Assembly (NCBI GenBank): GCA_964615905.1
Contig: CAZTUB010000004.1
Coordinates: forward strand, 287,527-351,526
DNA length: 64,000 bases
Origin: an uncultured Clostridia bacterium
Lineage (GTDB): Bacteria; Acidobacteriota; Blastocatellia; UBA7656
Reading direction: 5' to 3'
Part shown: positions 1-64,000 of the stretch, piece after piece
Position numbering within the stretch: the first letter of the stretch is position 1
Layout: the number at the start of each line of letters is the position of its first letter
Notes under the pieces: model-generated
What the model saw: only the letters and a program-made list of their open reading frames with translations
Databases searched by the model: none
What the model was told of the DNA's origin: nothing
Position numbers and translations under genes: made by a program

Positions 1-127
1 TGTGTGAGATGACAAGAAGCGAGATTGCCGAAAGGAAACCGCTTGATCGTCTTGTGAATGTCGATTGAACCAAAGAGACTCCTGCCGCCGGACAGCAATC
101 TACCCGGCGGCGGCATAGAGTCCGAGA

Positions 128-1897
128 TCATTGCGCGCTTAACCGCTTCCGCACGACGAATGCTCCAAATTCTTTCGAAGTATGTTTTGGGGCAACCGGC
201 ACATCCACTCCAACCGGAAGCGTCACCTCTGTCAGGTTCATCGGCAGAGCTACAGGCTTGCCGTCATATGTCCCTGTGACAACAGGCGTTCCAAAATAGT
301 TCTGGACATCCAGGACTTCATAAGAGTCGCCGGGCTGTAACCCTACGCTCGATATATCAACCATCACCGTATTGAGGTCATTCCAGTTGTAGACGGCGAT
401 GTGGCCCCGCCCTGGCTCATAAACATTCGGCCGCACAAAGGTCTTGACCCCAGTCGTCCGGGACCGGTGATAAATATTGTTGCCGTGCTGAGACTGCGTG
501 ACACCCCTCACCTCGCCAAAAAACGTGTTGCCGTCCATCGAAAGCTTTGCAGAACCTACCACGTTAAGTGCGAAGCCGCCGCTTACAAAGTAATTGCCGG
601 TCAGCCTGGCACTCTCCGTCCCCGCGTCATAACCGAGATTGTTCTCGCCCTCGTCCACTGCCGGGTTCATGTAAGTGTAGTTGTTCAAGATTACAGGGTT
701 GACCGCGAGGCCGTTGCCGCCATAAAGAATATCGCGGGCATAACCGCTGGCCGAAAGCGTCCCGTTCTCAAAAACTATATTCCCCTCCAGCACCACGTTG
801 TTTATAAAATCATCCGCGTCGTCGTTGTACACCTGTATGCCGTTTCTAAACTGTTTGAACAGAATGCAGTCTGTAACTCGCTTTGTTCCGTCCTCATTGT
901 GCGCGTAGATTCCATGCCCGTGCCCCCTGTCAGATTCCCACCCGTTATAGAAGATTATGCACCCGTACAACTCGCTGTTCTCTCCCGGCGTCCAGAACGA
1001 GAAACCGATTGCCGCATCGTGCACCACCAGATTGATGCATTTGATATTGTTTCCGTAAATCGTGACGCCCCTCCCCCTGCGCAAATCTGACGGCGACGAC
1101 CCTGTATCCTGCGACCTCCGTTGCCGTTCGGAGTACATAACCTCGAAGCCCCAGTAATGCGCGTGCGCCCCGTCGATCCTGAGTGCGTGGTAATCTTTGT
1201 AGGCGGGGCTTGACCCCGCGTCGATAACCGCTCGCTCGCCCGGATACTGTCTTAATATTATCGGCTTCTCAGGCGTACCGGTAAGCCTGCTTCGATAGAG
1301 AGTATTAGAACTCCATTGTTTAGTGTACAGGCCCCCGCGCATCCAGATCGTGTCCCCAGGTTTTACCGAAGCCGGGTGAGAGAGTGCGGTTTGCAGGTCC
1401 CAGGGCCGGTCTTTGCTGCCGTTGCCTGAGGCTGATCCTTTGGGCGTGACGTAGAACTGGTTGCCCGTATGAGGCGCGGGAGGGCGGGTCTGGGCCATGA
1501 CGGTAAAAGCGGTGCTAAGGGTGACGCCGTTATTAGTTGCAACGATTGTTACAGGTATATCGGCCTGGACCGTCATGGTCTCAATCGTAAAGGTCGCGCC
1601 AGATGTCTTTGCAGGGATAACAAGTCTTTTCGGGATGGTTGCCGAGGAAGGGTCGCTGACGGTCAGGGTAATCACCTTCCGTTTCTTCGTCTGGCCGCTC
1701 AAAGAGATTGTCGCCTCCACCACTTCACCGCCCGTGACGCTGTGAGAGCTTAGCGAGATCGACGATAGCGTTGGGCGGGCAGCGGCGGCGCATGTCGAGC
1801 CTTCTGTAAGCAGTATTATGCATGTCGCCGTGACGCATACGGCAATGAATCTGAAGTAGTGCTCCATCGAGCAGTAAGAAAATATTCTCTTGACCAT
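128..1897 (-). CDS. Secreted right-handed parallel beta-helix repeat protein (pectate-lyase-like fold)
   Basis: 589-aa ORF with an N-terminal hydrophobic signal peptide (FRFIAVCVTATCIILL...AAAA). Repeated N-G/V-T-L and GNxF/V motifs are typical of beta-helix turns. The signal peptide may actually begin at the internal Met, giving a start near 1867. Confidence 0.55.
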   Translation of the reverse strand: MVKRIFSYCSMEHYFRFIAVCVTATCIILLTEGSTCAAAARPTLSSISLSSHSVTGGEVVEATISLSGQTKKRKVITLTVSDPSSATIPKRLVIPAKTSGATFTIETMTVQADIPVTIVATNNGVTLSTAFTVMAQTRPPAPHTGNQFYVTPKGSASGNGSKDRPWDLQTALSHPASVKPGDTIWMRGGLYTKQWSSNTLYRSRLTGTPEKPIILRQYPGERAVIDAGSSPAYKDYHALRIDGAHAHYWGFEVMYSERQRRSQDTGSSPSDLRRGRGVTIYGNNIKCINLVVHDAAIGFSFWTPGENSELYGCIIFYNGWESDRGHGHGIYAHNEDGTKRVTDCILFKQFRNGIQVYNDDADDFINNVVLEGNIVFENGTLSASGYARDILYGGNGLAVNPVILNNYTYMNPAVDEGENNLGYDAGTESARLTGNYFVSGGFALNVVGSAKLSMDGNTFFGEVRGVTQSQHGNNIYHRSRTTGVKTFVRPNVYEPGRGHIAVYNWNDLNTVMVDISSVGLQPGDSYEVLDVQNYFGTPVVTGTYDGKPVALPMNLTEVTLPVGVDVPVAPKHTSKEFGAFVVRKRLSAQ

Positions 1898-2418
1898 ATC
1901 ATACCCCTTCGAAAATTAATGGGATTAAGACGTGTGAAAGAGCTAGTGTGAGGATTCAATTCCGTCTTGTGTGAGGGCTGTCTGTGAGGTTTAACCTCAG
2001 GGCGTCGGGCAATTCTGGGAACCTAATTATTATTTGTGGACTCCAGTATAAACGATCTACAGGCTATATCCAGACTTTTTCTAACCTCACTGAGCGGGGA
2101 TACAGTATAGGCAAGCGGCTCTCACGTTTGTAACCGGGCCATTGCGCGAGAATGGCGGTGCGGCTGACGATTGATGATATTGATATGAAGTTTATGGGAA
2201 CGTCCGGAAGCTCAACCGGCAGTAATGCTTCAAGCCTTGTTGTCGAAGCTCATCATACTCTAGCTGTAACTATGGTATTAGGGATCATCTATGAGGCTTA
2301 TGGTTAATCGAATACTGAGGCTATTAACGGCCAGTACGCTGTTGGGCGCGCTCCATCTTCTTCTTAGCGCGCTCTCCGCCTGTTGTGCGTCAGGCGGCGG
2401 CGCGCTGGGAGATTAACC

Positions 2419-3195
2419 TTAGCGCCTCGGACCGGCGGATACCGAAACACCATCGAAGTAGCTGATCACACCTGGGATCGGTTTATTGGACCCCAGCGAC
2501 ACATTCATAAACATCACCTGGTCGCCAATCCCTTTTGTGAATGGAACCTCACCGATGGTCTCGCCGTTGACGTAGCCATGCACCGTCCGACGCTCGTAGT
2601 CCAACACGGCTCTAAGGTGTATCCAATCACCGGCATTGTAGACGGGCCCGTACACTTTGTTATCATCGTAGTTAGAGAGGTAGGATACATAGCCGCTGTC
2701 CCGACCCTGGATGCCGATCAGGATATTCGGAACCGGATCACCATTGAGGCTACCGGTCAGTCCAAGGCCACAGCCGCATGTGGGCCCATCGTCACCTTCG
2801 AGGGCGAACCACCCTTCAACGACGACTCGCGGCATTCCACTATCGAGGGGAGCAAAGTTCAAGGGCCGAGCATACGAGCCGAAGAAGTATCCCTGCTTCT
2901 CTTCTAATCGAGAACCGTCGACCTGCAAGCTGTTTGATCCGTCCTTCGGGGCTCGGGTATTCCTCGATATGATGCTGGCCGCCTCAGAGCCGAGCGCGGC
3001 GAACCACTCGTCCTGACCCGCGAAACGCCCCGCCTGAAAACCTGGCGCCTCAAAGCTGATCGCGTATAACTTCGTTGGGAATTCGTCCGGGGCCTGGCCG
3101 CTGGGATTTTCCTTGCATGCTGCCGCTCCGAGCGAGACGATAAGTAGCAGGAGCAAAGTTTGCAGCCGTTCGCAAGGTCGAAAAGAGTTTACCAT
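2419..3195 (-). CDS. Secreted lipoprotein, function unknown (possible jelly-roll/LamG-like)
   Basis: Signal peptide followed by a Cys (LLLLLIVSLGAAAC), which is lipobox-like. No catalytic motifs were recognised. Confidence 0.45.
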   Translation of the reverse strand: MVNSFRPCERLQTLLLLLIVSLGAAACKENPSGQAPDEFPTKLYAISFEAPGFQAGRFAGQDEWFAALGSEAASIISRNTRAPKDGSNSLQVDGSRLEEKQGYFFGSYARPLNFAPLDSGMPRVVVEGWFALEGDDGPTCGCGLGLTGSLNGDPVPNILIGIQGRDSGYVSYLSNYDDNKVYGPVYNAGDWIHLRAVLDYERRTVHGYVNGETIGEVPFTKGIGDQVMFMNVSLGSNKPIPGVISYFDGVSVSAGPRR

Positions 3196-3220
3196 GGGAT
3201 GTCACTCCTTGGGTTGCGGC

Positions 3221-3817
3221 TCAGTTGTCAACTAGAGATATTTCAATGAGATTCGATCTACACAGCTCTGATTTATCAAACGTTTTATAAAAGTCCGGCT
3301 GGTTTCCTTCTACTCTGCCCGGATTAGCAGATAGAAATACCTTGTAGAGAATTAGTTGTATGTAATACTTCCCAACTGGCAAAAGCTCTCCCATACTTCC
3401 GTGCTTTGTCATCGGCACATACCCTGCCCGGAATCCGATTCTTGACCCTATATGTGAACCCTCGCTAAGAAACACCCAATCGGAATCTCCTATCAATGCT
3501 TGTGATCCTCCCTCATATTTAATCAAATCCCCCAGGTATCGTTTGCTTGCATCATAGATGGCTAACTGGCCCGGCAGCGGTTTTAGCCTGTTGAAAAAAG
3601 GGTTATAAACCGAGTGGTTACTGTTCGTATTGTAGAAGGTGTACTCAACAGCGAAAAGCTCGCCGCGTTGGAGTTTATTACTCCCAAGTTTCAATTCGGC
3701 TTTACCTCTATCATCTCCGGCCAACACCGGCTTTGCATCGCGGAATGAAGTTTGGTCTTGAGTGACAGAGAAAGCTATTGTGTTAAGCAGTAATAATGAA
3801 AGCAGAGCCTGTAACAT
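3221..3817 (-). CDS. Secreted hypothetical protein
   Basis: 198-aa ORF with an N-terminal signal peptide (MLQALLSLLLLNTIAFSV). It lies on the same strand as its neighbours in this block. Confidence 0.4.
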   Translation of the reverse strand: MLQALLSLLLLNTIAFSVTQDQTSFRDAKPVLAGDDRGKAELKLGSNKLQRGELFAVEYTFYNTNSNHSVYNPFFNRLKPLPGQLAIYDASKRYLGDLIKYEGGSQALIGDSDWVFLSEGSHIGSRIGFRAGYVPMTKHGSMGELLPVGKYYIQLILYKVFLSANPGRVEGNQPDFYKTFDKSELCRSNLIEISLVDN

Positions 3818-4020
3818 ACTAACCTCTTAGCCGCGCTGACTCCGCAAGCGTCTAACTATTAACTCAACTGCACGGTACGGTAAAAATGCCGATTTATAAT
3901 CTTTTACCGCATATCGCGGTAGAACCTGCTTGTACTTCTTCTTATGCCGCGCAGTATAACATGCATTCCCGCACCCTTATACCGACTCTTGCCTTATAGC
4001 CCCACCACGGGGTATCGCTT

Positions 4021-4773
4021 CTATGGCGCGAAGCGACGCCGCCAGCGCGCCCATAAACTCATCTGCGGGCTGGCCTCGATTTCCATGTCGCTGGCGTCGT
4101 ACCGGTGCAGAGGCGTCGTGTCGCCGGGCGGCCACATTGTGCTGACGGACCCAGGGCGATAGAACGTCGCAGTCAGGCTGCGCCGAGTCGATTGGCAGCC
4201 GCTTACAACGCGCGACACTGCATGCCAGGATTTCTCTGAGCGCACCAGCACGGCGGAATTGCCGACGATGGGCGCGATCTCGGCGGCGACGTCCGTTGGA
4301 TCGGCGGAGCGCAAAATGGTCAAACGGCCGCCGTCGCCTCCATTCCACGATTGGTTGAAATAAAGCACATGTGTGACGATCTTGTCCTTTAAGTCAGCGT
4401 GCGGCCCCAGACGTGCGCCCGGCCCGTAGTGGAAGACATTCACCTCTATCGGCACTGTGGTCAGATCACACCCGGTCAATGATGACATGGCGATACGGTA
4501 AGCCGGTGAGAGCAGATCATGAGCCAGGGTTAACCAGGCCCGGCTCAGTTCCTCAGGATGCGAGACGGTATTCCCTCCCATCGCAATCAGCGCGCGAGCC
4601 TCATATTGATAATCTTTTTCGCCGTCGTAACCCACAACCGTTTTGAAATGATCGCGAGGGAAGGAAGCTGCCAGGGCTGCCGCGTCTGACGGCGAGAATA
4701 GATTACCGATCTCAGCCCAGGCGTAAGGTTGAGGTTGCAGTGTGTGTTTTGTAATTTGTGTCAGGTCTATCAT
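4021..4773 (-). CDS. 2OG-Fe(II) oxygenase superfamily protein (prolyl-hydroxylase/PhyH-like)
   Basis: An HxD motif (GPHADLKD), a distal His (SWHAVSRV) and an R-x-S motif match the 2-oxoglutarate/Fe(II) facial triad and 2OG-binding residues. The start overlaps the upstream gene's stop by 4 nt (ATGA). Confidence 0.6.
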   Translation of the reverse strand: MIDLTQITKHTLQPQPYAWAEIGNLFSPSDAAALAASFPRDHFKTVVGYDGEKDYQYEARALIAMGGNTVSHPEELSRAWLTLAHDLLSPAYRIAMSSLTGCDLTTVPIEVNVFHYGPGARLGPHADLKDKIVTHVLYFNQSWNGGDGGRLTILRSADPTDVAAEIAPIVGNSAVLVRSEKSWHAVSRVVSGCQSTRRSLTATFYRPGSVSTMWPPGDTTPLHRYDASDMEIEASPQMSLWARWRRRFAP

Positions 4774-6080
4774 CTATCGCGGCTAATGCCGAGTAACCGT
4801 TTCAGGCTGCGGAACAGGAACCGCAGCGGGGCGGTGACCCTCATTGAAGGGGAATTATATAGTGTCGCGATGCGGTCGTCGCGCGCTACGATCTCCATGC
4901 GGAGCTTACTCAGTTCATCCGCGGCTTCGAGCAGGTTTGGCAGTGATTGCCAAAAGCGATTTAGCGCCGGTTGCGTTGCAGTGGATCCTTCGCAGAGGAT
5001 TGTCGCAATTTGATCCCAGTGATGTGCGAGTTGATCAAGGGCCGCGCCCGCCGCCGGAGAGGGGCATTTTTTCCCCAGCCGTGCAATAAACCAGTCGGGG
5101 TCTATCTCTGTCTCTTTTGTCAAAGGATAGATCGTCTCGAAGCTGGACAGCGCAGTGTATTTCCAGAAGGACAGGTCTGCCGAACAAAAGACCGGCACTC
5201 CGAAGGCGAGCGCGGTGACCGCCAGATGATAGCTGTGGCCGACGACCGCCGCCGCCTGGCTGATCAACTCTGCTAGCAGCAGTGGATGCGGCCAGACGGG
5301 CAAGCGGACTGATCCTGGTAGGTCATCGCCTACAATCGATTCGTGGTCGCCGAGCGCAGGCCCGATAGGCAGCACCAGGAAGCGGAAGTCCCCAAACAGT
5401 TGAGAATGATCTCTGATCAAGCGCAAGACGGGGTCCAGGCCGCTAACGGCCTGAACGATGATGTACGGGCCAGTCAAACCCGAAACCTCGCGCAAGCGAC
5501 TGAGTTCGGCTGATGGCTGCCGCTCATTAATCAATCTGGGGATTCCGAATGCGGTGTCAGGCAGGACAGCAATCCTGGCTTTGTTGACGAAGCGCGCAAG
5601 CACGGCCTGTGACAACTTGTCGCGCACCGAAATGTAGCGGCTATTTTCAAGGGCCAGTTTCATTAGGCCGTCGGCCCAGGGGGGGATGTTGTCGCCATGC
5701 ATGCCAGGCACATTCCAAATCAGCGGGATGTCGTGCTGCAAAGCAATCAACGCTGGCGTGAGCCAGTAGCCTGTGGCGTGATGGATCATCGGCGTTGGCG
5801 GACCGAAACCGTGGGCGATTACCTTGTCAAACCGAACTATAGACCCGCCCCCGATAAGAGTACCATCGAAACTGCTGGCGACCTCCGGCAGTTCCAGAAT
5901 TGAAGTGACAGTGTAAGGCCAATCGGGTGGCGTCTTAGCATTGTAGGAGAATCGGTGGAGTTTCACGGGGCCAAGACGTTCAGCTAACTCCTTCTCAGCG
6001 ATAAGTGGGAAGAGCATGTCGCCGTAGTTCTCAACATCGAAGGTCCCGAATATAGCAATCTGCCAATCGCGATCTCTCAT
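4770..6080 (-). CDS. Polysaccharide pyruvyl transferase family protein with C-terminal extension
   Basis: The N-terminal motif IAIFGTFDVENYGDMLFP matches the pyruvyl-transferase (CsaB/WcaK-like) signature G-x-x-N-x-GD. A GGGAG Shine-Dalgarno sequence lies 6 nt before the ATG at 6080. The longer ORF reaches 6095. Confidence 0.6.
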   Translation of the reverse strand: MRDRDWQIAIFGTFDVENYGDMLFPLIAEKELAERLGPVKLHRFSYNAKTPPDWPYTVTSILELPEVASSFDGTLIGGGSIVRFDKVIAHGFGPPTPMIHHATGYWLTPALIALQHDIPLIWNVPGMHGDNIPPWADGLMKLALENSRYISVRDKLSQAVLARFVNKARIAVLPDTAFGIPRLINERQPSAELSRLREVSGLTGPYIIVQAVSGLDPVLRLIRDHSQLFGDFRFLVLPIGPALGDHESIVGDDLPGSVRLPVWPHPLLLAELISQAAAVVGHSYHLAVTALAFGVPVFCSADLSFWKYTALSSFETIYPLTKETEIDPDWFIARLGKKCPSPAAGAALDQLAHHWDQIATILCEGSTATQPALNRFWQSLPNLLEAADELSKLRMEIVARDDRIATLYNSPSMRVTAPLRFLFRSLKRLLGISRDR

Positions 6081-6413
6081 CTGCGCTCCCCACATCGCAA
6101 GAAAATATCAGGCACGGTGGCCGAAGATCAAACCCAACCGAACTCATAGAAAAGAGATCGGGCTAGGGAACGCCAAAGCTTTAAAACTCTCATCGTGGAA
6201 CTCACAGAGCGGATAGCTTCTGAGCAGCAAGCTGCGGTTGATTTAAAGTCGCCGTCTGATTATTGTTTACGAGTAAAAGGTTGGTTGAGCATTTAGAGCT
6301 TTGAAGAGAGGCGCAGGGTTTTGCAAAGGCTCGGCGCGCGGGTTTATATTACACAGGATAACTACAGGCTGGACCTTGAGATACCTCTTGGTTACAGTGC
6401 AAAAGGTACTACT

Positions 6414-7160
6414 ATGTCAGGACATTCCAAATGGCACTCGATCAAACACAAGAAGGGGGCCATAGACGCAAAGCGCGGCAAGATGTTTTCACGCCTGATT
6501 AAAGAATTGACGGTTGCCGCTCGCGTCGGCGGCGGCGACCCGACCGGAAACGCGCGCTTGAGAAAGGCTATGGATGACGCCAAGGCGATGAACATGCCGA
6601 AGGACACGATGATGAACGCGGTCAAGCGCGGCACGGGTGAGATCGCCGGAGCGGCCATCGAGGACATCACGTACGAAGGGTATGGGCCGGGCGGGGTCGC
6701 GGTATTTGTCGAATGCCAGACCGATAACCGGACTCGCACCGTTGCCGAGATTCGCCACATCTTTTCAAAAAACGGCGGCAACCTCGGCGAGTCTGGGTCT
6801 GTCGGCTGGATGTTTCAAAAGAAGGGGACCATCATCGTAGACAAAGAGGCGGCTGATGAAGAACGTATGATGGAGCTTGCGCTCGAAGCCGGGGCCGAAG
6901 ACGTGAGCGATGACGAGGAGTCCTGGGAGGTTGTGACCGCGCCGGAGGATTTCAACACGGTGCTCGATGCGATCAAGAGCGCGGGCATAGAGCCATTGTC
7001 GGCGGAAACCGTCATGCGACCGACAAATTCGGTAGAGGTACACGGCGCGACTGCTCAGCAAGTCCTCAGACTCATGGAGACGCTCGAAGATCACGACGAC
7101 GTAGCGAGCGTTGCCGCCAACTTCGACATACCCGCTGACGAGATGGAGGCGGCCGGGTGA
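6414..7160 (+). CDS. yebC: YebC/PmpR family DNA-binding transcriptional regulator
   Basis: The protein begins MSGHSKWHSIKHKKG...RLIKELTVAARVGGGDPTGNARLR, which is the canonical YebC/TACO1 N-terminus. It sits in the conserved position immediately upstream of ruvC. Confidence 0.9.
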   Translation: MSGHSKWHSIKHKKGAIDAKRGKMFSRLIKELTVAARVGGGDPTGNARLRKAMDDAKAMNMPKDTMMNAVKRGTGEIAGAAIEDITYEGYGPGGVAVFVECQTDNRTRTVAEIRHIFSKNGGNLGESGSVGWMFQKKGTIIVDKEAADEERMMELALEAGAEDVSDDEESWEVVTAPEDFNTVLDAIKSAGIEPLSAETVMRPTNSVEVHGATAQQVLRLMETLEDHDDVASVAANFDIPADEMEAAG

Positions 7161-7222
7161 CACGCGCTCATTCCGGCGAGCCCTTCGGCGACGGGCAGGA
7201 ATCTCGCAGGCCCGAACCCCGC

Positions 7223-7732
7223 GTGCTTCGCGTGATGGGTGTCGACCCCGGAAGCGAAACGACCGGCTACGGCGTCATAGACAGCGACGGTCGTCATTAC
7301 AAGCTTGTCGAGTACGCAGGCATACGGGCCCCCGCGCGGTTCAATTTCGCGGAACGGTTGCTGATCATCAGCCAGAAGCTCGAAGAGGTGATAGGGCGGC
7401 TCAAGCCCACAGCTTACTCGGTCGAAGAGACGTTTTTTGCGGTCAATGTCAAAAGCGCCCTCAAGCTCGGCCACGTTCGCGGAGTGGTGCTCGTGGCGGC
7501 CACGCGCGCGGGCGTTCCCGTCTTCGAGTACTCGCCGCTTGAGATCAAGTCGGCGCTGGTCGGTTACGGCCGCGCCGAAAAACAGCAGGTGCAGGAGATG
7601 GTTCGGATACTGCTCGGCCTGAAAGACCCGCCCGAACCGCTCGACGCTTCCGACGCGCTTGCGGCGGCCATCTGTCACATACACCACGCCTGGACCGCCC
7701 GCCGCATCTCTGCTTCGGCGCGCAGGAAGTGA
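7223..7732 (+). CDS. ruvC: Crossover junction endodeoxyribonuclease RuvC
   Basis: MGVDPGSETTGYGVI matches the RuvC N-terminus (GIDPGSRVTGYGVI) and conserved acidic residues are present. The start is uncertain: the candidates are GTG 7157 (overlapping the yebC stop), GTG 7223 and ATG 7235. Confidence 0.88.
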   Translation: MLRVMGVDPGSETTGYGVIDSDGRHYKLVEYAGIRAPARFNFAERLLIISQKLEEVIGRLKPTAYSVEETFFAVNVKSALKLGHVRGVVLVAATRAGVPVFEYSPLEIKSALVGYGRAEKQQVQEMVRILLGLKDPPEPLDASDALAAAICHIHHAWTARRISASARRK

Positions 7733-7869
7733 CTGAAAGGGGCGGCCAACTTAATACTTGAGACGAGCAAGCCCGCGTAGTAAGATGATAGCGTCACAAG
7801 GGCCCGCGATGAGCATGCAGGTCCTCCGGTTAAGGTAGAGCGCCCACTCTAAGATTGTGATCGGTAGCC

Positions 7870-8637
7870 ATGACGGACCTCTATCAACTTCTAGGCGTAT
7901 CCCGAAGCGCAACCTCGGCTGAAATCAAGTCTGCTTACCGAAGGCTGGCGCGTAAATACCACCCTGACGTATCGGCCTCGCCCGACTCGAACGCGCGTTT
8001 CGCCCTGCTAAACCACGCCTATCACATCCTGATCGACCGCGATAAACGGGCTTCATATGACCGTGGCGAGAGCGACGACTCGCGACGGACTTTTTACGCG
8101 TCGCGTGAAGCGCAGGTCGTGGCCATACAGCGCGAGTTCGACCTGATGTTTGACGAGATGCTTGCGCACGAGCGGCAGGCTACAGCCGAGCGCAGCCACG
8201 CCGTCCTGGTCGTCGTCCCGCTCTTTTTGTCCGCATTCTACGTGATGCTGGCAAAGCCCACTATCATCGAGCAACTGAGCATTGCCGGGCGCATAGTCTT
8301 GATAGGGCTTGCGCTTTACGGGCTTGTATACCTGGTCAAAAACCTGTCGGTGGTCCTCGCGCGCTATACGTATGAGGAGCCCGATAAGATGACGAGCGTC
8401 TTTCGCCACGAGGAGCCGCCCGACAAGCTTATAAGCCGCAAGGCCGGGCTGGTCTTTCTCATATGCGGCTACCTTGTGTCGCTTGGGCTCGGTTATGTCG
8501 TGAGCCGGCTCGTTCCCATACTCTACGTCTCATCGCTATCGCCCGGCATGCTTTTAGGCGGGTTTCTCTATCCTCCAATCGCCGTACTCATAATCGGCAA
8601 CCTCCGCCGTATAGGCGGGCTTGTGGATCGCTTCTGA
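7870..8637 (+). CDS. J-domain (DnaJ-like) protein with C-terminal multi-pass membrane region
   Basis: N-terminal J domain DLYQLLGVSRSATSAEIKSAYRRLARKYHPD. The C-terminal half is hydrophobic with about 4 predicted TM helices. Confidence 0.7.
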   Translation: MTDLYQLLGVSRSATSAEIKSAYRRLARKYHPDVSASPDSNARFALLNHAYHILIDRDKRASYDRGESDDSRRTFYASREAQVVAIQREFDLMFDEMLAHERQATAERSHAVLVVVPLFLSAFYVMLAKPTIIEQLSIAGRIVLIGLALYGLVYLVKNLSVVLARYTYEEPDKMTSVFRHEEPPDKLISRKAGLVFLICGYLVSLGLGYVVSRLVPILYVSSLSPGMLLGGFLYPPIAVLIIGNLRRIGGLVDRF

Positions 8638-8662
8638 TTTATCGGGAACCTGGAATTCATAC

Positions 8663-9190
8663 ATGCGATACATAGACATACCCGTGGGCCGCAACGCGCC
8701 GGCCGTATTCAATATCGTCGTCGAGATACCCAAAGGGAGCGCGAACAAGTACGAATACGACCCTGAGCTGAACGTCTTCCGGCTCGACCGCACGCTCTAC
8801 TCGCCCATGCACTATCCGGGCGATTATGGGTTCGTGCCCTCGACTCTGGCGGGCGACGACGACCCGCTCGACGTGCTTGTGCTCGTCACAAACCCTACCT
8901 TCACGGGCTGCGTGACCGAAGTAAGGACAATCGGGATGCTTATGATGTTCGATCAGGGCAAGGAGGATTTGAAGGTGCTCTGCGTTCCGACAAGCGACCC
9001 TCGATCCGAAGCGCTCGACGATTACAAAGACATTCACCCGCACCGGCTGCGCGAGATCGAGCACTTCTTCAGTATATACAAAGAGCTTGAGGGCAAGCAG
9101 ACGGAGATGCGCGGCTGGCAGGGCGCAGATGCCGCGCGTCAGGCGGTCTTACGCGCAAGCGAACGGTTCAGAGAATCTGCGCTCGGTTAG
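8663..9190 (+). CDS. ppa: Inorganic pyrophosphatase
   Basis: VVEIPKGSANKYEYD...YPGDYGFVPSTLAGDDDPLDVLVL matches the family I PPase signature. Confidence 0.92.
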   Translation: MRYIDIPVGRNAPAVFNIVVEIPKGSANKYEYDPELNVFRLDRTLYSPMHYPGDYGFVPSTLAGDDDPLDVLVLVTNPTFTGCVTEVRTIGMLMMFDQGKEDLKVLCVPTSDPRSEALDDYKDIHPHRLREIEHFFSIYKELEGKQTEMRGWQGADAARQAVLRASERFRESALG

Positions 9191-9262
9191 AGGCTTCGCG
9201 TGAAAGCCAGAGTCGGCTCTCGATCATCGCGGCAGGCCAGGGCGCGACCGCCATAGCGGGTG

Positions 9263-10921
9263 TCACTTCTTAAATAACCGTTTTGCGAATGACCCCAGAT
9301 CAGACTTCCATAGGCTTCCGGCATCTTCCTTACCCTTCCTGTTCTTGGCCGTAGACCCAAGCTCGCGTTGAGCTGTTCGGTTGTCGGGGTCGAGTTGCAG
9401 CGCTTCGCGGAAGTAGTTTTCGGCCTTTTTGGCCAGCCCGACCTCTTTGTACAGGATTCCCAGCTTTGCCCTTATCTGCGCGTTGTAAGGGTCGAGCTCC
9501 GCAGATTTCGCCAGGTGCTGCTCGGCCTCGCGGCGCGTGCGCGGGTTGCGTATCAGTGCAAGTCCGAGGTGGAAATGGTACGGCGGCTTCGACGGGTCGA
9601 TCTTCACGGCCTCGCGCAGCAGGTGTACCGCCAGGTGGTATTCCTTTCTTTCAAATCGCGCGCGGCCTTGCTGGTAATAATGTTCGGCTGTGCGCGCAGG
9701 CTGTGACGGCTCCTGTTGCAAGGGCTCGCTTGCGGGCGGGGTGAGCGGCGTGGTCGGGAGTTGCCGCGAATTCCTTGAAGCGAGATCGCCGGACGGTTTT
9801 ATGTCGTCGACCGGCGGTATCGAAAGCGGTTGAGTCTTTGGCAGGCTCCCCGTCACCGGCCGCGATACTGTCGCGGGCTGCGCTCCGAGCGGTTGCGAAT
9901 CGCCCGGCTTCTTGAGCTTCGAGTCGTAAAGCGCGCGCTGTGTGTTGTCGCTCAGCGTTTCGTAGGCCAGCGTGATCTTCGCGAACAACGCTTCGAGCTT
10001 TCCTCTAAGCTCCTCATACTCGGGCTTGCGATAGCGGTCCGGGTGATACTTCTTCGCCAGCAGGTAGTAAGCCTGCTTTATATCTGCGGCGGTCGCGGAC
10101 CGCGTTGCGCCGAGGACTTCGTAGAGGTCTGCCGCCTGAAAGAAGTGGAGCTTTCGGGCAATGTCTTCGCGAAGATTCTGTATGGCTTCGTCTGGCTCCT
10201 GGTCGGCCTCGACGGGCTTGCCGCCCGGTTCGACGACTTTCAAAAAGCCCGCTGCGATAAGCGCGCAGACCGCTCGATGGGCCTGCTGGTCGTCGATGCC
10301 GCTCATCGGCCCGACTTCGTTTATCGTCGTCGGCGCTTCTATGCGCGAGAGCACATAGCTTTCGACGGGCATGAGCTTTCCCGAATCGAGTTGTATCCCG
10401 TTCGCCCTCGTGCGCGCGACCTGGCGGTCGGACGGGGCGATCTGGTGCGCGAGAAGGTCGAGGTTTGCGGCGCGGCGCGTGCCTTCGAGAATTATGTCGG
10501 CGGCCGTCAGGTCTAAAGTCACATCGTGCGATGCGCGTATCCGGTCATCAAAGACGTACTCGCCCTGATTCCATTCAAACAGCGACAGGATGATGTCGAG
10601 GACCTGCTCGCGAACGAGCCTGCGCATGTCTGAGTCTGACAGCACGCCCGTCTGCACGAGAGCCGTGCCGAGGCGGTTGGCCTTTCCCGCTTGCTGCTTC
10701 GCCTTTTCTATACGGTCGAAGTCGGCAAGCCCCTCTTTCACCAGCCTCGCTTCGAGCTGCTCGGCGGTAACGTTGCTGATGGCGTAAATGGGCGCGCCTG
10801 CGTCGAAAAAGACCGCCTTGATTACCTTGCCGCGCGACAGGCGCAGCAATCCGCTGAGCTTCTTTTCGGCGGCCTCACGGATGAGGTCCGCTATTAACCT
10901 TTCGCCGACTTGTCCTTGCAC
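9263..10921 (-). CDS. DUF4388 (PATAN-like) - J-domain - TPR repeat protein
   Basis: The N-terminus shows a DUF4388-like pattern (LSGLLRLSRGKVIKAVFFDAGAPIYAISN; FEWNQGEYVFDD). A central J domain is present (DLYEVLGATRSATAADIKQAYYLLAKKYHPD). The C-terminus contains TPR repeats. Confidence 0.7.
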   Translation of the reverse strand: MQGQVGERLIADLIREAAEKKLSGLLRLSRGKVIKAVFFDAGAPIYAISNVTAEQLEARLVKEGLADFDRIEKAKQQAGKANRLGTALVQTGVLSDSDMRRLVREQVLDIILSLFEWNQGEYVFDDRIRASHDVTLDLTAADIILEGTRRAANLDLLAHQIAPSDRQVARTRANGIQLDSGKLMPVESYVLSRIEAPTTINEVGPMSGIDDQQAHRAVCALIAAGFLKVVEPGGKPVEADQEPDEAIQNLREDIARKLHFFQAADLYEVLGATRSATAADIKQAYYLLAKKYHPDRYRKPEYEELRGKLEALFAKITLAYETLSDNTQRALYDSKLKKPGDSQPLGAQPATVSRPVTGSLPKTQPLSIPPVDDIKPSGDLASRNSRQLPTTPLTPPASEPLQQEPSQPARTAEHYYQQGRARFERKEYHLAVHLLREAVKIDPSKPPYHFHLGLALIRNPRTRREAEQHLAKSAELDPYNAQIRAKLGILYKEVGLAKKAENYFREALQLDPDNRTAQRELGSTAKNRKGKEDAGSLWKSDLGSFAKRLFKK

Positions 10922-11134
10922 TTGAGCTTCCAGAGGTGGCGGTGTGGACCACTCTCAAGCAGTAGTCTTACTTCTGCGAGGGCATTGCAATCGACATTGT
11001 AGATAGAAAGCCGTAAGCGCGCAAGAGTTACTATTAGCGCGGCGGGCGCGGAGCTTGAAACCTCGGTGATCGAATATTGACGCGCCCAAATTGAGCGGCT
11101 ACCATAATGACTTCGCCTGTTCAAAGGAAATTTT

Positions 11135-14100
11135 ATGGAAGAGCCTCGGCCTGCGTCTACGAACGCGCGAGAAATGTCAGACGAAGAAAAGACCGCCTCG
11201 AACCAGCAGGTATTTCAGGCGCTGGCCCGGATAGCTCAAGGCGACCTCAACTTTCGCATCAACGGCAGCGAAGACAACGCCACTCCCGAAGGGCGCGAGC
11301 TGCTGTTGAACCTCGACGGCCTCGCGCGCCGCCTTCGCTATATCGTGGGGCGGCTCCAGCGGGCGGCCGATTCGATAGACGCGGTCGTCGGAGAAGTGCT
11401 TCGCGGGACGCAGGCGCTGTCGGCAGGCGTGTTGGACGAAGCAAAGTCTGTCGAGGAGACTTCAAGCTCGATTGCCGAGATCAACGCTTCTATGCACTCG
11501 GTCGGCGGCAGCCTCCAAACCCTTTCCCACCTGACGCAATCGACCTCCACTTCGATCATGGAGATGGCCACCTCGATCAATCAGGTTTCGGAGAACGCGG
11601 ACGAGCTGGCACAGTTTGTCGAAGAGACGGCTTCGGCCATCGAACAGATGGCTGTGAGCGTTCGCAAGGTCGCCGAATCTACGGAAGCGCTCGCGGAATC
11701 CGCTGAAAAGACCGCTCGCGCTATGGAAGCCATAGACGATTCGACTCGCAGCATAGGCGAATCTGTCAATGAGACCACTGTGCTTGCCGAAGAGGTCGCG
11801 CGGTCCGCTGACGCGGGCAGCCAGCTTGTATCCGACACCGCCGCGAGCATGTCTAAGATCAAGGAGGCGATTGACGCGGCGACAGAGACTATCACGCGGC
11901 TCGGCCGCCGCTCGGACCAGATAGGCGAAGTCACACACGTTATCAACGAGATTGCCGACCGCACACACCTGCTCGCGCTCAACGCCGCCATACTCGCCGC
12001 GCAGGCAGGCACGCAGGGGCGCGGGTTTCGAATAGTCGCAGACGAGATCAAAGAACTGAGCGAGCGCACGGCCGCTTCGACCCGCGAGATCGAAGAGATG
12101 ATAAAAGCCGTCCGCGAAGACGTGACAGAGACAATCGAACGCGTGGCGGTCGGCGGCGAGCGCGCGGATGAAGGCGTTGACCTGGCTTCGCGCGCTTCGG
12201 TGCTGCTGACGGAGATACGCGACAAGACAATCGCTTCATCAGACCGCATACGGTTGATCGCAGACTCGACGGCCATCCAGGCGGCGGAAAGTCATACGGT
12301 GCTTGAAGCAGCGGACCTCGTGCGCCAGCAGGCGCGCGGCATCGAGCGCGCTACGAGCGAGCAGGCGCTCACGTCGCGCCACATCGGCGAGCGCGCGTTG
12401 CACATGAGCGAGCTGACAGAGCAGGTGCGCCGCGCAACGGGAGAGCAGGCGCAGGTCTCCAAGTACATCGCTCAAGCCATGGAAGAGCTGACCATGATAG
12501 TCGAGCAGATACGCTCCGCGTCCGACGAGCAGTCGGCAGGCGCGGACCAGGTGCTCAGGGCTATCGAGACCATCAAAGAGGTTGTCGGTCGAAATCAGAC
12601 CTCCATATCAGGGATCAACTCCGCGGTCGATCTGCTTGTGCGCGAGGCCGAGTTGTTGAATCGCGAGGTCGAAGCCTTCTCGATGCCCGCGTCGGAGCGC
12701 GGCGGCCATCTGAAATTTGCTCTGCGGACTTCGCAGATGGAGCTTGACCCGGCCGGCGTCAGCTCAATCTCACGAATCGAGCTGATCTCGAACATCTTTG
12801 AAGGGCTTGTGCAGTTTGGCGAGCGCGCAGACATTCGACCGGCGATAGCCGAGCGCTGGGAGATCTCTCCCGACGGGCGCGTCTACACCTTCTACCTGCG
12901 CGATGCCGCTCGGTTTCACAACGGGCGGCGCGTGCGCGCAGACGACGTGAAGTATTCCTTTGAGCGGCAGATGCGCCAGAACGAAGCGGCCGCCGGGTGG
13001 GTCTTCCGCCCGCTTGTCGGCGCAGAGCAGTTCATGACGGGCGAGACCGATAGCGTCGCCGGGATTCAGATTGCGGGAGAGCAGGTGATCAAGCTTGAGC
13101 TTATCCAGCCGGTCGCATTCTTCCTCGCGACGCTGTGCATGGATTACGCCTATATCGTGCCGCGCGAAGAGGTCGAGCGCGCGCCCGTCGATTTCGCCAT
13201 AAGGCCTGTCGGTTCGGGACCGTTTCGAGTGGTCGAGCCGGTCCTGGGGAAGGAAGTGCAGCTTGAGCGGTTTTCAAATTATTGGAACCCTGAGCTTCCT
13301 TACGTCGACAGGCTGACGGTCCAGTTCGGGCTGAGCGCGGACGAGATTTACGACCAGTTCACTCGCGGCGAGCTTACCTATGTGAACGATCTGCCGCTTA
13401 CTTACCTGCCGGAGTTGAAGCGAGAGCCAGGCGAGATACACGTGATCGAGGCCGTGCAGCTTCAGACGCGCATGCTCGTATTCGACTGCGAGCGCGCGCC
13501 GTTATCGGATAAGCGCGTGCGCCAGGCGATCTGTTACGCGATTAATCGGGAGAGGTTTGTGCGCGAAGTTTACGGCGGCATGGCCGAAAAAGCGGTCGGG
13601 CCGATCCCGCCGGGGCTGGTTGGGTACGACCCGGCTGAGCGAGGGTACGAGCACGACCCTGAGCGCGCGCGGGTGTTGCTTGAGGAATCGGGCTACGGCG
13701 GCGGGTTCGATACGGAAGTCTGGTGGGACGACTCTACAAACAACGCCGTCGAATGTTTGAAAGACGACCTGGCGGAGGTCGGCATCCGCGCCGAGTTTCG
13801 CTATGTCTCGCCAGCGGATATGCAGCGCGCGCTCAGGTTAAAGATGGTCCCGATTGCCGGGCGGGATTGGTTCGCAGACTACCCCGACCCCGATAACTTC
13901 ACGTACGTCCAGTTCAACTCTCGCAACAGGGATGTCTTCATCGGGACCTATTCGAATGAAGAGATGGACCGGTTGACGGACGAGGCGCGGTCTGTGATGA
14001 ACCGCGAGCAGCGCGCAGCGATTTATCGCGAGGTGACGAGGCTGTTGCTTGAAGACGCGCCGTGTGCTTTTCTTGCTCACCGCCGGAGCTTTGTCGCGCA

Positions 14101-14194
14101 CAGGGCGGACATAGAGGGCGTGACGCTTCACCTGCTCTCACCGTTCGTCACGCCTAAAGACCTGTGGTTTGCAAAGAGCGGTAATGAGTCGTGA
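11135..14194 (+). CDS. Soluble chemoreceptor-like protein: HAMP-like + MCP signalling domain fused to C-terminal family-5 solute-binding protein domain
   Basis: The highly conserved MCP signalling-domain core is present (THLLALNAAILAAQAGTQGRGFRIVADEIKELSERT). From about residue 530 there is a typical SBP_bac_5 start (ISNIFEGLVQFGERADIRPAIAERWEISPDGRVYTFYLRDAARFHNGRRVRADDVKYSFE). No signal peptide or TM helix is detectable. Confidence 0.75.
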   Translation: MEEPRPASTNAREMSDEEKTASNQQVFQALARIAQGDLNFRINGSEDNATPEGRELLLNLDGLARRLRYIVGRLQRAADSIDAVVGEVLRGTQALSAGVLDEAKSVEETSSSIAEINASMHSVGGSLQTLSHLTQSTSTSIMEMATSINQVSENADELAQFVEETASAIEQMAVSVRKVAESTEALAESAEKTARAMEAIDDSTRSIGESVNETTVLAEEVARSADAGSQLVSDTAASMSKIKEAIDAATETITRLGRRSDQIGEVTHVINEIADRTHLLALNAAILAAQAGTQGRGFRIVADEIKELSERTAASTREIEEMIKAVREDVTETIERVAVGGERADEGVDLASRASVLLTEIRDKTIASSDRIRLIADSTAIQAAESHTVLEAADLVRQQARGIERATSEQALTSRHIGERALHMSELTEQVRRATGEQAQVSKYIAQAMEELTMIVEQIRSASDEQSAGADQVLRAIETIKEVVGRNQTSISGINSAVDLLVREAELLNREVEAFSMPASERGGHLKFALRTSQMELDPAGVSSISRIELISNIFEGLVQFGERADIRPAIAERWEISPDGRVYTFYLRDAARFHNGRRVRADDVKYSFERQMRQNEAAAGWVFRPLVGAEQFMTGETDSVAGIQIAGEQVIKLELIQPVAFFLATLCMDYAYIVPREEVERAPVDFAIRPVGSGPFRVVEPVLGKEVQLERFSNYWNPELPYVDRLTVQFGLSADEIYDQFTRGELTYVNDLPLTYLPELKREPGEIHVIEAVQLQTRMLVFDCERAPLSDKRVRQAICYAINRERFVREVYGGMAEKAVGPIPPGLVGYDPAERGYEHDPERARVLLEESGYGGGFDTEVWWDDSTNNAVECLKDDLAEVGIRAEFRYVSPADMQRALRLKMVPIAGRDWFADYPDPDNFTYVQFNSRNRDVFIGTYSNEEMDRLTDEARSVMNREQRAAIYREVTRLLLEDAPCAFLAHRRSFVAHRADIEGVTLHLLSPFVTPKDLWFAKSGNES

Positions 14195-14304
14195 ACCGTG
14201 ACAGGCGATCTGGGAAGGGTAAACAGTGACAAGTGACAAGAAAGAGATGAGGCGAGGCAACGGTTTCTTCTTCCTTGTCACTTGTCACTGTTTACTTGTC
14301 ACTC
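14190..14304. repeat. Palindromic heptamer-based repeat element, copy A (perfect 22-bp inverted repeat 14219-14240 / 14274-14295)
   Basis: gtaaacagtgacaagtgacaag ... cttgtcacttgtcactgtttac are exact reverse complements separated by a 33-nt loop. The element lies between convergent genes, and the TGA stop of the upstream CDS sits inside a cgtgaacc unit. Confidence 0.8.
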
Positions 14305-14306
14305 TC

Positions 14307-15320
14307 TCAAAGGCTTTTCAGCTTGTTTATGCGGTCACGCATGGCGCGGACGTATATGGCCACTTCGTCGTCCTTGAAGCCGGCAGAGCGAAACGCATCC
14401 GATAGCTGCTTGTCAGAGAGGCGGCCGAGCAGGTTCCCCATCCACCGCGCGTTTTCGACCGTCACGCCTTGAAGCGCGTCCGGGTTTTTGCCTTCGTAGT
14501 GGAATTTCACCATGCCGTTTTCTACGCCGTCGATAAAGACTTGATTGGCGAACCCGTTAGGGTTGCCCTTTGACCCGGCGGGAAGGTTGCCAAAGCCGGG
14601 TATCTTTCTGAGCCCGTTCCCGGTCGAGCCGAGCGTTCCGCCGAGGTCGGATACGTAGTAGACGCGCAGGCTCTGGTCGCCGCCGCTCTCTTTATTCGGG
14701 CGGGCAATCTTGTTGTTCTCGTCTTTCAGGTCCCAGTTGTTTATCAGCGCCATCACGGTCTGGAGGCCCTGATACTCGCGCGTGCCCTTAAAGTGGTTCG
14801 CATCCCACGACCACGGGCCGAGCGTCTTTAAACCGTCGTCGTCACGCTCGAACCGGACGTCCCATATATCGAACCCGCCACGGCCTTCGATGTGTGTACG
14901 GTCGACGAAAAATACGGGGTCTACGTAATAACCGGCCGCCCAGACTATCCGAGAGGCGGCGGTTTCCGGCCTGGCTTCCGGGCCGAATTTAACGGTCCAG
15001 CTACGGCCCTTGTCGTCTTTGACCACGATCTTCTCTGACGTGCCGCCGGGGTCGCGGGCGACGAATGTGTATTTGTCCGAAGGGCCTGGAACGTCTTTGC
15101 TCTCCTGACCTCCAACAAACAGATCAAGGCTTTCCATGTCGCGCTCTGTCCACAGTACGGGCCGACCTGCGTTAGGGTCGTCAGTCTCTTTTTTATCCTT
15201 CTTCTCTTTTTTGCCGTTTTCTTGAACCGGCAGGCTCGCCTGGACAGGCCCAATAGCGACAAGCCCAAAGAGTAAGAAGAGTGTTGTAATGCCACAAATT
15301 ACTTTTGTCTTCACTGACAT
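14307..15320 (-). CDS. Secreted hypothetical protein with protein-kinase-like catalytic-loop and DFG-like motifs
   Basis: Signal peptide present. Motifs NNWDLKDENNKI (compare HRDLKPEN) and YVSDLGG (compare DFG) are present. Confidence 0.45.
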   Translation of the reverse strand: MSVKTKVICGITTLFLLFGLVAIGPVQASLPVQENGKKEKKDKKETDDPNAGRPVLWTERDMESLDLFVGGQESKDVPGPSDKYTFVARDPGGTSEKIVVKDDKGRSWTVKFGPEARPETAASRIVWAAGYYVDPVFFVDRTHIEGRGGFDIWDVRFERDDDGLKTLGPWSWDANHFKGTREYQGLQTVMALINNWDLKDENNKIARPNKESGGDQSLRVYYVSDLGGTLGSTGNGLRKIPGFGNLPAGSKGNPNGFANQVFIDGVENGMVKFHYEGKNPDALQGVTVENARWMGNLLGRLSDKQLSDAFRSAGFKDDEVAIYVRAMRDRINKLKSL

Positions 15321-15520
15321 CAGCTAAGTCCTCCTCGATGATTAACCGACAACAGACATTATAGACAGACTGACTGGGCTGGAAAAGGGGATTGAACGAA
15401 TAATCTGCGGCAATGACGGGCGAGAAACCGGCAGCGGGGAAGGGTGTTGCCACGACCCTGCTGCCGGTTAAAGCGTGAAGACCTGCTCGGACATCTGGCG
15501 AGCGGCCAGACTGTCTTTTC

Positions 15521-16444
15521 CTAAAAAGTGCGTTCGACGAAATCGCCAATGTTGACTTCGCCGTTCGTCCTTGTGACAAGCGCGACCGAAGAAGTCTTCT
15601 CAACTTTGAGAACGATAAGCTCGCCCAGCACCTTGCGCGGCAACTCAGGGCGGTTCTTGAGGACCTTCCTTTCGTGTTCGGCGGTTGCGCCTACGGACAA
15701 ATCGCCCCCGCGATAGTGGTCGCTCTGGAAGCCTTCGCTGCGCTGGACTATGACGTTGTCTTTGGGCGGATTTACAATCGATTCGCGGTTATTGATCTTG
15801 CGAAAGATAGTGAATGAATCACCCGGTTTGATCCCTTGCCTGGAGCCGAGGTCTATAAAGACGACCTGGTTGGCCGCTATGTATTCGCGGTAGCCGCGCG
15901 AAAGGAATATCTGGCCTGTAGCGCCGCCGGAACCTTCAGCGTAACGCGGCAGTGGCCCCGCCTCTTTCGCTACCGGCGCTGTGGGCGTCTCGTACGGCCT
16001 GAGCGCGTCGCCGAACGTCATCGTGTCACACGAGACGAGCACCTCAGCGGTCGCGGTCTGTCCCTGCACCTCAAGTACGCGAATCAAACCGAGCTCGCGG
16101 ACGAGCGTCCCCATCTTCTTCTTGTTGAAAGGGTGTACGACCTCGCCTAGCGGGCGAATGACCGTGTAGACTGCGCCGGAGTGTACACCGCTCTCGCGCC
16201 CCTTGTTCAGATAGACGACGTCGCCCTGAACATAATTCATCCGCGTGTACTCTCGCTCGCCGCCGACAATCTGCAAATCCATTGTGACGGGAACCTCCGA
16301 GATAAACCCCGTGCAGTAGATGTCTATGCCCCTGGCAGCCAGGTCGGGCTCGTCCTGGGGCCGAGGCTCGGCCAAAAAGACCGTAGGAACCGAAAACAGC
16401 GACACGGCCGTAACTAGCATGGCCAGACGTGCGAATCTTTTCAT
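15521..16444 (-). CDS. Secreted hypothetical protein
   Basis: Signal peptide MKRFARLAMLVTAVSLFSVPTVFLA. No recognised catalytic motif. Confidence 0.4.
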   Translation of the reverse strand: MKRFARLAMLVTAVSLFSVPTVFLAEPRPQDEPDLAARGIDIYCTGFISEVPVTMDLQIVGGEREYTRMNYVQGDVVYLNKGRESGVHSGAVYTVIRPLGEVVHPFNKKKMGTLVRELGLIRVLEVQGQTATAEVLVSCDTMTFGDALRPYETPTAPVAKEAGPLPRYAEGSGGATGQIFLSRGYREYIAANQVVFIDLGSRQGIKPGDSFTIFRKINNRESIVNPPKDNVIVQRSEGFQSDHYRGGDLSVGATAEHERKVLKNRPELPRKVLGELIVLKVEKTSSVALVTRTNGEVNIGDFVERTF

Positions 16445-16670
16445 TGCAACTCCTTCACGCTTGTTGGGGAACAGATGAGCCAATCTTAAAGGGGCAGGGC
16501 AGTCGCAGCTCTTACCGGGAAGCTAACAAAGTCCTCTGGCCAAGTCAATAATTAAATCCTACGGCCTCGGCCCTCACAGGGATTTGGCGAGGTTTCTCCG
16601 ACGCGTAACATAATCAGTCAGGTGCCCGAAATATCAAGCATCAGGAATGACAAATTTCTATACAATTTGC

Positions 16671-16698
16671 TTGACAGTGAGACAAATAAGGCGATAAT
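16671..16698 (+). promoter_or_regulatory. Candidate sigma70-type promoter (TTGACA-N16-GATAAT) upstream of zinc-ribbon gene
   Basis: TTGACA at 16671-16676 and GATAAT at 16693-16698. This is the AT-richest stretch of a 400-bp intergenic region. Confidence 0.3.
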
Positions 16699-16929
16699 GG
16701 CAAGCAACACTTGGGTGGGTTTGATCGGTCGGCTTCTGGTGAAGAATATTACCAGACGGCTTTTAAGGGTGAAGCGAGCTGTTATGTGATCGAAGGGTTG
16801 GCTTTTCAGGACAATAACCAGGGAAGCTCTTCTTCAGCTTACCGCCTTGAATAAAACATAGTGTTGCAGCCATACCGTATATAGCTGCCGTCTCCCCCCT
16901 GGATGGAACAAGGCTTTAGGAGGTCCACT

Positions 16930-17271
16930 GTGTACGAGTATACGGATAAGGTGCTCAGGTGCATGGATTGCGAGCAAGAGTTTATCTTTACAGCAGGAGA
17001 GCAGCTGTTTTTTGCTGATAAAGGTTTGAAAAACGATCCCAAGCGATGCAAGCCATGCAAGATCAAGAAGAACGAACGGATTGCCGCCAATATGCAGGCC
17101 TATGGTCAGGCATTCCCTCGTGAACGTATTGAGGTGACGATAAAGTGTGCCCTTTGCGCAATAGAGACGACGGTGCCGTTCAAGCCGACGCAGGGTCGCC
17201 CGGTCTATTGCCGAGACTGTTTCTTGAGGATGCGCGCTTCGACTTCGCACGTTCACGCAACGCTCCCCTAG
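16930..17271 (+). CDS. Zinc-ribbon protein (two CxxC...CxxC pairs; FmdB-like N-terminus)
   Basis: A GTG start lies 6 nt after AGGAGG, and an in-frame ATG at 16903 is less likely. YEYTDKVLRCMDCEQEF...CKPCK and CALCAIE...CRDC form two zinc-ribbon knuckle pairs. Confidence 0.55.
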   Translation: MYEYTDKVLRCMDCEQEFIFTAGEQLFFADKGLKNDPKRCKPCKIKKNERIAANMQAYGQAFPRERIEVTIKCALCAIETTVPFKPTQGRPVYCRDCFLRMRASTSHVHATLP

Positions 17272-17445
17272 CCAGTCGATAAGATCTTGCTCTCGACGCT
17301 CGCGGTTATTTCCGAGATCTTCTACTGACAGGTTCTTTGCGGTACCCGGCCCGGCCGGGTAGCCTGGACGGGTGTCGGTGAAAAGGGGTAAACCCGAAAT
17401 CATCGCCACTTATCAGGACTCAGAAGAATTAACCCCTTTTAACAT

Positions 17446-18291
17446 TCAACCCGGCAGCGATGAGAGAAAGTCGCGGACTTTCTTCATGTCGTCCCAGGCT
17501 TCCCGCTTCTTTTCAGGCACGCGAAGCAGGTAAGCAGGGTGGAAAGTCGGCATGACCTTGACCCCGTTCCACTCGCGCCACTCGCCGCGCGCGCGCGTGA
17601 TCGTGTCTTTTGTCCTCAGTATCGTCTGAAAGGCGGGCGATCCGAGCGCCACTATCACCTTCGGGTTGATGAAGGCGAGCTGTCGAAAGAGGAACTGCTC
17701 GCAGGTCGCCACCTCGTCTCGCTCAGGTGTGCGGTTGCCCGGAGGTCGGCATTTGACGATGTTTGCGATATATACCTCGTCTCGCCTTAGACCGATTGCA
17801 GCGATTATCTTGTCGAGCAGCTGACCGGCTTTTCCGACGAAAGGCCGCCCGGAGGCGTCTTCATCCGCCCCCGGCCCTTCTCCCACGAAGACGAGCCGCG
17901 CCTTCGGGTCGCCTTCACCGAAGACGATGTGTGTGCGGTGCTGGTGCAGCTTGCACCGTACGCATTCGCCTATGTCTTCTCGAATCGCTTCGAGCGAAGC
18001 GTCCTGCGGCTCCAGGACCGGAAGCCGCTGAGGCGACGGGTGGCTTTCTATCTCGCCGAAAAGTCCTGCCTGTTCGGGCGGCGCGGGCGCTTTTTTCCTG
18101 GGCATAGCGTCTTCTTCTTGCGGCTGCGATTGTGGCTCCTGATCTCGGAGGGCCTCGGCTCTCGTCTCCCCCTGTTCGCCAGGTCTTGCGGCCGCTCCGA
18201 TGTCCTGGATTCCAAGCTCACGATAGAACTTCAACTGTTCTTCAAGCTGGCGTGTGATCGCCCGCATCTCGTCGATAAGCTCTCTTGTCAT
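17446..18291 (-). CDS. Uracil-DNA glycosylase, family 4, with N-terminal acidic/low-complexity extension
   Basis: VFVGEGPGADEDASGRPFVGKAGQLLDKIIAAIGL is the family-4 UDG signature and a cysteine ligand is present (CVRCKLHQ). Confidence 0.85.
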   Translation of the reverse strand: MTRELIDEMRAITRQLEEQLKFYRELGIQDIGAAARPGEQGETRAEALRDQEPQSQPQEEDAMPRKKAPAPPEQAGLFGEIESHPSPQRLPVLEPQDASLEAIREDIGECVRCKLHQHRTHIVFGEGDPKARLVFVGEGPGADEDASGRPFVGKAGQLLDKIIAAIGLRRDEVYIANIVKCRPPGNRTPERDEVATCEQFLFRQLAFINPKVIVALGSPAFQTILRTKDTITRARGEWREWNGVKVMPTFHPAYLLRVPEKKREAWDDMKKVRDFLSSLPG

Positions 18292-18415
18292 CCAACTAGA
18301 TTCTCCATCAGAGTCAACACGGGGTCAAGCAGCCTGACAATCGGTTTTGCCTGGGCGAGGGCGTGAAAGTACAATCCAGTGTGTGAGACACGATTCAACC
18401 TGGCAGGGGTTTTAG

Positions 18416-19750
18416 TTGGCTAAGGAGACCATCAGCGGCGAGACGAAGCGTGACCCTATCCGCGCGCTTCGTCACCGCAACTACCGCATATACTTTACAG
18501 GGCTTTTTATCTCATTCATCGGAACCTGGATGCAGACGGTCGCGCAGAGCTGGCTCGTCTACAGGCTGTCGGGCTCTGCCTGGATGCTAGGGCTGGTCGG
18601 GTTTGCGGGCCAGGTCCCCGTCTTCCTGTTCGCCCCGTTTGCCGGAGTGATCGCAGACCGCCACAACCGCCGCCGGATCATCATAATCACCCAGACGCTG
18701 GCGATGGCTCAATCATTACTGCTCGCCGCGCTCACTTTGAGCGGCCGCATAACGGTCGGCGGTGTGCTCGCGCTCGCGCTCGTAAACGGGGTAATAAACT
18801 CGTTCGATATGCCGACGCGCCAGTCCTTCGTCGCGGAGCTTGTCGGCAGGCAAGACCTTATGAACGCCATCGCGTTGAACTCTTCGATGATAAACAGCGC
18901 GAGGATAATCGGACCGGCAATCGCGGGAATTGTGGTGGCGACTCTAGGCGAAGGGTTATGCTTTTTGCTGAACGGGCTCAGTTACATAGCGGTCATCGCA
19001 GGTCTTTTCGCCATCAAGGTCACGGCCGCGACGACTGCCGAGCGGGGCGGCTCTGTCCTTGGCGATCTGAAGGAGGGGTTTCATTTCGTGGCAAGGACGC
19101 GCCCCATCGCCGCGCTGCTTTTGCTCGTCGCCTTTGTGAGCATCGCCGGGATGCCCTACATAGTCTTGATGCCGATCTTTGCCGACCGCGTGCTCGGCGG
19201 AGGCGCAGGCGCGCTCGGCCTGCTGTTGGGCGGCGCGGGCGTCGGCGCGCTCGGCGGCGCGCTCTCGCTCGCATCGCGTAACAGGGTGCGCGGGCTCGGT
19301 AGAGTCGTCGCAATAAGCGTTGCGGTCTTCGGAACAATGCTCATGCTCTTTTCGCTTTCAAGAAGCCTGGCGCTCTCGACATTACTGCTCGTACCCATAG
19401 GGTTCACGCTCATCCTCCAGATGTCGGCGTCGAACACCTTGTTGCAGGCGATGGTGCCCGACAGGTTGCGCGGGCGGACGATGAGCTTTTACTCGATGAG
19501 CTTGATGGGGATGGCCCCGTTCGGCAGCCTGCTCGCAGGCGCGGTGGCCGCATCGCTCGGCGCGCCCGCTACTGTCGCGGGAGGCGGGGCCTTATGCCTT
19601 GCCGCAGCCGTCTTGTTCTCGCTCAAGCTTCCTGGATTGCGGCGCGACGCCTTGCCGATGCTTGTGGCCCACGGGCTCTTGCAGGGCGAGCCGCTAGAAC
19701 CGGCAGCGACTGACCCGAGGGCGGTCGATAAGAGTGAAGCGAGCACTTGA
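18416..19750 (+). CDS. MFS transporter (EntS/enterobactin-exporter-like)
   Basis: 12 predicted TM segments and a DRHNRRR cytoplasmic loop motif typical of MFS_3 transporters. Confidence 0.8.
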   Translation: MAKETISGETKRDPIRALRHRNYRIYFTGLFISFIGTWMQTVAQSWLVYRLSGSAWMLGLVGFAGQVPVFLFAPFAGVIADRHNRRRIIIITQTLAMAQSLLLAALTLSGRITVGGVLALALVNGVINSFDMPTRQSFVAELVGRQDLMNAIALNSSMINSARIIGPAIAGIVVATLGEGLCFLLNGLSYIAVIAGLFAIKVTAATTAERGGSVLGDLKEGFHFVARTRPIAALLLLVAFVSIAGMPYIVLMPIFADRVLGGGAGALGLLLGGAGVGALGGALSLASRNRVRGLGRVVAISVAVFGTMLMLFSLSRSLALSTLLLVPIGFTLILQMSASNTLLQAMVPDRLRGRTMSFYSMSLMGMAPFGSLLAGAVAASLGAPATVAGGGALCLAAAVLFSLKLPGLRRDALPMLVAHGLLQGEPLEPAATDPRAVDKSEAST

Positions 19751-19778
19751 GGGAAGCGGGTTTATAAAGGCACAGGGA

Positions 19779-20540
19779 TTAACGATTCAGGACGCGCGCG
19801 AGCGTCAACACATTGACGCGTGCGGCCCCCGCGTCGATAAGCGCCTCGGCAGCCGCGGCGATGGTGCTGCCTGTTGTGTAGAGATCATCTACAAGAAGGA
19901 CGCTTCGCCCCTCTACAGACCCTGCGCGCGTAACGCTGAACGCCCTTCGTACTGATTGCGCCCGGTCAATCGCGTCCATGCCCGCTCTGTGTCTTTCGGT
20001 ATGCCTCACCCTCGCAAGCGATATTGTGTCGACTGGCAGGTCGAGGGTGCGAGAGGCCGCGCGGGCGATTATTCCGGCCTGATTAAAGCCGCGCTCTTTC
20101 AAACGCTTGCCGTGCAGCGGAACCGGAATTATAAGGTCGGAGTCGAGCGCTGCGCGGCTCTCGTAAAGCGTGCGGGCTAGAATATCGCGGAGACGTGGGC
20201 ACAGGTGAGGGTTCGATTTTAGAAAGATTATATTCGCTTCAATCGCGCCGGTGTACGACCCACAGGCGCGCGCGCAATGGACAGGAAGCGACTGGCACGA
20301 CCCGCACGACGCTTCGCCGGAAGAGGACGGGTCGCTTGACGGCGAGCCGACAGGTACGCCGCATCTTACGCAGATACTCTGGCCGAAAAAAAGTTGTGTG
20401 GCTGAAGCGTCTTCCCAACACTTGCCGCAAGCGGCTCCGTCATCCCAGCTATCGACAGAGCCGCCGCACAAAAAGCAATCGGAGGGGTAAAAGGTGGAGA
20501 GCAACCCGTCTCTTAAACTTTGCAGCGCGCGAATGGCCAC
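19779..20540 (-). CDS. comF: ComF family protein (phosphoribosyltransferase domain with N-terminal double zinc ribbon)
   Basis: N-terminal CxxC...CxxC, and a C-terminal PRTase motif VLLVDDLYTTGSTIAAAAEAL. Confidence 0.8.
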   Translation of the reverse strand: MAIRALQSLRDGLLSTFYPSDCFLCGGSVDSWDDGAACGKCWEDASATQLFFGQSICVRCGVPVGSPSSDPSSSGEASCGSCQSLPVHCARACGSYTGAIEANIIFLKSNPHLCPRLRDILARTLYESRAALDSDLIIPVPLHGKRLKERGFNQAGIIARAASRTLDLPVDTISLARVRHTERHRAGMDAIDRAQSVRRAFSVTRAGSVEGRSVLLVDDLYTTGSTIAAAAEALIDAGAARVNVLTLARVLNR

Positions 20541-20650
20541 GCGAAATCCCCCGCCGCAATATTAGCAATTCGTTGGGAGAGTAAACAAAGGCTGGCGGCC
20601 CACGGAAGGCCGGTGGCGGTTATGACTGGTTTTATGATTGCAAGTCAAAC

Positions 20651-21034
20651 CTAAATCTCTTTCTCGACTAAAAGACCCTGCTCTACAAGTTCCTGACAGC
20701 GTATGCAGTGAGGCGTCCACGGTATTGCGTCAAGCCGTTTGGGCGCGATCTCTTCTCCGCAATTGGCGCATTCGCCAAACGAGCCTTCCTCGATCCGGTC
20801 GAGCGCCTCTTCGATTAGCTTCAGCGTGTTCCGTTCATTGGTGCTCTGAGAAAATAGCAGCTCCTTTGTGTATGAGTTCGAGGCTTTATCAGCCGGGTCC
20901 TGGCTGACGTCGCGGTCGGCCTCGCGCCCGTAGTCCTCTGTTCGCTCGACCATGCCGAGGAGCGTATTCCTATGCTCTGTCAACCTGGCCTCGTATTGTT
21001 TCAGTCTCTTTTTATCCATTGTTGCTCCTGGCAC
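20651..21034 (-). CDS. dksA: DksA/TraR family C4-type zinc-finger transcription factor
   Basis: Coiled-coil N-terminus and C-terminal CANCGEEI...CIRCQ. Confidence 0.8.
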
Positions 21035-21071
21035 CGATTAAAATTTCCCGAAATTGCACTATTAATCCCTG

Positions 21072-21539
21072 TCACTTCTGGTACGGCAGGTCGTGGATTA
21101 TCGTAAACGCGCGATAGACCTGCTCGACCAGTATCACGCGCGCAAACTCGTGCGTCAGCGTCATCCGCGAAAGCGAAAGCACGACGTCGGCCCTCTTCTT
21201 CACCGCCGTTGAAAGCCCGCCGTAGCCGCCGATGACGAAGGTGATCTGCTTTGTCGAGGTGAGCCTGTGCTGCTCGATAAAATCGGCAAGCTCGACCGAC
21301 GTCATCGGCTTCCCGCCTTCATCACAAACCACCACGAACGGGTCTGACTCTACCCGCGCGCCTATCTCCTCGCCCTCTTTTTCAATGATCTTCCGCCTGT
21401 CAGCTCCAACATCATCGCGGTCGCGAAGCTCTACTACCTCTATGCGGACAAACTTTTCAAGCCGTCCCAAATACTCCGCGACAAGCTCTTTGACCGGCCT
21501 CATCCTGGCCTTGCCTACCCATACGAACCGCAGCTTCAT
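21072..21539 (-). CDS. rlmH: 23S rRNA (pseudouridine1915-N3)-methyltransferase RlmH
   Basis: MKLRFVWVGKARMRPVKELVAEYLGRL... is 155 aa with a SPOUT-fold signature. Confidence 0.88.
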   Translation of the reverse strand: MKLRFVWVGKARMRPVKELVAEYLGRLEKFVRIEVVELRDRDDVGADRRKIIEKEGEEIGARVESDPFVVVCDEGGKPMTSVELADFIEQHRLTSTKQITFVIGGYGGLSTAVKKRADVVLSLSRMTLTHEFARVILVEQVYRAFTIIHDLPYQK

Positions 21540-21558
21540 TCGCTTCCATTAAAAACAA

Positions 21559-22509
21559 TCAACTGCCCGCGCTGTGCGCTTTCAGCTTGCCGATGTTATA
21601 CCGGCGCATCTTCTCGTAAAGGTTCTTGCGGCTGATGCCGAGTATCTCAGCCGCGCGCGTCTTGTTACCGCGCGTGTATTCGAGCACTTCCCGAATATAG
21701 ACCGCCTCAAGCTCGGCAAGGCTCGGCTTGCGGTCGCGCGATTGTATCAAACGCGCCGCGGACCTCAGATAATCGGGCAACTGTTCCGGCTCGATCACTT
21801 CGCGGGTCGAGGCCATGACCGCCTGTTCTATGATGTTTCTAAGCTCTCGAACATTGCCTGGGAAGTCGTAACCCTTGAGCAGCTCCAGCGCTTCACTCGA
21901 AAGGTGAACGCCCGCCCGACCGCTGCGCGAGGCGAAATGGCGCACGAAATCCTCTGCAAGCTGCGCAATGTCGCCGCCCCTCTCCGCGAGCCTTGGAAGC
22001 TCGACAGTGACTACGTTGAGCCTGTAGTAGAGGTCGTCGCGGAATGCGCGGGCGCGGACGGCTTCTTTCAGATCGATATTGGCAAGCGCGATGATGCGAA
22101 CGTCTATCCTGACAGACTGCTTGCCGCCGAGCCGCTCGAAGCTGCGCTCCTCGATGACGCGAAGCAGCTTTGCCTGCGCCGAAGGGCTGAGGCTGGCTAT
22201 CTCGTCTAGCACGAGAGTGCCGCCGTCGGCCGCTTCAAACCTGCCGGGCTTTGATTCGGTCGCCCCTGTGAAGGCACCCTTCTCGTACCCAAACAACTCG
22301 GACTCCAAAAGCTCCTCGGGAAGCGACGCGCAATCTATCTTGACGAACGCCCGCCCGGCGCGCGGGCTTCGACTGTGTATAAAACGCGCGGTCGCGTCCT
22401 TGCCGGTTCCTGATTCGCCAAGCACGAGCACGTTCGCGTCCGTGACTGACACGCGCTCGACGAGTTCCGCAACTCGCTGCATGGCCGGGGAGTTAGTAGT
22501 AAGCTTCAT
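21559..22509 (-). CDS. Sigma-54-dependent transcriptional activator lacking a receiver/sensor domain (PspF-like)
   Basis: Walker A VLVLGESGTGKD and a GAFTGA loop (YEKGAFTGA) are present, with a C-terminal Fis-type HTH (AAEILGISRKNLYEKMRRY). The protein is only 316 aa. Confidence 0.85.
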   Translation of the reverse strand: MKLTTNSPAMQRVAELVERVSVTDANVLVLGESGTGKDATARFIHSRSPRAGRAFVKIDCASLPEELLESELFGYEKGAFTGATESKPGRFEAADGGTLVLDEIASLSPSAQAKLLRVIEERSFERLGGKQSVRIDVRIIALANIDLKEAVRARAFRDDLYYRLNVVTVELPRLAERGGDIAQLAEDFVRHFASRSGRAGVHLSSEALELLKGYDFPGNVRELRNIIEQAVMASTREVIEPEQLPDYLRSAARLIQSRDRKPSLAELEAVYIREVLEYTRGNKTRAAEILGISRKNLYEKMRRYNIGKLKAHSAGS

Positions 22510-22567
22510 ATACCTTGCCGCCTATTGAGTTCGATGCCAGCGACACAGGGGCAGTCTCCGTCTCTTT

Positions 22568-22957
22568 TTATTCGTCCAGCTTTACATCGATACGCTCAGC
22601 ATCTCGCCACAGCCGCTCGAGGTCGTAAAAACGTCGTGCAGAGCTGCTGAAGACGTGGACGATGAAATCGCCGTAGTCTAGCAGAATCCACTCCGCACTG
22701 CTATAGCCTTCTATGTGCCTGGGGCGTTTGCCTGCTTCGCGAAGCTTCTCTTCAACAGAGTTCGATATGGCCTGCACCTGGCGCTGGTTCGTGCCCGTGC
22801 AGATCACAAAAAAGTCCGTGAAAGAAGCCACCTTCCGCAGGTCGAGCACGACGATCTCCGTAGCCTTCTTATCGCTCGCGGCGCGCGCAGCGATCACGGC
22901 TGCCTCATCCGGCTCAACCATCGTTAATTGCTGTTCTTCATTTACGCTACGACTCAT
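22568..22957 (-). CDS. rsfS: Ribosomal silencing factor RsfS (Iojap)
   Basis: VLDLRKVASFTDFFVICTGTNQRQVQAISNSV...GDFIVHVF. Confidence 0.85.
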   Translation of the reverse strand: MSRSVNEEQQLTMVEPDEAAVIAARAASDKKATEIVVLDLRKVASFTDFFVICTGTNQRQVQAISNSVEEKLREAGKRPRHIEGYSSAEWILLDYGDFIVHVFSSSARRFYDLERLWRDAERIDVKLDE

Positions 22958-22961
22958 TCGG

Positions 22962-23624
22962 TTACCGCCTGTAAAGTTCGTACCTTTTTATATAATCAGC
23001 GACCGCGTCGGGCACAAGGCCACCGACGGGCTCGCCTTCTTTTACCCTGCGCCTTATCTCTGTCGACGAGACATCCTTCTGCACGCTGTCGGTCAAGTAG
23101 ATGTGACAGCATCCGTCTTCGCGCGGCGCAGGTTCCGTCTCCCCGCGAAGGTCGACGATCTTGGGCGCAAACCTCTCCGCGAGATGCGACGTGCGGACCT
23201 CGTGGCCGGGCCGCGCGGCCACTATCAAATTGGTCCCGGAGAGCAGTCTCGCGGGCTCGCGCCAGGTGTTGATCTCTTCAAACGAGTCTGCGCCCATTAC
23301 GAAATAGAGGCTCGCCTGCTGGCCATAAATCTCTTTCAGCCGCTCGACCGTCTCGAATGTAAACGGCCGGTCAGGAGCCTCTATCTCGACCGTCGAGACT
23401 CTAAACCCCGGCTCCCGTATCGTCGCAAGCACCGTCATAGCATAACGGTGATACGAGTTCGAGATAATACTATTTCTCTTGTGCGGCGGCCTGTAGGCCG
23501 GTATCAAGAGCAGCTCATCCATCTCGAAGCTGCGAAAGGCTGCGCGGGCCACTTCCAGGTGGCCTGTGTGTGGCGGATCGAACGTCCCGCCGTATGCGCC
23601 AATTCGCCGCTTGTCCAGGATGAT
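22962..23624 (-). CDS. nadD: Nicotinate-nucleotide adenylyltransferase NadD (non-canonical start)
   Basis: IGAYGGTFDPPHTGHLEVA is the (H/T)xGH nucleotidyltransferase motif. The frame is open back to a stop at 23637-23639, and there is no ATG, GTG or TTG between that stop and the GGTFDP motif. A GGGAGG Shine-Dalgarno sequence precedes ATC/CTG codons. Confidence 0.8.
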   Translation of the reverse strand: MILDKRRIGAYGGTFDPPHTGHLEVARAAFRSFEMDELLLIPAYRPPHKRNSIISNSYHRYAMTVLATIREPGFRVSTVEIEAPDRPFTFETVERLKEIYGQQASLYFVMGADSFEEINTWREPARLLSGTNLIVAARPGHEVRTSHLAERFAPKIVDLRGETEPAPREDGCCHIYLTDSVQKDVSSTEIRRRVKEGEPVGGLVPDAVADYIKRYELYRR

Positions 23625-23653
23625 TGCCTCCCGAAATCAACTCTCTTATGAAA

Positions 23654-24709
23654 TCAGGCCGTCGAGCTCTCGGCGCTCTCTTCGCCAAGCTCAACCAAAT
23701 CTCTCTCCCGGTCGATCTGCTCAAGCCTCGCGCCGAGCAGATTGACAAGCTGAGGAATGCCCTGGCCCGTCACGGCCGAGATCTCAAGGAACTCGAACCC
23801 CTGCTCCGAGGCAAACTGTCGAAGCTGCTCCACCCTCGAAGGGTCGTCAACCGCGTCCATCTTCGACGCCGCAACAAACTGCGGCTTGTCGAGTAGGTCT
23901 GCTTTATAAAGCCTCAGCTCCTGGCTGATCGTCACCAAGTCCTCAACAGGGTCGCGCCCGTTCGACGATACATCGACGACATGGAGCAGAAGCTTTGTCC
24001 GCTCGATGTGCCTGAGAAACTTCAGGCCGAGCCCCGTCCCCTTGTGCGCTCCCTCGATAAGCCCAGGTATGTCTGCGACCACAAATCCACGGTCATCGCC
24101 GTAAGCGACGACTCCGAGATTCGGCACAAGCGTCGTGAAAGGGTAGTCCGCGATCTTGGGCCTGGCCGCCGATATGCGTGAGATCAGCGTAGACTTGCCT
24201 GCATTCGGGAAGCCTACAAGCCCCACGTCGGCTATGAGCTTTAGCTCAAGGCTGAGGTGGCGAACCACTCCGGGTTTTCCGTCCTGGTGGTGGCGCGGCG
24301 CGCGGTTTGTCGAAGTAGCGAAGTGCGCGTTTCCGAGGCCGCCGCGACCTCCGGGAGCAATCTCTATGCGCTCGCCCGGCTTTGTGAAATCGTAAACAAG
24401 CTCGCCCGTTTCGCTATCGGTCACGAGCGTGCCGACGGGGACGAGCACCGTCAGGTCGTCGCCGTCTTTTCCGTGGCGGTTGCTGCCTTCGCCGTGAAGC
24501 CCACGGCCTGCTCTGTATTCGGGATTGAATCGAAATTGGAGGAGCGTGTTTAGCTGGACCGTCGACTCCATGAAGACCGAGCCGCCCCGGCCGCCGTCGC
24601 CGCCGGAGGGGCCTCCGCGCGGGACGAATTTCTCGCGGCGAAACGCCGTAACGCCGTTGCCACCGTCTCCACCTTTTACTACTATTCTGGCCCGATCTAA
24701 AAACTGCAT
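23654..24709 (-). CDS. obg: GTPase Obg/CgtA
   Basis: [43 protein letters not shown] is the Obg fold, and a G domain is present ([10 protein letters not shown]). Confidence 0.92.
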
Positions 24710-24828
24710 CTTTGCTCAGTGGTCAGCCAGCCAGTTGCCATGCGCCTCGGTAGCAGACTGCCGGTTTGATGTGCGTGCCGATCCTTTCCGAGAACCGGCC
24801 AACTGACTTGCGGGCAACTGACTACTGG

Positions 24829-25086
24829 CTACTGCTGGGGATAGACGCTGATAAACTTACCCTTGCGTCCTTTTTCTTCAAATTTCACGAATCCGGTGAC
24901 AAGCGCAAAAAGCGTATCATCTTTGCCGCGCCCGACGTTGTTGCCGGGCTTAAAGACCGTGCCGCGCTGGCGGACCAGTATCTCGCCGCCGTTGACGGCC
25001 TGTCCGCCAAACCGCTTGACGCCGAGTCGCTGTGCGTTCGAATCGCGCCCGTTGCGCGAGCTGCCAACTCCCTTTTTATGTGCCAT
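24829..25086 (-). CDS. rpmA: 50S ribosomal protein L27
   Basis: [29 protein letters not shown]. Confidence 0.95.
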
Positions 25087-25173
25087 AACTCTCCCGGTAT
25101 AACTGTTTATCGCGCCCTGGACTGAGCCCAGCAGGCGACCGTAGTAAATATCTGTCCGCAGCGGCTTAAATAA

Positions 25174-25485
25174 TTAGCTGCCCAGAGAATCGATCTTCAC
25201 GGCCGTGTAGTTCTGACGGTGGCCGTGCGTCTTTTTATACTGTTTGCGCCGCTTCTTTTTGAATACGATTATCTTCGGGCCGCGCCCGTGCTCGACCACA
25301 GTCCCCGAGACGCGAAGGCCGTCAACGACAGGCGCTCCAATGTTCACGCTGTCGCCGTCGCCCGAAACGAGCACGTCGAACTCGACCGCCGAGCCGACTT
25401 CGGCGACGAGCGAAGGGACCTGGACAATCTCCCCCTCTTGTACGCGGAACTGTTTGCCGCCTGACTGAATGATAGCGTATGCCAC
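25174..25485 (-). CDS. rplU: 50S ribosomal protein L21
   Basis: A GTG start is preceded by GGAGG 6 nt upstream. [18 protein letters not shown] matches the L21 N-terminus. The longer ORF extending to 25566 is unlikely. Confidence 0.9.
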
Positions 25486-25583
25486 GGTTAGCTTCCTCCA
25501 AAAATTTGCTAATGACGAAAGTCCAAAATTATAACGGTCCGCTTCGTCTACTGTCAACGGCGTCAACTACGGTTGGCCGCCGG

Positions 25584-28541
25584 TCACTGGCCGCCCCTGC
25601 GGCTGGCAAGCTCCGCCAGCACCTGTTTCAACTGGTCGAGTTTTTCGCCCGCCTCGCGGTGTCGGCCCGCCGCCGCCAGCCGCTCGTACTCCGCGAACAA
25701 TTGCTGCGCCTGCCTCGCAAGTCCCGCCGCGTCCGCGGGCGCGGGTGGAGCGGGTTGCTGGCCGGGCTGCTGAACGGGTTGCTGAGCAGGCGGCTGGCCG
25801 GGTGGCTGGCCGGGCGGTGTGGCCGGTTGCTGGGTCGATTGCGCATCAGGCGAAGGTCTCTGGCCGCCAAGCTCCGAAACGAGCGTGCGAAGCGCGGTGT
25901 CAAAGCTAACGTCTGTGGCCAGCCGGTCCTGCGTCGCCACGGCGACCTGGCGCAGTTCGGGTATCTGGCTGTTTTCGGCCGCCAGGTAGAACGGCTCGAT
26001 ATAGAGCAGCGAATCGGCCAGGGGTATAACCTGCAAGTTGCCGCGCAGCACCTTCGACCCCGCGCGGTCCCACAGCGAGAGCTGCGCCGAGAGCTTCGCG
26101 TCCTGATTTATTCGCGCCTTGATCTGCATAGGCCCTGCGACCGTCACGTTCTTTGGAAAAGTGAAGACGAGCGTCTGCCCGTACTTGTCGCCGTCACTGC
26201 GCGCGGCCATCCACCCGATCATGTTATTGCGGCCCGGCCCCGCGGGCGTAAACGGCAATATGGAGATAAACTCAAGCCTCTTTTCCGCCTCCGACGGCAA
26301 CTGCATAAGCACGTAATAGGGCTCCATCTGCGCGGGCTCTGCGCCCGGTTGAACAGGGCCCTGCGGGGCCGCTTGGTCGAGCGCGGGGATGGCCCACAGG
26401 TCTTCGCGGTTATAAAACGTCTGCGCGCTTTCGACGTGATAGAGCGTGTATGCGTGTGCCTGCGCTTCGGCAAGCATGTCCGGGTAGCGTATGTGCGCGC
26501 GCAGGTCTGCGGGCATCTCGTCTGACCCGACGAAGAGTGACGGGAAGATCGACTGGTAAGCCTTTATGATCGGGTCGTCCGGGTCAAAGACGTAAAACTT
26601 CACCTCGCCTTCGTAAGCGTCCATCACGACTTTGACGGAGTTGCGTATATAATTTACGCCCCTGTTTGCCACCGTGTAGCCGGTCGAATAAGGATAGCGG
26701 TTCGAGTGCGTGAAGGCGTCGATCATCCAGTAGAGCCTTCCGTCCTGGCCTATCACGATGTAGGGGTCCGTCTCGTACATAAGAAACGGCGCGATTGAGC
26801 GCACGCGGGTCAGGATGTTCCGCCTTATCATCACCCGGCTGTTCGAGTCGATGTAATCCGAAAAAAGAAGGTTGGTCCCGTCGCCAAGGAAAACCGATAG
26901 CGCCGTTTTGCGAAAGAATCCGCCCACGGGTATCCCTGCTTTGCCGTCATACTCGTTGTAGGAATCCGTGTTGTCGGGCGCGGGATAGTTGAACTCCGGC
27001 TGGGTCGAGCTTTGCGACCGCGTGTTGACATAGACGTGTACGTTCGTAAGCTCTCCGAAATAGATCTCCGGCCGCGTTATCTTTATCTCAGGGACTTCGC
27101 TTTCGACAGGCATATTCCTGAGCACGAGCCGTGGCAGCCCTTCCTGCGTAAACTCGTTGACGGTGCTCATCGTCACGCCGTAGCCGTGCGTGTAGACGAG
27201 GTGCTGGTTGATCCAGTTGCGCGACTGCGCCTCAAGCTGGTCCACGTTCATCTCGCGGGCGGCGACCATCACCTGCCTGGTCTTGCCGTTTATGACGTAA
27301 CGATCAATGTCCGGCTCGCGGAACTCGTAATACTGCCTGATCTCCTGCACCTGGCTGATCGTCGACTGGAGCACTCGCGGGTCCCACAGCCTGATATTTT
27401 CGAGCGTCGGTCGGTTCTCAACGATCTTCTGCTCGGTGAGCGTCGGCGCGGGCTGAAAAGGCTTCTCCTCGAAGCGATCAAGCGCGAACCCCTGTCTAGT
27501 CTTCGTGATGTTGTGCTGGATGTACGGCGCTTCTTTCGCAAGCTCGTTCGGCTTTACAGAAAAGGATTGAACAAACGCGGGCACGATCAGCAGCCCGATT
27601 ACCCACACGGCAAAGACGACGCCTGCCGACCACCCGATCAGGCGCACGCGTCTCAAGGAAAACGCGTTGAAGACGAGCACGACGGCTACCGCCAGCAGCA
27701 AGACGATCAGTATCATCATGACAGGGAGCCTGAAATTGGCGTCCGTGTAGCCTATGCCTGTGAACAGATCGTGGCGCGTGTAGAGCAGGTCGAAGCGGCC
27801 CAGGTAAGTCTCGACGGCGAAGGTGACGGCCAGAAAAGCGCCCGCGAGACTGACCGCCCCCGCAGCCTTGCGCGCTGTTGCGGGCGAGCCGAACCCCTGC
27901 ATGCGCTCGATGTACCAGGTATATGCGGAAGCACCCGTGATAACCAGAAACAGAATCACCGCCATAGTCACCAGCCAGTTTGCGACAAGCTCAAGCGCCG
28001 GAAGCTCGAATAGGTAAAACGCGGCGTCTTTATTAAAAATCGGGTCTGTGATGCCGCCGGGAGCGGAGTTTAGGTAGAGCGCAAATGTGGGCCACTGCTG
28101 GCTCATGCCGAGCCCGTACATCAGCGCCACCGCCACCGACAGCAGCCACACTCCAGGTCGGTAGATCAACGGGAGAAAGTTGATCTCTCTCAAATCTTCG
28201 ACCGTCTTGGGTCGCAGTCGCGGTCGCTCCGTCAGTTGAGGGAGCGCGCGGTCTAAAGCGATAAACGGCAGCCGCAGTATTAGGAATGTTGCGGCAAGGA
28301 AGACAAGGAAGAGGACCGCCCCCAGTTTGAACTTGTACCAGTAGACATCGCCGAACCCAAGCGACGAAAACCACAGCGCGTCTACGTATATCCCTATGAG
28401 CTGCGAGCCGTAGAGGAAAAGTACCACAAGCAGGGCCAGTATTACGTACCGCCAGATTTTTCGCTTGCCCTGTTTGACTTCGATAACCTTGTCTTCAAAA
28501 AAAGGGTCGTCTTCCATGATCTTCCATTCCCACTCGCGCAA
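25584..28541 (-). CDS. UPF0182 family polytopic membrane protein with C-terminal Pro/Gln-rich tail
   Basis: N-terminal TM helices and the IYVDALWFSSLGFGDVYWY motif are typical of UPF0182. The protein is 985 aa with a low-complexity PGQPPGQPPAQQPVQQPGQQP tail. Confidence 0.7.
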   Translation of the reverse strand: MREWEWKIMEDDPFFEDKVIEVKQGKRKIWRYVILALLVVLFLYGSQLIGIYVDALWFSSLGFGDVYWYKFKLGAVLFLVFLAATFLILRLPFIALDRALPQLTERPRLRPKTVEDLREINFLPLIYRPGVWLLSVAVALMYGLGMSQQWPTFALYLNSAPGGITDPIFNKDAAFYLFELPALELVANWLVTMAVILFLVITGASAYTWYIERMQGFGSPATARKAAGAVSLAGAFLAVTFAVETYLGRFDLLYTRHDLFTGIGYTDANFRLPVMMILIVLLLAVAVVLVFNAFSLRRVRLIGWSAGVVFAVWVIGLLIVPAFVQSFSVKPNELAKEAPYIQHNITKTRQGFALDRFEEKPFQPAPTLTEQKIVENRPTLENIRLWDPRVLQSTISQVQEIRQYYEFREPDIDRYVINGKTRQVMVAAREMNVDQLEAQSRNWINQHLVYTHGYGVTMSTVNEFTQEGLPRLVLRNMPVESEVPEIKITRPEIYFGELTNVHVYVNTRSQSSTQPEFNYPAPDNTDSYNEYDGKAGIPVGGFFRKTALSVFLGDGTNLLFSDYIDSNSRVMIRRNILTRVRSIAPFLMYETDPYIVIGQDGRLYWMIDAFTHSNRYPYSTGYTVANRGVNYIRNSVKVVMDAYEGEVKFYVFDPDDPIIKAYQSIFPSLFVGSDEMPADLRAHIRYPDMLAEAQAHAYTLYHVESAQTFYNREDLWAIPALDQAAPQGPVQPGAEPAQMEPYYVLMQLPSEAEKRLEFISILPFTPAGPGRNNMIGWMAARSDGDKYGQTLVFTFPKNVTVAGPMQIKARINQDAKLSAQLSLWDRAGSKVLRGNLQVIPLADSLLYIEPFYLAAENSQIPELRQVAVATQDRLATDVSFDTALRTLVSELGGQRPSPDAQSTQQPATPPGQPPGQPPAQQPVQQPGQQPAPPAPADAAGLARQAQQLFAEYERLAAAGRHREAGEKLDQLKQVLAELASRRGGQ

Positions 28542-28569
28542 CGCTCAGGCGTTGCGGCTCCTATCCAGG

Positions 28570-29532
28570 CTAATCGCCGAGAGCAGACTTAAGGAACTGG
28601 TCTACGCGGCTTACGTAGAGCGCGGGCGCGGCCTGGTATGCGTGGCCGTGTATGTTGGATTGGTCCGCGTCAACTATCAAGAGATCGCGTTTGGGGCTTT
28701 CCGACGCTTCGTAAAGCCGCCGGGCGATGTCAGGCGGCATACGTTTATCGCTCGCCCCGGCTATGAACATCACAGGCCGCGGGCCGAGACTTTTGACCGC
28801 TTCGACTGCGCTCAGCTCGGAGCCGTCAAAACCCGCCCGCCGCTCTATGAAGAACCTCGTCACGTTCGCAAGAGGGAAGGCCGGGAGCCGCAAAAAGAGC
28901 GACACGTGGTGGCTCGTCGTGTCCTCGAATGAGAGGAACGCGCTGTCGGAGATGACCGCCTTGACTTCATCGGTTTCGGCCGCTGCCCGAAGCGCGGTGA
29001 CCGCTCCGAGCGATATGCCGTAAAGCGCAATTGAGTCCGCAGACTTTTCGGACTCGCGCAGGTATCGGATCGCCGCCCGAACGTCCTGCTTTTCAAAATA
29101 GCCGAGGCTCACAGTCGCGGCCCCGCTCTCGCCGTGGTTGCGCGCGTCATAAAGAAGCGCCCCGTAGCCGAGTTGCCACAAATCTACTGCGCGCTGCAAA
29201 AGCTCGCGCCTGGACCTGAAAAGCCCGTGCGAATAGATTATCGTCGCGCGCTTCCCGCGAGACGGCAGAAGCCACCCCGACAGCCTGACGCCGTCTTCGG
29301 TCTGGAATTCAACGTCGCGGTACTGTGCTCCGTAACTCGCGGGCGTGTCGGTCAACTGCCTGTCCATCGAGCGGGTCTTGGCCGTCGTTACAACCGAAGC
29401 CATCCAGTATGGGAAGACCCCGTACACCAAAACGACCGCGATGATTATCAAGGTTATAGCCACTCGTTTGACGATGCGCCACCAGCGGCGCTGTTTCGGC
29501 TTTGGCTTTTCTTGCGCGATTGGAGAAGTCAT
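28570..29532 (-). CDS. Membrane-anchored alpha/beta-fold hydrolase
   Basis: N-terminal TM helix, a GxSxG nucleophile elbow (YGISLGA) and YSHGLFRSR. Confidence 0.7.
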   Translation of the reverse strand: MTSPIAQEKPKPKQRRWWRIVKRVAITLIIIAVVLVYGVFPYWMASVVTTAKTRSMDRQLTDTPASYGAQYRDVEFQTEDGVRLSGWLLPSRGKRATIIYSHGLFRSRRELLQRAVDLWQLGYGALLYDARNHGESGAATVSLGYFEKQDVRAAIRYLRESEKSADSIALYGISLGAVTALRAAAETDEVKAVISDSAFLSFEDTTSHHVSLFLRLPAFPLANVTRFFIERRAGFDGSELSAVEAVKSLGPRPVMFIAGASDKRMPPDIARRLYEASESPKRDLLIVDADQSNIHGHAYQAAPALYVSRVDQFLKSALGD

Positions 29533-29558
29533 ATCGACGCGCTCACTTCAATCATCTC

Positions 29559-30251
29559 CTATTTGAACTCGACCGAGTTGACGAAGGCCATGAAGTCCTG
29601 TTCGTGCCGGGCCACGGTCTTTTCCGTGCCGACGAGCTTGAAAAAGTACGGCCCCTTCGGCGTCTCGACGACGGCGGCGCGCATCCTTGAATTCGGCTTG
29701 TTCTGCCGGTCGCCTGACCCGGGGCTCATCTCTGCGGTGTAGACTCCCGTCAGATCGAGAAGCGTCACGTTGAGCCCGTTCACTTTTATTCGGCTCGTCC
29801 GCGCCTTGTCTCTGGAAGAGCCGCCGTCGGGCTGCTGCATCTGCCCGACCCAGCGGTCGAGGTTCGCTTCGATAGAGCCGCCCTGCCCCTGGCCGAAATA
29901 GAAGAGCACAAGCGAGGCGTCTTCCGCATCGCCCACGGCCTTTGGCAGACGGAACTGCGCAACACGCATGCTCGAAGTCGGTTGTTCCTTGATCCAGGCG
30001 GAAGGCGTCTTGTATGTCAAATCTCCCGCGACGTTTGTCGCCTGCGCGCTCGCGGCGGGCGCGGCAGGCGGCATCGAAGGCGCAGACGCGGCCGGTGCGG
30101 ACGCGGGCGCGCTGTTGGCCGGGAGCCTTTGAGGCGGCTCGCCGCAGGACCAGCAGAAGACTGCCGCGAGCCCTGCCGCGCTCGCTCCCAGGCCCGCTCG
30201 CTTTAATGACCGAGAGATACTCGATACCCTCTCTAAAATATTAACGGTCAT
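29559..30251 (-). CDS. Secreted/lipoprotein hypothetical with Ala/Pro-rich linker
   Basis: A signal-like N-terminus is followed by a PASAPAASAPSMPPAAPAAS linker. Confidence 0.4.
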   Translation of the reverse strand: MTVNILERVSSISRSLKRAGLGASAAGLAAVFCWSCGEPPQRLPANSAPASAPAASAPSMPPAAPAASAQATNVAGDLTYKTPSAWIKEQPTSSMRVAQFRLPKAVGDAEDASLVLFYFGQGQGGSIEANLDRWVGQMQQPDGGSSRDKARTSRIKVNGLNVTLLDLTGVYTAEMSPGSGDRQNKPNSRMRAAVVETPKGPYFFKLVGTEKTVARHEQDFMAFVNSVEFK

Positions 30252-30485
30252 GCTTCTTTATCCCTTCTAACCCCTTTCAGTTGATCTTAATTATACCTGC
30301 GACAATTGGTTATACATCATTTGGCCGGTTTGAGGTAGCCGTCAGGCGTTCTTGCCTGTCGCCGTTTGACGGACGGAATTTGTTGAGCGCAGCACGAATA
30401 AGATATAGAATCCGGTCCGCCTCTCGTTCAAGGTCAGTTGCAGCGCAAGACCTGCGTCATACAAAGCCGATTGGAGCAAGCCGTC

Positions 30486-31097
30486 ATGTGGGAAACGTTT
30501 TCAAACGCGAGCGCATTCTCTCTTTTTCTAGGCATAGGGGCTCTCGGTTTTCTCTTCCTGCTAGCCTCGTTCTTGCTCGGAGAGGTTTCTCACGTCTTCG
30601 ATTCCGGCCACAATCTTGAGCACGATCTTGAGCACGACCTGGACCACGACGACGGGCCGGGGTTTTTTAACACCAGGGTCATAAGCATATTTTTGACGGC
30701 GTTCGGCGGCATTGGCGCTTTGATGGTATCGCGCGGCTTTGGCGCGGTCGCGGGCTCGATATTCGGCCTTGCGGGCGGGCTGGTATTCGGTTTCGCCGTC
30801 TACCTGTTCGCGCGATTTCTCTACTCGCAGCAGGCGTCGAGCCTTATCGACTCGTCAGACCTCGTCGGGCTGAGGGCTAAAGTAATCGTCGATATACCCG
30901 AAGGCGGCTCCGGTCAGGTTCGCTGCATCGTCGGCGAGAGCATGGTCGAAAAGATAGCGCGGTCGGTCGACGGCTCGGCGATACCTCACGACTCGACAGT
31001 GCTTGTAGAGAGTATTTCGGGCGAGAGCGTCGTCGTGAGCCCGTGGTCGGCCGACGAGCGGAGCCGAGGATTATTTTACGCGAACCGTGAACCGTAA
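30486..31097 (+). CDS. NfeD-like membrane protein (OB-fold C-terminus) with His/Asp-rich loop
   Basis: TM helices plus a C-terminal OB-like region (GLRAKVIVDIPEGGSGQVRCIVGE...VVVSP). It is positioned directly upstream of flotillin. Confidence 0.65.
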   Translation: MWETFSNASAFSLFLGIGALGFLFLLASFLLGEVSHVFDSGHNLEHDLEHDLDHDDGPGFFNTRVISIFLTAFGGIGALMVSRGFGAVAGSIFGLAGGLVFGFAVYLFARFLYSQQASSLIDSSDLVGLRAKVIVDIPEGGSGQVRCIVGESMVEKIARSVDGSAIPHDSTVLVESISGESVVVSPWSADERSRGLFYANREP

Positions 31098-31173
31098 ACC
31101 GTGACAAGTCAGATGACCCCGGCTTGTGCCCGATCTGACTTGTCACGGTTTACGGTTCACGGTTTACGATTCC
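31083..31173. repeat. Palindromic heptamer-based repeat element, copy B (perfect 32-bp inverted repeat 31083-31114 / 31133-31164)
   Basis: aaccgtgaaccgtaaaccgtgacaagtcagat and its exact reverse complement are separated by an 18-nt loop. The element encodes the last residues and the TAA stop of the NfeD-like gene. Confidence 0.85.
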
Positions 31174-31207
31174 CAGAATGGTTCACGATCCTCAAGGAGA
31201 CAAAGCA

Positions 31208-32794
31208 ATGAATATTGAAGGATTGATACCGATATTATCGACCGCAGCAGCGATAGTCTTCGTGCTGATGATCGTCTTGTGGCTTATCAGCTCGAATTAT
31301 ATAAAGGTTCCGCCCAACGAAGCGGCAGTCTTTTCGGGTCGCAAGCGCAAGCTGGGCGACGGGCGAACGGTCGGCTACAGGGTCGTACGCGGGGGCGCTG
31401 CGCTGCGCATCCCGCTGCTTGAGAAGGTCGATTACCTGTCGTTGAATCTAATAACGATACCGCTTGAGATTCGCCGCGCCTACACGGTCAAAGGCGTGCC
31501 GGTCTCTGTAAAGGCCGTCGCAAACGTAAAGATAAAAGGCGACGACCTTTCGCTCCAGGCCGCAAGCGAGCGGTTCCTTGGCATGACGCCGCCCGAATTG
31601 CAGAAGGTTATCTTCCAGACTCTCGAAGGCCACCTCCGCGCGATTCTCGGCACGCTCACGGTCGAAGAGATCAACAACGACCGCCAGAGCTTCGCGCAAA
31701 AACTGACAAGCGAGGCGGCCACGGACCTTGAGCGCATGGGCATAGGCGTCGACGTTTTGATCATCCAGGAGATCAGCGATGAGGAAGGCTACCTCGACGC
31801 TTTGGGCAAGCGCCGCACCGCCGAGGTCAAACGCGACGCGCAGATCGGCGAGGCCGAGGCCACGCGCGATTCGAAGATTCAAGCATCGCTCGCTATGCAG
31901 GAAGGCGAGAAGGTCAAGCTCGATTCCGAAGCCAACATCTCGCTTGCCACGCGCGATATGGAGGTCAAGAAGGCGCAGTACCAGGCAGAGATTCAGCGCG
32001 AGCGTTCGACGGCAGAACAGGCGGGCCCTCTTTCATCCGCACGCGCTCGCCAGGCGGTCGTTGCCGAAGAGGTGCGCATCGAAAAGATTCGCACTCAGGA
32101 GCAGATTTCAGTTCAAGAGCAAGAGATATTGAGGCGTGAGAAAGAGCTTGAGGCGACGGTAGTAAAACCCGCGGACGCGCAACGGACCGCCGCCGTGATG
32201 AAGAGCGAAGCCGCGAAACAGTCGGCCATCCTGGAAGCCGAAGGCCGTCGCGCCGCGCTTATCGCCATCGCCGAAGCCGAGCAGGAGCGATTGAAACAAG
32301 AAGGGCTTGGCCGCGCAGCAGCAATCGAAGCCGAAGGACGAGCCGAGGCCTCCAAGATCGAAGCGATTGGTCTTGCGCAGGCCAAGTCAATCGAAGCGCA
32401 GGGGCTTGCCGAAGCCGCCGCGATCTTAAAGAAGGCCGACGCTTGGAAAGAGTTCAACGAAGCGGCCAGGCTGCAAACGGTGCTTGAAAGACTTCCCGCC
32501 ATCATCGAAGCCTCCGCGCCCGTATTCAGCGCGGTCGCCGCCCCGCTCGGCAACATCGACAAGGTTGTTGTTATCGAGCAGGGGAACGGCTCTAACGGCA
32601 ACGGCCAGAGCGGCGTTGCGCGGTTCGCAAACACCGCCCCCTCCGTAGTCTTTGGCCTGTTGCAGCAGCTTGAATCGCTTGGCCTCGACGTGCCCGGATT
32701 GCTCTCTCAACTCGGCGTCAATAAGAATACCGCTCCAGTCGTCCCTGCGGTCGAGACGACCGCCGTCACTCGTGTTGACGCAATCGAAAGCTGA
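31208..32794 (+). CDS. Flotillin (SPFH/band-7 domain protein)
   Basis: AGGAGA lies before the ATG. The protein has an N-terminal TM helix, an SPFH domain (YIKVPPNEAAVFSGRKRK...) and a long Ala/Glu-rich coiled coil. Confidence 0.85.
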   Translation: MNIEGLIPILSTAAAIVFVLMIVLWLISSNYIKVPPNEAAVFSGRKRKLGDGRTVGYRVVRGGAALRIPLLEKVDYLSLNLITIPLEIRRAYTVKGVPVSVKAVANVKIKGDDLSLQAASERFLGMTPPELQKVIFQTLEGHLRAILGTLTVEEINNDRQSFAQKLTSEAATDLERMGIGVDVLIIQEISDEEGYLDALGKRRTAEVKRDAQIGEAEATRDSKIQASLAMQEGEKVKLDSEANISLATRDMEVKKAQYQAEIQRERSTAEQAGPLSSARARQAVVAEEVRIEKIRTQEQISVQEQEILRREKELEATVVKPADAQRTAAVMKSEAAKQSAILEAEGRRAALIAIAEAEQERLKQEGLGRAAAIEAEGRAEASKIEAIGLAQAKSIEAQGLAEAAAILKKADAWKEFNEAARLQTVLERLPAIIEASAPVFSAVAAPLGNIDKVVVIEQGNGSNGNGQSGVARFANTAPSVVFGLLQQLESLGLDVPGLLSQLGVNKNTAPVVPAVETTAVTRVDAIES

Positions 32795-32805
32795 TCCGAG
32801 AAAGC

Positions 32806-32835
32806 TCCAGGGGCAGACGGTCTACTCTGCCCCTG
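32806..32835. terminator. Stem-loop between convergent genes (candidate bidirectional terminator)
   Basis: ccaggggcaga-cggtctac-tctgcccctgg is an 11-bp GC-rich stem. Confidence 0.5.
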
Positions 32836-32854
32836 GGTATATCATTAACGAAAC

Positions 32855-35326
32855 CTATTCGTACCTGAGCGCGACCATCGGGTCTACCTTCGTCGCCCGT
32901 CGCGCTGGCAGGTAACACGCCAGGAGCGCAACCCCGGCCAGCAACGCGGCTCCACCAGCGAAGGTCCAGGGGTCGGTCGCGCCTACGCCGAACAACATGC
33001 TCGACATCAACCGCGTCAGTCCGTAGGCAGCGGCCAAGCCGATCACGATACCGACGAGCGTCAAGATCATTCCATGCCCAACTATGAGCTTGAGCACGTC
33101 GGAGGACTGGGCTCCGAGGGCGACGCGGATGCCAATCTCGTGTGTGCTCTGGCTGACCGAACACGAGATCACGCCGTAAAGCCCGACCGCCGTCAGGATC
33201 AGCGCCACACCCGAAAATAGACCCAGCAGCAGCGTATTGAATCGCGGGGTGGCGACCGACCGGCCGAGAAGTTCTTCGACCGTCCTGACATCATAAACCG
33301 GAGCGTTCTTGTCGAGCGTATGGACAACGTCGCGCGCGGCGTTGACGAGCGAGTGCGGGTCGGCGGCTGTGCGCGCAACTACGGTCATCGCGGACATCGG
33401 CATTTGCGCCTGCGCGAAATAGATCTCGGGTTGGGGCGAGCCTTGCAGGTTCTGGTGCTTGACGTCGCCGACCACGCCGACCACCTCGCGCATGCCGGTT
33501 CCTTCACTTCCGTCATTGACCGGCACTGAGGAAAAGCCCGGACTGATGCGCTTGCCGATGGGGTCCTCGTTCGGGAAATGCTTGCGAGCCAGCGCCTCGT
33601 TGATAATCAGCACCCGCGGCGCGCTCAGGTCGTCCCGCTCCGTGAATTCGCGCCCCCTGATGATGGGGATGCCCATAGTGCGGAAGTACTCAGGGCTGAC
33701 CGAGTGGATTATGCCCATAGTTGGGTTGGCCGGATCAACCGGCTGCCCCTCGATCTCAAGACCCGTGCTGCCACCTCTGCCGCTGAGCGGCAGTTGGAAG
33801 ACGACGCTGGCGTTGACGACGCCGGGCAGGGCTTTCAACCGCTCGGTGAGTTGCCGGTAGAAGTCGGCGATCTGCGGTGGGCCGGTTGTGCTGTCAACTG
33901 ACATTGCGACGTTGAACGTGAGTACGTTGCGCGACTCAAACCCCGGCGCAACCTGCTGAAGCCGGACGAGGCTCTGGACCAGCAGGCCCGCCCCGACGAG
34001 TAATACGAGCGCGAGCGCGATCTCGACGACCAGCAGCAGGCTTCGCGTCCGGCTCGTGTGAAAACCGCCCGTCGAGCTTCGACCCCCTTCTTTGAGTGAC
34101 ACCGCCAGATTTGTCCTGGAGACGATAAGCGCCGGGGCCAGCCCGAAGGCGATGCCGGTGGCCAGGGAGACCAGGGCAGTGAAGGCCAGGACGCGCGCGT
34201 CGAGTCGCGTTTCGCCAAACCGCGTTAGAGTTTCAGGGCTGAGCTGGACGATCAGATCGGTCCCCCATACTGCCAGTGCCGTACCCACGACCCCGCCTAC
34301 GCCTGCCAGCAGGACGCTCTCGGTCAGGAATTGGCGTGTGATGCGCCAGCGGCCCGCGCCGAGCGCCAGCCGCACGTTGATCTCGCGCTGTCGGCTGATT
34401 GCGCGTTCGAGCAAGAGGTTGGCCACATTCACGCACGCTATCAGCAGCACGAACCCGACCGCTCCTAACAAGAGCAGTAACGTGGGCCGCAGATTCCCAA
34501 CCATCGATTCGAGCAGCGGAAGGACCTTGATGCCGAGCTCGTTATTGATATCCGGGAACTGCTGGGCAAGGTTGGCGGCGATCAAGTCTACTTCCATCTG
34601 TGCCGCCTGCGGCGTGACGCCGGGTTTCAGCCGACCGATCACACGCCAACCGCGATAACCGCGCGCGGCCATGATCGAGCCGGGGCCAACCCGTTCGGAA
34701 TCCCGCGCGGTCGAAACCCACACTTGAGTGGGCTGGGCCTGAATCGGGAACACGAATTCGGCAGGCATGACCCCGACGACCGTAAAGCTCGTGTTGTCGA
34801 GGCTGACTGCGCGCCCGACCACAGCCGGGTCGCCCGCGAAGTGCCGCTGCCAGCATTCCCAGCTCAGGATCGCCGGGCGACCCTCGCTGCCGCCCCCGGC
34901 CTTGTCTTCGTCAGGCAGGAAATTACGCCCCACAACCGGCGACACGCCTAGCAGCGGGAACAGGTCGGCTGTGACGATGGTGCCGCGAAGCAGCACCGCC
35001 TCGTGCTGCCCCGTGAGCGTGAAGTTGGAGTTGTAATATGCCGCGAGCCGCTCGAACGAATCACTCTGATCGCGCACGTCGACGAAGTTGCGGAAAGAGA
35101 AGTTCGACAAGGCCGTGCGGTTGCTGGGGGTGTTCTGCCCCGCAGCCATCAGCCTGTCCGATTCCGCGAACGGCAGCGGGTTGAGCAGGACGGCGTTGAC
35201 GACGCTGAAGATCGCCGTGTTCGCTCCGATCCCCAGTGCGAGTGTGAGCACCGCGATGACTGTAAAGCCGGGCTTTTTCAGTAACATCCGCGCGCCAAAG
35301 CGCAAGTCTTGCAAGATATTTTCCAT
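32855..35326 (-). CDS. FtsX-like ABC transporter permease with two TM bundles (MacB-like periplasmic domain); resembles the acidobacterial duplicated orphan permease (ADOP) family
   Basis: MENILQDLRFGARMLLKKPGFTVIAVLTLALGIGANTAIFSVVNAVLL resembles the ADOP-type N-terminus. The protein is 823 aa with a duplicated FtsX-like 4-TM module. Confidence 0.85.
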   Translation of the reverse strand: MENILQDLRFGARMLLKKPGFTVIAVLTLALGIGANTAIFSVVNAVLLNPLPFAESDRLMAAGQNTPSNRTALSNFSFRNFVDVRDQSDSFERLAAYYNSNFTLTGQHEAVLLRGTIVTADLFPLLGVSPVVGRNFLPDEDKAGGGSEGRPAILSWECWQRHFAGDPAVVGRAVSLDNTSFTVVGVMPAEFVFPIQAQPTQVWVSTARDSERVGPGSIMAARGYRGWRVIGRLKPGVTPQAAQMEVDLIAANLAQQFPDINNELGIKVLPLLESMVGNLRPTLLLLLGAVGFVLLIACVNVANLLLERAISRQREINVRLALGAGRWRITRQFLTESVLLAGVGGVVGTALAVWGTDLIVQLSPETLTRFGETRLDARVLAFTALVSLATGIAFGLAPALIVSRTNLAVSLKEGGRSSTGGFHTSRTRSLLLVVEIALALVLLVGAGLLVQSLVRLQQVAPGFESRNVLTFNVAMSVDSTTGPPQIADFYRQLTERLKALPGVVNASVVFQLPLSGRGGSTGLEIEGQPVDPANPTMGIIHSVSPEYFRTMGIPIIRGREFTERDDLSAPRVLIINEALARKHFPNEDPIGKRISPGFSSVPVNDGSEGTGMREVVGVVGDVKHQNLQGSPQPEIYFAQAQMPMSAMTVVARTAADPHSLVNAARDVVHTLDKNAPVYDVRTVEELLGRSVATPRFNTLLLGLFSGVALILTAVGLYGVISCSVSQSTHEIGIRVALGAQSSDVLKLIVGHGMILTLVGIVIGLAAAYGLTRLMSSMLFGVGATDPWTFAGGAALLAGVALLACYLPARRATKVDPMVALRYE

Positions 35327-35729
35327 CGAATCACCTCACCATCTCTTGACTGATCCCACAATCTTTTAAACACCCTTCATCACAGCCTAATCAACTCTTA
35401 TGCCGTCGCCACCACAGACTTTAAGTAAAGAAATAACAGAGGCGATCATCGAAATTGAGATCGGTACCAGGGTCGTAGTGTCCGTTTGTGGGATTGACTG
35501 TTCACAATCACGTTACTATTCAAGCTCTGGCGCCGCACCGAAAACTGGTAGCAGCAACGGGCTACGGCTAATTGACAATTCGCCCCGCCCTGCATTAGAG
35601 TCCACACGCCTACTCACTTCACGCTCGCCACGCTGCGCTTACCGGTAGGCAGTCAATGGCAGACGACATACCCTTTCAGGTTCTTGCGCATATACCAGAC
35701 GCGGTTCTACCCATCCAGCGAAAGGAGAC

Positions 35730-36695
35730 TTGAACATGAAATATGGACGAATAATCCTCGCAGCTCCCCTGTTGTTAATCACCCTCTCGATATTCGCACA
35801 CGTCGCCGAGGCGCAGGCGTTAAGGACGTTTGTCGCGTCCGACGGCAAGGATAACAATACGTGTGTCAGCCTGGACAAGCCCTGCCTTACCATCAGCGCG
35901 GCACTGTCGAAGGTACAGGCCGGAGGCGAAGTAGTCGTTCTCGATTCCGGCAATTACCAGCCGCTGACAATCAATAAGGCTGTCGACATCGTTGCCGCCC
36001 CAGGCGCGCATCCGGGCATAGGCGTTACCACCGGCGTGGGCGTAACCGTAAGCGCGGGGCCGAGTGACGTGGTTCTTCTGCGCGGACTGAGGATCATCTC
36101 TCAGGGCGGGTCGAGGGGGGTTCATTTCCTATCCGGCAGGGCATTGCACGTAGAAAACTGCTCCATCAGCGGTTTTACCCCATTGCCTAGCGACTGCTGC
36201 ACGGATGGCATTCTTGTAAATACCGCGTCCACACTTGTCGTCAAAGATACGACCGTAAGAAATAATTTTAACGGCATCCGAATCTTCACCTCCCAGTCCG
36301 CGCTGATCGAGCACGGCCGGATCGAGAGTAACACCAACGGCTTGTGGGCTGAAGATGTGGCGAGAGTTACGATCAGCGACAGCGTCGTGGCAGGGAACGG
36401 GTCAGGTATCACTTCGTTTGTCGGCACATTCGGAACTCCTTCGGGTGCGACAGAGATCAATGTGGAGAACTGTCGCGTGACCGGCAATATCCAGGGCCTG
36501 CAATCGACAGGGAGGCCGGGCGATAACACTACGCTGTGGACCCTCATACGGGTTTCAAACACGACCGTGGCCAGCAACTTTCAAGGTCTGGCGGTAGGGA
36601 CCGCTGGCAGCGCGCGGCTCTCTTCGCGAGGAAATAACACCGTGGAAGGGAACAACATCGACGGCGCTTTTACGGACCTGTTTGTGGCGAAATAG
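35730..36695 (+). CDS. Secreted right-handed beta-helix repeat protein
   Basis: Signal peptide present. Repeated beta-helix turn motifs (VVVLDSGNY, NCSISGF, TTVRNNFNGIRIF, SVVAGNGSGI). Confidence 0.6.
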   Translation: MNMKYGRIILAAPLLLITLSIFAHVAEAQALRTFVASDGKDNNTCVSLDKPCLTISAALSKVQAGGEVVVLDSGNYQPLTINKAVDIVAAPGAHPGIGVTTGVGVTVSAGPSDVVLLRGLRIISQGGSRGVHFLSGRALHVENCSISGFTPLPSDCCTDGILVNTASTLVVKDTTVRNNFNGIRIFTSQSALIEHGRIESNTNGLWAEDVARVTISDSVVAGNGSGITSFVGTFGTPSGATEINVENCRVTGNIQGLQSTGRPGDNTTLWTLIRVSNTTVASNFQGLAVGTAGSARLSSRGNNTVEGNNIDGAFTDLFVAK

Positions 36696-36716
36696 GGGCG
36701 GCCTGCCGGTAAGAGG

Positions 36717-37958
36717 TTACACCGTCTCTTCTGAAGCTACCGGCTCTCTCATAAGAAATATGCACACGGCTGCGCCGAGCGTCACTATACCGCTAAACAA
36801 TCCGACCGCCAGGTACCCTGAGCCGTCGTAAAGCTGGCCGCTCACCATCGTCGAGACGGCTATCCCTATCTGCGAAGCGGTGTTTCGCACGGCGACAAGC
36901 GCGCCGCGAGCGCGGCGCGGCACGAACTCTGTCGCCAGCGCCTGCAACGGCCCCTGTCTGAATGCAAACGCGAGGCTCGCCGTGAGGAAGGCCGCGAACA
37001 GCGCGACCCCCCATCCGAGCGTTGGTATCAAACAGAGCATTGCCGCGAGCAGTACCGTGCTTATGATCGACAGCCCGCGCTTGCCGAACTTGTCCGCGAT
37101 TGGCCCTGCGACAAGCGCGCCGATGAGCGACGCCACGCCTACCGCGATGAAGAAGTAGCCGACAGTGCGCGTCGTCAGCCCCACGCTCTTTGTCAGCCAC
37201 GAGCCGAGATAAAATATGAACCCGACAAACCCTGCCGAGACAAAAAAAGCCGCGAAGACAGAAGCCACACGCTCGCGGCTCTCGAATATCATCCTAAGGT
37301 TGTCGAACCGGCGCGCGACCCTCTGAGACAGGTCCTGGTCGACCATCTGGTGTTTATCTTCCGGCAGCATCAGGAGGACCAGCAGGAATGCCGCCGCAGA
37401 CAACGCGCCGAAGAAGGCGAAGCTTGTGCGCCACCCGCTCCACTCCGCGAGCAGCGACGCGACCGGCACTCCCAGAACCAGCGCGAGAAAATAGCCCGCC
37501 TGAACGACGCTCATCGCAACGCCGCGCCGTTTGTAAGGGAAGTAGTCGGCAACGTAAGCAATCGAGCAGGTAGAAAATGTGCCCGCCGAAAATCCTGTGA
37601 GCAGCCTGACTGCTGCCAGCACACGAAGGTCCTCGATCACGGAGACGGCGATGAGCGAAACCCCGAATAGTATCGAGGCGTAGAGCAAGAATCTCCGCCG
37701 CCCATACTTATCCGAGACAGGACCGACGACGAATGCAGCCACCGCCGCTGCAATCGCGTAAGCGGGCCCCATCAACTCTCCGGCCGTGCCGACTTCGACT
37801 CCGAAATCTCGCGCGATCAGCGGCAACAGCGGCGAGATCATCTGGTTGTCGCTGGTTCCCAGGAAAAATATCAGCAACAGGATTGCCATCACGACGCCTG
37901 CTCGCCCTGTCGCTTGCGGAGCGGCGTCGTCCGGGGTTTCGTCTTGTGGTGATGTCAT
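36717..37958 (-). CDS. MFS transporter
   Basis: 12 TM segments and a GPVSDKYGRRR loop motif. Confidence 0.8.
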   Translation of the reverse strand: MTSPQDETPDDAAPQATGRAGVVMAILLLIFFLGTSDNQMISPLLPLIARDFGVEVGTAGELMGPAYAIAAAVAAFVVGPVSDKYGRRRFLLYASILFGVSLIAVSVIEDLRVLAAVRLLTGFSAGTFSTCSIAYVADYFPYKRRGVAMSVVQAGYFLALVLGVPVASLLAEWSGWRTSFAFFGALSAAAFLLVLLMLPEDKHQMVDQDLSQRVARRFDNLRMIFESRERVASVFAAFFVSAGFVGFIFYLGSWLTKSVGLTTRTVGYFFIAVGVASLIGALVAGPIADKFGKRGLSIISTVLLAAMLCLIPTLGWGVALFAAFLTASLAFAFRQGPLQALATEFVPRRARGALVAVRNTASQIGIAVSTMVSGQLYDGSGYLAVGLFSGIVTLGAAVCIFLMREPVASEETV

Positions 37959-38097
37959 GAAAAGTCGTCGGGGCCATCAGCTCGAATCTGCCGGTTTGCG
38001 CTTACCGGCCACCAGCCGATGCTAGAAGAACCGACCTGCTATGTCAATGACGCGAAAAGGCGTGGTAGAATCTCCGTCAACAGAAGGGCCGAAACGC

Positions 38098-38859
38098 ATG
38101 AGGCTAACGATACTTGGGTCAGGGACGGTGGTGCCGAACGGGGCGAGAAACTCGTCGGGGTATTTTCTCGAATCGACCGACGTTCGCCTGATGATGGACT
38201 GCGGCGCGGGCACGCTGCACGCGCTTGCTCGCTACGGCATGCCGTGGCAAGAGATGACCCACCTCTTCGTCAGCCACTTTCACGTAGACCACATAGGCGA
38301 GCTTGCCTCGCTCTTTTTCGCCTTCAAGCATGGGATGCGGGGCGGTCGCGAAAAGCCTTTGACGCTCATCGGGCCACAGACGCTTGACCGTGTGATGGCG
38401 GGGTTGAAGCAGGCTTTCGGCGGCAACCTGTTCGAGCCAAAATTCCCTGTGGAAGTACGCCTGCTCGCTCCGGGTGAGCGTATACGAGTGGGCGCGCACA
38501 GCTATCTTTCAGTCGCAAAGACTCCGCACACGAATGAGAGCCTCGCGGTCAGAATCGATTCCGGCAACCGCTCGGTCTGCTATACCGGCGACACAGCCTA
38601 TTCGGATGAGCTAGCAGGGTTCTTTACCAAAGCCGATCTTCTGGTATCGGAGTGCTCGTTTCGAGAGAGGCGCGAAGACGTGCGGCATCTGGCCATCAGC
38701 GATGCGGCGCGGCTCGCTTCACAGTCAGAGGCGCGAAGGCTTGTAGTCACCCATTTCTATTTCGACGTTGATGAAGATGAGTTGAGGCAAGAGCTTGCGC
38801 GAGGGTTTAGCGGTGAAGTGCTCATAGGCCGCGACGGCTTGAGCCTGGAAGTCGATTAG
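38098..38859 (+). CDS. Metallo-beta-lactamase-fold hydrolase (RNase Z/ElaC-like)
   Basis: MRLTILGSGT, HFHVDHIGEL (HxHxDH) and a distal His/Asp. Confidence 0.75.
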   Translation: MRLTILGSGTVVPNGARNSSGYFLESTDVRLMMDCGAGTLHALARYGMPWQEMTHLFVSHFHVDHIGELASLFFAFKHGMRGGREKPLTLIGPQTLDRVMAGLKQAFGGNLFEPKFPVEVRLLAPGERIRVGAHSYLSVAKTPHTNESLAVRIDSGNRSVCYTGDTAYSDELAGFFTKADLLVSECSFRERREDVRHLAISDAARLASQSEARRLVVTHFYFDVDEDELRQELARGFSGEVLIGRDGLSLEVD

Positions 38860-38923
38860 CTCAAGATTCGGCCTCGCGGTAAAAATTTATCGGCAAAAAA
38901 AGCCGTCATCCATGATCTAAATA

Positions 38924-40366
38924 ATGTATGGCCTTCGAAGGTTGAAGATGAGAGATCAATCCTTTTTGCGTAAGATCGCGGCCCTGCTTCTGTTGGCGCT
39001 TGCGGCTGGAGTCGGCAAGGCGCAGGTCGCCCCTGCGAGTGTGCCTGCTCAGACAGTCAATCGTGACTCACACGTAATCATCATCTCGATTGACGGGCTT
39101 CTGCCCGAGTATTACACAGAGCCTGCGCGGCTCGGCCTTAAAATTCCCAACCTTGTCCGTATGAAACTCGGCGGGGCCCACGCCGCAGGGGTCGAGAGCG
39201 TATACCCTTCGCTGACATACCCCGCCCACACGACGCTTGTAACGGGCGTCAGACCGGCTCGTCACGGCATAATTCAAAACCATCTTTTTGAGCCGCCGAC
39301 CGACCCGCAGACGGGGTCGTGGTACTGGTTTGCCGACGCGCTCAAGAGCGAAACGCTCTGGACACTGGCTAAGAAAGCCGGGCTTGTGACGGCGGCGGTC
39401 GGGTGGCCTGTAACGGCACGCGCCGAGATCGACTACAACGTCCCGGAAATTTGGGACCCGGCAGAAACCCCTCGCACGTCAAAGAGGCAGGCTGAATTTT
39501 CGACGCCCGGCCTGCTTGATCGCGCGCTTGCTGCTAAATCGGGCCGCTCGATAGACGAGCGCAGAACGGCGATAACCGAATTTATCATAAACGAGCATAA
39601 GCCGAACTTAATGCTGATACATCTGGTCGAGCTTGACGATACGCATCACCGTTACGGCGCGCGAACCCCCGAAGCGATTGCGACCGCAGAGCGCGAGGAC
39701 GGCTTTGTGGGCCGCATCATCGAGGCGACGCGCAAGGCCGGCGTATTTGAAAAGACGACCTTCCTCCTCGTCTCGGATCACGGCTTTGCACAAATCGATA
39801 AGAAGTTCGAGCCGAACGTCCTGCTTGTTAAAGAGAAGCTCATCACGCTCGACGCGAGCGGCAAGGTGACGGGGTGGAAAGCCGCGGCGTGGCCCGCAGA
39901 CGGGTCGTGTGCCATCATGCTCGCTGATCCGAAAGATAAAGCGACCGCCGATAAAGTCGCCGCAATCTTTGAAGCGGTGGCCGCGCAAAGCAGCGGGCCT
40001 CTAAATCGCGTGGTGATGCCTGAACAGTTGACGAAGCTGGGAGCCGTCCCTGGTGCTGCGTTAATGCTTGAGGCCGCGCCGGGCTACTCGTTTGGCGGGG
40101 CGCTTGTGGGGCCTGCCATACACGCTGGCGATAAAGACAAAAAGGCGACGCACGGCTACCTGCCCACGCGCGCGGAGATGCGCGCGTCGTTGATCATCTA
40201 TGGCGCGGGCGCGCGAGTGGGCGCGCGCCTTGCGCTTGCTCGCATGATAGACATTGCGCCGACAGGCGCGGCGCTGCTCGGTCTGCGGTTCTCGAATATC
40301 GAAGGTGCATTGATAAAGGAGCTGGTAAAACCCGATATAGCATTGAACGTGAACCGTAAACCGTAA
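38924..40366 (+). CDS. Secreted type I phosphodiesterase / nucleotide pyrophosphatase (alkaline phosphatase superfamily)
   Basis: Signal peptide present. ISIDGLLPEYY...YPSLTYPAHTTLVTGVRPARHGI matches the NPP-family metal and catalytic Thr region. The start may be the internal Met at 38948. Confidence 0.75.
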   Translation: MYGLRRLKMRDQSFLRKIAALLLLALAAGVGKAQVAPASVPAQTVNRDSHVIIISIDGLLPEYYTEPARLGLKIPNLVRMKLGGAHAAGVESVYPSLTYPAHTTLVTGVRPARHGIIQNHLFEPPTDPQTGSWYWFADALKSETLWTLAKKAGLVTAAVGWPVTARAEIDYNVPEIWDPAETPRTSKRQAEFSTPGLLDRALAAKSGRSIDERRTAITEFIINEHKPNLMLIHLVELDDTHHRYGARTPEAIATAEREDGFVGRIIEATRKAGVFEKTTFLLVSDHGFAQIDKKFEPNVLLVKEKLITLDASGKVTGWKAAAWPADGSCAIMLADPKDKATADKVAAIFEAVAAQSSGPLNRVVMPEQLTKLGAVPGAALMLEAAPGYSFGGALVGPAIHAGDKDKKATHGYLPTRAEMRASLIIYGAGARVGARLALARMIDIAPTGAALLGLRFSNIEGALIKELVKPDIALNVNRKP

Positions 40367-40478
40367 ACAGTGACAAGAAGGAGAGACCGGCCAAGCTCCG
40401 TTTATCTCTTTCTTGTCACTTGTCACTTGTCACTTGTCACTCTCTTCTGACTTGTCACGGTTCACGGTTCACGATTCC
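40349..40478. repeat. Palindromic heptamer-based repeat element, copy C (with 4x tandem TTGTCAC)
   Basis: gtgaaccgtaaaccgtaaacagtgacaag ... (cttgtca)x4 ... ctgacttgtcacggttcacggttcacgattcc. The tail is near-identical to copy B, and the element supplies the TAA stop of the upstream CDS. Confidence 0.8.
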
Positions 40479-40520
40479 ATCGTCCGGTGCTATCATTTAT
40501 GCTGAGGTTTTTAAACTGCA

Positions 40521-41939
40521 ATGCGTCTCTCCTGCTTAACCCTTTCTCTTTTTCTGTTGCTGCTCGCACAGCCGGTCACGGCGCAGACGCATCGTGCGGC
40601 TTCCGTTGAATCGAGGCAGAACCCTGCCGAAGCGTTCGAGCAGGGGCAGAATGCGCAGGAGCGCGGCGACCTCAATACGGCTGTGCGTTTGTACTCAATC
40701 GTGATCGCCGCCGAGCCGTCTCTGTATCAAGCATATTACCAGCGCGGAGTCGCCTTGATGGATATGGGGCGAGCGAGCGAGGCCGAAGCCGATTTGAAAA
40801 AAGTGATCCAGTTGCAGCCGGATTTTGCCCGCGCGCATCGGGCGATGGGCCTGCTCCTGCTGGACCAGGGAAAGACCGACGAAGCAAAGAGATCGCTCAG
40901 CCGCGCAATCGAGCTCGATGAAAAGCTGACAGGCGTTCGCATATACTATGCGAGTGCGCTTATTAAAAGCGGCGACCCCGCGGCGGCCATCGCTCATCTG
41001 CAAACCGCGATTCGTATGGGCGAGTCTCTCCAGCTTGCGGAGGCTTTGCTAGGGCTGGCCTTCGAGCGGACAGGCAAGATTGATGACGCGTTCGCCACGT
41101 ACACGCGTGTGATCGAGCGCGAATCGACGAACCATTTCGCGCGTGAAGGCCGCGCGCGCATCCTTGAGCAGAAGGGCGAGCTTGCACGCGCCGTGGAAGA
41201 TTATTCTATTGCTTACAGGCAACAGCCTTCGCCCGACCTCGCGCGACACCTCGCGGGGGTGTACCGCAGGGCGGGGCAGCCGCAAGCCGCCGTACAGATT
41301 TACAGGGCCTTAATAAAAGATAAGCCCGAAGAGATGGGGCTGCGGGTAGAGCTTGCGCGTGCAATGGTCGAAAACAACCAGGCCGAGGAGGCCGTCAAAG
41401 AGATCGAGCCTATGCTCGCCGCCCACCCCAACAGCCCGAAGCTGTTGGTGCTTGTGGGTGATCTGTCTTTCAACGACAAACCGGACCTGGCCGCGAGTTA
41501 TTATCGCCGCGCTTTGGACGTTGACGCTGCTGACAACGATACGCGAGTGAAACTGGGGGCCACGCTCGTGCGCGCCCAGAAGTACGAAGAAGCGCTGCCC
41601 GTCTTGAACGAAGCGATTACACGCGCTCCCGATAACCACGCCGCCCACGCCAACCTCGCCACCGCCTTCTTTAAGCTCAAGCAGTACCCTCAAGCGGCGC
41701 GCGAGTTCATATGGATAGTGCGCACGCGGCCTGAGTTACCGGCCAGCTACTACTTTTTAGCGATCTCGCTCGACAAGCTCGGCGATTGCGATCAGGCGCT
41801 GCGCGCATACCAGGAGTTTGCGCGCAGGGCAGACCGCGCGGCTAACAAAACAGAGATCGAAGATGCGAATATACGGATAGCTTTCTTGCAGCAACAGGTG
41901 AAGGAGGGCAAGTGCAAGCCGGTCGCAAAGGGGAAGTAA
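40521..41939 (+). CDS. Secreted TPR-repeat protein
   Basis: Signal peptide followed by at least 8 TPR-like 34-aa repeats. Confidence 0.7.
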   Translation: MRLSCLTLSLFLLLLAQPVTAQTHRAASVESRQNPAEAFEQGQNAQERGDLNTAVRLYSIVIAAEPSLYQAYYQRGVALMDMGRASEAEADLKKVIQLQPDFARAHRAMGLLLLDQGKTDEAKRSLSRAIELDEKLTGVRIYYASALIKSGDPAAAIAHLQTAIRMGESLQLAEALLGLAFERTGKIDDAFATYTRVIERESTNHFAREGRARILEQKGELARAVEDYSIAYRQQPSPDLARHLAGVYRRAGQPQAAVQIYRALIKDKPEEMGLRVELARAMVENNQAEEAVKEIEPMLAAHPNSPKLLVLVGDLSFNDKPDLAASYYRRALDVDAADNDTRVKLGATLVRAQKYEEALPVLNEAITRAPDNHAAHANLATAFFKLKQYPQAAREFIWIVRTRPELPASYYFLAISLDKLGDCDQALRAYQEFARRADRAANKTEIEDANIRIAFLQQQVKEGKCKPVAKGK

Positions 41940-41940
41940 T

Positions 41941-43059
41941 ATGAACAAGACTATAGACAGGCTCAAGTCAATAACGGTCCTGATTGCGCTTGCGCTCAGT
42001 CTCGCCGCATCCGCGCGAGCGCAGGACGATATGCCGCCGCTGCCTGTCGATCCGAGGCCGCTTGAGAAGCTTATTTCGGACAAAGAGCGCGCAGAGCTGG
42101 CCGCTGCCAAAAAGCCAAAGAAGATTGTAGAAACCTATCTTGATATAGCGGAGGAGCATCTCGACTCGGCGCTTACGACCGCCAGGGACGGCGACATAGC
42201 AGGATCAGAACGCCACCTTGATATTTATAACAAGGCCGTCGCGGCAGCCTTCAACTTGACCTTATCTTTGTCTGACGGCAAGCGCGGGCTTTCAAAGAAG
42301 ATCGAGCAGACCCTCTACGGGCACATAAAACAGATCGCCGCGATTGAAGAGGTGTTTCCGCTCAGCCGCCTCGCATTTGCAGAGGCCGCGATGAAGCACA
42401 CAAAGCATATACGCGTACAGGCGTTGAACGAAGCCTTCGCGGCCGGGGATGTCTTGACCGCTCCGACGAAGGATAAGCCTCAAACCGACAACTCGCCCGG
42501 CAAAGACGGCACGCCCGGCAAAACCGGCCTTGCGCCCCGCCTTGCTCGCCAGCAGCTTATCGCTGTCGCTTTCACTCGCGCCGCATTGCAGATCGGCGTC
42601 GACTATTTGACGGAAGAAGAGGATGAGCAAGTGCGAAGCGCGCAGAAGCCCGACGATAGAATCAAAGTTTTCATGAAGATTGCCGACCGCAGGCTCGCTG
42701 CGCTGCGCCCGCAGCCGACGCCTGTCGGTGACAAGAAGGCGCTTGAAAAGGTCGGAAAAGAGGAGAAAGAGTGGGGAGTGCTTCCAAAGCTGACCCGCGC
42801 GCAGTTGCTCGTGCATTACACGCGCACAATAGACGAGGCGCTCGCCAAGCTTGAAGACGCGCACGAGCGCAACCCGAAGAATTCGGCAATCCCGAAGGCG
42901 CTCAATCTACTGCTTGCCGCCACGCAGCGACACCTCGAAATTTTTCACTCGATTGAAGCCGAGGTGAAAAACGATAGCGAAGACCTTGCCTTGAAAGCCG
43001 CAATCGCCCGCGCCGAGTTCGCTCAGCAGGGCGCGAACGAGGCACTAAAACAGAAATAA
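41941..43059 (+). CDS. Secreted alpha-helical hypothetical protein
   Basis: Signal peptide present. The start is 2 nt after the upstream stop. Confidence 0.45.
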   Translation: MNKTIDRLKSITVLIALALSLAASARAQDDMPPLPVDPRPLEKLISDKERAELAAAKKPKKIVETYLDIAEEHLDSALTTARDGDIAGSERHLDIYNKAVAAAFNLTLSLSDGKRGLSKKIEQTLYGHIKQIAAIEEVFPLSRLAFAEAAMKHTKHIRVQALNEAFAAGDVLTAPTKDKPQTDNSPGKDGTPGKTGLAPRLARQQLIAVAFTRAALQIGVDYLTEEEDEQVRSAQKPDDRIKVFMKIADRRLAALRPQPTPVGDKKALEKVGKEEKEWGVLPKLTRAQLLVHYTRTIDEALAKLEDAHERNPKNSAIPKALNLLLAATQRHLEIFHSIEAEVKNDSEDLALKAAIARAEFAQQGANEALKQK

Positions 43060-43519
43060 TTATTTGTCCACGCCCCTGAGCGACAATAGATAATTACGCC
43101 ACGCCATCTGTTACCGGCGCGGTTGGCCATATGGGCCTCGCGCCGGTCGCTTTTTCGGGATCGGTCCCGAATTCCTTGTGAAATCTGGGGTATTGCTTTC
43201 TTTTGCGGCCTGTAGTATCGTCAACCGGATCAATCGCGGGCGGTCTTAGACCGGTCAAAGCCGGAGAGCCCCAATTGAATCAACCAGGTCGGTTATGAAG
43301 TTGGACTGAAAAGGGAACAGAGAAGTTTCAAAGACCTGTAAGCGCAGCCATCAAGGCTGACCTGACAGGTCTTCGCTTGGCCCCCGGAATCCTATTTTTG
43401 CTCCTGTCGCCCTGAAGGTGCTGGCTACAGCTTAAACAGCACAGCCGAGTCTGTTTAGACATTTTGAGAATACTTTCACACACGAACTCTTGCAAGACAG
43501 AGGAGGAGGAGTAGTAGTT

Positions 43520-45031
43520 ATGACCCTGAAGCATAATTCAAAGTTCTTTATCCTAACGCTGGCCATTGTGGTCTTTAACCTGGCTGTATCGGCCAGCCCG
43601 CGCCAGGACCGGGGTGGCGAAAAGTTCTGGGGGCCGCGCTACAACGCACAGTCGCAAGCCACCGTCCGTCCGCAGAACAAGGTGCGCAACCTTGTCACCC
43701 GCTGGAACCAGATCGCGATTGACGCAAGCGGGCTCGACCACATGCCTGTAGCGCCGGGCGAGAACCGTGTTTTTGGCGAGGCGCTTGGGCCTGTGCGCGC
43801 TATCCGGGCCATCGCCATCGCCCAGATAGCTGTCTTCGAAGCGTTGAACGCGACCACGGGCGACTATGAAAGTTATCTCGGATTGTTCCGAGCCGCCAAA
43901 AAGACGGACAGGAAAGCCGCGATAGCGCAGGCCGCACACGATGCGCTGGTTGGCGTCTTCCCCTCGCAGGCGGCGACCTTCGACGCGGCGCTTGCCGAAG
44001 ACCTCAACAATATCCCTGACGGTCGCAAGAAGACGAACGGCATCAACCTTGGAAAGACGGCCGCTCAATTAATCCTCCTGATTCGCTCCGCCGATCATTC
44101 GCAACACGCAGAACCCCGCCTCGGCGTCGATTACTTCCCAAGCATGGACCCCGGCAAGTGGCGGCAGGACCCGATCAGCCTGATCCCTGTGGCGCTTGGC
44201 GCACACTGGGGCGAAGTAACGCCGTTTGTTATGGAGTCGGCGAGCCAGTTCCGCATACCGCCTCCGCCCGCTATGGAGAGCGCGGAGTACGCCGCAGCCT
44301 ACAACGAAGTCAAACGTCTTGGCGGGGACGGCATCAACACCCCGACCGAGCGCACGCAGGACCAGACCGAGATGGGACTCTACTGGGCTTATGACGGAAC
44401 GCCCAGCCTGTGCGCGCCGCCGAGGCTTTACAACCAGATCACCATCTTGATCGCCGACCAGATGAACTCGAATGAGATAGAGCTTGCGCGGCTGCTGGCG
44501 CTGACCAATACCGCGATGGCCGACGCGGGGCTTGCCTCCTGGGAATCGAAGTTCTTCTACAACTTCTGGCGGCCCATCGGCGGCATACGCGAAGCCGACG
44601 AGGGAACGGGCCCGTCGGGCCTCGGCGACGGCAACCCCGATACGATCTGCGACGTGAACTTCATGCCGCTCGGCGCGCCCGCGAGCAACCTGAACGGGCC
44701 GAACTTCACGCCGCCCTTCCCGGCATACCCGTCGGGCCACGCAACATTTGGCGGCGCTCTGTTCCAGACGCTTCGCAGGTTCTACGGGACGGATAACATC
44801 GCTTTCACCTTCGTGTCGGACGAGCTGAACGGGGTGACGCGAGACAATAGCGGAAACGTGCGCCCGCTGCGCCCGCGCAGCTTTACGACTTTGTCTCAGG
44901 CTGAAGAAGAGAACGGCCAGAGCCGAATCTACCTCGGCATCCACTGGTCTTTCGATAAGACGCAGGGCATAGCTCAGGGCCGCAACATCGCCGACTGGGT
45001 CTTCGACCACGCCTTCAGGCCGCTGAACTGA
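43520..45031 (+). CDS. Secreted PAP2-superfamily enzyme, vanadium-haloperoxidase-like
   Basis: AGGAGG lies before the ATG and a signal peptide is present. All three PAP2/VHPO active-site motifs are present: KX6RP (KFFYNFWRP), PSGH (YPSGHATFG) and SRX5HX3D (SRIYLGIHWSFD). Confidence 0.7.
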   Translation: MTLKHNSKFFILTLAIVVFNLAVSASPRQDRGGEKFWGPRYNAQSQATVRPQNKVRNLVTRWNQIAIDASGLDHMPVAPGENRVFGEALGPVRAIRAIAIAQIAVFEALNATTGDYESYLGLFRAAKKTDRKAAIAQAAHDALVGVFPSQAATFDAALAEDLNNIPDGRKKTNGINLGKTAAQLILLIRSADHSQHAEPRLGVDYFPSMDPGKWRQDPISLIPVALGAHWGEVTPFVMESASQFRIPPPPAMESAEYAAAYNEVKRLGGDGINTPTERTQDQTEMGLYWAYDGTPSLCAPPRLYNQITILIADQMNSNEIELARLLALTNTAMADAGLASWESKFFYNFWRPIGGIREADEGTGPSGLGDGNPDTICDVNFMPLGAPASNLNGPNFTPPFPAYPSGHATFGGALFQTLRRFYGTDNIAFTFVSDELNGVTRDNSGNVRPLRPRSFTTLSQAEEENGQSRIYLGIHWSFDKTQGIAQGRNIADWVFDHAFRPLN

Positions 45032-45068
45032 TTTCGCTGTCGGCTCTCGCTCGACGGCTTCAACTGCA

Positions 45069-45108
45069 AAGCCCCCGCCATCGCAACCCGGTGGCGGGGG
45101 CTTTCTAT
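45069..45108 (+). terminator. Rho-independent terminator
   Basis: aaagcccccgcc-atcgcaacccggt-ggcgggggcttt is a 9-bp GC stem followed by a T tract. Confidence 0.6.
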
Positions 45109-45186
45109 CTCAATTGAATTTGCGCTCCCCCTTTGCTTTCAAGCTCGCACTAGAGTAATTTCCGAAGGAGCGACGGAGAACCGTAG

Positions 45187-48100
45187 ATGACGAGCAGGCA
45201 CGGCACAGGCGGGCAGAAATTCAGGTTGCGGCCTACAGACATCGCCGCCTGGTTCCGGCACAGTTGCGACCGCAATTTTCGATGGAACACAGTGCCGGGC
45301 GAGCAGCGCGACCGGCCCGGCATCGGCTGGGGAGTGCCGCGCCGTATTAGAAAGAGCACGCGCCCAGGCGTTGTGCTGCTCATGAGCGCAGGGTATAACT
45401 TTGAAGCAGACAGCATCGAGGAGTTGATCGAGCTGCACGGCGAAGAGAAAGTCCTGCACGCGGGTTTTGGCTCGAACGCCAATAACCGCACCGTTAACGA
45501 CCTGCCCTTTAACCGATTCATCGATTCGTTAAGCCGACAGCCCTACCCGCTCTTTATCGCGCAGCTTGAGATCAAGCTTGAAGGCGAGCGGGAAGAGAGG
45601 TTTCTCCGCAGCTTCAATCTCGATCCGAGCCGCGTTGCGGTCAGTCCGGGGCGACCGGACTTGCTTGAGCTATTGCCGCCACAATCCGAGGGCGATCCTC
45701 ACAAGCTCCGCATCTGGGATTACAAAGCGTCGTCAGCCGCCCGTCATGAGCATTTCATACAGGTGGCCTACTACTCTTACCTGCTCGATTTCGCCTTGCG
45801 CGAAGAGGGGATAACCGACCCGGTCGTGGACCTCGATTACGCCGTCATCCGCTCGCGCGAGCCGGAGAAAGACCCGTTTGAGCTTGCACCATACAGGCTC
45901 GCCGTACGGGAGTTTATAGAGTCGCGCGTCCCCGAATTATTCGACGCGGCGGCGTCAGACACGCACTTTCACGTTGCGCCCGGTTGCATGATGTGCGAAT
46001 ACGCGGACCACTGCCGCGCCGAAGCCGACGCCGGGTTCGATCTTTCGCGCATAGCCTATCTGACTTCAGAGTCGCGCAGGCAGCTGCGCCGGGCTGGCGT
46101 AAAGACTCACCGCGACCTTGCGCGGGTCGGTGACGCCGCGCTGCTCGCCTCGATTCGAACGGCCGGTTACGACTTGACGGTGAACCTTGATCGTTACGTG
46201 GCGACCGCACAGGCACTCGAAGACGGGCAGCCGAGGCCGCTCGGCTCGCTGACCCTCCTCATGCCGCGTTACGAAGACATCCGCGTGATTATCACTGTCG
46301 AGCACGACCCGGTGACGAATACCTGTTTCGCGATAGGGCTGAAGACATTCGAGGGCTGGGATGCGGCCAATCGGCGCGTCATCGGTTCAGAGCGCGTCTT
46401 TATCGCAAAGGAGAAGGGTGCGGAGGCAAAGCTCCTGTTCGACTTTTTGCAGACGCTCAACGGGCTTCTTGAGCGAGTCGATGCGACGAACGGCGCTGTG
46501 CGAAATAGCTTCTCGCTTGAAACCGAACCGAATGTAAAGGCCGCCCAAGACAGGGCCGACGCGGCGCAGACGGCGCTCGATGCCTTCAAAGCCAGGTATC
46601 AGCCGCTACGAAAGACCAGTCCCGATTATGATAGCTTGGTAAACCGGCGTGACGCTTTAACCGCGTCGGTCAAGCAAGCCAAAAGATCGCTTGCCGAAGC
46701 TCGCAGCGAAGCCGTCAGAGTGATGCAGCGGAGCATGAAACGGCTGCACTTTTACCTTTACGACCAGATCGACTTGAAGAACCTTGAAGGGCTGATCGAG
46801 CGCAACCTGTTCAGCGACGACCCGCCGGGGCTGCTTGAGGAGATAACGCGTCTGGTTCGCATATTTCCGACCGAGTCGATCATCCCGGACGCGAATACAT
46901 TTCGGTCTGTGCCCGGAACGGTGGTCACGCAGGTTTTGCGCGCGCTGGTCGCCTTGCCGACTCCATACCAGTTCGATCTGAAATCGGTCTCCGAAGCCTT
47001 CCAGCCTTACAAAGAGACTGGCGAAGAGACGGGCTTCGTCTTTCGATACAAATACGGCTTTGCCTGGGATTCGTCGAACCAGCTTGCGTTTGAGCGCATA
47101 CACGATGTCTGGGATGGCAAGCGATACTCTGTCGAAGGACAGTTCGATCTCTCTTCAAACGAGATTGCCGAGCAGATGGAAAAGACGGCGCTCGCGAAAC
47201 TGCGCGCGACCGATTCGGTTGTGCGCAGGCTCAAGCAGGACTACAAGGACGGCCTGCGGCTTAGAAAAGAGCCCTTCAGGTTCTATAGCGATTTCAACCC
47301 GCTCAACTTTCAGATGCTCGAAGCGCTGCGCGTCTTTGCCGTGATGGAGAACTCGCTCGACGAACTGGCAATCAAGCACGTCCACACGCTCCCTGTCGAA
47401 GACCGGAACAACAAGTTTGTTTGCATTCGCGGGCTGCGTTACCTGGGAGGGCGCGACCCCGGTGACAACTCGCTATGGTTCAGCTTCGATGCGTCGTCGC
47501 GCGACGCCAAGATCGAAGCCGGCGATTATAATCTGGTGGTAACGAATGAGGACGAGCCGGATGCACTGATGGGCAAGATAGACGGAAAACTCTTTGACCA
47601 GACAACGAGCTGGTGGCTGGGTTATTACAAAGTCAGGGTCGAGGAGTTTGATCTTAGCGCCGAGCCTCCGCGCGTCAGGCTCTTGCCCGACAAACCGGAT
47701 AAGTTTCGGGAGGCAGTTGATTTGAGCCGCCCGTGCGTCCTCGATCAAGTATATTCAGACTACAACACGCCGAAGGTACTCGACGTGCTCGCTCGATTGC
47801 GCAACGACCCGGCGCAGGCGCGGCACGTCCACGACCTGTTGCGCGACGGGACGGTTGAAGGGTGGCAGCCGGTTGTGACCGAGACTCAATCCGTCGAACA
47901 GAGGCTCCGTCAGATAGTGAGCGATAAGGGAAATGATGCCGACAGGTTTCTCAATACCGGTCAGTGGAGAGCTTTTCACGGAGTCTTCAACCAGCCGCTC
48001 ACGCTCGTCTGGGGGCCGCCCGGAACCGGCAAGACGCATACTCTCGCGCACATCCTGCTTGGTTACGCCATTGCCGCGCAGACGACGGGGCGCAAGACCA

Positions 48101-49389
48101 GGCTGCTTGTGACCGCTTTCACGCACCACGCGATTGTCAACGTGATGAAGAAAGTCGCAGAGCTTGCGGACGAGTATGATCTTGATGAGCAGATCATTCT
48201 GCTTCGCCAGCTTCAAGGCAGCGGCAGCTCTGCCCACGACGAGTTGCCCGAACGTGTCGCCCTTGCTGCCGATAAATCGCTTGCGTCGCTTATAACGGGT
48301 GACAGCCGGTGCGTTGTTGTCGGCTCGACGGTCTGGAGCGTTTATAAAGCTATGCGGGAGGCGGGCGGGCCTGTGCAACAGTGGTTCGATGTGGTGTTGA
48401 TCGATGAAGCCTCGCAGATGAAATTGCCCGACGCATTGATCGCGTTCAGCGCAAGCCGGGCCAGCTCAAATATCATACTTGCCGGAGACGACCAGCAGCT
48501 CCCGCCGATCATACACGGCGTCTACCCTGAAGAACACGAGCACATGCTCTCGTCCGTCTTTGCCTTTGTCCGCAACCAGACCGAGCGAGCGCGAGAAACC
48601 GACCCACGGGCCGAACAGAAGCGGCTTTTTCAACTCGAAGACAACTTCCGAATGAACGAGCCTCTGACCGCCTACCCGCGCGAGGCTCTCTATCGCGGCC
48701 GGTTCAACTCGATCAAGCCGGACAGCCGCATACTGACCGCCCCTGCCATAAGCGAAGAGAGCCGAGACGCGCTCGACTCTCTTCTGCTCCCGTCGCGCCC
48801 TGTCGTGCTCTGTTCGTACTCGGCCCCGCGCAGCTATACGGCGCGCAACCCTGTCGAAGCAGAGCTGATCGCGCTTATGACCGAGCGGCTCAGCCGTATC
48901 ATGCTCGACGAGGTGAATGGCGAAAGCGCGGTTCACCGTCCGCATGATTTTGCGCGCAAGGGGGTCGCGGTCCTTTCTCCGCACCGCGCTCAAAACAGCG
49001 CGATTCGACAGGCTCTGCGCGACTACGGGTTCGGCACGGATGATAAGCCTATGCCGCTTGTCGATACGGTCGACAAGTTACAGGGCAAGGAGCGCGCGGT
49101 CATCTTTGTATCATACGGCGTGGCCGACGCAGAGTACGCTACCGCCGAGGCGGAGTTCCTGCTCAGCAGCAACCGTTTCAACGTCGCCGTCACGCGGGCG
49201 CAGAAAAAAGTCGTTGTCTTCTGCTCCGAGCAGGTATTGAACGTCGTGCCGTCGGACCGGCGGACCCTGCTCGACTCGATGATGCTCAAAGAGTTCCGGC
49301 GCTACTGTAGCGACGGTCGCGTGCGCCTGCCCTGGCTCAGTCAGGAAGCGGGCGAGGTGGAATTAAATATCCAGTGGAAAGCGTTTTAA
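45187..49389 (+). CDS. Dna2/Nhi-like nuclease-helicase: N-terminal Cas4/RecB-type PD-(D/E)xK nuclease with Fe-S cysteines, RNaseH-like region, long helical linker, C-terminal Upf1-like SF1B helicase
   Basis: The nuclease carries GRPDLL, IWDYK and QVAYYSY motifs plus Cys at about residue 27 and the cluster CMMCEYADHC. Helicase motifs are I GPPGTGKT, II LIDEASQ, III GDDQQLPP, V TVDKLQGKERAVIF and VI NVAVTRAQKKVVVF. A GGAGAA Shine-Dalgarno sequence lies before the ATG. Confidence 0.8.
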   Translation: MTSRHGTGGQKFRLRPTDIAAWFRHSCDRNFRWNTVPGEQRDRPGIGWGVPRRIRKSTRPGVVLLMSAGYNFEADSIEELIELHGEEKVLHAGFGSNANNRTVNDLPFNRFIDSLSRQPYPLFIAQLEIKLEGEREERFLRSFNLDPSRVAVSPGRPDLLELLPPQSEGDPHKLRIWDYKASSAARHEHFIQVAYYSYLLDFALREEGITDPVVDLDYAVIRSREPEKDPFELAPYRLAVREFIESRVPELFDAAASDTHFHVAPGCMMCEYADHCRAEADAGFDLSRIAYLTSESRRQLRRAGVKTHRDLARVGDAALLASIRTAGYDLTVNLDRYVATAQALEDGQPRPLGSLTLLMPRYEDIRVIITVEHDPVTNTCFAIGLKTFEGWDAANRRVIGSERVFIAKEKGAEAKLLFDFLQTLNGLLERVDATNGAVRNSFSLETEPNVKAAQDRADAAQTALDAFKARYQPLRKTSPDYDSLVNRRDALTASVKQAKRSLAEARSEAVRVMQRSMKRLHFYLYDQIDLKNLEGLIERNLFSDDPPGLLEEITRLVRIFPTESIIPDANTFRSVPGTVVTQVLRALVALPTPYQFDLKSVSEAFQPYKETGEETGFVFRYKYGFAWDSSNQLAFERIHDVWDGKRYSVEGQFDLSSNEIAEQMEKTALAKLRATDSVVRRLKQDYKDGLRLRKEPFRFYSDFNPLNFQMLEALRVFAVMENSLDELAIKHVHTLPVEDRNNKFVCIRGLRYLGGRDPGDNSLWFSFDASSRDAKIEAGDYNLVVTNEDEPDALMGKIDGKLFDQTTSWWLGYYKVRVEEFDLSAEPPRVRLLPDKPDKFREAVDLSRPCVLDQVYSDYNTPKVLDVLARLRNDPAQARHVHDLLRDGTVEGWQPVVTETQSVEQRLRQIVSDKGNDADRFLNTGQWRAFHGVFNQPLTLVWGPPGTGKTHTLAHILLGYAIAAQTTGRKTRLLVTAFTHHAIVNVMKKVAELADEYDLDEQIILLRQLQGSGSSAHDELPERVALAADKSLASLITGDSRCVVVGSTVWSVYKAMREAGGPVQQWFDVVLIDEASQMKLPDALIAFSASRASSNIILAGDDQQLPPIIHGVYPEEHEHMLSSVFAFVRNQTERARETDPRAEQKRLFQLEDNFRMNEPLTAYPREALYRGRFNSIKPDSRILTAPAISEESRDALDSLLLPSRPVVLCSYSAPRSYTARNPVEAELIALMTERLSRIMLDEVNGESAVHRPHDFARKGVAVLSPHRAQNSAIRQALRDYGFGTDDKPMPLVDTVDKLQGKERAVIFVSYGVADAEYATAEAEFLLSSNRFNVAVTRAQKKVVVFCSEQVLNVVPSDRRTLLDSMMLKEFRRYCSDGRVRLPWLSQEAGEVELNIQWKAF

Positions 49390-49390
49390 T

Positions 49391-49819
49391 ATGGCCGGAG
49401 AAAATGTTTTTGGCTACGTGGTAGAAGGCGCAGCGTATAAGCCGCGACCTGCGGCGTACGCGCTGATTAGAGGCGCAGAGCGACAAGTCGCAGTTATAAA
49501 GACACGGCGCGGCTACTTTCTGCCGGGCGGCGGCTCTGACGACGGCGAGAGCCCCGAACAGACCGTCAGCCGCGAGGTGCGAGAAGAGCTTGGCCGGGAA
49601 GTGCGCATAATCCGAAAGGCTGATGAGGCGATACAGTATTTCTCTGACGACGAGAAATATTACCGTTTGGAGGCGACATTCTTTGAGGCCGAATTTGAAG
49701 GCGAAGCTACAGGCGCGGCCGAGTATCAGCTTATCTGGGCCGGGCCAGCCACGGCGGAAGAAGAGTTTTTTCACCAGTGCCACTGGTGGGCGATCAGTCG
49801 ATTTGTTACTCGCTCATAG
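49391..49819 (+). CDS. NUDIX hydrolase
   Basis: Nudix box GGGSDDGESPEQTVSREVREELG. The start is 2 nt after the upstream stop (TAATATG). Confidence 0.8.
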   Translation: MAGENVFGYVVEGAAYKPRPAAYALIRGAERQVAVIKTRRGYFLPGGGSDDGESPEQTVSREVREELGREVRIIRKADEAIQYFSDDEKYYRLEATFFEAEFEGEATGAAEYQLIWAGPATAEEEFFHQCHWWAISRFVTRS

Positions 49820-50095
49820 ATCAACCCGGAAACCACATCTACGGTCTCTGCTCAGGCTGGATAAGAATTACGGTTGTGGTAGAATCAACGACGGTTCGGC
49901 GCACAGCCGAGGACGCTTGCGAGTTATAGAATAGAGGGCAGCGCCGTCCTTGACGAGAAGAGGGTAGCATTCGGACATTGCCACATAATTTTTACCAGCA
50001 ATCTTTTCTGTTAGACCTTTTGCGATTCTTCACCGGACGCCAGTCGCTGTTGAATATCTTCTTGCCACCTATCCCGACAGACCGCGTGAAAGCTT

Positions 50096-54388
<4,293 letters not shown>

Positions 54389-54490
54389 TTCCCGCTCGCA
54401 AGCCCGCGCATCTCTCCTCAATCTTAAAACGAGTCCAAGCGGTTAAGCAGATTTACACATCTGGTATACTGCTATGCCTCGGAGATAGAG

Positions 54491-57055
54491 ATGGCTCGAC
54501 TGATAGAACTACCGGGTCGAACCCTGGACGGCAAGTACCACCTCGACAAACTGCTAGGGCAAGGCGGCATGGGCGCGGTCTTTCTCGCCACCCACCTCGG
54601 CACAAAGCGGCCCGTCGCGCTCAAGGTCATCGCTCCTCAGTTGATGGAGAACGAAGAGTTTATCGAGCGGTTCCGCCGCGAAGCAGAAGCCGCGGGCCGT
54701 CTTCGCCACCCGAACGTCGTCAACGTAACGGACTTTGGATTCACAAGCTCGGGGTCGGTGAACCTCGCATACCTCGTGATGGAGTATCTCGACGGCGGCT
54801 CGCTCGCGGATATGTTGAAAGAGCGCGGCCGCCTGCCTCTGGGTTTCGTCATAGACGTAGTTGAGCAGATTTGCCTCGCGGTTAACACCGCGCACGAGCA
54901 AGGGATCATCCACAGAGACCTGAAACCGGATAACATATGGCTCCAGCCGGACCAGCGCGGCGGGTACAACGTGAAGGTGCTCGACTTCGGGCTGGCAAAG
55001 CTTCACGACGCTTCGCCTTTAAGCAGCGGTGACGGCTCGGAATCTGACTCGGCTATCGCGGCAACACAGGTCGCAAACCAATCGGATACCGTCCGCGCCG
55101 CTGCGCACTATAATGGAGCGACCAGCCCTCAGCGGGCGGAAGAGACAGAGTTTGAAGTTGAAGCGGCGACACAGATTCAACGGCCCGTCGCGGTCCCGGA
55201 AGAGCAGACACAGCTTTTTGACGATCCATCCCCGAACGCGACCGACCTCGAAGCCGCTACGCAATTGCAACCGCCGACGCGTTTGGATAAAGAGCGAACA
55301 AACCGGCCCTCTCATAACTCAACGCCGATAGAGATAGATTTGAGCCTGGCCTCCGCTTCAAATCTCACGCGGGTCGGCGCGGTCATGGGCACGCCGCTTT
55401 ATATGTCGCCTGAGCAATGTCGCGGCGAGTTGCTCGACATGAAATCCGACATTTATAGCCTTGGCGTCATCGTCTACCAGATGCTTGCAGGAGCGCCGCC
55501 GTTTACCGGCGACATGAACGAGTTGATCGTCAAACACACGAACGAGCGACCGGCGCTGCTCATAGAAAAGCGAAATGACATACCTAAATCGGTATCGGAG
55601 CTGGTAATGTCCGCGCTGGCGAAAGACCCTGCGCGCCGCCCGGCAAACGGAGCCCTTTTTGCCAAGGCTCTACGCGCCGCCGCCGAAAGTGACCTCCATG
55701 TTGTGCAGGAGGGGCGAACTTACTACTACAACCACATACCCGGTATCATGTTGCTCTCTGCAATCATATATCTGCCGTTCGCAATCCCTTCCGTTATGTA
55801 CACCGCAAACTTCGCAAGGTCCGCAAACCGCGCGCTGGGGTTTGCAGACGCGCTTTTCTGGGTAGCGGCCTTCCTATACATACAGGTGGCCAACAGGTTG
55901 AACATAGCAGCTTCGTCGCTGGCCATTCGAGAGTTGCGCATAAGGCAATCCGACCCGCTGCCGATTGGCTCAATCCTGTTCACCCTGTTAAAGCGGTTTC
56001 CTTCGCTCGTACTTACGAGCCTGTTGGCCGATCTGGCGGCGATGGTTAACCTGTTGAGGCTGGTGCTGCCCGGCTTAAGATCGTTCGTCAATTACTCTCT
56101 GGCGGCTCCCGTCGTAGTGATTGAGAAAAAGAACCCGCTCGCGGCTCTTTCTCGTTCAAAAACTCTCGCCGAGCGGCTTCCGCATCTGGCAGGCTGGGCC
56201 ACAATACGGAGCATCTCTTTTATTATATGCTCGATACTGTTTCTGCCTGCGCTTGTGGCTGCGACAACAATTATCTTCGGAGGAACTACCAGCGGCGCCG
56301 GGTCATTCAGAGAAGTCTACCCGGTTATGCTAGGCTTCGGTTGGTTCCTTATAATCTCGTTCTACTCTTACAACGCGCTTCCGCTTGTGCTGATCTACTT
56401 CAAGGCGCGGCAGGCCCTCGGCGAGATGCTCGAAGAGGCATCGTCAACCGTTGCCGATCAAGAGAAGGTCTCAAAACGTCGCGGCCTCTTAAATCGAAAG
56501 ACTATCGTGTGGATCGTTTCACCGATCATCATGGCCAGTCTGATGATCTACACGGTTCGGTTCATCGAAGCGCCGCGACCGGACACTCTATCGACCGTCG
56601 CGTCGAGAGGCAGATACAAAGAGGTCAGGCGACTGCTTGCCGCCGGGGCAGACCCGAATGAAAAGGTGCGCAACGCGCGCACGCCGATAATGTCTGCTTC
56701 AGGTCAGGGGCAAGCGGACGTAGTAAAGGCGCTGATAGATGCAGGCGCTGACGTAAATGCCAGGGACGGTGATGGTGATACTGCTCTGCACGATGCGGCG
56801 TTGCAGGGGCGTTCGGAGCTTGCGAAGCTGCTTATCGGAGCCGGGGCGGATGTGAACGCAGCAAACAATAAAGGCGAGACGGCGCTGATTCTCGCTGCCA
56901 AAAGAGGGTTCGCGGATTATGTAAGAACCCTGCTCACTTCAGGAGCCGACGCGAACGCGAGAGATAACAACGGCAAGAGCGCGCTCGATTACGCGGAAGA
57001 GGAAGGGCGGCCCGCTGTAATCGAGATGCTCACAAGCGCGGGGGCAAGGAGATAA
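54491..57055 (+). CDS. Ser/Thr protein kinase with polytopic membrane region and C-terminal ankyrin repeats
   Basis: Kinase motifs GQGGMGAVF, VALK, HRDLKPDN, DFGLAK and SPEQ. There are about 6 hydrophobic helices, followed by 4-5 ankyrin repeats (GADVNARDGDGDTALHDAA...). Confidence 0.8.
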   Translation: MARLIELPGRTLDGKYHLDKLLGQGGMGAVFLATHLGTKRPVALKVIAPQLMENEEFIERFRREAEAAGRLRHPNVVNVTDFGFTSSGSVNLAYLVMEYLDGGSLADMLKERGRLPLGFVIDVVEQICLAVNTAHEQGIIHRDLKPDNIWLQPDQRGGYNVKVLDFGLAKLHDASPLSSGDGSESDSAIAATQVANQSDTVRAAAHYNGATSPQRAEETEFEVEAATQIQRPVAVPEEQTQLFDDPSPNATDLEAATQLQPPTRLDKERTNRPSHNSTPIEIDLSLASASNLTRVGAVMGTPLYMSPEQCRGELLDMKSDIYSLGVIVYQMLAGAPPFTGDMNELIVKHTNERPALLIEKRNDIPKSVSELVMSALAKDPARRPANGALFAKALRAAAESDLHVVQEGRTYYYNHIPGIMLLSAIIYLPFAIPSVMYTANFARSANRALGFADALFWVAAFLYIQVANRLNIAASSLAIRELRIRQSDPLPIGSILFTLLKRFPSLVLTSLLADLAAMVNLLRLVLPGLRSFVNYSLAAPVVVIEKKNPLAALSRSKTLAERLPHLAGWATIRSISFIICSILFLPALVAATTIIFGGTTSGAGSFREVYPVMLGFGWFLIISFYSYNALPLVLIYFKARQALGEMLEEASSTVADQEKVSKRRGLLNRKTIVWIVSPIIMASLMIYTVRFIEAPRPDTLSTVASRGRYKEVRRLLAAGADPNEKVRNARTPIMSASGQGQADVVKALIDAGADVNARDGDGDTALHDAALQGRSELAKLLIGAGADVNAANNKGETALILAAKRGFADYVRTLLTSGADANARDNNGKSALDYAEEEGRPAVIEMLTSAGARR

Positions 57056-57071
57056 TCTGACATCTCAACTA

Positions 57072-59531
57072 TCACTCCCGTAAAACCGAAACCGAATCGT
57101 AGCCCCTGACCTGTTTTAAGCAATACGCTTTGAATGATATTGTGCCTTGCGCCTCCCTGTGGCTCTTAAAATGATTACCGACCGCGAGGCTTGCAGCGGA
57201 ACTGCCCCGGACGTTTAACCTCGCGCCCGGCGAAGCGTTTATGAGCTCGATAAAAAAGTAGAACCGCCCCCCTCCCGAACGGCGGACAGGCCCGAAAGTG
57301 AATATGTGCCACTGGTCATTCTGCGCCTGCGCCGTGTCAATCTCGGCGGCGGCCAGGTCTCGCTCAGACAGGTGAGATTGCCGCAGGTGAAATCTGATAA
57401 CACCCTCGCCTTTTCGCGTCGTTAGACCGAGCCTGACACCGATAGCGCACAGATGATCCTCGCTCGCGAAAAATTCCTGGCCCACGGATTCCCCTTCGGC
57501 GATTTGAGCTATGACCGTATCAGACAACTCGTATGAGCTTATCAAGTAGAGTGATTCGAGTTTCGTAGTATCAATCGAAAAATCGGCGCTGCTCAAGGTG
57601 AGACTTGGATTGTAGTACCTATCGCTCATCAATTCGCGCTTCCATTTTGAAGCAAGGTAGGCGGGCTCGCTCTGTTCCGCGACGAGGCTCCGTGTTGCCG
57701 ATTCGTGATGGTAGAGCAAAGCGTACGGCGTATAAACTATCAGATAGCCCAGGCTTCTCAAGCGCAAGCAGAGATCGACGTCGTTATAATTGACGGCCAG
57801 GTCTTCTTGATTCAACCCTCCCACCCTGTCGTAAAGCTCGCGGCGTATCATCAGGCAGGCAGCAGTCACTGCGCTATAATTCATAATCGCGTTAGGGAAG
57901 TTGAAGTACCCCTTGCCATCAATTCCGTCCACGAATCTATGTGCGTGACCGGCGAGGCCGTTTGCTCCAAGAATGACCCCGGCGTGCTGTACCCGGTTGT
58001 CGGGGTATAAAAGCTTTGCCCCTACTGCTCCGACTTCATCTCGCGCGGCCTGTTCGACCATCGCTGATAGCCATTCGGCTGCGATCACCTCCGTGTCGTT
58101 ATTGAGCAGCAACAGATAGTCTCCCTCGGCGTGGCGCGCAGCCAGATTATTCAAGAGAGAGTAGTTGAAAGGACCATCATGGCGGATGACGCGGTGTGGC
58201 GTATCGCTTAAATAGTGTACCGTCGCCGGGTCTTTGCTTCCGTTATCGACTATGAGAATCTCATAGCCGTTGTAATCGGTCTTTGACTTGATGCTGTCGA
58301 CACATCGGGCCAAAAGGTCGAGCCGGTCCCGCGTAGGGATGATTATTGACACCTTTCCCGCTTTTGGTAATTTCCGACGCACTCTGTAAAGACCGCGCGC
58401 AAGCCCATTTTCGACACGACCCTCTATGTTGCGCCTCGTTAGAGCGCTGGCCAGCGCCGCCTCATCAGAGGCGCAATAGCCCGTTTTGTAGTCGCTTGAG
58501 AGGCTATCTTTTTTTTTGTGGTAAAGGATTCTCGGAATATGCGCTATCTTCTCCGTCTTTTCAGTGAACCTTAAAACGAGATCGTAATGCTCGCTGCCGT
58601 CGAACCCTTCGCGAAAGCCCCCTATATCGTCGAGCAGCGTCTTGCGATAGATCGCAAGGTTGCCGATGTACATAAATGAAAGGAGCAGGTCGGGCGACCA
58701 CGCCGGTTTATAAAACGGGTTAGAGCGACGGTCCTGTGAATCTAGCTCATCTTCGTCGCAGTAGATAACGTCCGCGTCTACCTCCTGGAGCGTCATCACC
58801 ACATCGTGGAGAGCATCAGGTGTCAATCTGTCATCCTGCGAGAGCAAGCAGACGAATTCACCTGTCGCCAGGCTGAGGGCGAGGTTCAGCGCTTGCGCGC
58901 TCCCGACACCGGCCTCACAGAAAGTATTTTTGAGCCGGTACCCTTTGGCGGAATATTCTCTGATGATTTCTCGAACGTCTTGCGAGGTCGAAGCGTCGCA
59001 GATGCATAGCTCCCAATCGCTGTAATACTGCCTCGATACGGAATCGAGAGTCTTGCGCAGGTTCTCAGGCGAAGGGTTGCGGGTGGAAAGGAGAATGCTG
59101 ATGAGAGGCTTGTAGCCGAATTCTTCTCGCTCGCGGGCGGCCCTATCGGGGTCATATCTGAACTCTTCACACCTGCGGGCCCAAGCTTCATACAGGTCTT
59201 TGAAGGGAGTCTTGTCGGGCGTTCGCGGCTTGAAAACTCTTCTGACCGATTGGTATAGAGGGAGCACGAATCGGTGCTTGATCGGGCCGTAACGGTTGAG
59301 CAGACGCCAGCCGGGCGTCCGGGTGATCCTGGCTAATTCATTCTCCTTTTGAATCAACAGCTCCTGGGTAGTCAGAAGCTGTTGCTTGAGATCGTTGATC
59401 TCTTTCTGCTTCTCGCTCAACTCATCAACGATGTCGGTCTTTTCTCCGCTTGCTCTGGCGGGCTCGCTGTCAGGTTCATCAATTCGGCGTTCGGAGAGAT
59501 CCTTGTCGCGGTTCAATGCACCTTCCCTCAC
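57072..59531 (-). CDS. Large glycosyltransferase with N-terminal coiled coil and two GT2 domains
   Basis: ISILLSTRNPSPENLRKTLDSV...CDAS and VSIIIPTRDRLDLLARCVDSI...IVDNGS are two GT2 signatures, and a DxD-like NNDTE is present. An A9 tract lies inside the gene. Confidence 0.75.
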   Translation of the reverse strand: MREGALNRDKDLSERRIDEPDSEPARASGEKTDIVDELSEKQKEINDLKQQLLTTQELLIQKENELARITRTPGWRLLNRYGPIKHRFVLPLYQSVRRVFKPRTPDKTPFKDLYEAWARRCEEFRYDPDRAAREREEFGYKPLISILLSTRNPSPENLRKTLDSVSRQYYSDWELCICDASTSQDVREIIREYSAKGYRLKNTFCEAGVGSAQALNLALSLATGEFVCLLSQDDRLTPDALHDVVMTLQEVDADVIYCDEDELDSQDRRSNPFYKPAWSPDLLLSFMYIGNLAIYRKTLLDDIGGFREGFDGSEHYDLVLRFTEKTEKIAHIPRILYHKKKDSLSSDYKTGYCASDEAALASALTRRNIEGRVENGLARGLYRVRRKLPKAGKVSIIIPTRDRLDLLARCVDSIKSKTDYNGYEILIVDNGSKDPATVHYLSDTPHRVIRHDGPFNYSLLNNLAARHAEGDYLLLLNNDTEVIAAEWLSAMVEQAARDEVGAVGAKLLYPDNRVQHAGVILGANGLAGHAHRFVDGIDGKGYFNFPNAIMNYSAVTAACLMIRRELYDRVGGLNQEDLAVNYNDVDLCLRLRSLGYLIVYTPYALLYHHESATRSLVAEQSEPAYLASKWKRELMSDRYYNPSLTLSSADFSIDTTKLESLYLISSYELSDTVIAQIAEGESVGQEFFASEDHLCAIGVRLGLTTRKGEGVIRFHLRQSHLSERDLAAAEIDTAQAQNDQWHIFTFGPVRRSGGGRFYFFIELINASPGARLNVRGSSAASLAVGNHFKSHREAQGTISFKAYCLKQVRGYDSVSVLRE

Positions 59532-59635
59532 ATCTCGTAATCACCGAGGCCTACAGCTTTGCATAAAGCGGTGCAGACTGTCTATCTGAAACAGAGAGGT
59601 GATTTAGAGTGTGATAGCCTGTTTACAAAATCTTA

Positions 59636-60580
59636 TTATCGGGAATCAATCTTGTCTTTGATCGCTTTGGCGGCTCGTCCGAGCGCGTCTATGCGCTCAC
59701 CCATCTCTTTGCCGCGCTGCCTGCTTGACAGTATCGGAAGCAAGAGCCGTTTAAGCGTTAGGACCGTTTTCATCATAGCAAGATAGAGCAGGGCTGAAGA
59801 CCGGCCCCGGTGCTTGCGCAGGAAAAGTATCTGACCGAAATAAAAATGTGTCAGCATATTAACCCTGTCTTTTTCGGTTGTGGCCCCTCCTCGGTGGAAA
59901 GCAGTACCGGCCGCCGAATAGCAGACTGACCACCCATGCCTTTTGAGCCGGAGACACAGATCCTCGTCTTCCGAGTACATGAAGAAGCGCTCATCGAACA
60001 AGCCGACCTCGTCGAGTGCCGCGCGCCTTAGCATCAAGCAAGCGCCGTCTATCCAATCAACGGAGCGGTCCTTGAGTTCACCGTCAACTTTCGGAGAATA
60101 ACTCCTGCGAAGGTAACGCGAGGATAAGCGCGAGGTAAGATTGGCCTGCTCAAGAGTCTGGTTGAAAGGTGTCAGAAAGTTCCTCGTGTTGGTCGCCTGC
60201 CGCCCCTCCGCATTGACCAGCTTGCAACCGGCCGCACCGCACGACTCTTCTGATTCCATGCAATCATAAACGGCCTTTAGAGCCTCTGCTGTAAGACGCG
60301 CATCACTGTTAAGGAGCAGGACGAACGGCGACCTGGCTGTTTTGATGGCCTGATTGCATGCCGCGCCGAAACCAAGATTCGTTGAGTTGGCCAGCAGAAC
60401 CACTTCAGGGAATGCCCCGCGCACGGCTTCGGCGCTTCCATCCTTAGAGTCGTTGTCGACGACGATGATCTCGATACGCATTTCCTCCGAGCTATCGATC
60501 ACCGAATTAATACACTCAAGTAAAAGCTCCCTGGTGTTATAATTCACTATAATTATTGTGACTTGAGGGGGTAAGCTCAT
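59636..60580 (-). CDS. GT2 family glycosyltransferase
   Basis: VTIIIVNYNTRELLLECINSV...VVDNDSKDGS...NLGFGAACN. Confidence 0.8.
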   Translation of the reverse strand: MSLPPQVTIIIVNYNTRELLLECINSVIDSSEEMRIEIIVVDNDSKDGSAEAVRGAFPEVVLLANSTNLGFGAACNQAIKTARSPFVLLLNSDARLTAEALKAVYDCMESEESCGAAGCKLVNAEGRQATNTRNFLTPFNQTLEQANLTSRLSSRYLRRSYSPKVDGELKDRSVDWIDGACLMLRRAALDEVGLFDERFFMYSEDEDLCLRLKRHGWSVCYSAAGTAFHRGGATTEKDRVNMLTHFYFGQILFLRKHRGRSSALLYLAMMKTVLTLKRLLLPILSSRQRGKEMGERIDALGRAAKAIKDKIDSR

Positions 60581-60636
60581 TCTATGGAGAAAGTATAAAA
60601 GTTAGTATAATCTGTCAACATTCGCGAAATATATGA

Positions 60637-61572
60637 GTGTTACATTCGAGCCTTCGGAGTGTTCAGAGTTTGTCATCCGACCAAAACCTAGAGCCGACTC
60701 TATCCGTGATAGTGCCCTGTTATAACTCTGAGCGGACAATACGCCAATGCCTGAACGCCATACTAAATCAGCAGACCACCGCCGCATTTGAAGTCGTCGT
60801 TGTAAGCAGCTCCATCGATAAGACAGGGAAGATTGTAAAGGAAGAGTTTCCATCCGTCCGCCTTATCGAGATCGAGAAACGAACTTTCGCAGGGGCTGCC
60901 CGCAACATAGGAGTGCGGGCAACCCGGTCGCCTTTCTGCCTGATGATAGACTCCGACTGTATAGCGCAGCCCGATCTGGTTGATCGAGTAATGGCACGCC
61001 ACCGCGAAGGGGAGTATGCGGCGGTTGGAGGCTCGCTGCGTAACGGGACCCCGAAGAGCTTGAGCGGGTGGATAGGGTATCTGATCGAGTTCAAGGAGTT
61101 CATGCCAAGCACACCGCTTCGGTTTGAGCGGACAATACCCACGGCTAATATCTGTTACCGCCGGGATGTTCTATATCGCCACGGTCTTTTCCCGGAGGAT
61201 ATGTGGCTTGCAGAAGACCTTATGCTCAACTCGCGAATCTATAACTCAGGCGAGCGGTTGTTGTTCGATCCTTCAATTGAGGTGACACACCTCAACCGCA
61301 GCGGATGGCGCGAGGTTCTATCTTACCAGACGAGCCTGGGCAGGCTGTCGGCGCAGGCGCGAAAGCGCGCCGGGCTGCCGGGCAGGTTGTTGCTTCGATA
61401 CCCTGTACTGATTGCTCTCATGCCGTTTGCACGATCATTTAGAGCGGCGAAGTGGTTGTTGGCGCATGATAAAAAAGCTTTCCTGGTCTTCCTCCTGGCA
61501 TGGCCAATGTATCTTCTCGCCGCGTCATTCTGGTCAGTCGGTTTCTTTCAAGGCGCAACCTCAAAGGAATAA
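60637..61572 (+). CDS. GT2 family glycosyltransferase
   Basis: LSVIVPCYNSERTIRQCLNAILNQ. The GTG start at 60637 is upstream of the usual motif position, so the true start may be an internal GTG. Confidence 0.72.
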   Translation: MLHSSLRSVQSLSSDQNLEPTLSVIVPCYNSERTIRQCLNAILNQQTTAAFEVVVVSSSIDKTGKIVKEEFPSVRLIEIEKRTFAGAARNIGVRATRSPFCLMIDSDCIAQPDLVDRVMARHREGEYAAVGGSLRNGTPKSLSGWIGYLIEFKEFMPSTPLRFERTIPTANICYRRDVLYRHGLFPEDMWLAEDLMLNSRIYNSGERLLFDPSIEVTHLNRSGWREVLSYQTSLGRLSAQARKRAGLPGRLLLRYPVLIALMPFARSFRAAKWLLAHDKKAFLVFLLAWPMYLLAASFWSVGFFQGATSKE

Positions 61573-62463
61573 GCTCCACAGGTCACAACCCTTCATGCAA
61601 GCGGCCAGCCCGGAGCGCCAATCGGGGAGGGCCAGCCCTAACACATCCCTTGCCTTATCCGTGTTGAGTCGGCAATTCAGCGGGCGGCGCGCAGGTGTCT
61701 GGTAATCAGATGTCGGTATCGCATTAATCTTTTTAACCTTCAGACTCAAACCCTTGCTTCCGGCCTCTTCGATTATGGCTTCCGCGAAACTGTGCCAGGT
61801 AGTCTCGCCGCTGTTGCAAACGTGATAAATGCCGGTCGGAAACTCGCGCGCGTCCTTTGCCCGTTCCAGGGCCGTCAACGCAGCCTGGGCAAGATCGCTG
61901 GCATAGGTAGGGGCCCCGTACTGGTCATCGACAATGTTCAAGACATCGCGCTCGATTGCCAGACGCAGAATCGTAGTCAAGAAGTTCTTACCGACGCTGC
62001 TGTAAACCCACGAAGTCCTGAGTATGAGCCAGCGCCCGCCAGCCTCGGCAATTTGCCTTTCGCCTTCTGCCTTTGTACGCCCATAAGCATTGACCGGAGC
62101 AACAGTATCCGTCTCTGTCCAGGGGCGAGTGCCGGTCCCCGGAAAAACATAATCGGTAGAAAAATGGACGAAAGGGACCCCGGACTTTGCGCACCACCGA
62201 GCCAGCAGTCCCGGCGCGTGCGCGTTAATTTTCAGCGCCTCGTCCTCTTCTTCTTCCGCCTTATCGACCTGTGTGTATGCGGCGGCATTGATTACAGATG
62301 AAGGTCTGATATGGTCCAGATAACTTAAAAGTCGGGACGGTTGGGCCAGGTCACACTGGGAGCGGGTCAGCCCGATACCCCTATCATCGAGCAGGGCAGT
62401 CAGGGCCTGGCCCAGCTGGCCTGCGGCCCCTAATACGACTATGCGAGGTTCGTCTCTACTCAT
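61561..62463 (-). CDS. rmlD: dTDP-4-dehydrorhamnose reductase
   Basis: The Rossmann GAAGQLG motif is present and the length and overall similarity match RmlD. It overlaps rmlA by 8 nt. Confidence 0.85.
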
Positions 62464-63346
62464 GCGGCTCCAGCGTTATGAACCCTTCGAGGATTCGCCG
62501 CAAATAGGTTCCGTATTCGCTGTTGGCATAACCGTCTGCAAGGCGTGCGAGTTGGTCCGCCTGGATGAACCCCTTCAGGTATGCGATCTCTTCGATGCAG
62601 GCGACCTTCAACCCCTGCCGCTTTTCGAGAGTCTGCACAAATAACGAAGATGATAAGAGTGAGTCGTAGGTTCCTGTATCAAGCCAGGCGATCCCCCGAC
62701 CCAGCGGTTCAACCTTAAGGTCGCCGCGCTCAAGATACCTCAAATTAAGGTCTGTAATCTCTAGCTCGCCCCGGTCGGAAGGTACAAGGCTCTTAGCAAT
62801 CTCTACAACCGACTTGTCATAAAAATAGAGGCCCGTGAGCGCCCAGCTCGAACGGGGTATCTTGGGTTTCTCTTCAAGGCTGATTGCCAGCCCCTTGCTG
62901 TCAAACTCGACTACCCCGTATCGCTCAGGGTCTTGAACTTGATAAGCAAAGACCAGGGCCCCTCGCTCCAGTCGCGCGGATTGAGCGAGCAACGTCGTCA
63001 GATCATGACCGTAGAAAATATTATCTCCCAGGATCAAACAGACAGGGCTGCCCGCCACGAACTCGCTGCCTATAAGAAATGCCTGCGCGATCCCTTCGGG
63101 GCGGGGTTGTTCTCTATATACTATCGAGATCCCTATGTGGCTTCCGTCGCCAAGTAGTTCTTGAATCAGCGGCAGGTCCCTGGGGGTGCTGATAATCAAG
63201 ATGTCGCGGATGCCTGCGAGCATCAAGACTGAGAGCGGGTAATAGATAGTAGGCTTATCGTATACCGGAAGAAGTTGCTTACTGATTGAGCGAGTTAGCG
63301 GATAGAGACGGGTCCCAGTGCCGCCAGCTAGGATTATCCCCTTCAT
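62456..63346 (-). CDS. rmlA: Glucose-1-phosphate thymidylyltransferase
   Basis: [32 protein letters not shown] is the canonical RmlA N-terminus. Confidence 0.92.
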
Positions 63347-64000
63347 TTCCTAATCCCCCTGATACCACCTCACACCAGTCGGCATTATCCAGATACCATC
63401 GCACGGTCTCTGCCAGCCCCTGCTCAAACTCGTATCGCCGGGTAAACCCCAGTTCTCTTTGAGCCAGAGTATCGTCGATGGCGTAGCGGTGATCGTGCCC
63501 CGGCCTATCATTTATGAATGTGATCGCGGTGTCGTGTTTCTCACCGTCCGGTCGCGGGCGCAATTTATCAAGCTCATTGCAGATCGCGCGTACAACATCC
63601 AAATTCCGGCGCTCTGCGTTTCCTCCGAAACAGTATGTCGCCCCCGGCCTGCCACGCTCCATTGCAAGGAGCACGCCCTCGCAATGGTCGCTCACATGTA
63701 TCCAGTCGCGTATATTTTTGCCGTCGCCGTATACAGGCAGTGGTCGCGCCGATAGCGCGCAACTTATCATATAGGGTATAAGCTTTTCAGGGAACTGACG
63801 CGGCCCGTAGTTATTAGAGCAGTTGGTTATGATCGTAGGTAATCCGTATGTATGATGCCAGGCTTGAACCAGATGATCGCCCGCCGCCTTCGATGCGGCA
63901 TAAGGAGAGTTTGGCGACTTGGGGCTCGCCTCATTAAATTTGCCCTCCTCTCCCAGTGAACCGTATACCTCGTCCGTTGACACCTGTATATAACGAAAGC
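63279..64000 (-). CDS. rmlB: dTDP-glucose 4,6-dehydratase (N-terminus beyond window)
   Basis: STDEVYG...[12 protein letters not shown] contains the YxxxK catalytic motif. The ORF runs off the window end, and its 3' end overlaps the rmlA start by about 68 nt. Confidence 0.85.

What the first reader, a model, noticed from the sequence alone, without database searches (positions are those of the whole stretch)
11135..14194. Cytoplasmic chemoreceptor-like protein with a C-terminal family-5 solute-binding (oligopeptide/nickel-type) domain and no membrane segment
The HAMP-like GDLNFRI motif and the MCP signalling core (LALNAAILAAQAGTQGRGF...) are unmistakable. The second half of the protein is a full-length SBP_bac_5 domain that begins exactly where periplasmic SBPs begin after their signal peptide. 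Cluster-5 SBPs are normally periplasmic ligand binders, and chemoreceptor ligand-binding domains are normally N-terminal and extracytoplasmic. Here the order is inverted and the whole protein appears to be soluble and cytoplasmic. This looks like a new sensor architecture, possibly sensing intracellular peptides or metal-chelates and signalling to a Che-like pathway. The gene is divergently transcribed from a DUF4388 (PATAN-like)-J-domain-TPR protein. DUF4388 domains are associated with motility and chemosensory regulation in other phyla.
Basis: partly seen in the sequence, partly recalled or inferred. Interest (0 to 1): 0.65.

Follow-up and report, generated by a model that had tools for sequence, protein, structure and literature searches.

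The report
Soluble chemoreceptor with C-terminal solute-binding domain
This gene really does encode one soluble protein that joins a very long chemoreceptor signalling rod to a complete peptide-type solute-binding domain at its C-terminus; the design is conserved across Acidobacteriota and Myxococcota and I found no published description of it, but its ligand and signalling partner remain unknown.

Summary
Window 11135-14194 (+) is one uninterrupted 1019-aa ORF with MCPsignal (1.8e-39) followed by a full SBP_bac_5 domain (2.2e-78). It has no signal peptide and no TM segment.

The fusion is not an artefact. More than 100 independent full-length homologues carry both domains, and the junction is conserved.

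- Blastocatellia and Pyrinomonadaceae, including cultured Pyrinomonas methylaliphatogenes K22, have the soluble form.
- Thermoanaerobaculia, Holophagae, Aminicenantes and Myxococcota (Archangium, Cystobacter) have a form anchored by an N-terminal TM hairpin.
- SBP5 is predicted cytoplasmic in both forms.

The signalling rod is 448 aa, or 64 heptads. Its tip is strongly conserved but non-canonical (NAAILAAQAG). A second, shorter MCP class with a canonical tip acquired SBP5 independently. TM-less Ser/Thr-kinase-AAA proteins also end in SBP5.

Best reading: a cytoplasmic chemoreceptor whose C-terminal SBP5 clamp is the ligand input.

Unresolved points:
- No che gene lies within 10 kb of any of about 50 loci.
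- Whether the host has a Che pathway could not be tested.
- The DUF4388 neighbour is only lineage-specific synteny.

C-terminal sensors on soluble chemoreceptors (TlpD) and cytoplasmic SBP5 sensors (SgrR) both have precedents, so this is a new variant of a known kind.

The parts
11135..14194 (+). Whole gene: a 1019-aa soluble MCP-SBP5 fusion protein (stop codon included)
   Evidence: Single ORF. Both Pfam domains are far above their cut-offs. An identical protein (P0001) lies on a 402,909-bp NCBI contig, and its cluster is named Blastocatellia bacterium.
11077..11105 (+). Promoter-like site (TTGACG-17-TACCAT) about 30 nt upstream of the ATG. An AGGAA Shine-Dalgarno-like motif lies just before the start codon.
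   Evidence: This is a consensus match only: 2 sites were found against 1.0 +/- 1.0 in shuffles, so it is not significant.
11135..11197 (+). Residues 1-21: variable, hydrophilic N-terminal tail, probably disordered
   Evidence: 0-43% identity among homologues whose other regions are 46-96% identical. pLDDT is below 50 for residues 1-19.
11198..11335 (+). Residues 22-67: degenerate HAMP-like segment containing the conserved [AG]GDL motif
   Evidence: Residues 118-515 align without gaps to the TM chemoreceptor P0238 with a constant offset of 197. Extrapolating that offset places residues 19-67 opposite the Pfam HAMP of P0238 (216-264), although BLASTP did not align this N-terminal stretch directly. 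Pfam HAMP itself is sub-threshold (E 0.074). G36 and L38 are invariant.
11336..12679 (+). Residues 68-515: antiparallel coiled-coil signalling rod, 448 aa = 64 heptads
   Evidence: Residues 118-515 are 40% identical to P0238 residues 315-712 with no gaps. The P0238 rod, from the end of its HAMP to its C-terminus, is 448 aa. The AF2 model shows helices 51-140, 152-290, 297-431 and 445-513 with the turn at 291-296. The closest solved chains by sequence are Tsr and Tm1143.
11942..12091 (+). Residues 270-319: hairpin tip, the usual CheW/CheA-binding region. The sequence is INEIADRTHLLALNAAILAAQAGTQGRGFRIVADEIKELSERTAASTREI.
   Evidence: This is the most conserved part of the protein, 76-97% identical across the family, with many invariant columns. 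Aligned to the Tsr tip, it shows E385->L, R388->Q and E391->T (Tsr residue numbers are from memory).
12326..12532 (+). Residues 398-466: conserved [EQ][EQ] pairs in the C-terminal arm (Q398Q399, E409Q410, E437Q438, E465Q466). These are candidate methylation sites.
   Evidence: The pairs are at least 92% conserved in 111 sequences. The last three are spaced 28 residues apart. There is one strict match to the methylation consensus, at 461-470. The consensus itself was recalled from memory, not taken from a source.
12680..12706 (+). Residues 516-524: junction SMPASERGG between the last rod helix (which ends at F515) and the first SBP strand
   Evidence: F515, P518 and G524 are invariant, and G523 is at least 90% conserved. 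The same PxxxxGG segment is the N-terminus of the 8upi chain. There is therefore essentially no free linker.
12707..14170 (+). Residues 525-1012: complete family-5 solute-binding (Venus-flytrap) domain
   Evidence: Pfam SBP_bac_5, 2.2e-78. By sequence, 8upi gives 1.2e-76, followed by H. pylori AibA/DppA and E. coli DppA. Foldseek aligns the domain over whole SBP5 chains with a target-normalised TM-score of about 0.8.
13868..13900 (+). Residues 912-922: the WFADYPDPDNF motif. D915 aligns with DppA D408, which as I recall binds the alpha-ammonium group of the peptide ligand.
   Evidence: Alignment to 1dpe. W912, Y916, D918 and D920 are invariant, and D915 is at least 90% conserved. The same positions are conserved in the wider alignment that includes stand-alone SBPs.
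9263..10921 (-). Divergent neighbour: a DUF4388/PatA_N + DnaJ + TPR protein of 552 aa. It may be associated with the fusion gene, but that is not established.
   Evidence: Pfam. The synteny is kept in many Blastocatellia and Pyrinomonadaceae, including P. methylaliphatogenes K22, where the spacer is 262 bp. It is lost in 13 close relatives and absent outside these families.

Best explanation
The gene encodes a soluble, cytoplasmic chemoreceptor-type transducer from a Blastocatellia (Acidobacteriota) genome.

Its core is a 64-heptad antiparallel coiled-coil rod, which presumably forms a four-helix bundle as a dimer. The hairpin tip is strongly conserved.

A complete family-5 solute-binding (Venus-flytrap) domain is fused to the last helix of the rod with essentially no linker. 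Because the rod is a hairpin, this domain sits beside the degenerate N-terminal HAMP-like cap, which is where the sensor of an ordinary chemoreceptor sits.

Proposed mechanism (inferred, not shown):
1. A cytoplasmic small molecule binds in the SBP5 cleft. A peptide-like or other amine-bearing compound is most likely.
2. The two lobes close.
3. The movement is passed directly into the C-terminal helix and down the rod.
4. This changes the activity of whatever binds the tip. The most probable partner is a CheW/CheA-type kinase complex, with the conserved Glu/Gln pairs serving as methylation sites for adaptation.

The soluble form derives from membrane-anchored relatives. Those carry an N-terminal TM hairpin with no periplasmic domain, and their SBP5 is also predicted to be cytoplasmic.

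Shown: the architecture, the topology prediction, conservation of both halves and the junction, the family distribution, and independent recurrence of the fusion.
Inferred: SBP5 as the input, the nature of the ligand, and the Che-type output.
For: Architecture and topology:
- One ORF with both Pfam domains far above cut-off, and no TM segment or signal peptide.

Conservation:
- More than 100 full-length 90%-identity clusters carry both domains.
- 53 of the best 150 50%-identity cluster representatives combine MCP and SBP5.
- Both halves are conserved. The rod is 57-96% identical, the tip 76-97%, and SBP5 46-82%. The junction residues are conserved, while the N-terminal tail varies freely.

The rod is a genuine chemoreceptor module:
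- It is 40% identical, without gaps, to the transmembrane chemoreceptor P0238, which has the layout TM, periplasmic region, TM, HAMP, MCP. P0238 ends exactly where the SBP5 junction begins here.
- The tip aligns with that of Tsr.
- [EQ][EQ] pairs are conserved, and one matches the strict methylation consensus.

The SBP5 half is a complete fold:
- Foldseek aligns it over whole SBP5 chains with a target-normalised TM-score of about 0.8. It fits closed DppA (1dpp, 0.81) better than open DppA (1dpe, 0.65).
- The Asp equivalent to DppA D408 is conserved.

Taxonomic spread and topology of relatives:
- Pfam confirms the architecture in P. methylaliphatogenes K22, Thermoanaerobaculia, Holophagae, Aminicenantes and two Myxococcota.
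- In the distant members the only TM helices are an N-terminal hairpin, so SBP5 stays on the cytoplasmic side.

Independent recurrence:
- A second TM-less family of about 800-845 aa fuses SBP5 to a shorter MCP with the canonical [11 protein letters not shown] tip.
- About 45 TM-less Pkinase-AAA_16 or AAA_16-only proteins also end in two or more SBP5 domains.
- SBP5 was therefore recruited repeatedly as a C-terminal intracellular module of signalling proteins.

Precedent:
- A C-terminal sensor on a soluble chemoreceptor is known from TlpD (PMC13001251).
Against: - No CheW, CheA or CheR gene was found in the 64-kb window or within 10 kb of the gene in about 50 loci. All 12 context look-ups, which covered the fusion family, its MCP-only relatives and the short fusion family, showed unrelated, mostly housekeeping neighbours.
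- Whether Blastocatellia genomes encode any Che pathway could not be tested here. From memory, P. methylaliphatogenes is described as non-motile.
- The tip departs from the canonical motif at positions that I recall as trimer contacts in Tsr. The whole 64H-like family has E385->I/L and R388->Q, and this clade also has E391->T and A397->R.
- The HAMP-like segment fails the Pfam threshold.
- The ligand is unknown. The segment holding DppA R355, which as I recall binds the peptide carboxylate, is deleted. All NCBIfam equivalog scores are far below their cut-offs.
- The full-length AF2 model has only moderate confidence (mean pLDDT 70.7) and is monomeric. It says nothing reliable about how SBP5 is coupled to the rod.
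Confidence: 0.6

Rival explanations
1. The protein looks like a chemoreceptor but does not signal through CheA/CheW. The conserved, non-canonical tip binds some other partner, and the protein acts as a ligand-controlled scaffold or sequestering regulator. In Blastocatellia and Pyrinomonadaceae the partner could be the divergently encoded PatA_N(DUF4388)-DnaJ-TPR protein. The output could be type IV pilus activity or protein quality control.
For: - All family members examined, and their MCP-only relatives, are orphan genes away from che clusters.
- The tip has conserved substitutions at canonical positions.
- The PatA_N gene is immediately divergent in about 10 loci, including cultured P. methylaliphatogenes K22, and lies within 10 kb in about 18 of 31.
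- PATAN domains bind the pilus motor proteins PilB1 and PilC in Synechocystis (PMC11181946).
- One MCP-only relative (P0261) sits next to a gene for an MshEN-T2SSE ATPase, the domain family that from my knowledge includes pilus assembly ATPases.
- A chemoreceptor-like protein with a non-Che output is documented: E. coli Tls sequesters FlhDC (PMC12623472).
Against: - Orphan chemoreceptor genes are common in ordinary chemotactic bacteria, so a lack of che neighbours is weak evidence.
- The same tip class occurs in classical TM-HAMP-MCP receptors.
- The fusion also occurs in Myxococcota, which from general knowledge have many Che systems.
- PatA_N synteny is missing in 13 close relatives and in all other classes. 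It travels with a conserved housekeeping block (YebC-RuvC-DnaJ), so it may simply be inherited gene order.
- The conserved [EQ][EQ] pairs suggest methylation-based adaptation.
Confidence: 0.22
2. The SBP5 domain is not a small-molecule sensor. It is a degenerate clamp reused for protein-protein contact, oligomerisation or subcellular localisation of a soluble receptor. It would then be comparable to the C-terminal region that localises TlpD to the pole.
For: - The segment equivalent to the DppA R355 ligand-contact region is deleted.
- No NCBIfam equivalog cut-off is reached.
- SBP5 is less conserved than the rod: 46-82% against 57-96%.
Against: - The fold is complete, with all lobes present.
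- The Asp equivalent to DppA D408, and the surrounding WxxDYPDPDNF motif, are invariant or nearly so.
- The domain is 29% identical in the Foldseek structural alignment to a ligand-bound periplasmic peptide-binding protein (8upi).
- SBP5 was recruited independently by a second MCP class and by kinase-AAA proteins, which fits a portable sensor module.
Confidence: 0.12
3. The SBP5 half is extracytoplasmic after all. The protein would be an ordinary outside-sensing receptor whose membrane segment or export signal was missed.
For: - Family-5 SBPs are normally periplasmic proteins or lipoproteins. The stand-alone relatives at 34-37% identity have signal-peptide or lipobox-like N-termini.
- No dedicated TM or signal-peptide predictor could be run.
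Against: - There is no hydrophobic stretch between the rod and SBP5 in any of about 50 family members.
- The only TM helices in the distant members form an N-terminal hairpin, which returns the chain to the cytoplasm. The Kyte-Doolittle scan flags two segments in most of them and only one in some.
- The MCP rod must be cytoplasmic to function, and SBP5 follows it with essentially no linker.
- The N-terminus of the window protein is hydrophilic, and stops lie 9-10 codons upstream of the start.
Confidence: 0.03
4. The fusion is an assembly or sequencing artefact that joins two separate genes.
For: None found.
Against: - The frame is continuous in the window.
- More than 100 independent assemblies from JGI, ENA, NCBI and Logan have the same full-length architecture.
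- These include complete chromosomes and a cultured type strain.
- The junction residues are conserved.
Confidence: 0.01

Closest known systems
Soluble chemoreceptors with a C-terminal sensor domain: H. pylori TlpD and Salmonella McpA, which carry a CZB domain (PMC13001251)
   Same: No TM segment. The MCP signalling domain is followed by the sensing domain at the C-terminus. The sensor therefore lies at the end of the hairpin rod that is distal to the tip.
   Different: The sensor there is a small zinc-binding helical CZB domain of about 65 aa on a short rod. Here it is a 55-kDa Venus-flytrap SBP5 domain on a 64-heptad rod. No CZB match was found. TlpD is shown to bind CheW and CheV; nothing is known about partners here.
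Family-5 SBPs that act on chemoreceptors in trans in the periplasm: E. coli DppA with Tap, and H. pylori AibA with TlpB (PMC8050422)
   Same: The same SBP family feeds information into an MCP. DppA and AibA are among the closest solved relatives of this SBP5 domain.
   Different: Those are separate, secreted proteins that dock onto a periplasmic receptor domain and also serve ABC transporters. Here the SBP5 is covalently fused, is predicted to be cytoplasmic, and has no transporter genes nearby.
SgrR, a regulator with an N-terminal DNA-binding domain and a C-terminal SBP5-like domain (its cytoplasmic role and domain layout are from my own knowledge; NCBIfam PRK13626 matched this protein)
   Same: A family-5 SBP fold used inside the cell as the C-terminal module of a signalling protein.
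   Different: The output is a DNA-binding domain, not an MCP rod. The match to the SgrR model is weak (6.1e-11, 41.7 bits against a cut-off of 476, and it covers only residues 537-717).
Long (64-heptad) transmembrane chemoreceptors with the NAAI[IL]AAQAGE tip, such as P0238, P0242, P0251, P0261, P0264 and P0269
   Same: The rod has the same length and is 36-40% identical with no indels. The tip motif is the same. These proteins end exactly where the SBP5 junction starts here.
   Different: They have the classical layout of TM, periplasmic region of about 170 aa, TM, HAMP and rod, with no SBP5. One of them (P0269) is preceded by a separate ABC_sub_bind SBP gene, which would be a trans version of the same logic.
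Tls, a chemoreceptor-like regulator of E. coli B2 strains (PMC12623472)
   Same: A protein of MCP type whose output need not be CheA. It is relevant because no che genes are linked to the present family.
   Different: Tls is Trg-like and sequesters FlhDC. There is no evidence of any such partner here, and the hosts are unrelated.

Membership tests
Methyl-accepting chemotaxis protein (Pfam PF00015 MCPsignal) | MCPsignal domain scores above the Pfam gathering threshold | tested here: met
   135.8 bits against a cut-off of 34.6, E 1.8e-39. The closest solved chains are Tsr, Tm1143 and Aer.
Methyl-accepting chemotaxis protein (Pfam PF00015 MCPsignal) | Long antiparallel helical hairpin with arms of equal length, in a whole number of heptads | tested here: met
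   Gapless alignment to P0238 gives a rod of 448 aa, or 64 heptads, at residues 68-515. The AF2 model shows two long helical arms with the turn at 291-296. This is a length count only; the rod was not classified with the published heptad-class HMMs.
Methyl-accepting chemotaxis protein (Pfam PF00015 MCPsignal) | Canonical hairpin-tip motif ([23 protein letters not shown]) | tested here: inconclusive
   Most positions are kept (LALNAAI.AA.AG.QGRGF.IVA). However, the positions equivalent to Tsr E385, R388, E391 and A397 are L, Q, T and R, and these changes are conserved in the clade.
Methyl-accepting chemotaxis protein (Pfam PF00015 MCPsignal) | Methylation sites: Glu/Gln pairs in the consensus context | tested here: inconclusive
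   Five conserved [EQ][EQ] pairs were found, with one strict consensus match at 461-470. The consensus was recalled from memory. Methylation itself is not testable here.
Methyl-accepting chemotaxis protein (Pfam PF00015 MCPsignal) | Cognate CheA/CheW (and CheR/CheB) in the same genome | not testable with these tools
   None is present in the 64-kb window or within 10 kb of about 50 homologous loci. Whole genomes could not be scanned.
HAMP domain (PF00672) | HAMP profile match above threshold | tested here: not met
   E 0.074, 13.8 bits against a cut-off of 25. Only profile positions 15-31 match. Extrapolating the gapless alignment offset places the segment opposite a genuine HAMP in P0238.
Family-5 (cluster C) solute-binding proteins of ABC transporters (PF00496) | SBP_bac_5 domain above threshold and a complete fold | tested here: met
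   264.4 bits against a cut-off of 32.4. Foldseek gives a target-normalised TM-score of about 0.8 over whole chains of 8upi, 6ofq, 1dpp and OppA.
Family-5 (cluster C) solute-binding proteins of ABC transporters (PF00496) | Signal peptide or lipobox, with an extracytoplasmic location | tested here: not met
   The domain is internal. It follows a cytoplasmic rod with no hydrophobic segment in between.
Family-5 (cluster C) solute-binding proteins of ABC transporters (PF00496) | Encoded together with ABC permease and ATPase genes | tested here: not met
   The window neighbours are DnaJ, pyrophosphatase, PatA_N-DnaJ-TPR, two proteins of unknown function, UDG and MFS. No Opp/Dpp-type permease appears in any examined context.
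Dipeptide, oligopeptide, nickel or glutathione SBP equivalogs (NCBIfam DppA, OppA, NikA, GsiB) | Score above the curated equivalog cut-off, and the ligand-contact residues of DppA present | tested here: not met
   The best score is DppA at 180.9 bits against a cut-off of 1005. NikA scores 147.9 against 600. The equivalent of D408 (D915) is present, but the segment around R355 is deleted. The roles of these DppA residues are recalled from the DppA structure papers.
Soluble chemoreceptors with a C-terminal sensor (TlpD/McpA type) | No TM segment; the sensor is C-terminal to the MCP domain; the sensor is a CZB domain | tested here: inconclusive
   The first two features are met. The sensor is not a CZB domain: there is no Pfam hit. 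The topology is the same but the family is different.

The most novel reading that the evidence does not exclude
Family-5 solute-binding domains form a previously unrecognised class of intracellular ligand sensors. They have been recruited repeatedly to the C-terminus of signalling proteins: at least two chemoreceptor classes, plus large TM-less Ser/Thr-kinase-AAA proteins. In Blastocatellia, which are reportedly non-motile, the soluble 64-heptad version does not feed a flagellar Che pathway. Instead it couples a cytoplasmic metabolite, such as imported or proteolysis-derived peptides, to another output through its unusual tip. That output could be type IV pili or the neighbouring PatA_N-DnaJ-TPR protein.
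Probability: 0.22. Interest if true: 0.72.

Novelty: new variant of a known kind. Interest (0 to 1): 0.5.

Why it matters
Solute-binding proteins are treated in the signalling literature as extracytoplasmic partners that act on receptors in trans (PMC8050422). Chemoreceptor sensor domains are catalogued mostly as N-terminal and periplasmic.

This is a conserved and widespread family. I counted 53 clusters at 50% identity that combine MCP and SBP5. They span Acidobacteriota, Myxococcota and other lineages, and include cultured strains. In this family a full SBP5 clamp is fused to the C-terminus of a chemoreceptor and is predicted to lie in the cytoplasm.

If the clamp is the input, three things follow:
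- It adds a large Venus-flytrap module to the small set of known intracellular chemoreceptor sensors.
- It gives a simple system for studying how clamp closure is transmitted into a coiled-coil rod, because the protein is soluble and has no linker.
- It offers a handle on signalling in Acidobacteria, an abundant soil phylum whose behaviour is almost unstudied.

The parallel kinase-AAA-SBP5 proteins suggest that the principle extends beyond chemoreceptors.

Tried and rejected
Explanations tested and rejected:
1. Frameshift or misassembly. Rejected: more than 100 independent full-length homologues exist and the junction is conserved.
2. A hidden TM segment or signal peptide. Rejected on a Kyte-Doolittle scan of the protein and about 150 relatives. 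The only peak in the window protein is the SBP core motif.
3. A che operon nearby.
They were run against every ORF of at least 100 aa in the window and 88 loci.
   - Only generic receiver and HATPase domains were hit.
   - Pfam scans of window ORFs of at least 150 aa across about 57 kb (128-57,055) found no Che component.
   - All 12 context look-ups were negative.
4. The DUF4388 neighbour as a conserved partner. Downgraded to lineage-specific synteny.
5. A true HAMP domain. Sub-threshold.
6. Assignment of a ligand class from NCBIfam equivalogs. All scores are far below their cut-offs.

Attempts that led nowhere:
8. Foldseek against afdb50 was unavailable.
No paper held both MCPsignal and SBP_bac_5. 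None dealt with chemotaxis genes in Blastocatellia.
10. Information on the 64H receptor class was limited to one genome paper that lists the class.
11. Whether the host genomes contain Che proteins could not be determined with the available tools.

Full report
**Observation**

Window 11135-14194 (+) is a single 1019-aa ORF. Two in-frame stops lie 9-10 codons upstream of the ATG, so no N-terminal extension has been missed. Pfam finds MCPsignal at residues 217-394 (E 1.8e-39) and SBP_bac_5 at 567-931 (E 2.2e-78). NCBIfam gives only sub-threshold matches to DppA, NikA, OppA, GsiB and various chemoreceptors.

A Kyte-Doolittle scan finds no TM-like segment. The highest window, 1.74 at residues 651-669, is the buried PVAFFLATL motif of the SBP fold, and the N-terminus is hydrophilic. 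The SBP half aligns from its fourth residue to residue 7 of a solved periplasmic SBP chain, 8upi.

**Not an artefact**

The word-indexed search returned more than 100 full-length clusters (53-86% identity, about 1000-1080 aa). All carry PF00015 and PF00496, and they come from JGI, ENA, NCBI and Logan assemblies. In an alignment of 111 sequences, F515, P518 and G524 at the junction are invariant and G523 is at least 90% conserved. Invariant columns are spread over both halves. By region, the rod is 57-96% identical, the tip 76-97% and SBP5 46-82%. The first 21 residues vary freely. The identical protein lies on a 402,909-bp NCBI contig, and its cluster is named Blastocatellia bacterium.

**Anatomy**

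- Residues 118-515 align without a single gap, at 40% identity, to residues 315-712 of P0238. P0238 is a classical chemoreceptor with the layout TM, periplasmic region of about 170 aa, TM, HAMP (216-264) and rod, and it ends two residues after the aligned block.
- The P0238 rod is 448 aa, or 64 heptads. By homology the rod here is residues 68-515. Extrapolating the same offset places residues 22-67 opposite a HAMP domain, but they fail the Pfam HAMP threshold (E 0.074).
- AlphaFold (111-sequence alignment, mean pLDDT 70.7) gives two long helical arms with the turn at 291-296, followed by an alpha/beta domain from residue 525.
- Foldseek aligns that domain over entire family-5 SBP chains, with a target-normalised TM-score of about 0.8. 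Hits include 8upi, H. pylori AibA/DppA 6ofq and OppA. It matches closed DppA (1dpp, 0.81) better than open DppA (1dpe, 0.65).
- The rod helix ends at F515, and the segment PASERGG corresponds to the N-terminus of the 8upi chain. The two modules are therefore joined with essentially no linker.
- Because the rod is a hairpin, the C-terminal SBP5 lies next to the N-terminal HAMP-like cap. That is the end where sensors normally sit. The order is inverted in sequence but not in space.

**Tip and adaptation sites**

Aligned to Tsr (Tsr residue numbers are from memory), the tip keeps most canonical residues. The equivalents of E385, R388, E391 and A397 are L, Q, T and R. The first two changes (E to I/L, R to Q) are shared by the whole fusion family and by its MCP-only transmembrane relatives, so they mark a receptor class rather than decay. 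Five [EQ][EQ] pairs are at least 90% conserved. E409Q410, E437Q438 and E465Q466 are spaced 28 residues apart, and residues 461-470 match the strict methylation consensus as I recall it.

**Ligand site**

In the alignment to E. coli DppA (1dpe), D915 corresponds to D408. As I recall from the DppA structures, D408 binds the alpha-ammonium group of the peptide. D915 lies in the near-invariant motif W912-x-x-D915-Y-P-D-P-D-N-F. The DppA segment 350-356, which contains R355 (the carboxylate contact, again from memory), is deleted. A peptide-like or amine-bearing ligand is plausible but unproven.

**Family and evolution**

The exhaustive search of 50%-identity representatives shows that the architecture continues down to about 24-35% identity. 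A local domain census of the best 150 representatives gave:
- 53 with MCP plus SBP5;
- 37 with Pkinase-AAA_16-SBP5 repeated two or three times;
- 8 with AAA_16-SBP5 repeats and no detected kinase domain;
- 40 with SBP5 alone or in tandem;
- 11 with MCP alone.

A scan of GTDB species genomes places full-length members in the following groups, confirmed by Pfam for six of them:
- Blastocatellia and Pyrinomonadaceae, including cultured Pyrinomonas methylaliphatogenes K22 and a complete 5.5-Mb chromosome;
- Thermoanaerobaculia, Holophagae and Aminicenantes;
- Myxococcota, including Myxococcaceae GXIMD 01537 (complete genome), Cystobacter fuscus, Archangium and Hyalangium.

Members from Blastocatellia and Pyrinomonadaceae have no TM helix. 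The others have an N-terminal TM hairpin immediately before the GDL motif and no TM segment later, so SBP5 is predicted to be cytoplasmic throughout. The soluble form therefore looks derived.

A separate TM-less family of about 800-845 aa joins SBP5 to a shorter rod with the canonical [11 protein letters not shown] tip. This is an independent fusion. The kinase-AAA-SBP5 proteins also lack TM helices. SBP5 is thus a recurrent C-terminal intracellular module.

**Genomic context**

The gene looks monocistronic. The gene upstream is divergent (213-bp spacer) and the gene downstream is convergent.

The block YebC-RuvC-DnaJ-PatA_N gene-fusion gene-two unknown genes is kept down to about 66% identity. 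A PatA_N homologue is still adjacent in P. methylaliphatogenes K22. However, it is missing within 10 kb in 13 of about 31 Blastocatellia/Pyrinomonadaceae loci and in every other lineage. PATAN domains do bind pilus motor proteins in cyanobacteria (PMC11181946), but the association here is weak.

No CheW, CheA or CheR homologue occurs in the window or within 10 kb of any of about 50 loci. All 12 context look-ups showed unrelated, mostly housekeeping neighbours. No ABC permease genes accompany the gene.

**Mechanism**

The best-supported reading is a cytoplasmic chemoreceptor whose C-terminal SBP5 clamp is the ligand input. Closure of the clamp would be transmitted through the rigid junction into the C-terminal helix and down the 64-heptad rod to the conserved tip. 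There it would control a CheW/CheA-type complex, with Glu/Gln methylation providing adaptation.

The architecture, the topology prediction, the conservation and the recurrence are shown. The input role, the ligand and the output are inferred. I put this reading at about 0.6.

The main rival, at about 0.2, is a non-Che output through the unusual tip, as with E. coli Tls (PMC12623472). The partner might be the PatA_N-DnaJ-TPR neighbour or type IV pili. Less likely are a non-sensing, structural role for SBP5 (about 0.12), an extracytoplasmic SBP5 (about 0.03) and an artefact (below 0.01).

**Comparison with what is known**

- Soluble chemoreceptors with C-terminal sensors exist (TlpD and McpA with CZB; PMC13001251).
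- Family-5 SBPs signal to chemoreceptors in trans in the periplasm (DppA with Tap, AibA with TlpB; PMC8050422).
- SgrR, from my own knowledge a cytoplasmic regulator with an SBP5-like C-terminal domain, gave a weak NCBIfam match.

None of these combines an MCP with a fused cytoplasmic SBP5. No paper in the searchable library mentions both domains together. Source databases merely annotate these proteins as 'ABC transporter substrate-binding protein' or give both names. I therefore class this as a new variant of a known kind.

**Limits**

- No dedicated TM or signal-peptide predictor was available.
- The structure model is monomeric and of moderate confidence.
- The heptad class rests on a length count, not on class HMMs.
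- Most importantly, whether the host genomes contain a Che pathway could not be tested.

Noticed in passing
Proteins P0153, P0158, P0160 and others; not in the window: About 37 clusters at 50% identity are TM-less proteins of about 1800-2200 aa with the layout Pkinase - AAA_16 - two or three SBP_bac_5 domains. Eight more have AAA_16 and SBP5 repeats without a detected kinase domain. These look like large cytoplasmic Ser/Thr kinase / STAND-like ATPases that end in tandem solute-binding domains. I found no description of them.
   Followed up: partly
Proteins P0155, P0163, P0176, P0192, P0210, P0213, P0241, P0265; locus L092 7612-10101: A second, independent soluble MCP-SBP5 family of about 800-845 aa. 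It has a shorter rod and the canonical [11 protein letters not shown] tip. The contig carrying P0155 looks Firmicute-like (AgrB, V-type ATPase, and a ComFB gene immediately downstream) and has no che genes.
   Followed up: partly
Locus L090 6030-9255: An MCP-only relative with the same rod class (P0269) is preceded, 14 bp upstream, by a separate ABC_sub_bind (PF04392) solute-binding protein gene. This may be a two-gene, in-trans counterpart of the fusion.
   Followed up: no
Locus L089 8121-12235: Another MCP-only relative (P0261) is divergent from a gene for an MshEN + T2SSE ATPase. As I recall, MshEN binds c-di-GMP and this ATPase family includes type IV pilus assembly ATPases. This hints that the rod class may be linked to pili rather than flagella.
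   Followed up: no
Window residues 131-158 and 425-452 of the protein (about nt 11525-11608 and 12407-12490): The AF2 model has two low-confidence breaks in the helical arms. They are roughly equidistant (about 145 residues) from the tip, which suggests a paired hinge or discontinuity in the rod.
   Followed up: no
Window 14307-15320 (-) and 15521-16483 (-): Two genes immediately downstream travel with the fusion gene throughout the Blastocatellia clade. One encodes a 337-aa protein with a signal-peptide-like N-terminus and no Pfam match. The other encodes a 320-aa protein with a weak FlgT_C match.
   Followed up: partly
Window 50096-54388 (+) and 54491-57055 (+): A 1430-aa hybrid sensor kinase (GAF, receiver, PAS domains, HisKA, HATPase) whose receiver domain resembles CheY closely (E 3.5e-25). 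It is followed by an 854-aa Ser/Thr kinase with ankyrin repeats. These are signalling genes, but they are not Che components.
   Followed up: partly
Loci L016, L026, L036: MAGs titled 'uncultured Clostridia bacterium' carry the fusion gene (52% identity in L026, 77-80% in L016 and L036). L016 and L036 also have the Blastocatellia gene order. The taxonomic labels of these records are probably wrong.
   Followed up: no
Locus L054 9590-12337 (Cystobacter fuscus NCWS): The ORF stops inside the SBP5 domain, at Pfam profile position 241 of 368. This could be a frameshift in the assembly or a pseudogene.
   Followed up: no
Locus L008 13284-18668 (Holophagae-type homologue P0150); locus L001 15872-18172: A peptidase M3/M2 gene lies immediately downstream of one distant homologue, with a PTR2 peptide transporter about 3.4 kb away. 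An amino-acid permease lies near another homologue. These fit a peptide-related ligand only anecdotally, and the pattern is not consistent across loci.
   Followed up: no

What the first reader, a model, noticed from the sequence alone, without database searches (positions are those of the whole stretch)
45187..49819. Two-gene module: 1400-aa Dna2/Nhi-like nuclease-helicase translationally coupled to a NUDIX hydrolase
One polypeptide combines three parts. (i) A Cas4/RecB-type PD-(D/E)xK nuclease with a 4-Cys Fe-S signature: a Cys near residue 27, then the cluster CMMCEYADHC after the QxxxY motif. (ii) A region with an acidic VEHD motif that I infer to be an RNaseH-like 3'-5' exonuclease fold. 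(iii) A complete Upf1/Dna2-type SF1B helicase core, carrying motifs I, II, III (GDDQQLPP), V and VI. About 450 aa of uncharacterised helical sequence lies between the parts. The architecture resembles eukaryotic Dna2 and the Staphylococcus anti-phage protein Nhi (nuclease-helicase immunity). Here it is followed 2 nt later by a NUDIX hydrolase, and the whole module is bracketed by a strong terminator upstream and by large signalling genes downstream (a double hybrid histidine kinase and an ankyrin Ser/Thr kinase). I am not aware that a nuclease-helicase plus NUDIX pairing has been described as a named defence or repair system. It could be a new anti-phage or nucleic-acid-surveillance module, or a specialised end-resection and repair machine whose NUDIX partner controls it through a nucleotide or cap substrate.
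Basis: partly seen in the sequence, partly recalled or inferred. Interest (0 to 1): 0.8.

Follow-up and report, generated by a model that had tools for sequence, protein, structure and literature searches.

The report
Bad-family DNA2-like nuclease-helicase, incidental NUDIX neighbour
The 1400-aa protein is a real, intact member of the already described bacterial DNA2-like ("Bad") nuclease-helicase family, which usually travels with a DNA methyltransferase in defence islands, and the NUDIX gene behind it is a neighbour found only in this narrow lineage, not a conserved partner.

Summary
A 142-aa NUDIX ORF with an intact Nudix box starts 1 nt after its stop.

The interpretation does not hold. 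The large protein is a full-length homologue of Bad, the bacterial DNA2-like helicase-nuclease of Geobacillus (hhalign probability 100%, E 3e-170, 1223 columns). It is not Nhi-like.

In about 33 family loci with a readable 3' flank, the gene immediately downstream is:
- an orthologous D12 N6-adenine methyltransferase in 12;
- an unknown 566-aa protein in 6;
- a WYL/Cas3 cassette in 5;
- NUDIX only in the window.

Searching by NUDIX homologues added a same-species contig and one sister lineage with the pairing. In a second, syntenic sister lineage the NUDIX gene is reduced to a 3' stump, yet the large gene stays intact under the same purifying selection (dN/dS about 0.12).

Methyltransferase-linked members occur in every subclade, so the window copy is a methyltransferase-less orphan. 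A split form of the protein lies next to DpdJ in Dpd clusters.

Verdict: a new member of a known family whose biological role is still unproven. The NUDIX module is not supported. Interest is low to moderate.

The parts
45068..45103 (+). Intrinsic-terminator-like hairpin ending the upstream gene (16-bp GC-rich stem, then UUUCU)
   Evidence: RNA fold -32.1 kcal/mol, z = -6.42, 0 of 200 shuffles fold as well. Sequence read. The consensus scanner missed it.
45187..49389 (+). Bad-family (bacterial DNA2-like) nuclease-helicase gene, 1400 aa, with a GGAG-type ribosome-binding site about 8 nt upstream
   Evidence: ORF. More than 110 full-length homologues. hhalign against a Bad-like profile gives probability 100%, E 3e-170, over residues 9-1400. 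dN/dS is 0.12.
45214..46041 (+). Iron-staple Cas4/RecB/Dna2-type PD-(D/E)xK nuclease domain (about residues 10-285). Key residues: C27, D158, D178, K180, Q192, Y196, C267, C270, C276.
46042..46221 (+). Helical linker with a helix-hairpin-helix-like stretch (residues 286-345). This assignment is tentative.
   Evidence: Only a weak TfoX_C hit, E 0.0099 and below the cut-off. The AF2 model shows helices at 294-346. The region lies inside the TIGR03491 TM0106-type match at 155-424.
46255..47256 (+). DnaQ/DEDD-like (RNase H fold) exonuclease-like domain, about residues 357-690. Conserved residues: E372, D374, H521, D526, D529, E636, H639, D640. Catalytic competence is unproven.
46423..46734 (+). 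Long helical (coiled-coil) insertion within the exonuclease-like domain, residues 413-516. It is largely absent from Firmicute Bad.
   Evidence: AF2 helices at 413-441, 448-471 and 481-516. The hhalign alignment has a gap opposite about residues 437-512. BLASTP shows a break between residues 436 and 576.
47419..47751 (+). Beta-rich subdomain of the Bad central region (residues 745-855). The fold is not assigned.
   Evidence: Strands at 747-854 in both AF2 models, pLDDT 64-89. The region aligns with the Bad orthologue's central domain.
47935..49308 (+). SF1B Upf1/Dna2-type helicase core, residues 917-1374, motifs I-VI intact
   Evidence: Pfam AAA_11/AAA_12 at E about 1e-22. PDB sequence hits to DNA2, IGHMBP2, Upf1 and Sen1. 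PADLOC DpdJ positions 42-480 of 2112, E 9e-71.
49391..49819 (+). 142-aa MutT-like NUDIX hydrolase gene. It is probably co-transcribed and is a lineage-specific neighbour.
   Evidence: PF00293 at E 8e-12. Nudix box at 49529-49594. Adjacent to a family member only in the window, L099 and L100. A 3' stump remains in L060. dN/dS is 0.12 against L100.
49858..49885 (+). Sigma-70-like promoter (TGGATA-16-TAGAAT with an extended TG) upstream of the histidine-kinase gene. It marks the downstream limit of the two-gene unit.
   Evidence: Promoter scan, a single hit at the number expected by chance. The block is conserved between the window and L060.

Best explanation
The large gene encodes a member of the Bad (bacterial DNA2-like) helicase-nuclease family. 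It has four parts: an N-terminal iron-sulphur 'iron staple' Cas4/RecB-type nuclease; a DnaQ/DEDD-like exonuclease-fold domain carrying a coiled-coil insertion; the Bad-specific central region; and a C-terminal SF1B helicase.

Mechanism, by homology with purified Geobacillus Bad (shown there, inferred here): the enzyme loads at junctions between single- and double-stranded DNA, translocates and unwinds 5'-to-3' using ATP, and cuts the single strand it produces with the iron-sulphur nuclease.

The family behaves as the effector of modification-linked immunity (inferred from comparative genomics):
- In this clade the ancestral operon is nuclease-helicase plus a D12 N6-adenine methyltransferase, often inside defence islands.
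- A split version (a roughly 772-aa nuclease module plus DpdJ) sits in Dpd 7-deazaguanine clusters.

The window copy has lost the methyltransferase in cis. It has been vertically inherited at an ordinary chromosomal site and is kept under purifying selection, so it has a function that needs neither a cis methyltransferase nor NUDIX.

The NUDIX gene is a small MutT-like hydrolase that is probably co-transcribed only because of where it lies. It is a lineage-specific neighbour, not a component of a conserved two-gene system.
For: Family membership:
- BLASTP against P0277 aligns residues 16-436 with 6-407 (E 6e-27) and 576-1357 with 473-1206 (E 3e-73).
- P0277 is a 1245-aa Anoxybacillus protein. 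It has D150 and K815 at exactly the positions mutated in published Bad (PMC7430649).
- Profile-profile comparison gives probability 100%, E 3e-170, over 1223 columns.

Domains.

Bad biochemistry and its methyltransferase neighbour in Geobacilli: PMC7430649.

Partner tally:
- D12 methyltransferase immediately downstream in 12 of about 33 loci. These methyltransferases are orthologous at 51-85% identity.
- The methyltransferase matches PADLOC PD-Lambda-5_B at E 1.5e-78.
- Methyltransferase-linked loci occur in every subclade. The window clade is nested between L063 and L061, both methyltransferase-linked.

Defence context:
- Type I CRISPR-Cas plus ZacABC, a complete Type III R-M, Cas3/WYL, GmrSD, McrB-like proteins, integrases and transposases.
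- The split form lies next to DpdJ in Dpd clusters on two plasmids.

NUDIX is not a conserved partner.

Selection and inheritance:
- dN/dS is 0.12 in all three domains against L060 (NUDIX lost) and against L100 (NUDIX kept).
- dS is 0.54, matching the flanking genes at 0.50-0.70.
Against: - No experiment links any Bad-family protein to phage defence or restriction. I found no follow-up on Bad's biological role.
- The window locus is not a defence island and has no methyltransferase next to it. A housekeeping repair role therefore cannot be excluded for this copy.
- Only 64 kb of the genome is visible, so a cognate methyltransferase in trans cannot be ruled out.
- The NUDIX gene is itself under purifying selection in two lineages. 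It is separated by 1 nt (window, L099) or 16 nt (L100), so co-expression and some local functional tie are possible.
- The Bad orthologue used for comparison is from Anoxybacillus. It was identified by length and residue numbering, not by the Geobacillus accession itself.
- The first acidic residue of the exonuclease-like domain is Q in most long family members, so that domain may be non-catalytic.
Confidence: 0.72

Rival explanations
1. One reading: the nuclease-helicase and the NUDIX hydrolase form a dedicated two-gene defence or surveillance module. The NUDIX would control or complement the large enzyme through a nucleotide or cap substrate, perhaps having replaced the methyltransferase as the safety partner in this lineage.
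For: - The spacer is 1 nt and no terminator lies between the genes.
- The pairing is kept in the window, L099 and the sister lineage L100.
- NUDIX dN/dS is 0.12 against L100.
- There is a weak PADLOC hit to the single-gene candidate PDC-S07, E 1e-7.
- NUDIX occupies the slot that the methyltransferase holds in relatives.
Against: - No NUDIX lies beside any other family member. There is no tblastn match at E <= 1e-4, no canonical Nudix box in about 50 loci, and no PF00293 among the immediately downstream proteins.
- In syntenic L060 the first roughly 280 nt of the NUDIX gene, including the Nudix box, are deleted. The large gene there is nonetheless intact with the same dN/dS.
- NUDIX homologues at 52-58% identity lie in unrelated contexts.
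- The spacing is not conserved: 1 nt in the window against 16 nt in L100.
Confidence: 0.08
2. A housekeeping DNA-repair or end-processing enzyme. In this reading it is a bacterial analogue of eukaryotic DNA2 or AddAB, used for 5'-flap or end resection and unrelated to immunity. The methyltransferase linkage seen elsewhere would be incidental.
For: - The window site is an ordinary chromosomal context, with vertical inheritance and purifying selection like the neighbouring genes.
- Bad in vitro acts on junctions between single- and double-stranded DNA, as DNA2 does (PMC7430649).
- No phage-encoded relatives were found.
Against: - The family is patchy and its context is highly variable, with integrases, transposases and plasmids nearby.
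- A co-diverging methyltransferase lies immediately downstream in 12 of about 33 loci.
- Neighbours are repeatedly CRISPR-Cas, Type III R-M, Zac, GmrSD or McrB-like.
- The split form is embedded in Dpd restriction clusters.
- Closely related proteins (70-76% identity) sit in entirely different loci. This is not core-gene behaviour.
Confidence: 0.17
3. An inert relic: the restriction subunit of a former R-M-like pair, left without its methyltransferase (which would double as the specificity partner) and simply not yet decayed.
For: Methyltransferase linkage is ancestral in the clade and has been lost here. In Type I and Type III systems the restriction subunit is inactive without the modification subunit (established knowledge).
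Against: The 1400-codon ORF is intact in at least three species-level lineages that differ by dS of about 0.54. dN/dS is 0.12 and uniform over the nuclease, central and helicase parts, and all catalytic residues are kept.
Confidence: 0.03

Closest known systems
Bad, bacterial DNA2-like helicase-nuclease (Geobacillus stearothermophilus; Wilkinson et al., NAR 2020, PMC7430649)
   Same: The architecture is collinear: a four-cysteine iron-staple RecB-type nuclease, a conserved central region, then an SF1B helicase. Homology is full length. A DNA methyltransferase neighbour occurs in many members (PMC7430649).
   Different: - About 25-28% identity.
- 1400 aa against 1245 aa, because of a roughly 75-140-aa coiled-coil insertion.
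- E372 here is Q in the Bad orthologue.
- The partner methyltransferase in this clade is D12-class rather than Type III Mod-like, and it is absent from the window.
- No biochemistry has been done on this protein.
Eukaryotic DNA2 (PDB 5EAN/5EAW)
   Different: DNA2 lacks the Bad central domain that separates nuclease and helicase here (PMC7430649). That region, about 600 aa long, includes a DEDD-like fold in the model. No sequence match was found outside the helicase.
Cas4 / AddB iron-staple nucleases and the TM0106 RecB-like family (TIGR03491)
   Different: The score of 49.5 bits is below the family cut-off of 97.45. Those proteins are short and have no helicase.
Stand-alone ~772-aa nuclease module plus DpdJ in Dpd (7-deazaguanine) clusters; the 'DNA2-like helicase/nuclease fusion' noted with BRIGADE type I (bioRxiv 10.1101/2025.09.15.676423)
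   Same: The N-terminal 900 aa are homologous to the 772-aa protein. The helicase is homologous to the N-terminal SF1 part of DpdJ. The two genes overlap by 4 nt in Dpd clusters.
   Different: Here the two parts are fused, the YprA-type SF2 portion of DpdJ is missing, and the window has no dpdA, dpdB or que genes.
Nhi (nuclease-helicase immunity, Staphylococcus; bioRxiv 10.1101/776245)
   Same: The concept is the same: one polypeptide with a PD-(D/E)xK nuclease and an SF1 helicase.
   Different: Nhi is 606 aa with an HsdR-like nuclease and a DUF2075/PF09848 helicase. It has no iron-sulphur cysteines and no central domain. PF09848 is below threshold here and no Nhi model appears among the PADLOC matches.
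PD-lambda-5 (Vassallo et al. 2022, PMC9519451)
   Same: The D12 methyltransferase partner of family members matches PD-Lambda-5_B end to end, E 1.5e-78.
   Different: The large protein has no match to PD-Lambda-5_A, and the window has no methyltransferase.

Membership tests
Bad (bacterial DNA2-like helicase-nuclease) | RecB-type nuclease motifs plus four cysteines in the iron-staple pattern (one N-terminal, three C-terminal) | tested here: met
Bad (bacterial DNA2-like helicase-nuclease) | Conserved central domain found only in Bad proteins, lying between nuclease and helicase | tested here: met
   BLASTP aligns residues 576-1357 with 473-1206 of the Bad orthologue P0277. hhalign covers residues 9-1400 with probability 100%.
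Bad (bacterial DNA2-like helicase-nuclease) | C-terminal SF1B (Upf1/Dna2-type) helicase with intact motifs | tested here: met
   AAA_11/AAA_12. PDB hits to DNA2, IGHMBP2 and Upf1. The key motif residues are invariant.
Bad (bacterial DNA2-like helicase-nuclease) | Neighbouring DNA methyltransferase gene (reported for Geobacilli) | tested here: not met
   No D12 methyltransferase lies anywhere in the 64-kb window. No DNA methyltransferase appeared among the 22 window proteins scanned. The feature is met in 12 of about 33 loci of the same clade. It is an association rather than a strict defining feature.
Bad (bacterial DNA2-like helicase-nuclease) | 5'-to-3' helicase, single-strand endonuclease and iron-sulphur cluster shown biochemically | not testable with these tools
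   Requires purified protein. Known only for G. stearothermophilus Bad (PMC7430649).
Eukaryotic DNA2 | Nuclease directly followed by the helicase, as in the DNA2 structures, with no Bad-type central domain | tested here: not met
   About 600 aa with a DEDD-like fold and a coiled coil lie between nuclease and helicase. Bad's central domain is absent from DNA2 according to PMC7430649. Only the helicase matches DNA2 by sequence.
Nhi | DUF2075 / PF09848 helicase domain in a protein of about 600 aa | tested here: not met
   PF09848 scores E 0.0074 and 16 bits against a cut-off of 24. No Nhi model appears among the PADLOC matches. The protein is 1400 aa.
TM0106 RecB-like nuclease (TIGR03491) | Score above the curated cut-off over the whole model | tested here: not met
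   49.5 bits against a cut-off of 97.45, over residues 155-424. This is a related module, not membership.
Dpd system (DpdJ) | Full-length DpdJ (SF1 plus YprA-type SF2 helicase) within a cluster containing dpdA, dpdB and que genes | tested here: not met
   Only positions 42-480 of the 2112-position DpdJ model match. None of the 22 window proteins scanned matched a Dpd or queuosine-pathway family. Compare the true Dpd clusters.
Proposed conserved nuclease-helicase plus NUDIX two-gene system | Co-occurrence of the two genes across diverse genomes | tested here: not met
   NUDIX lies beside the large gene only in the window, L099 (99% identical DNA) and L100. It is decayed in L060 and absent from all other loci.
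NUDIX hydrolase superfamily (PF00293) | Nudix box Gx5Ex7REUxEExGU | tested here: met
   GGSDDGESPEQTVSREVREELG is present. PF00293 scores 45.8 bits against a cut-off of 21.1. No NCBIfam equivalog reaches its cut-off, so the substrate is unknown.

The most novel reading that the evidence does not exclude
In this acidobacterial lineage a Bad-family restriction-type nuclease-helicase lost its cis methyltransferase. It then came under the control of the co-transcribed NUDIX hydrolase, for example through hydrolysis of a nucleotide signal or a DNA/RNA end modification. That would create a modification-independent, nucleotide-gated surveillance module. The sister lineage that lost NUDIX would then have compensated in some other way.
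Probability: 0.07. Interest if true: 0.7.

Novelty: new member of a known kind. Interest (0 to 1): 0.3.

Why it matters
The NUDIX-coupled module that motivated the finding is not a conserved system, so it should not be pursued as a new defence system.

Three by-products are of modest value, because Bad is biochemically characterised but biologically unexplained:
- Its "unknown" central domain is predicted here to begin with a DnaQ/DEDD-like exonuclease fold.
- A large Acidobacteriota/Chloroflexota/Bacteroidota clade carries it in a tight operon with a D12 adenine methyltransferase inside defence islands.
- A split version sits next to DpdJ in Dpd clusters.

Together these support the published but untested idea that Bad-type enzymes are the motor-nuclease of an unusual, unwinding class of modification-dependent restriction systems.

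Orphan copies such as this one are kept under selection without a cis methyltransferase. They raise the question of how self is spared.

Tried and rejected
- Genome scan with the full-length alignment. The tool chose generic helicase patterns, so most of the 56 loci were unrelated SF1 helicases. Only L001-L005 were useful. L021 and L025 were checked as possible Bad genes and are 748-769-aa helicases, not Bad.
- Viral contig scan with the N-terminal alignment found no relatives.
- I looked for the Bad sequence in the paper's supplement and found no sequence text. I used the Anoxybacillus orthologue P0277 instead. Its genomic context could not be retrieved.
- The second AlphaFold model, of residues 560-930 alone, was poor (pLDDT 48.5) and was not used for fold search. 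The beta-rich subdomain at 745-855 therefore remains unassigned.
- The consensus terminator scanner missed the upstream hairpin. Folding confirmed it.
- Nhi membership, DpdJ membership and PD-lambda-5 membership were each considered and rejected on tested features.
- The decaying-relic reading was rejected by dN/dS.
- I searched the window for a methyltransferase in cis. tblastn found no D12 methyltransferase. No DNA methyltransferase family appeared among the 20 other window proteins scanned. The remaining ORFs were not scanned.
Full report
**1. Observation**

They are 45187..49389 (1400 aa) and 49391..49819 (142 aa), both on the + strand. The large gene ends in TAA at 49387-49389. One T follows, then the ATG of the small gene.

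- Nuclease: C27, D158, D178-Y-K180, Q192VAYY196, C267MMC270EYADHC276.
- Exonuclease-like region: VE372HD374.
- Helicase: GPPGTGKT, DEASQ, GDDQQLPP, TVDKLQGKE, NVAVTRA.

Domain searches agree:
- Pfam reports PDDEXK_1 (154-277), AAA_11/AAA_12 (922-1348) and, for the small protein, NUDIX.
- The Nudix box is intact.
- The upstream hairpin is a convincing terminator, at -32.1 kcal/mol with z = -6.4.
- The downstream genes are a double hybrid histidine kinase and a Ser/Thr kinase with ankyrin repeats.

More than 110 full-length homologues of about 1400 aa exist, mostly from Acidobacteriota (Blastocatellia, Pyrinomonadaceae) and Chloroflexota. All the catalytic residues are invariant among 23 of them.

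**2. What the large protein is**

By sequence, the helicase core is of the Upf1/Dna2/IGHMBP2/Sen1 type, that is SF1B. NCBIfam's TM0106 RecB-like nuclease model aligns to residues 155-424, below its cut-off.

Whether the domain is catalytic is open. In 93 distant family representatives, positions 374, 526, 529 and 636 stay acidic. Position 372 is Q in 31 of 52 helicase-fused members, while it is E in this clade. Helices 413-516 form a long coiled-coil insertion in this domain.

**3. It is a member of a described family**

A literature search led to Bad, the "bacterial DNA2-like" helicase-nuclease of Geobacillus stearothermophilus (PMC7430649). The paper reports the following:
- Bad is 1245 aa, with an iron-staple nuclease (D150) and an SF1B helicase (K815).
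- It has a conserved central domain "of completely unknown structure and function".
- It shows 5'-3' helicase, single-strand endonuclease and DNA-looping activity.
- The authors remark that bad always neighbours a Type III-like N6-adenine methyltransferase in Geobacilli. [quoted passage not shown]

An exhaustive HMMER search with the N-terminal 900-aa profile found 937 clusters. One of them, P0277, comes from Anoxybacillus flavithermus. It is 1245 aa and is annotated "bifunctional RecB family nuclease/DEAD/DEAH box helicase". It has D at 150 within IIDIK and K at 815 within GKT, exactly the published Bad mutant positions.

The window protein aligns with P0277 over residues 16-436 (E 6e-27) and 576-1357 (E 3e-73). 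A profile-profile comparison of this clade with 20 Bad-like representatives gives probability 100%, E 3e-170, and 1223 aligned columns spanning residues 9-1400. The only large gap lies opposite the coiled-coil insertion. So this is a Bad-family protein.

It is not an Nhi-family protein. Nhi is 606 aa with a DUF2075 helicase, and PF09848 is sub-threshold here.

**4. The NUDIX pairing**

I collected family loci three ways: by exact-protein look-ups, by a genome scan and by a metagenome scan with an N-terminal-specific alignment. About 33 loci have a readable 3' flank. The gene immediately downstream on the same strand is:
- a D12-class N6-adenine methyltransferase in 12 loci (orthologous, 51-85% identical to each other, with FxGxG and DPPF/Y motifs);
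- an unknown 566-aa protein in 6 loci;
- a WYL-WCX regulator with Cas3 in 5 loci;
- assorted others, including NERD-UvrD, a McrB-like protein, Helicase_C_3, transposases and a sigma-54 activator.

tblastn with the NUDIX protein finds nothing outside the window. A regex for the canonical Nudix box over all of about 50 loci finds only the window, L099 and L100.

Searching from the NUDIX side gives the same picture:
- Its 97% and 82% homologues lie behind the large gene. L099 is the same species at 99% DNA identity. L100 is a sister lineage at about 86%.
- Homologues at 58% and 52% identity lie in unrelated housekeeping neighbourhoods.

The most telling case is L060. It is 85-86% identical in DNA and fully syntenic across about 20 kb. 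It keeps only the last roughly 170 nt of the NUDIX gene directly after the large gene's stop. The first roughly 280 nt, including the Nudix box, are deleted.

Selection analysis shows that the large gene does not depend on NUDIX:
- The large gene in L060 is intact with dN/dS 0.124, uniform over nuclease (0.121), central (0.123) and helicase (0.126) parts.
- This matches the comparison with L100 (0.118) and the flanking chromosomal genes (0.10-0.15).
- dS is 0.54, within the 0.50-0.70 range of the flanks, so the gene has been vertically inherited at this site.

The NUDIX gene itself is under purifying selection where it survives (0.12). It is therefore a functional gene, but the large gene does not need it.

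**5. What the family does: evidence and inference**

Methyltransferase-linked loci occur in every subclade of a neighbour-joining tree. The window/L099/L060 group is nested between two methyltransferase-linked lineages, L063 and L061. The methyltransferase operon is therefore ancestral and was lost here. The methyltransferase matches PADLOC's PD-Lambda-5_B end to end at E 1.5e-78. PD-lambda-5 is a validated RM-like system (PMC9519451), but the large protein does not match PD-Lambda-5_A.

Family loci are repeatedly embedded among defence or mobile genes:
- type I CRISPR-Cas plus ZacABC (L059);
- a complete Type III R-M (L061);
- Cas3/WYL/Cas6, GmrSD and McrB-like proteins;
- integrases and transposases.

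There is also a split version. A stand-alone homologue of the N-terminal module, about 772 aa, is encoded on alphaproteobacterial plasmids. It overlaps by 4 nt a roughly 2100-aa protein that matches PADLOC DpdJ end to end. Both lie within bona fide Dpd clusters containing dpdA, two dpdB genes and queC/D/E. The window helicase is homologous to the N-terminal SF1 part of that DpdJ model at E 9e-71. A 2025 preprint also notes "DNA2-like helicase/nuclease fusion" proteins with Dpd-like BRIGADE systems.

Taken together, the family looks like the motor-nuclease effector of modification-linked immunity. This supports Wilkinson et al.'s untested proposal. It remains inference, and I found no experimental follow-up.

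**6. The window copy**

It sits in ordinary chromosome. Neighbours include MFS and MacB transporters, a metallo-beta-lactamase, a VCPO-like protein, signalling kinases and glycosyltransferases. No methyltransferase lies in cis.

It is retained under purifying selection in at least three lineages, so it is not a relic. It must work without a cis methyltransferase. Two routes are possible:
- a methyltransferase elsewhere in the genome, which cannot be tested from 64 kb;
- recognition of DNA structures rather than modification, in immunity or in repair.

I put the family-level defence reading at about 0.55-0.6. The housekeeping-repair reading for this copy is about 0.17, and a genuine functional tie to NUDIX about 0.08.

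**7. Verdict**

The fold inference for the middle domain is supported.

The headline interpretation, a novel nuclease-helicase plus NUDIX module, is not supported. The protein is a new, divergent member of the known Bad family. Its conserved partner elsewhere is a methyltransferase, and the NUDIX gene is a lineage-specific neighbour.

Interest is 0.3. Residual value lies in the comparative-genomic support for Bad as a restriction-type enzyme, in the predicted DEDD-like fold of its "unknown" central domain, and in the Dpd-linked split form.

Noticed in passing
L105/L106 (NZ_CP017427.1, 19327-28169) and L107 (NZ_CP086112.1, 152557-161210): A stand-alone protein of about 772 aa is homologous to the N-terminal nuclease, exonuclease-like and central module. 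It overlaps by 4 nt a roughly 2100-aa DpdJ (PADLOC PDLC02895, E = 0). Both lie inside Dpd clusters (dpdA, two dpdB genes, queC/D/E) on alphaproteobacterial plasmids. The 772-aa protein has no PADLOC model. In the representative search, 41 of the top 148 hits are stand-alone forms of about 755 aa.
   Followed up: partly
L001:8604-10301, L070:11258-12955, L074:8650-10347, L077:4682-6379, L091:2460-4022, L085:2793-3527: In a Chloroflexota-like subclade (L001 is from an Ardenticatenaceae genome), the slot just after the nuclease-helicase holds a conserved 566-aa protein (83-91% identical among loci). The gap is 4-135 nt. It has no Pfam or PADLOC match and may be an alternative partner to the methyltransferase.
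   Followed up: partly
L060:12204-12590 versus window 49391-49819: The syntenic sister lineage retains only the 3' end (about 170 nt, roughly 85% identical) of the NUDIX gene, immediately after the large gene's stop. The 5' end (about 280 nt) is cleanly deleted.
   Followed up: yes
L059:1-20206 and L061:1-13200: The nuclease-helicase plus D12 methyltransferase pair is wedged between a type I CRISPR-Cas locus (WYL, Cas6, Cas3, DevT/DevR, Cas5) and ZacABC in L059. In L061 it lies directly after a complete Type III R-M (MTase_III plus REase_III) and an SNF2 helicase.
   Followed up: partly
window 49858-49930 (and L060:12345-12420): A promoter-like TGGATA-16-TAGAAT element with an extended TG sits in a strongly conserved non-coding block upstream of the hybrid histidine-kinase gene. 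It is more conserved than the surrounding intergenic sequence.
   Followed up: no
window 11135-14194 (+): A 1019-aa ORF combines a methyl-accepting-chemotaxis signalling region (about residues 145-431) with a DppA/OppA-type family-5 solute-binding domain (about residues 520-1011). This is an unusual fusion.
   Followed up: no
window 50096-54388 (+): A 1430-aa protein has two complete HisKA-HATPase_c-receiver sets plus GAF and PAS domains (a 'double' hybrid histidine kinase). It is conserved with the following kinase-ankyrin gene in L060 and starts downstream of NUDIX in L100.
   Followed up: no
P0215 (2017 aa) and P0295 (1951 aa): Some family representatives carry the nuclease module internally, starting at about residue 700-760. 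They therefore have a large extra N-terminal region of unknown nature.
   Followed up: no
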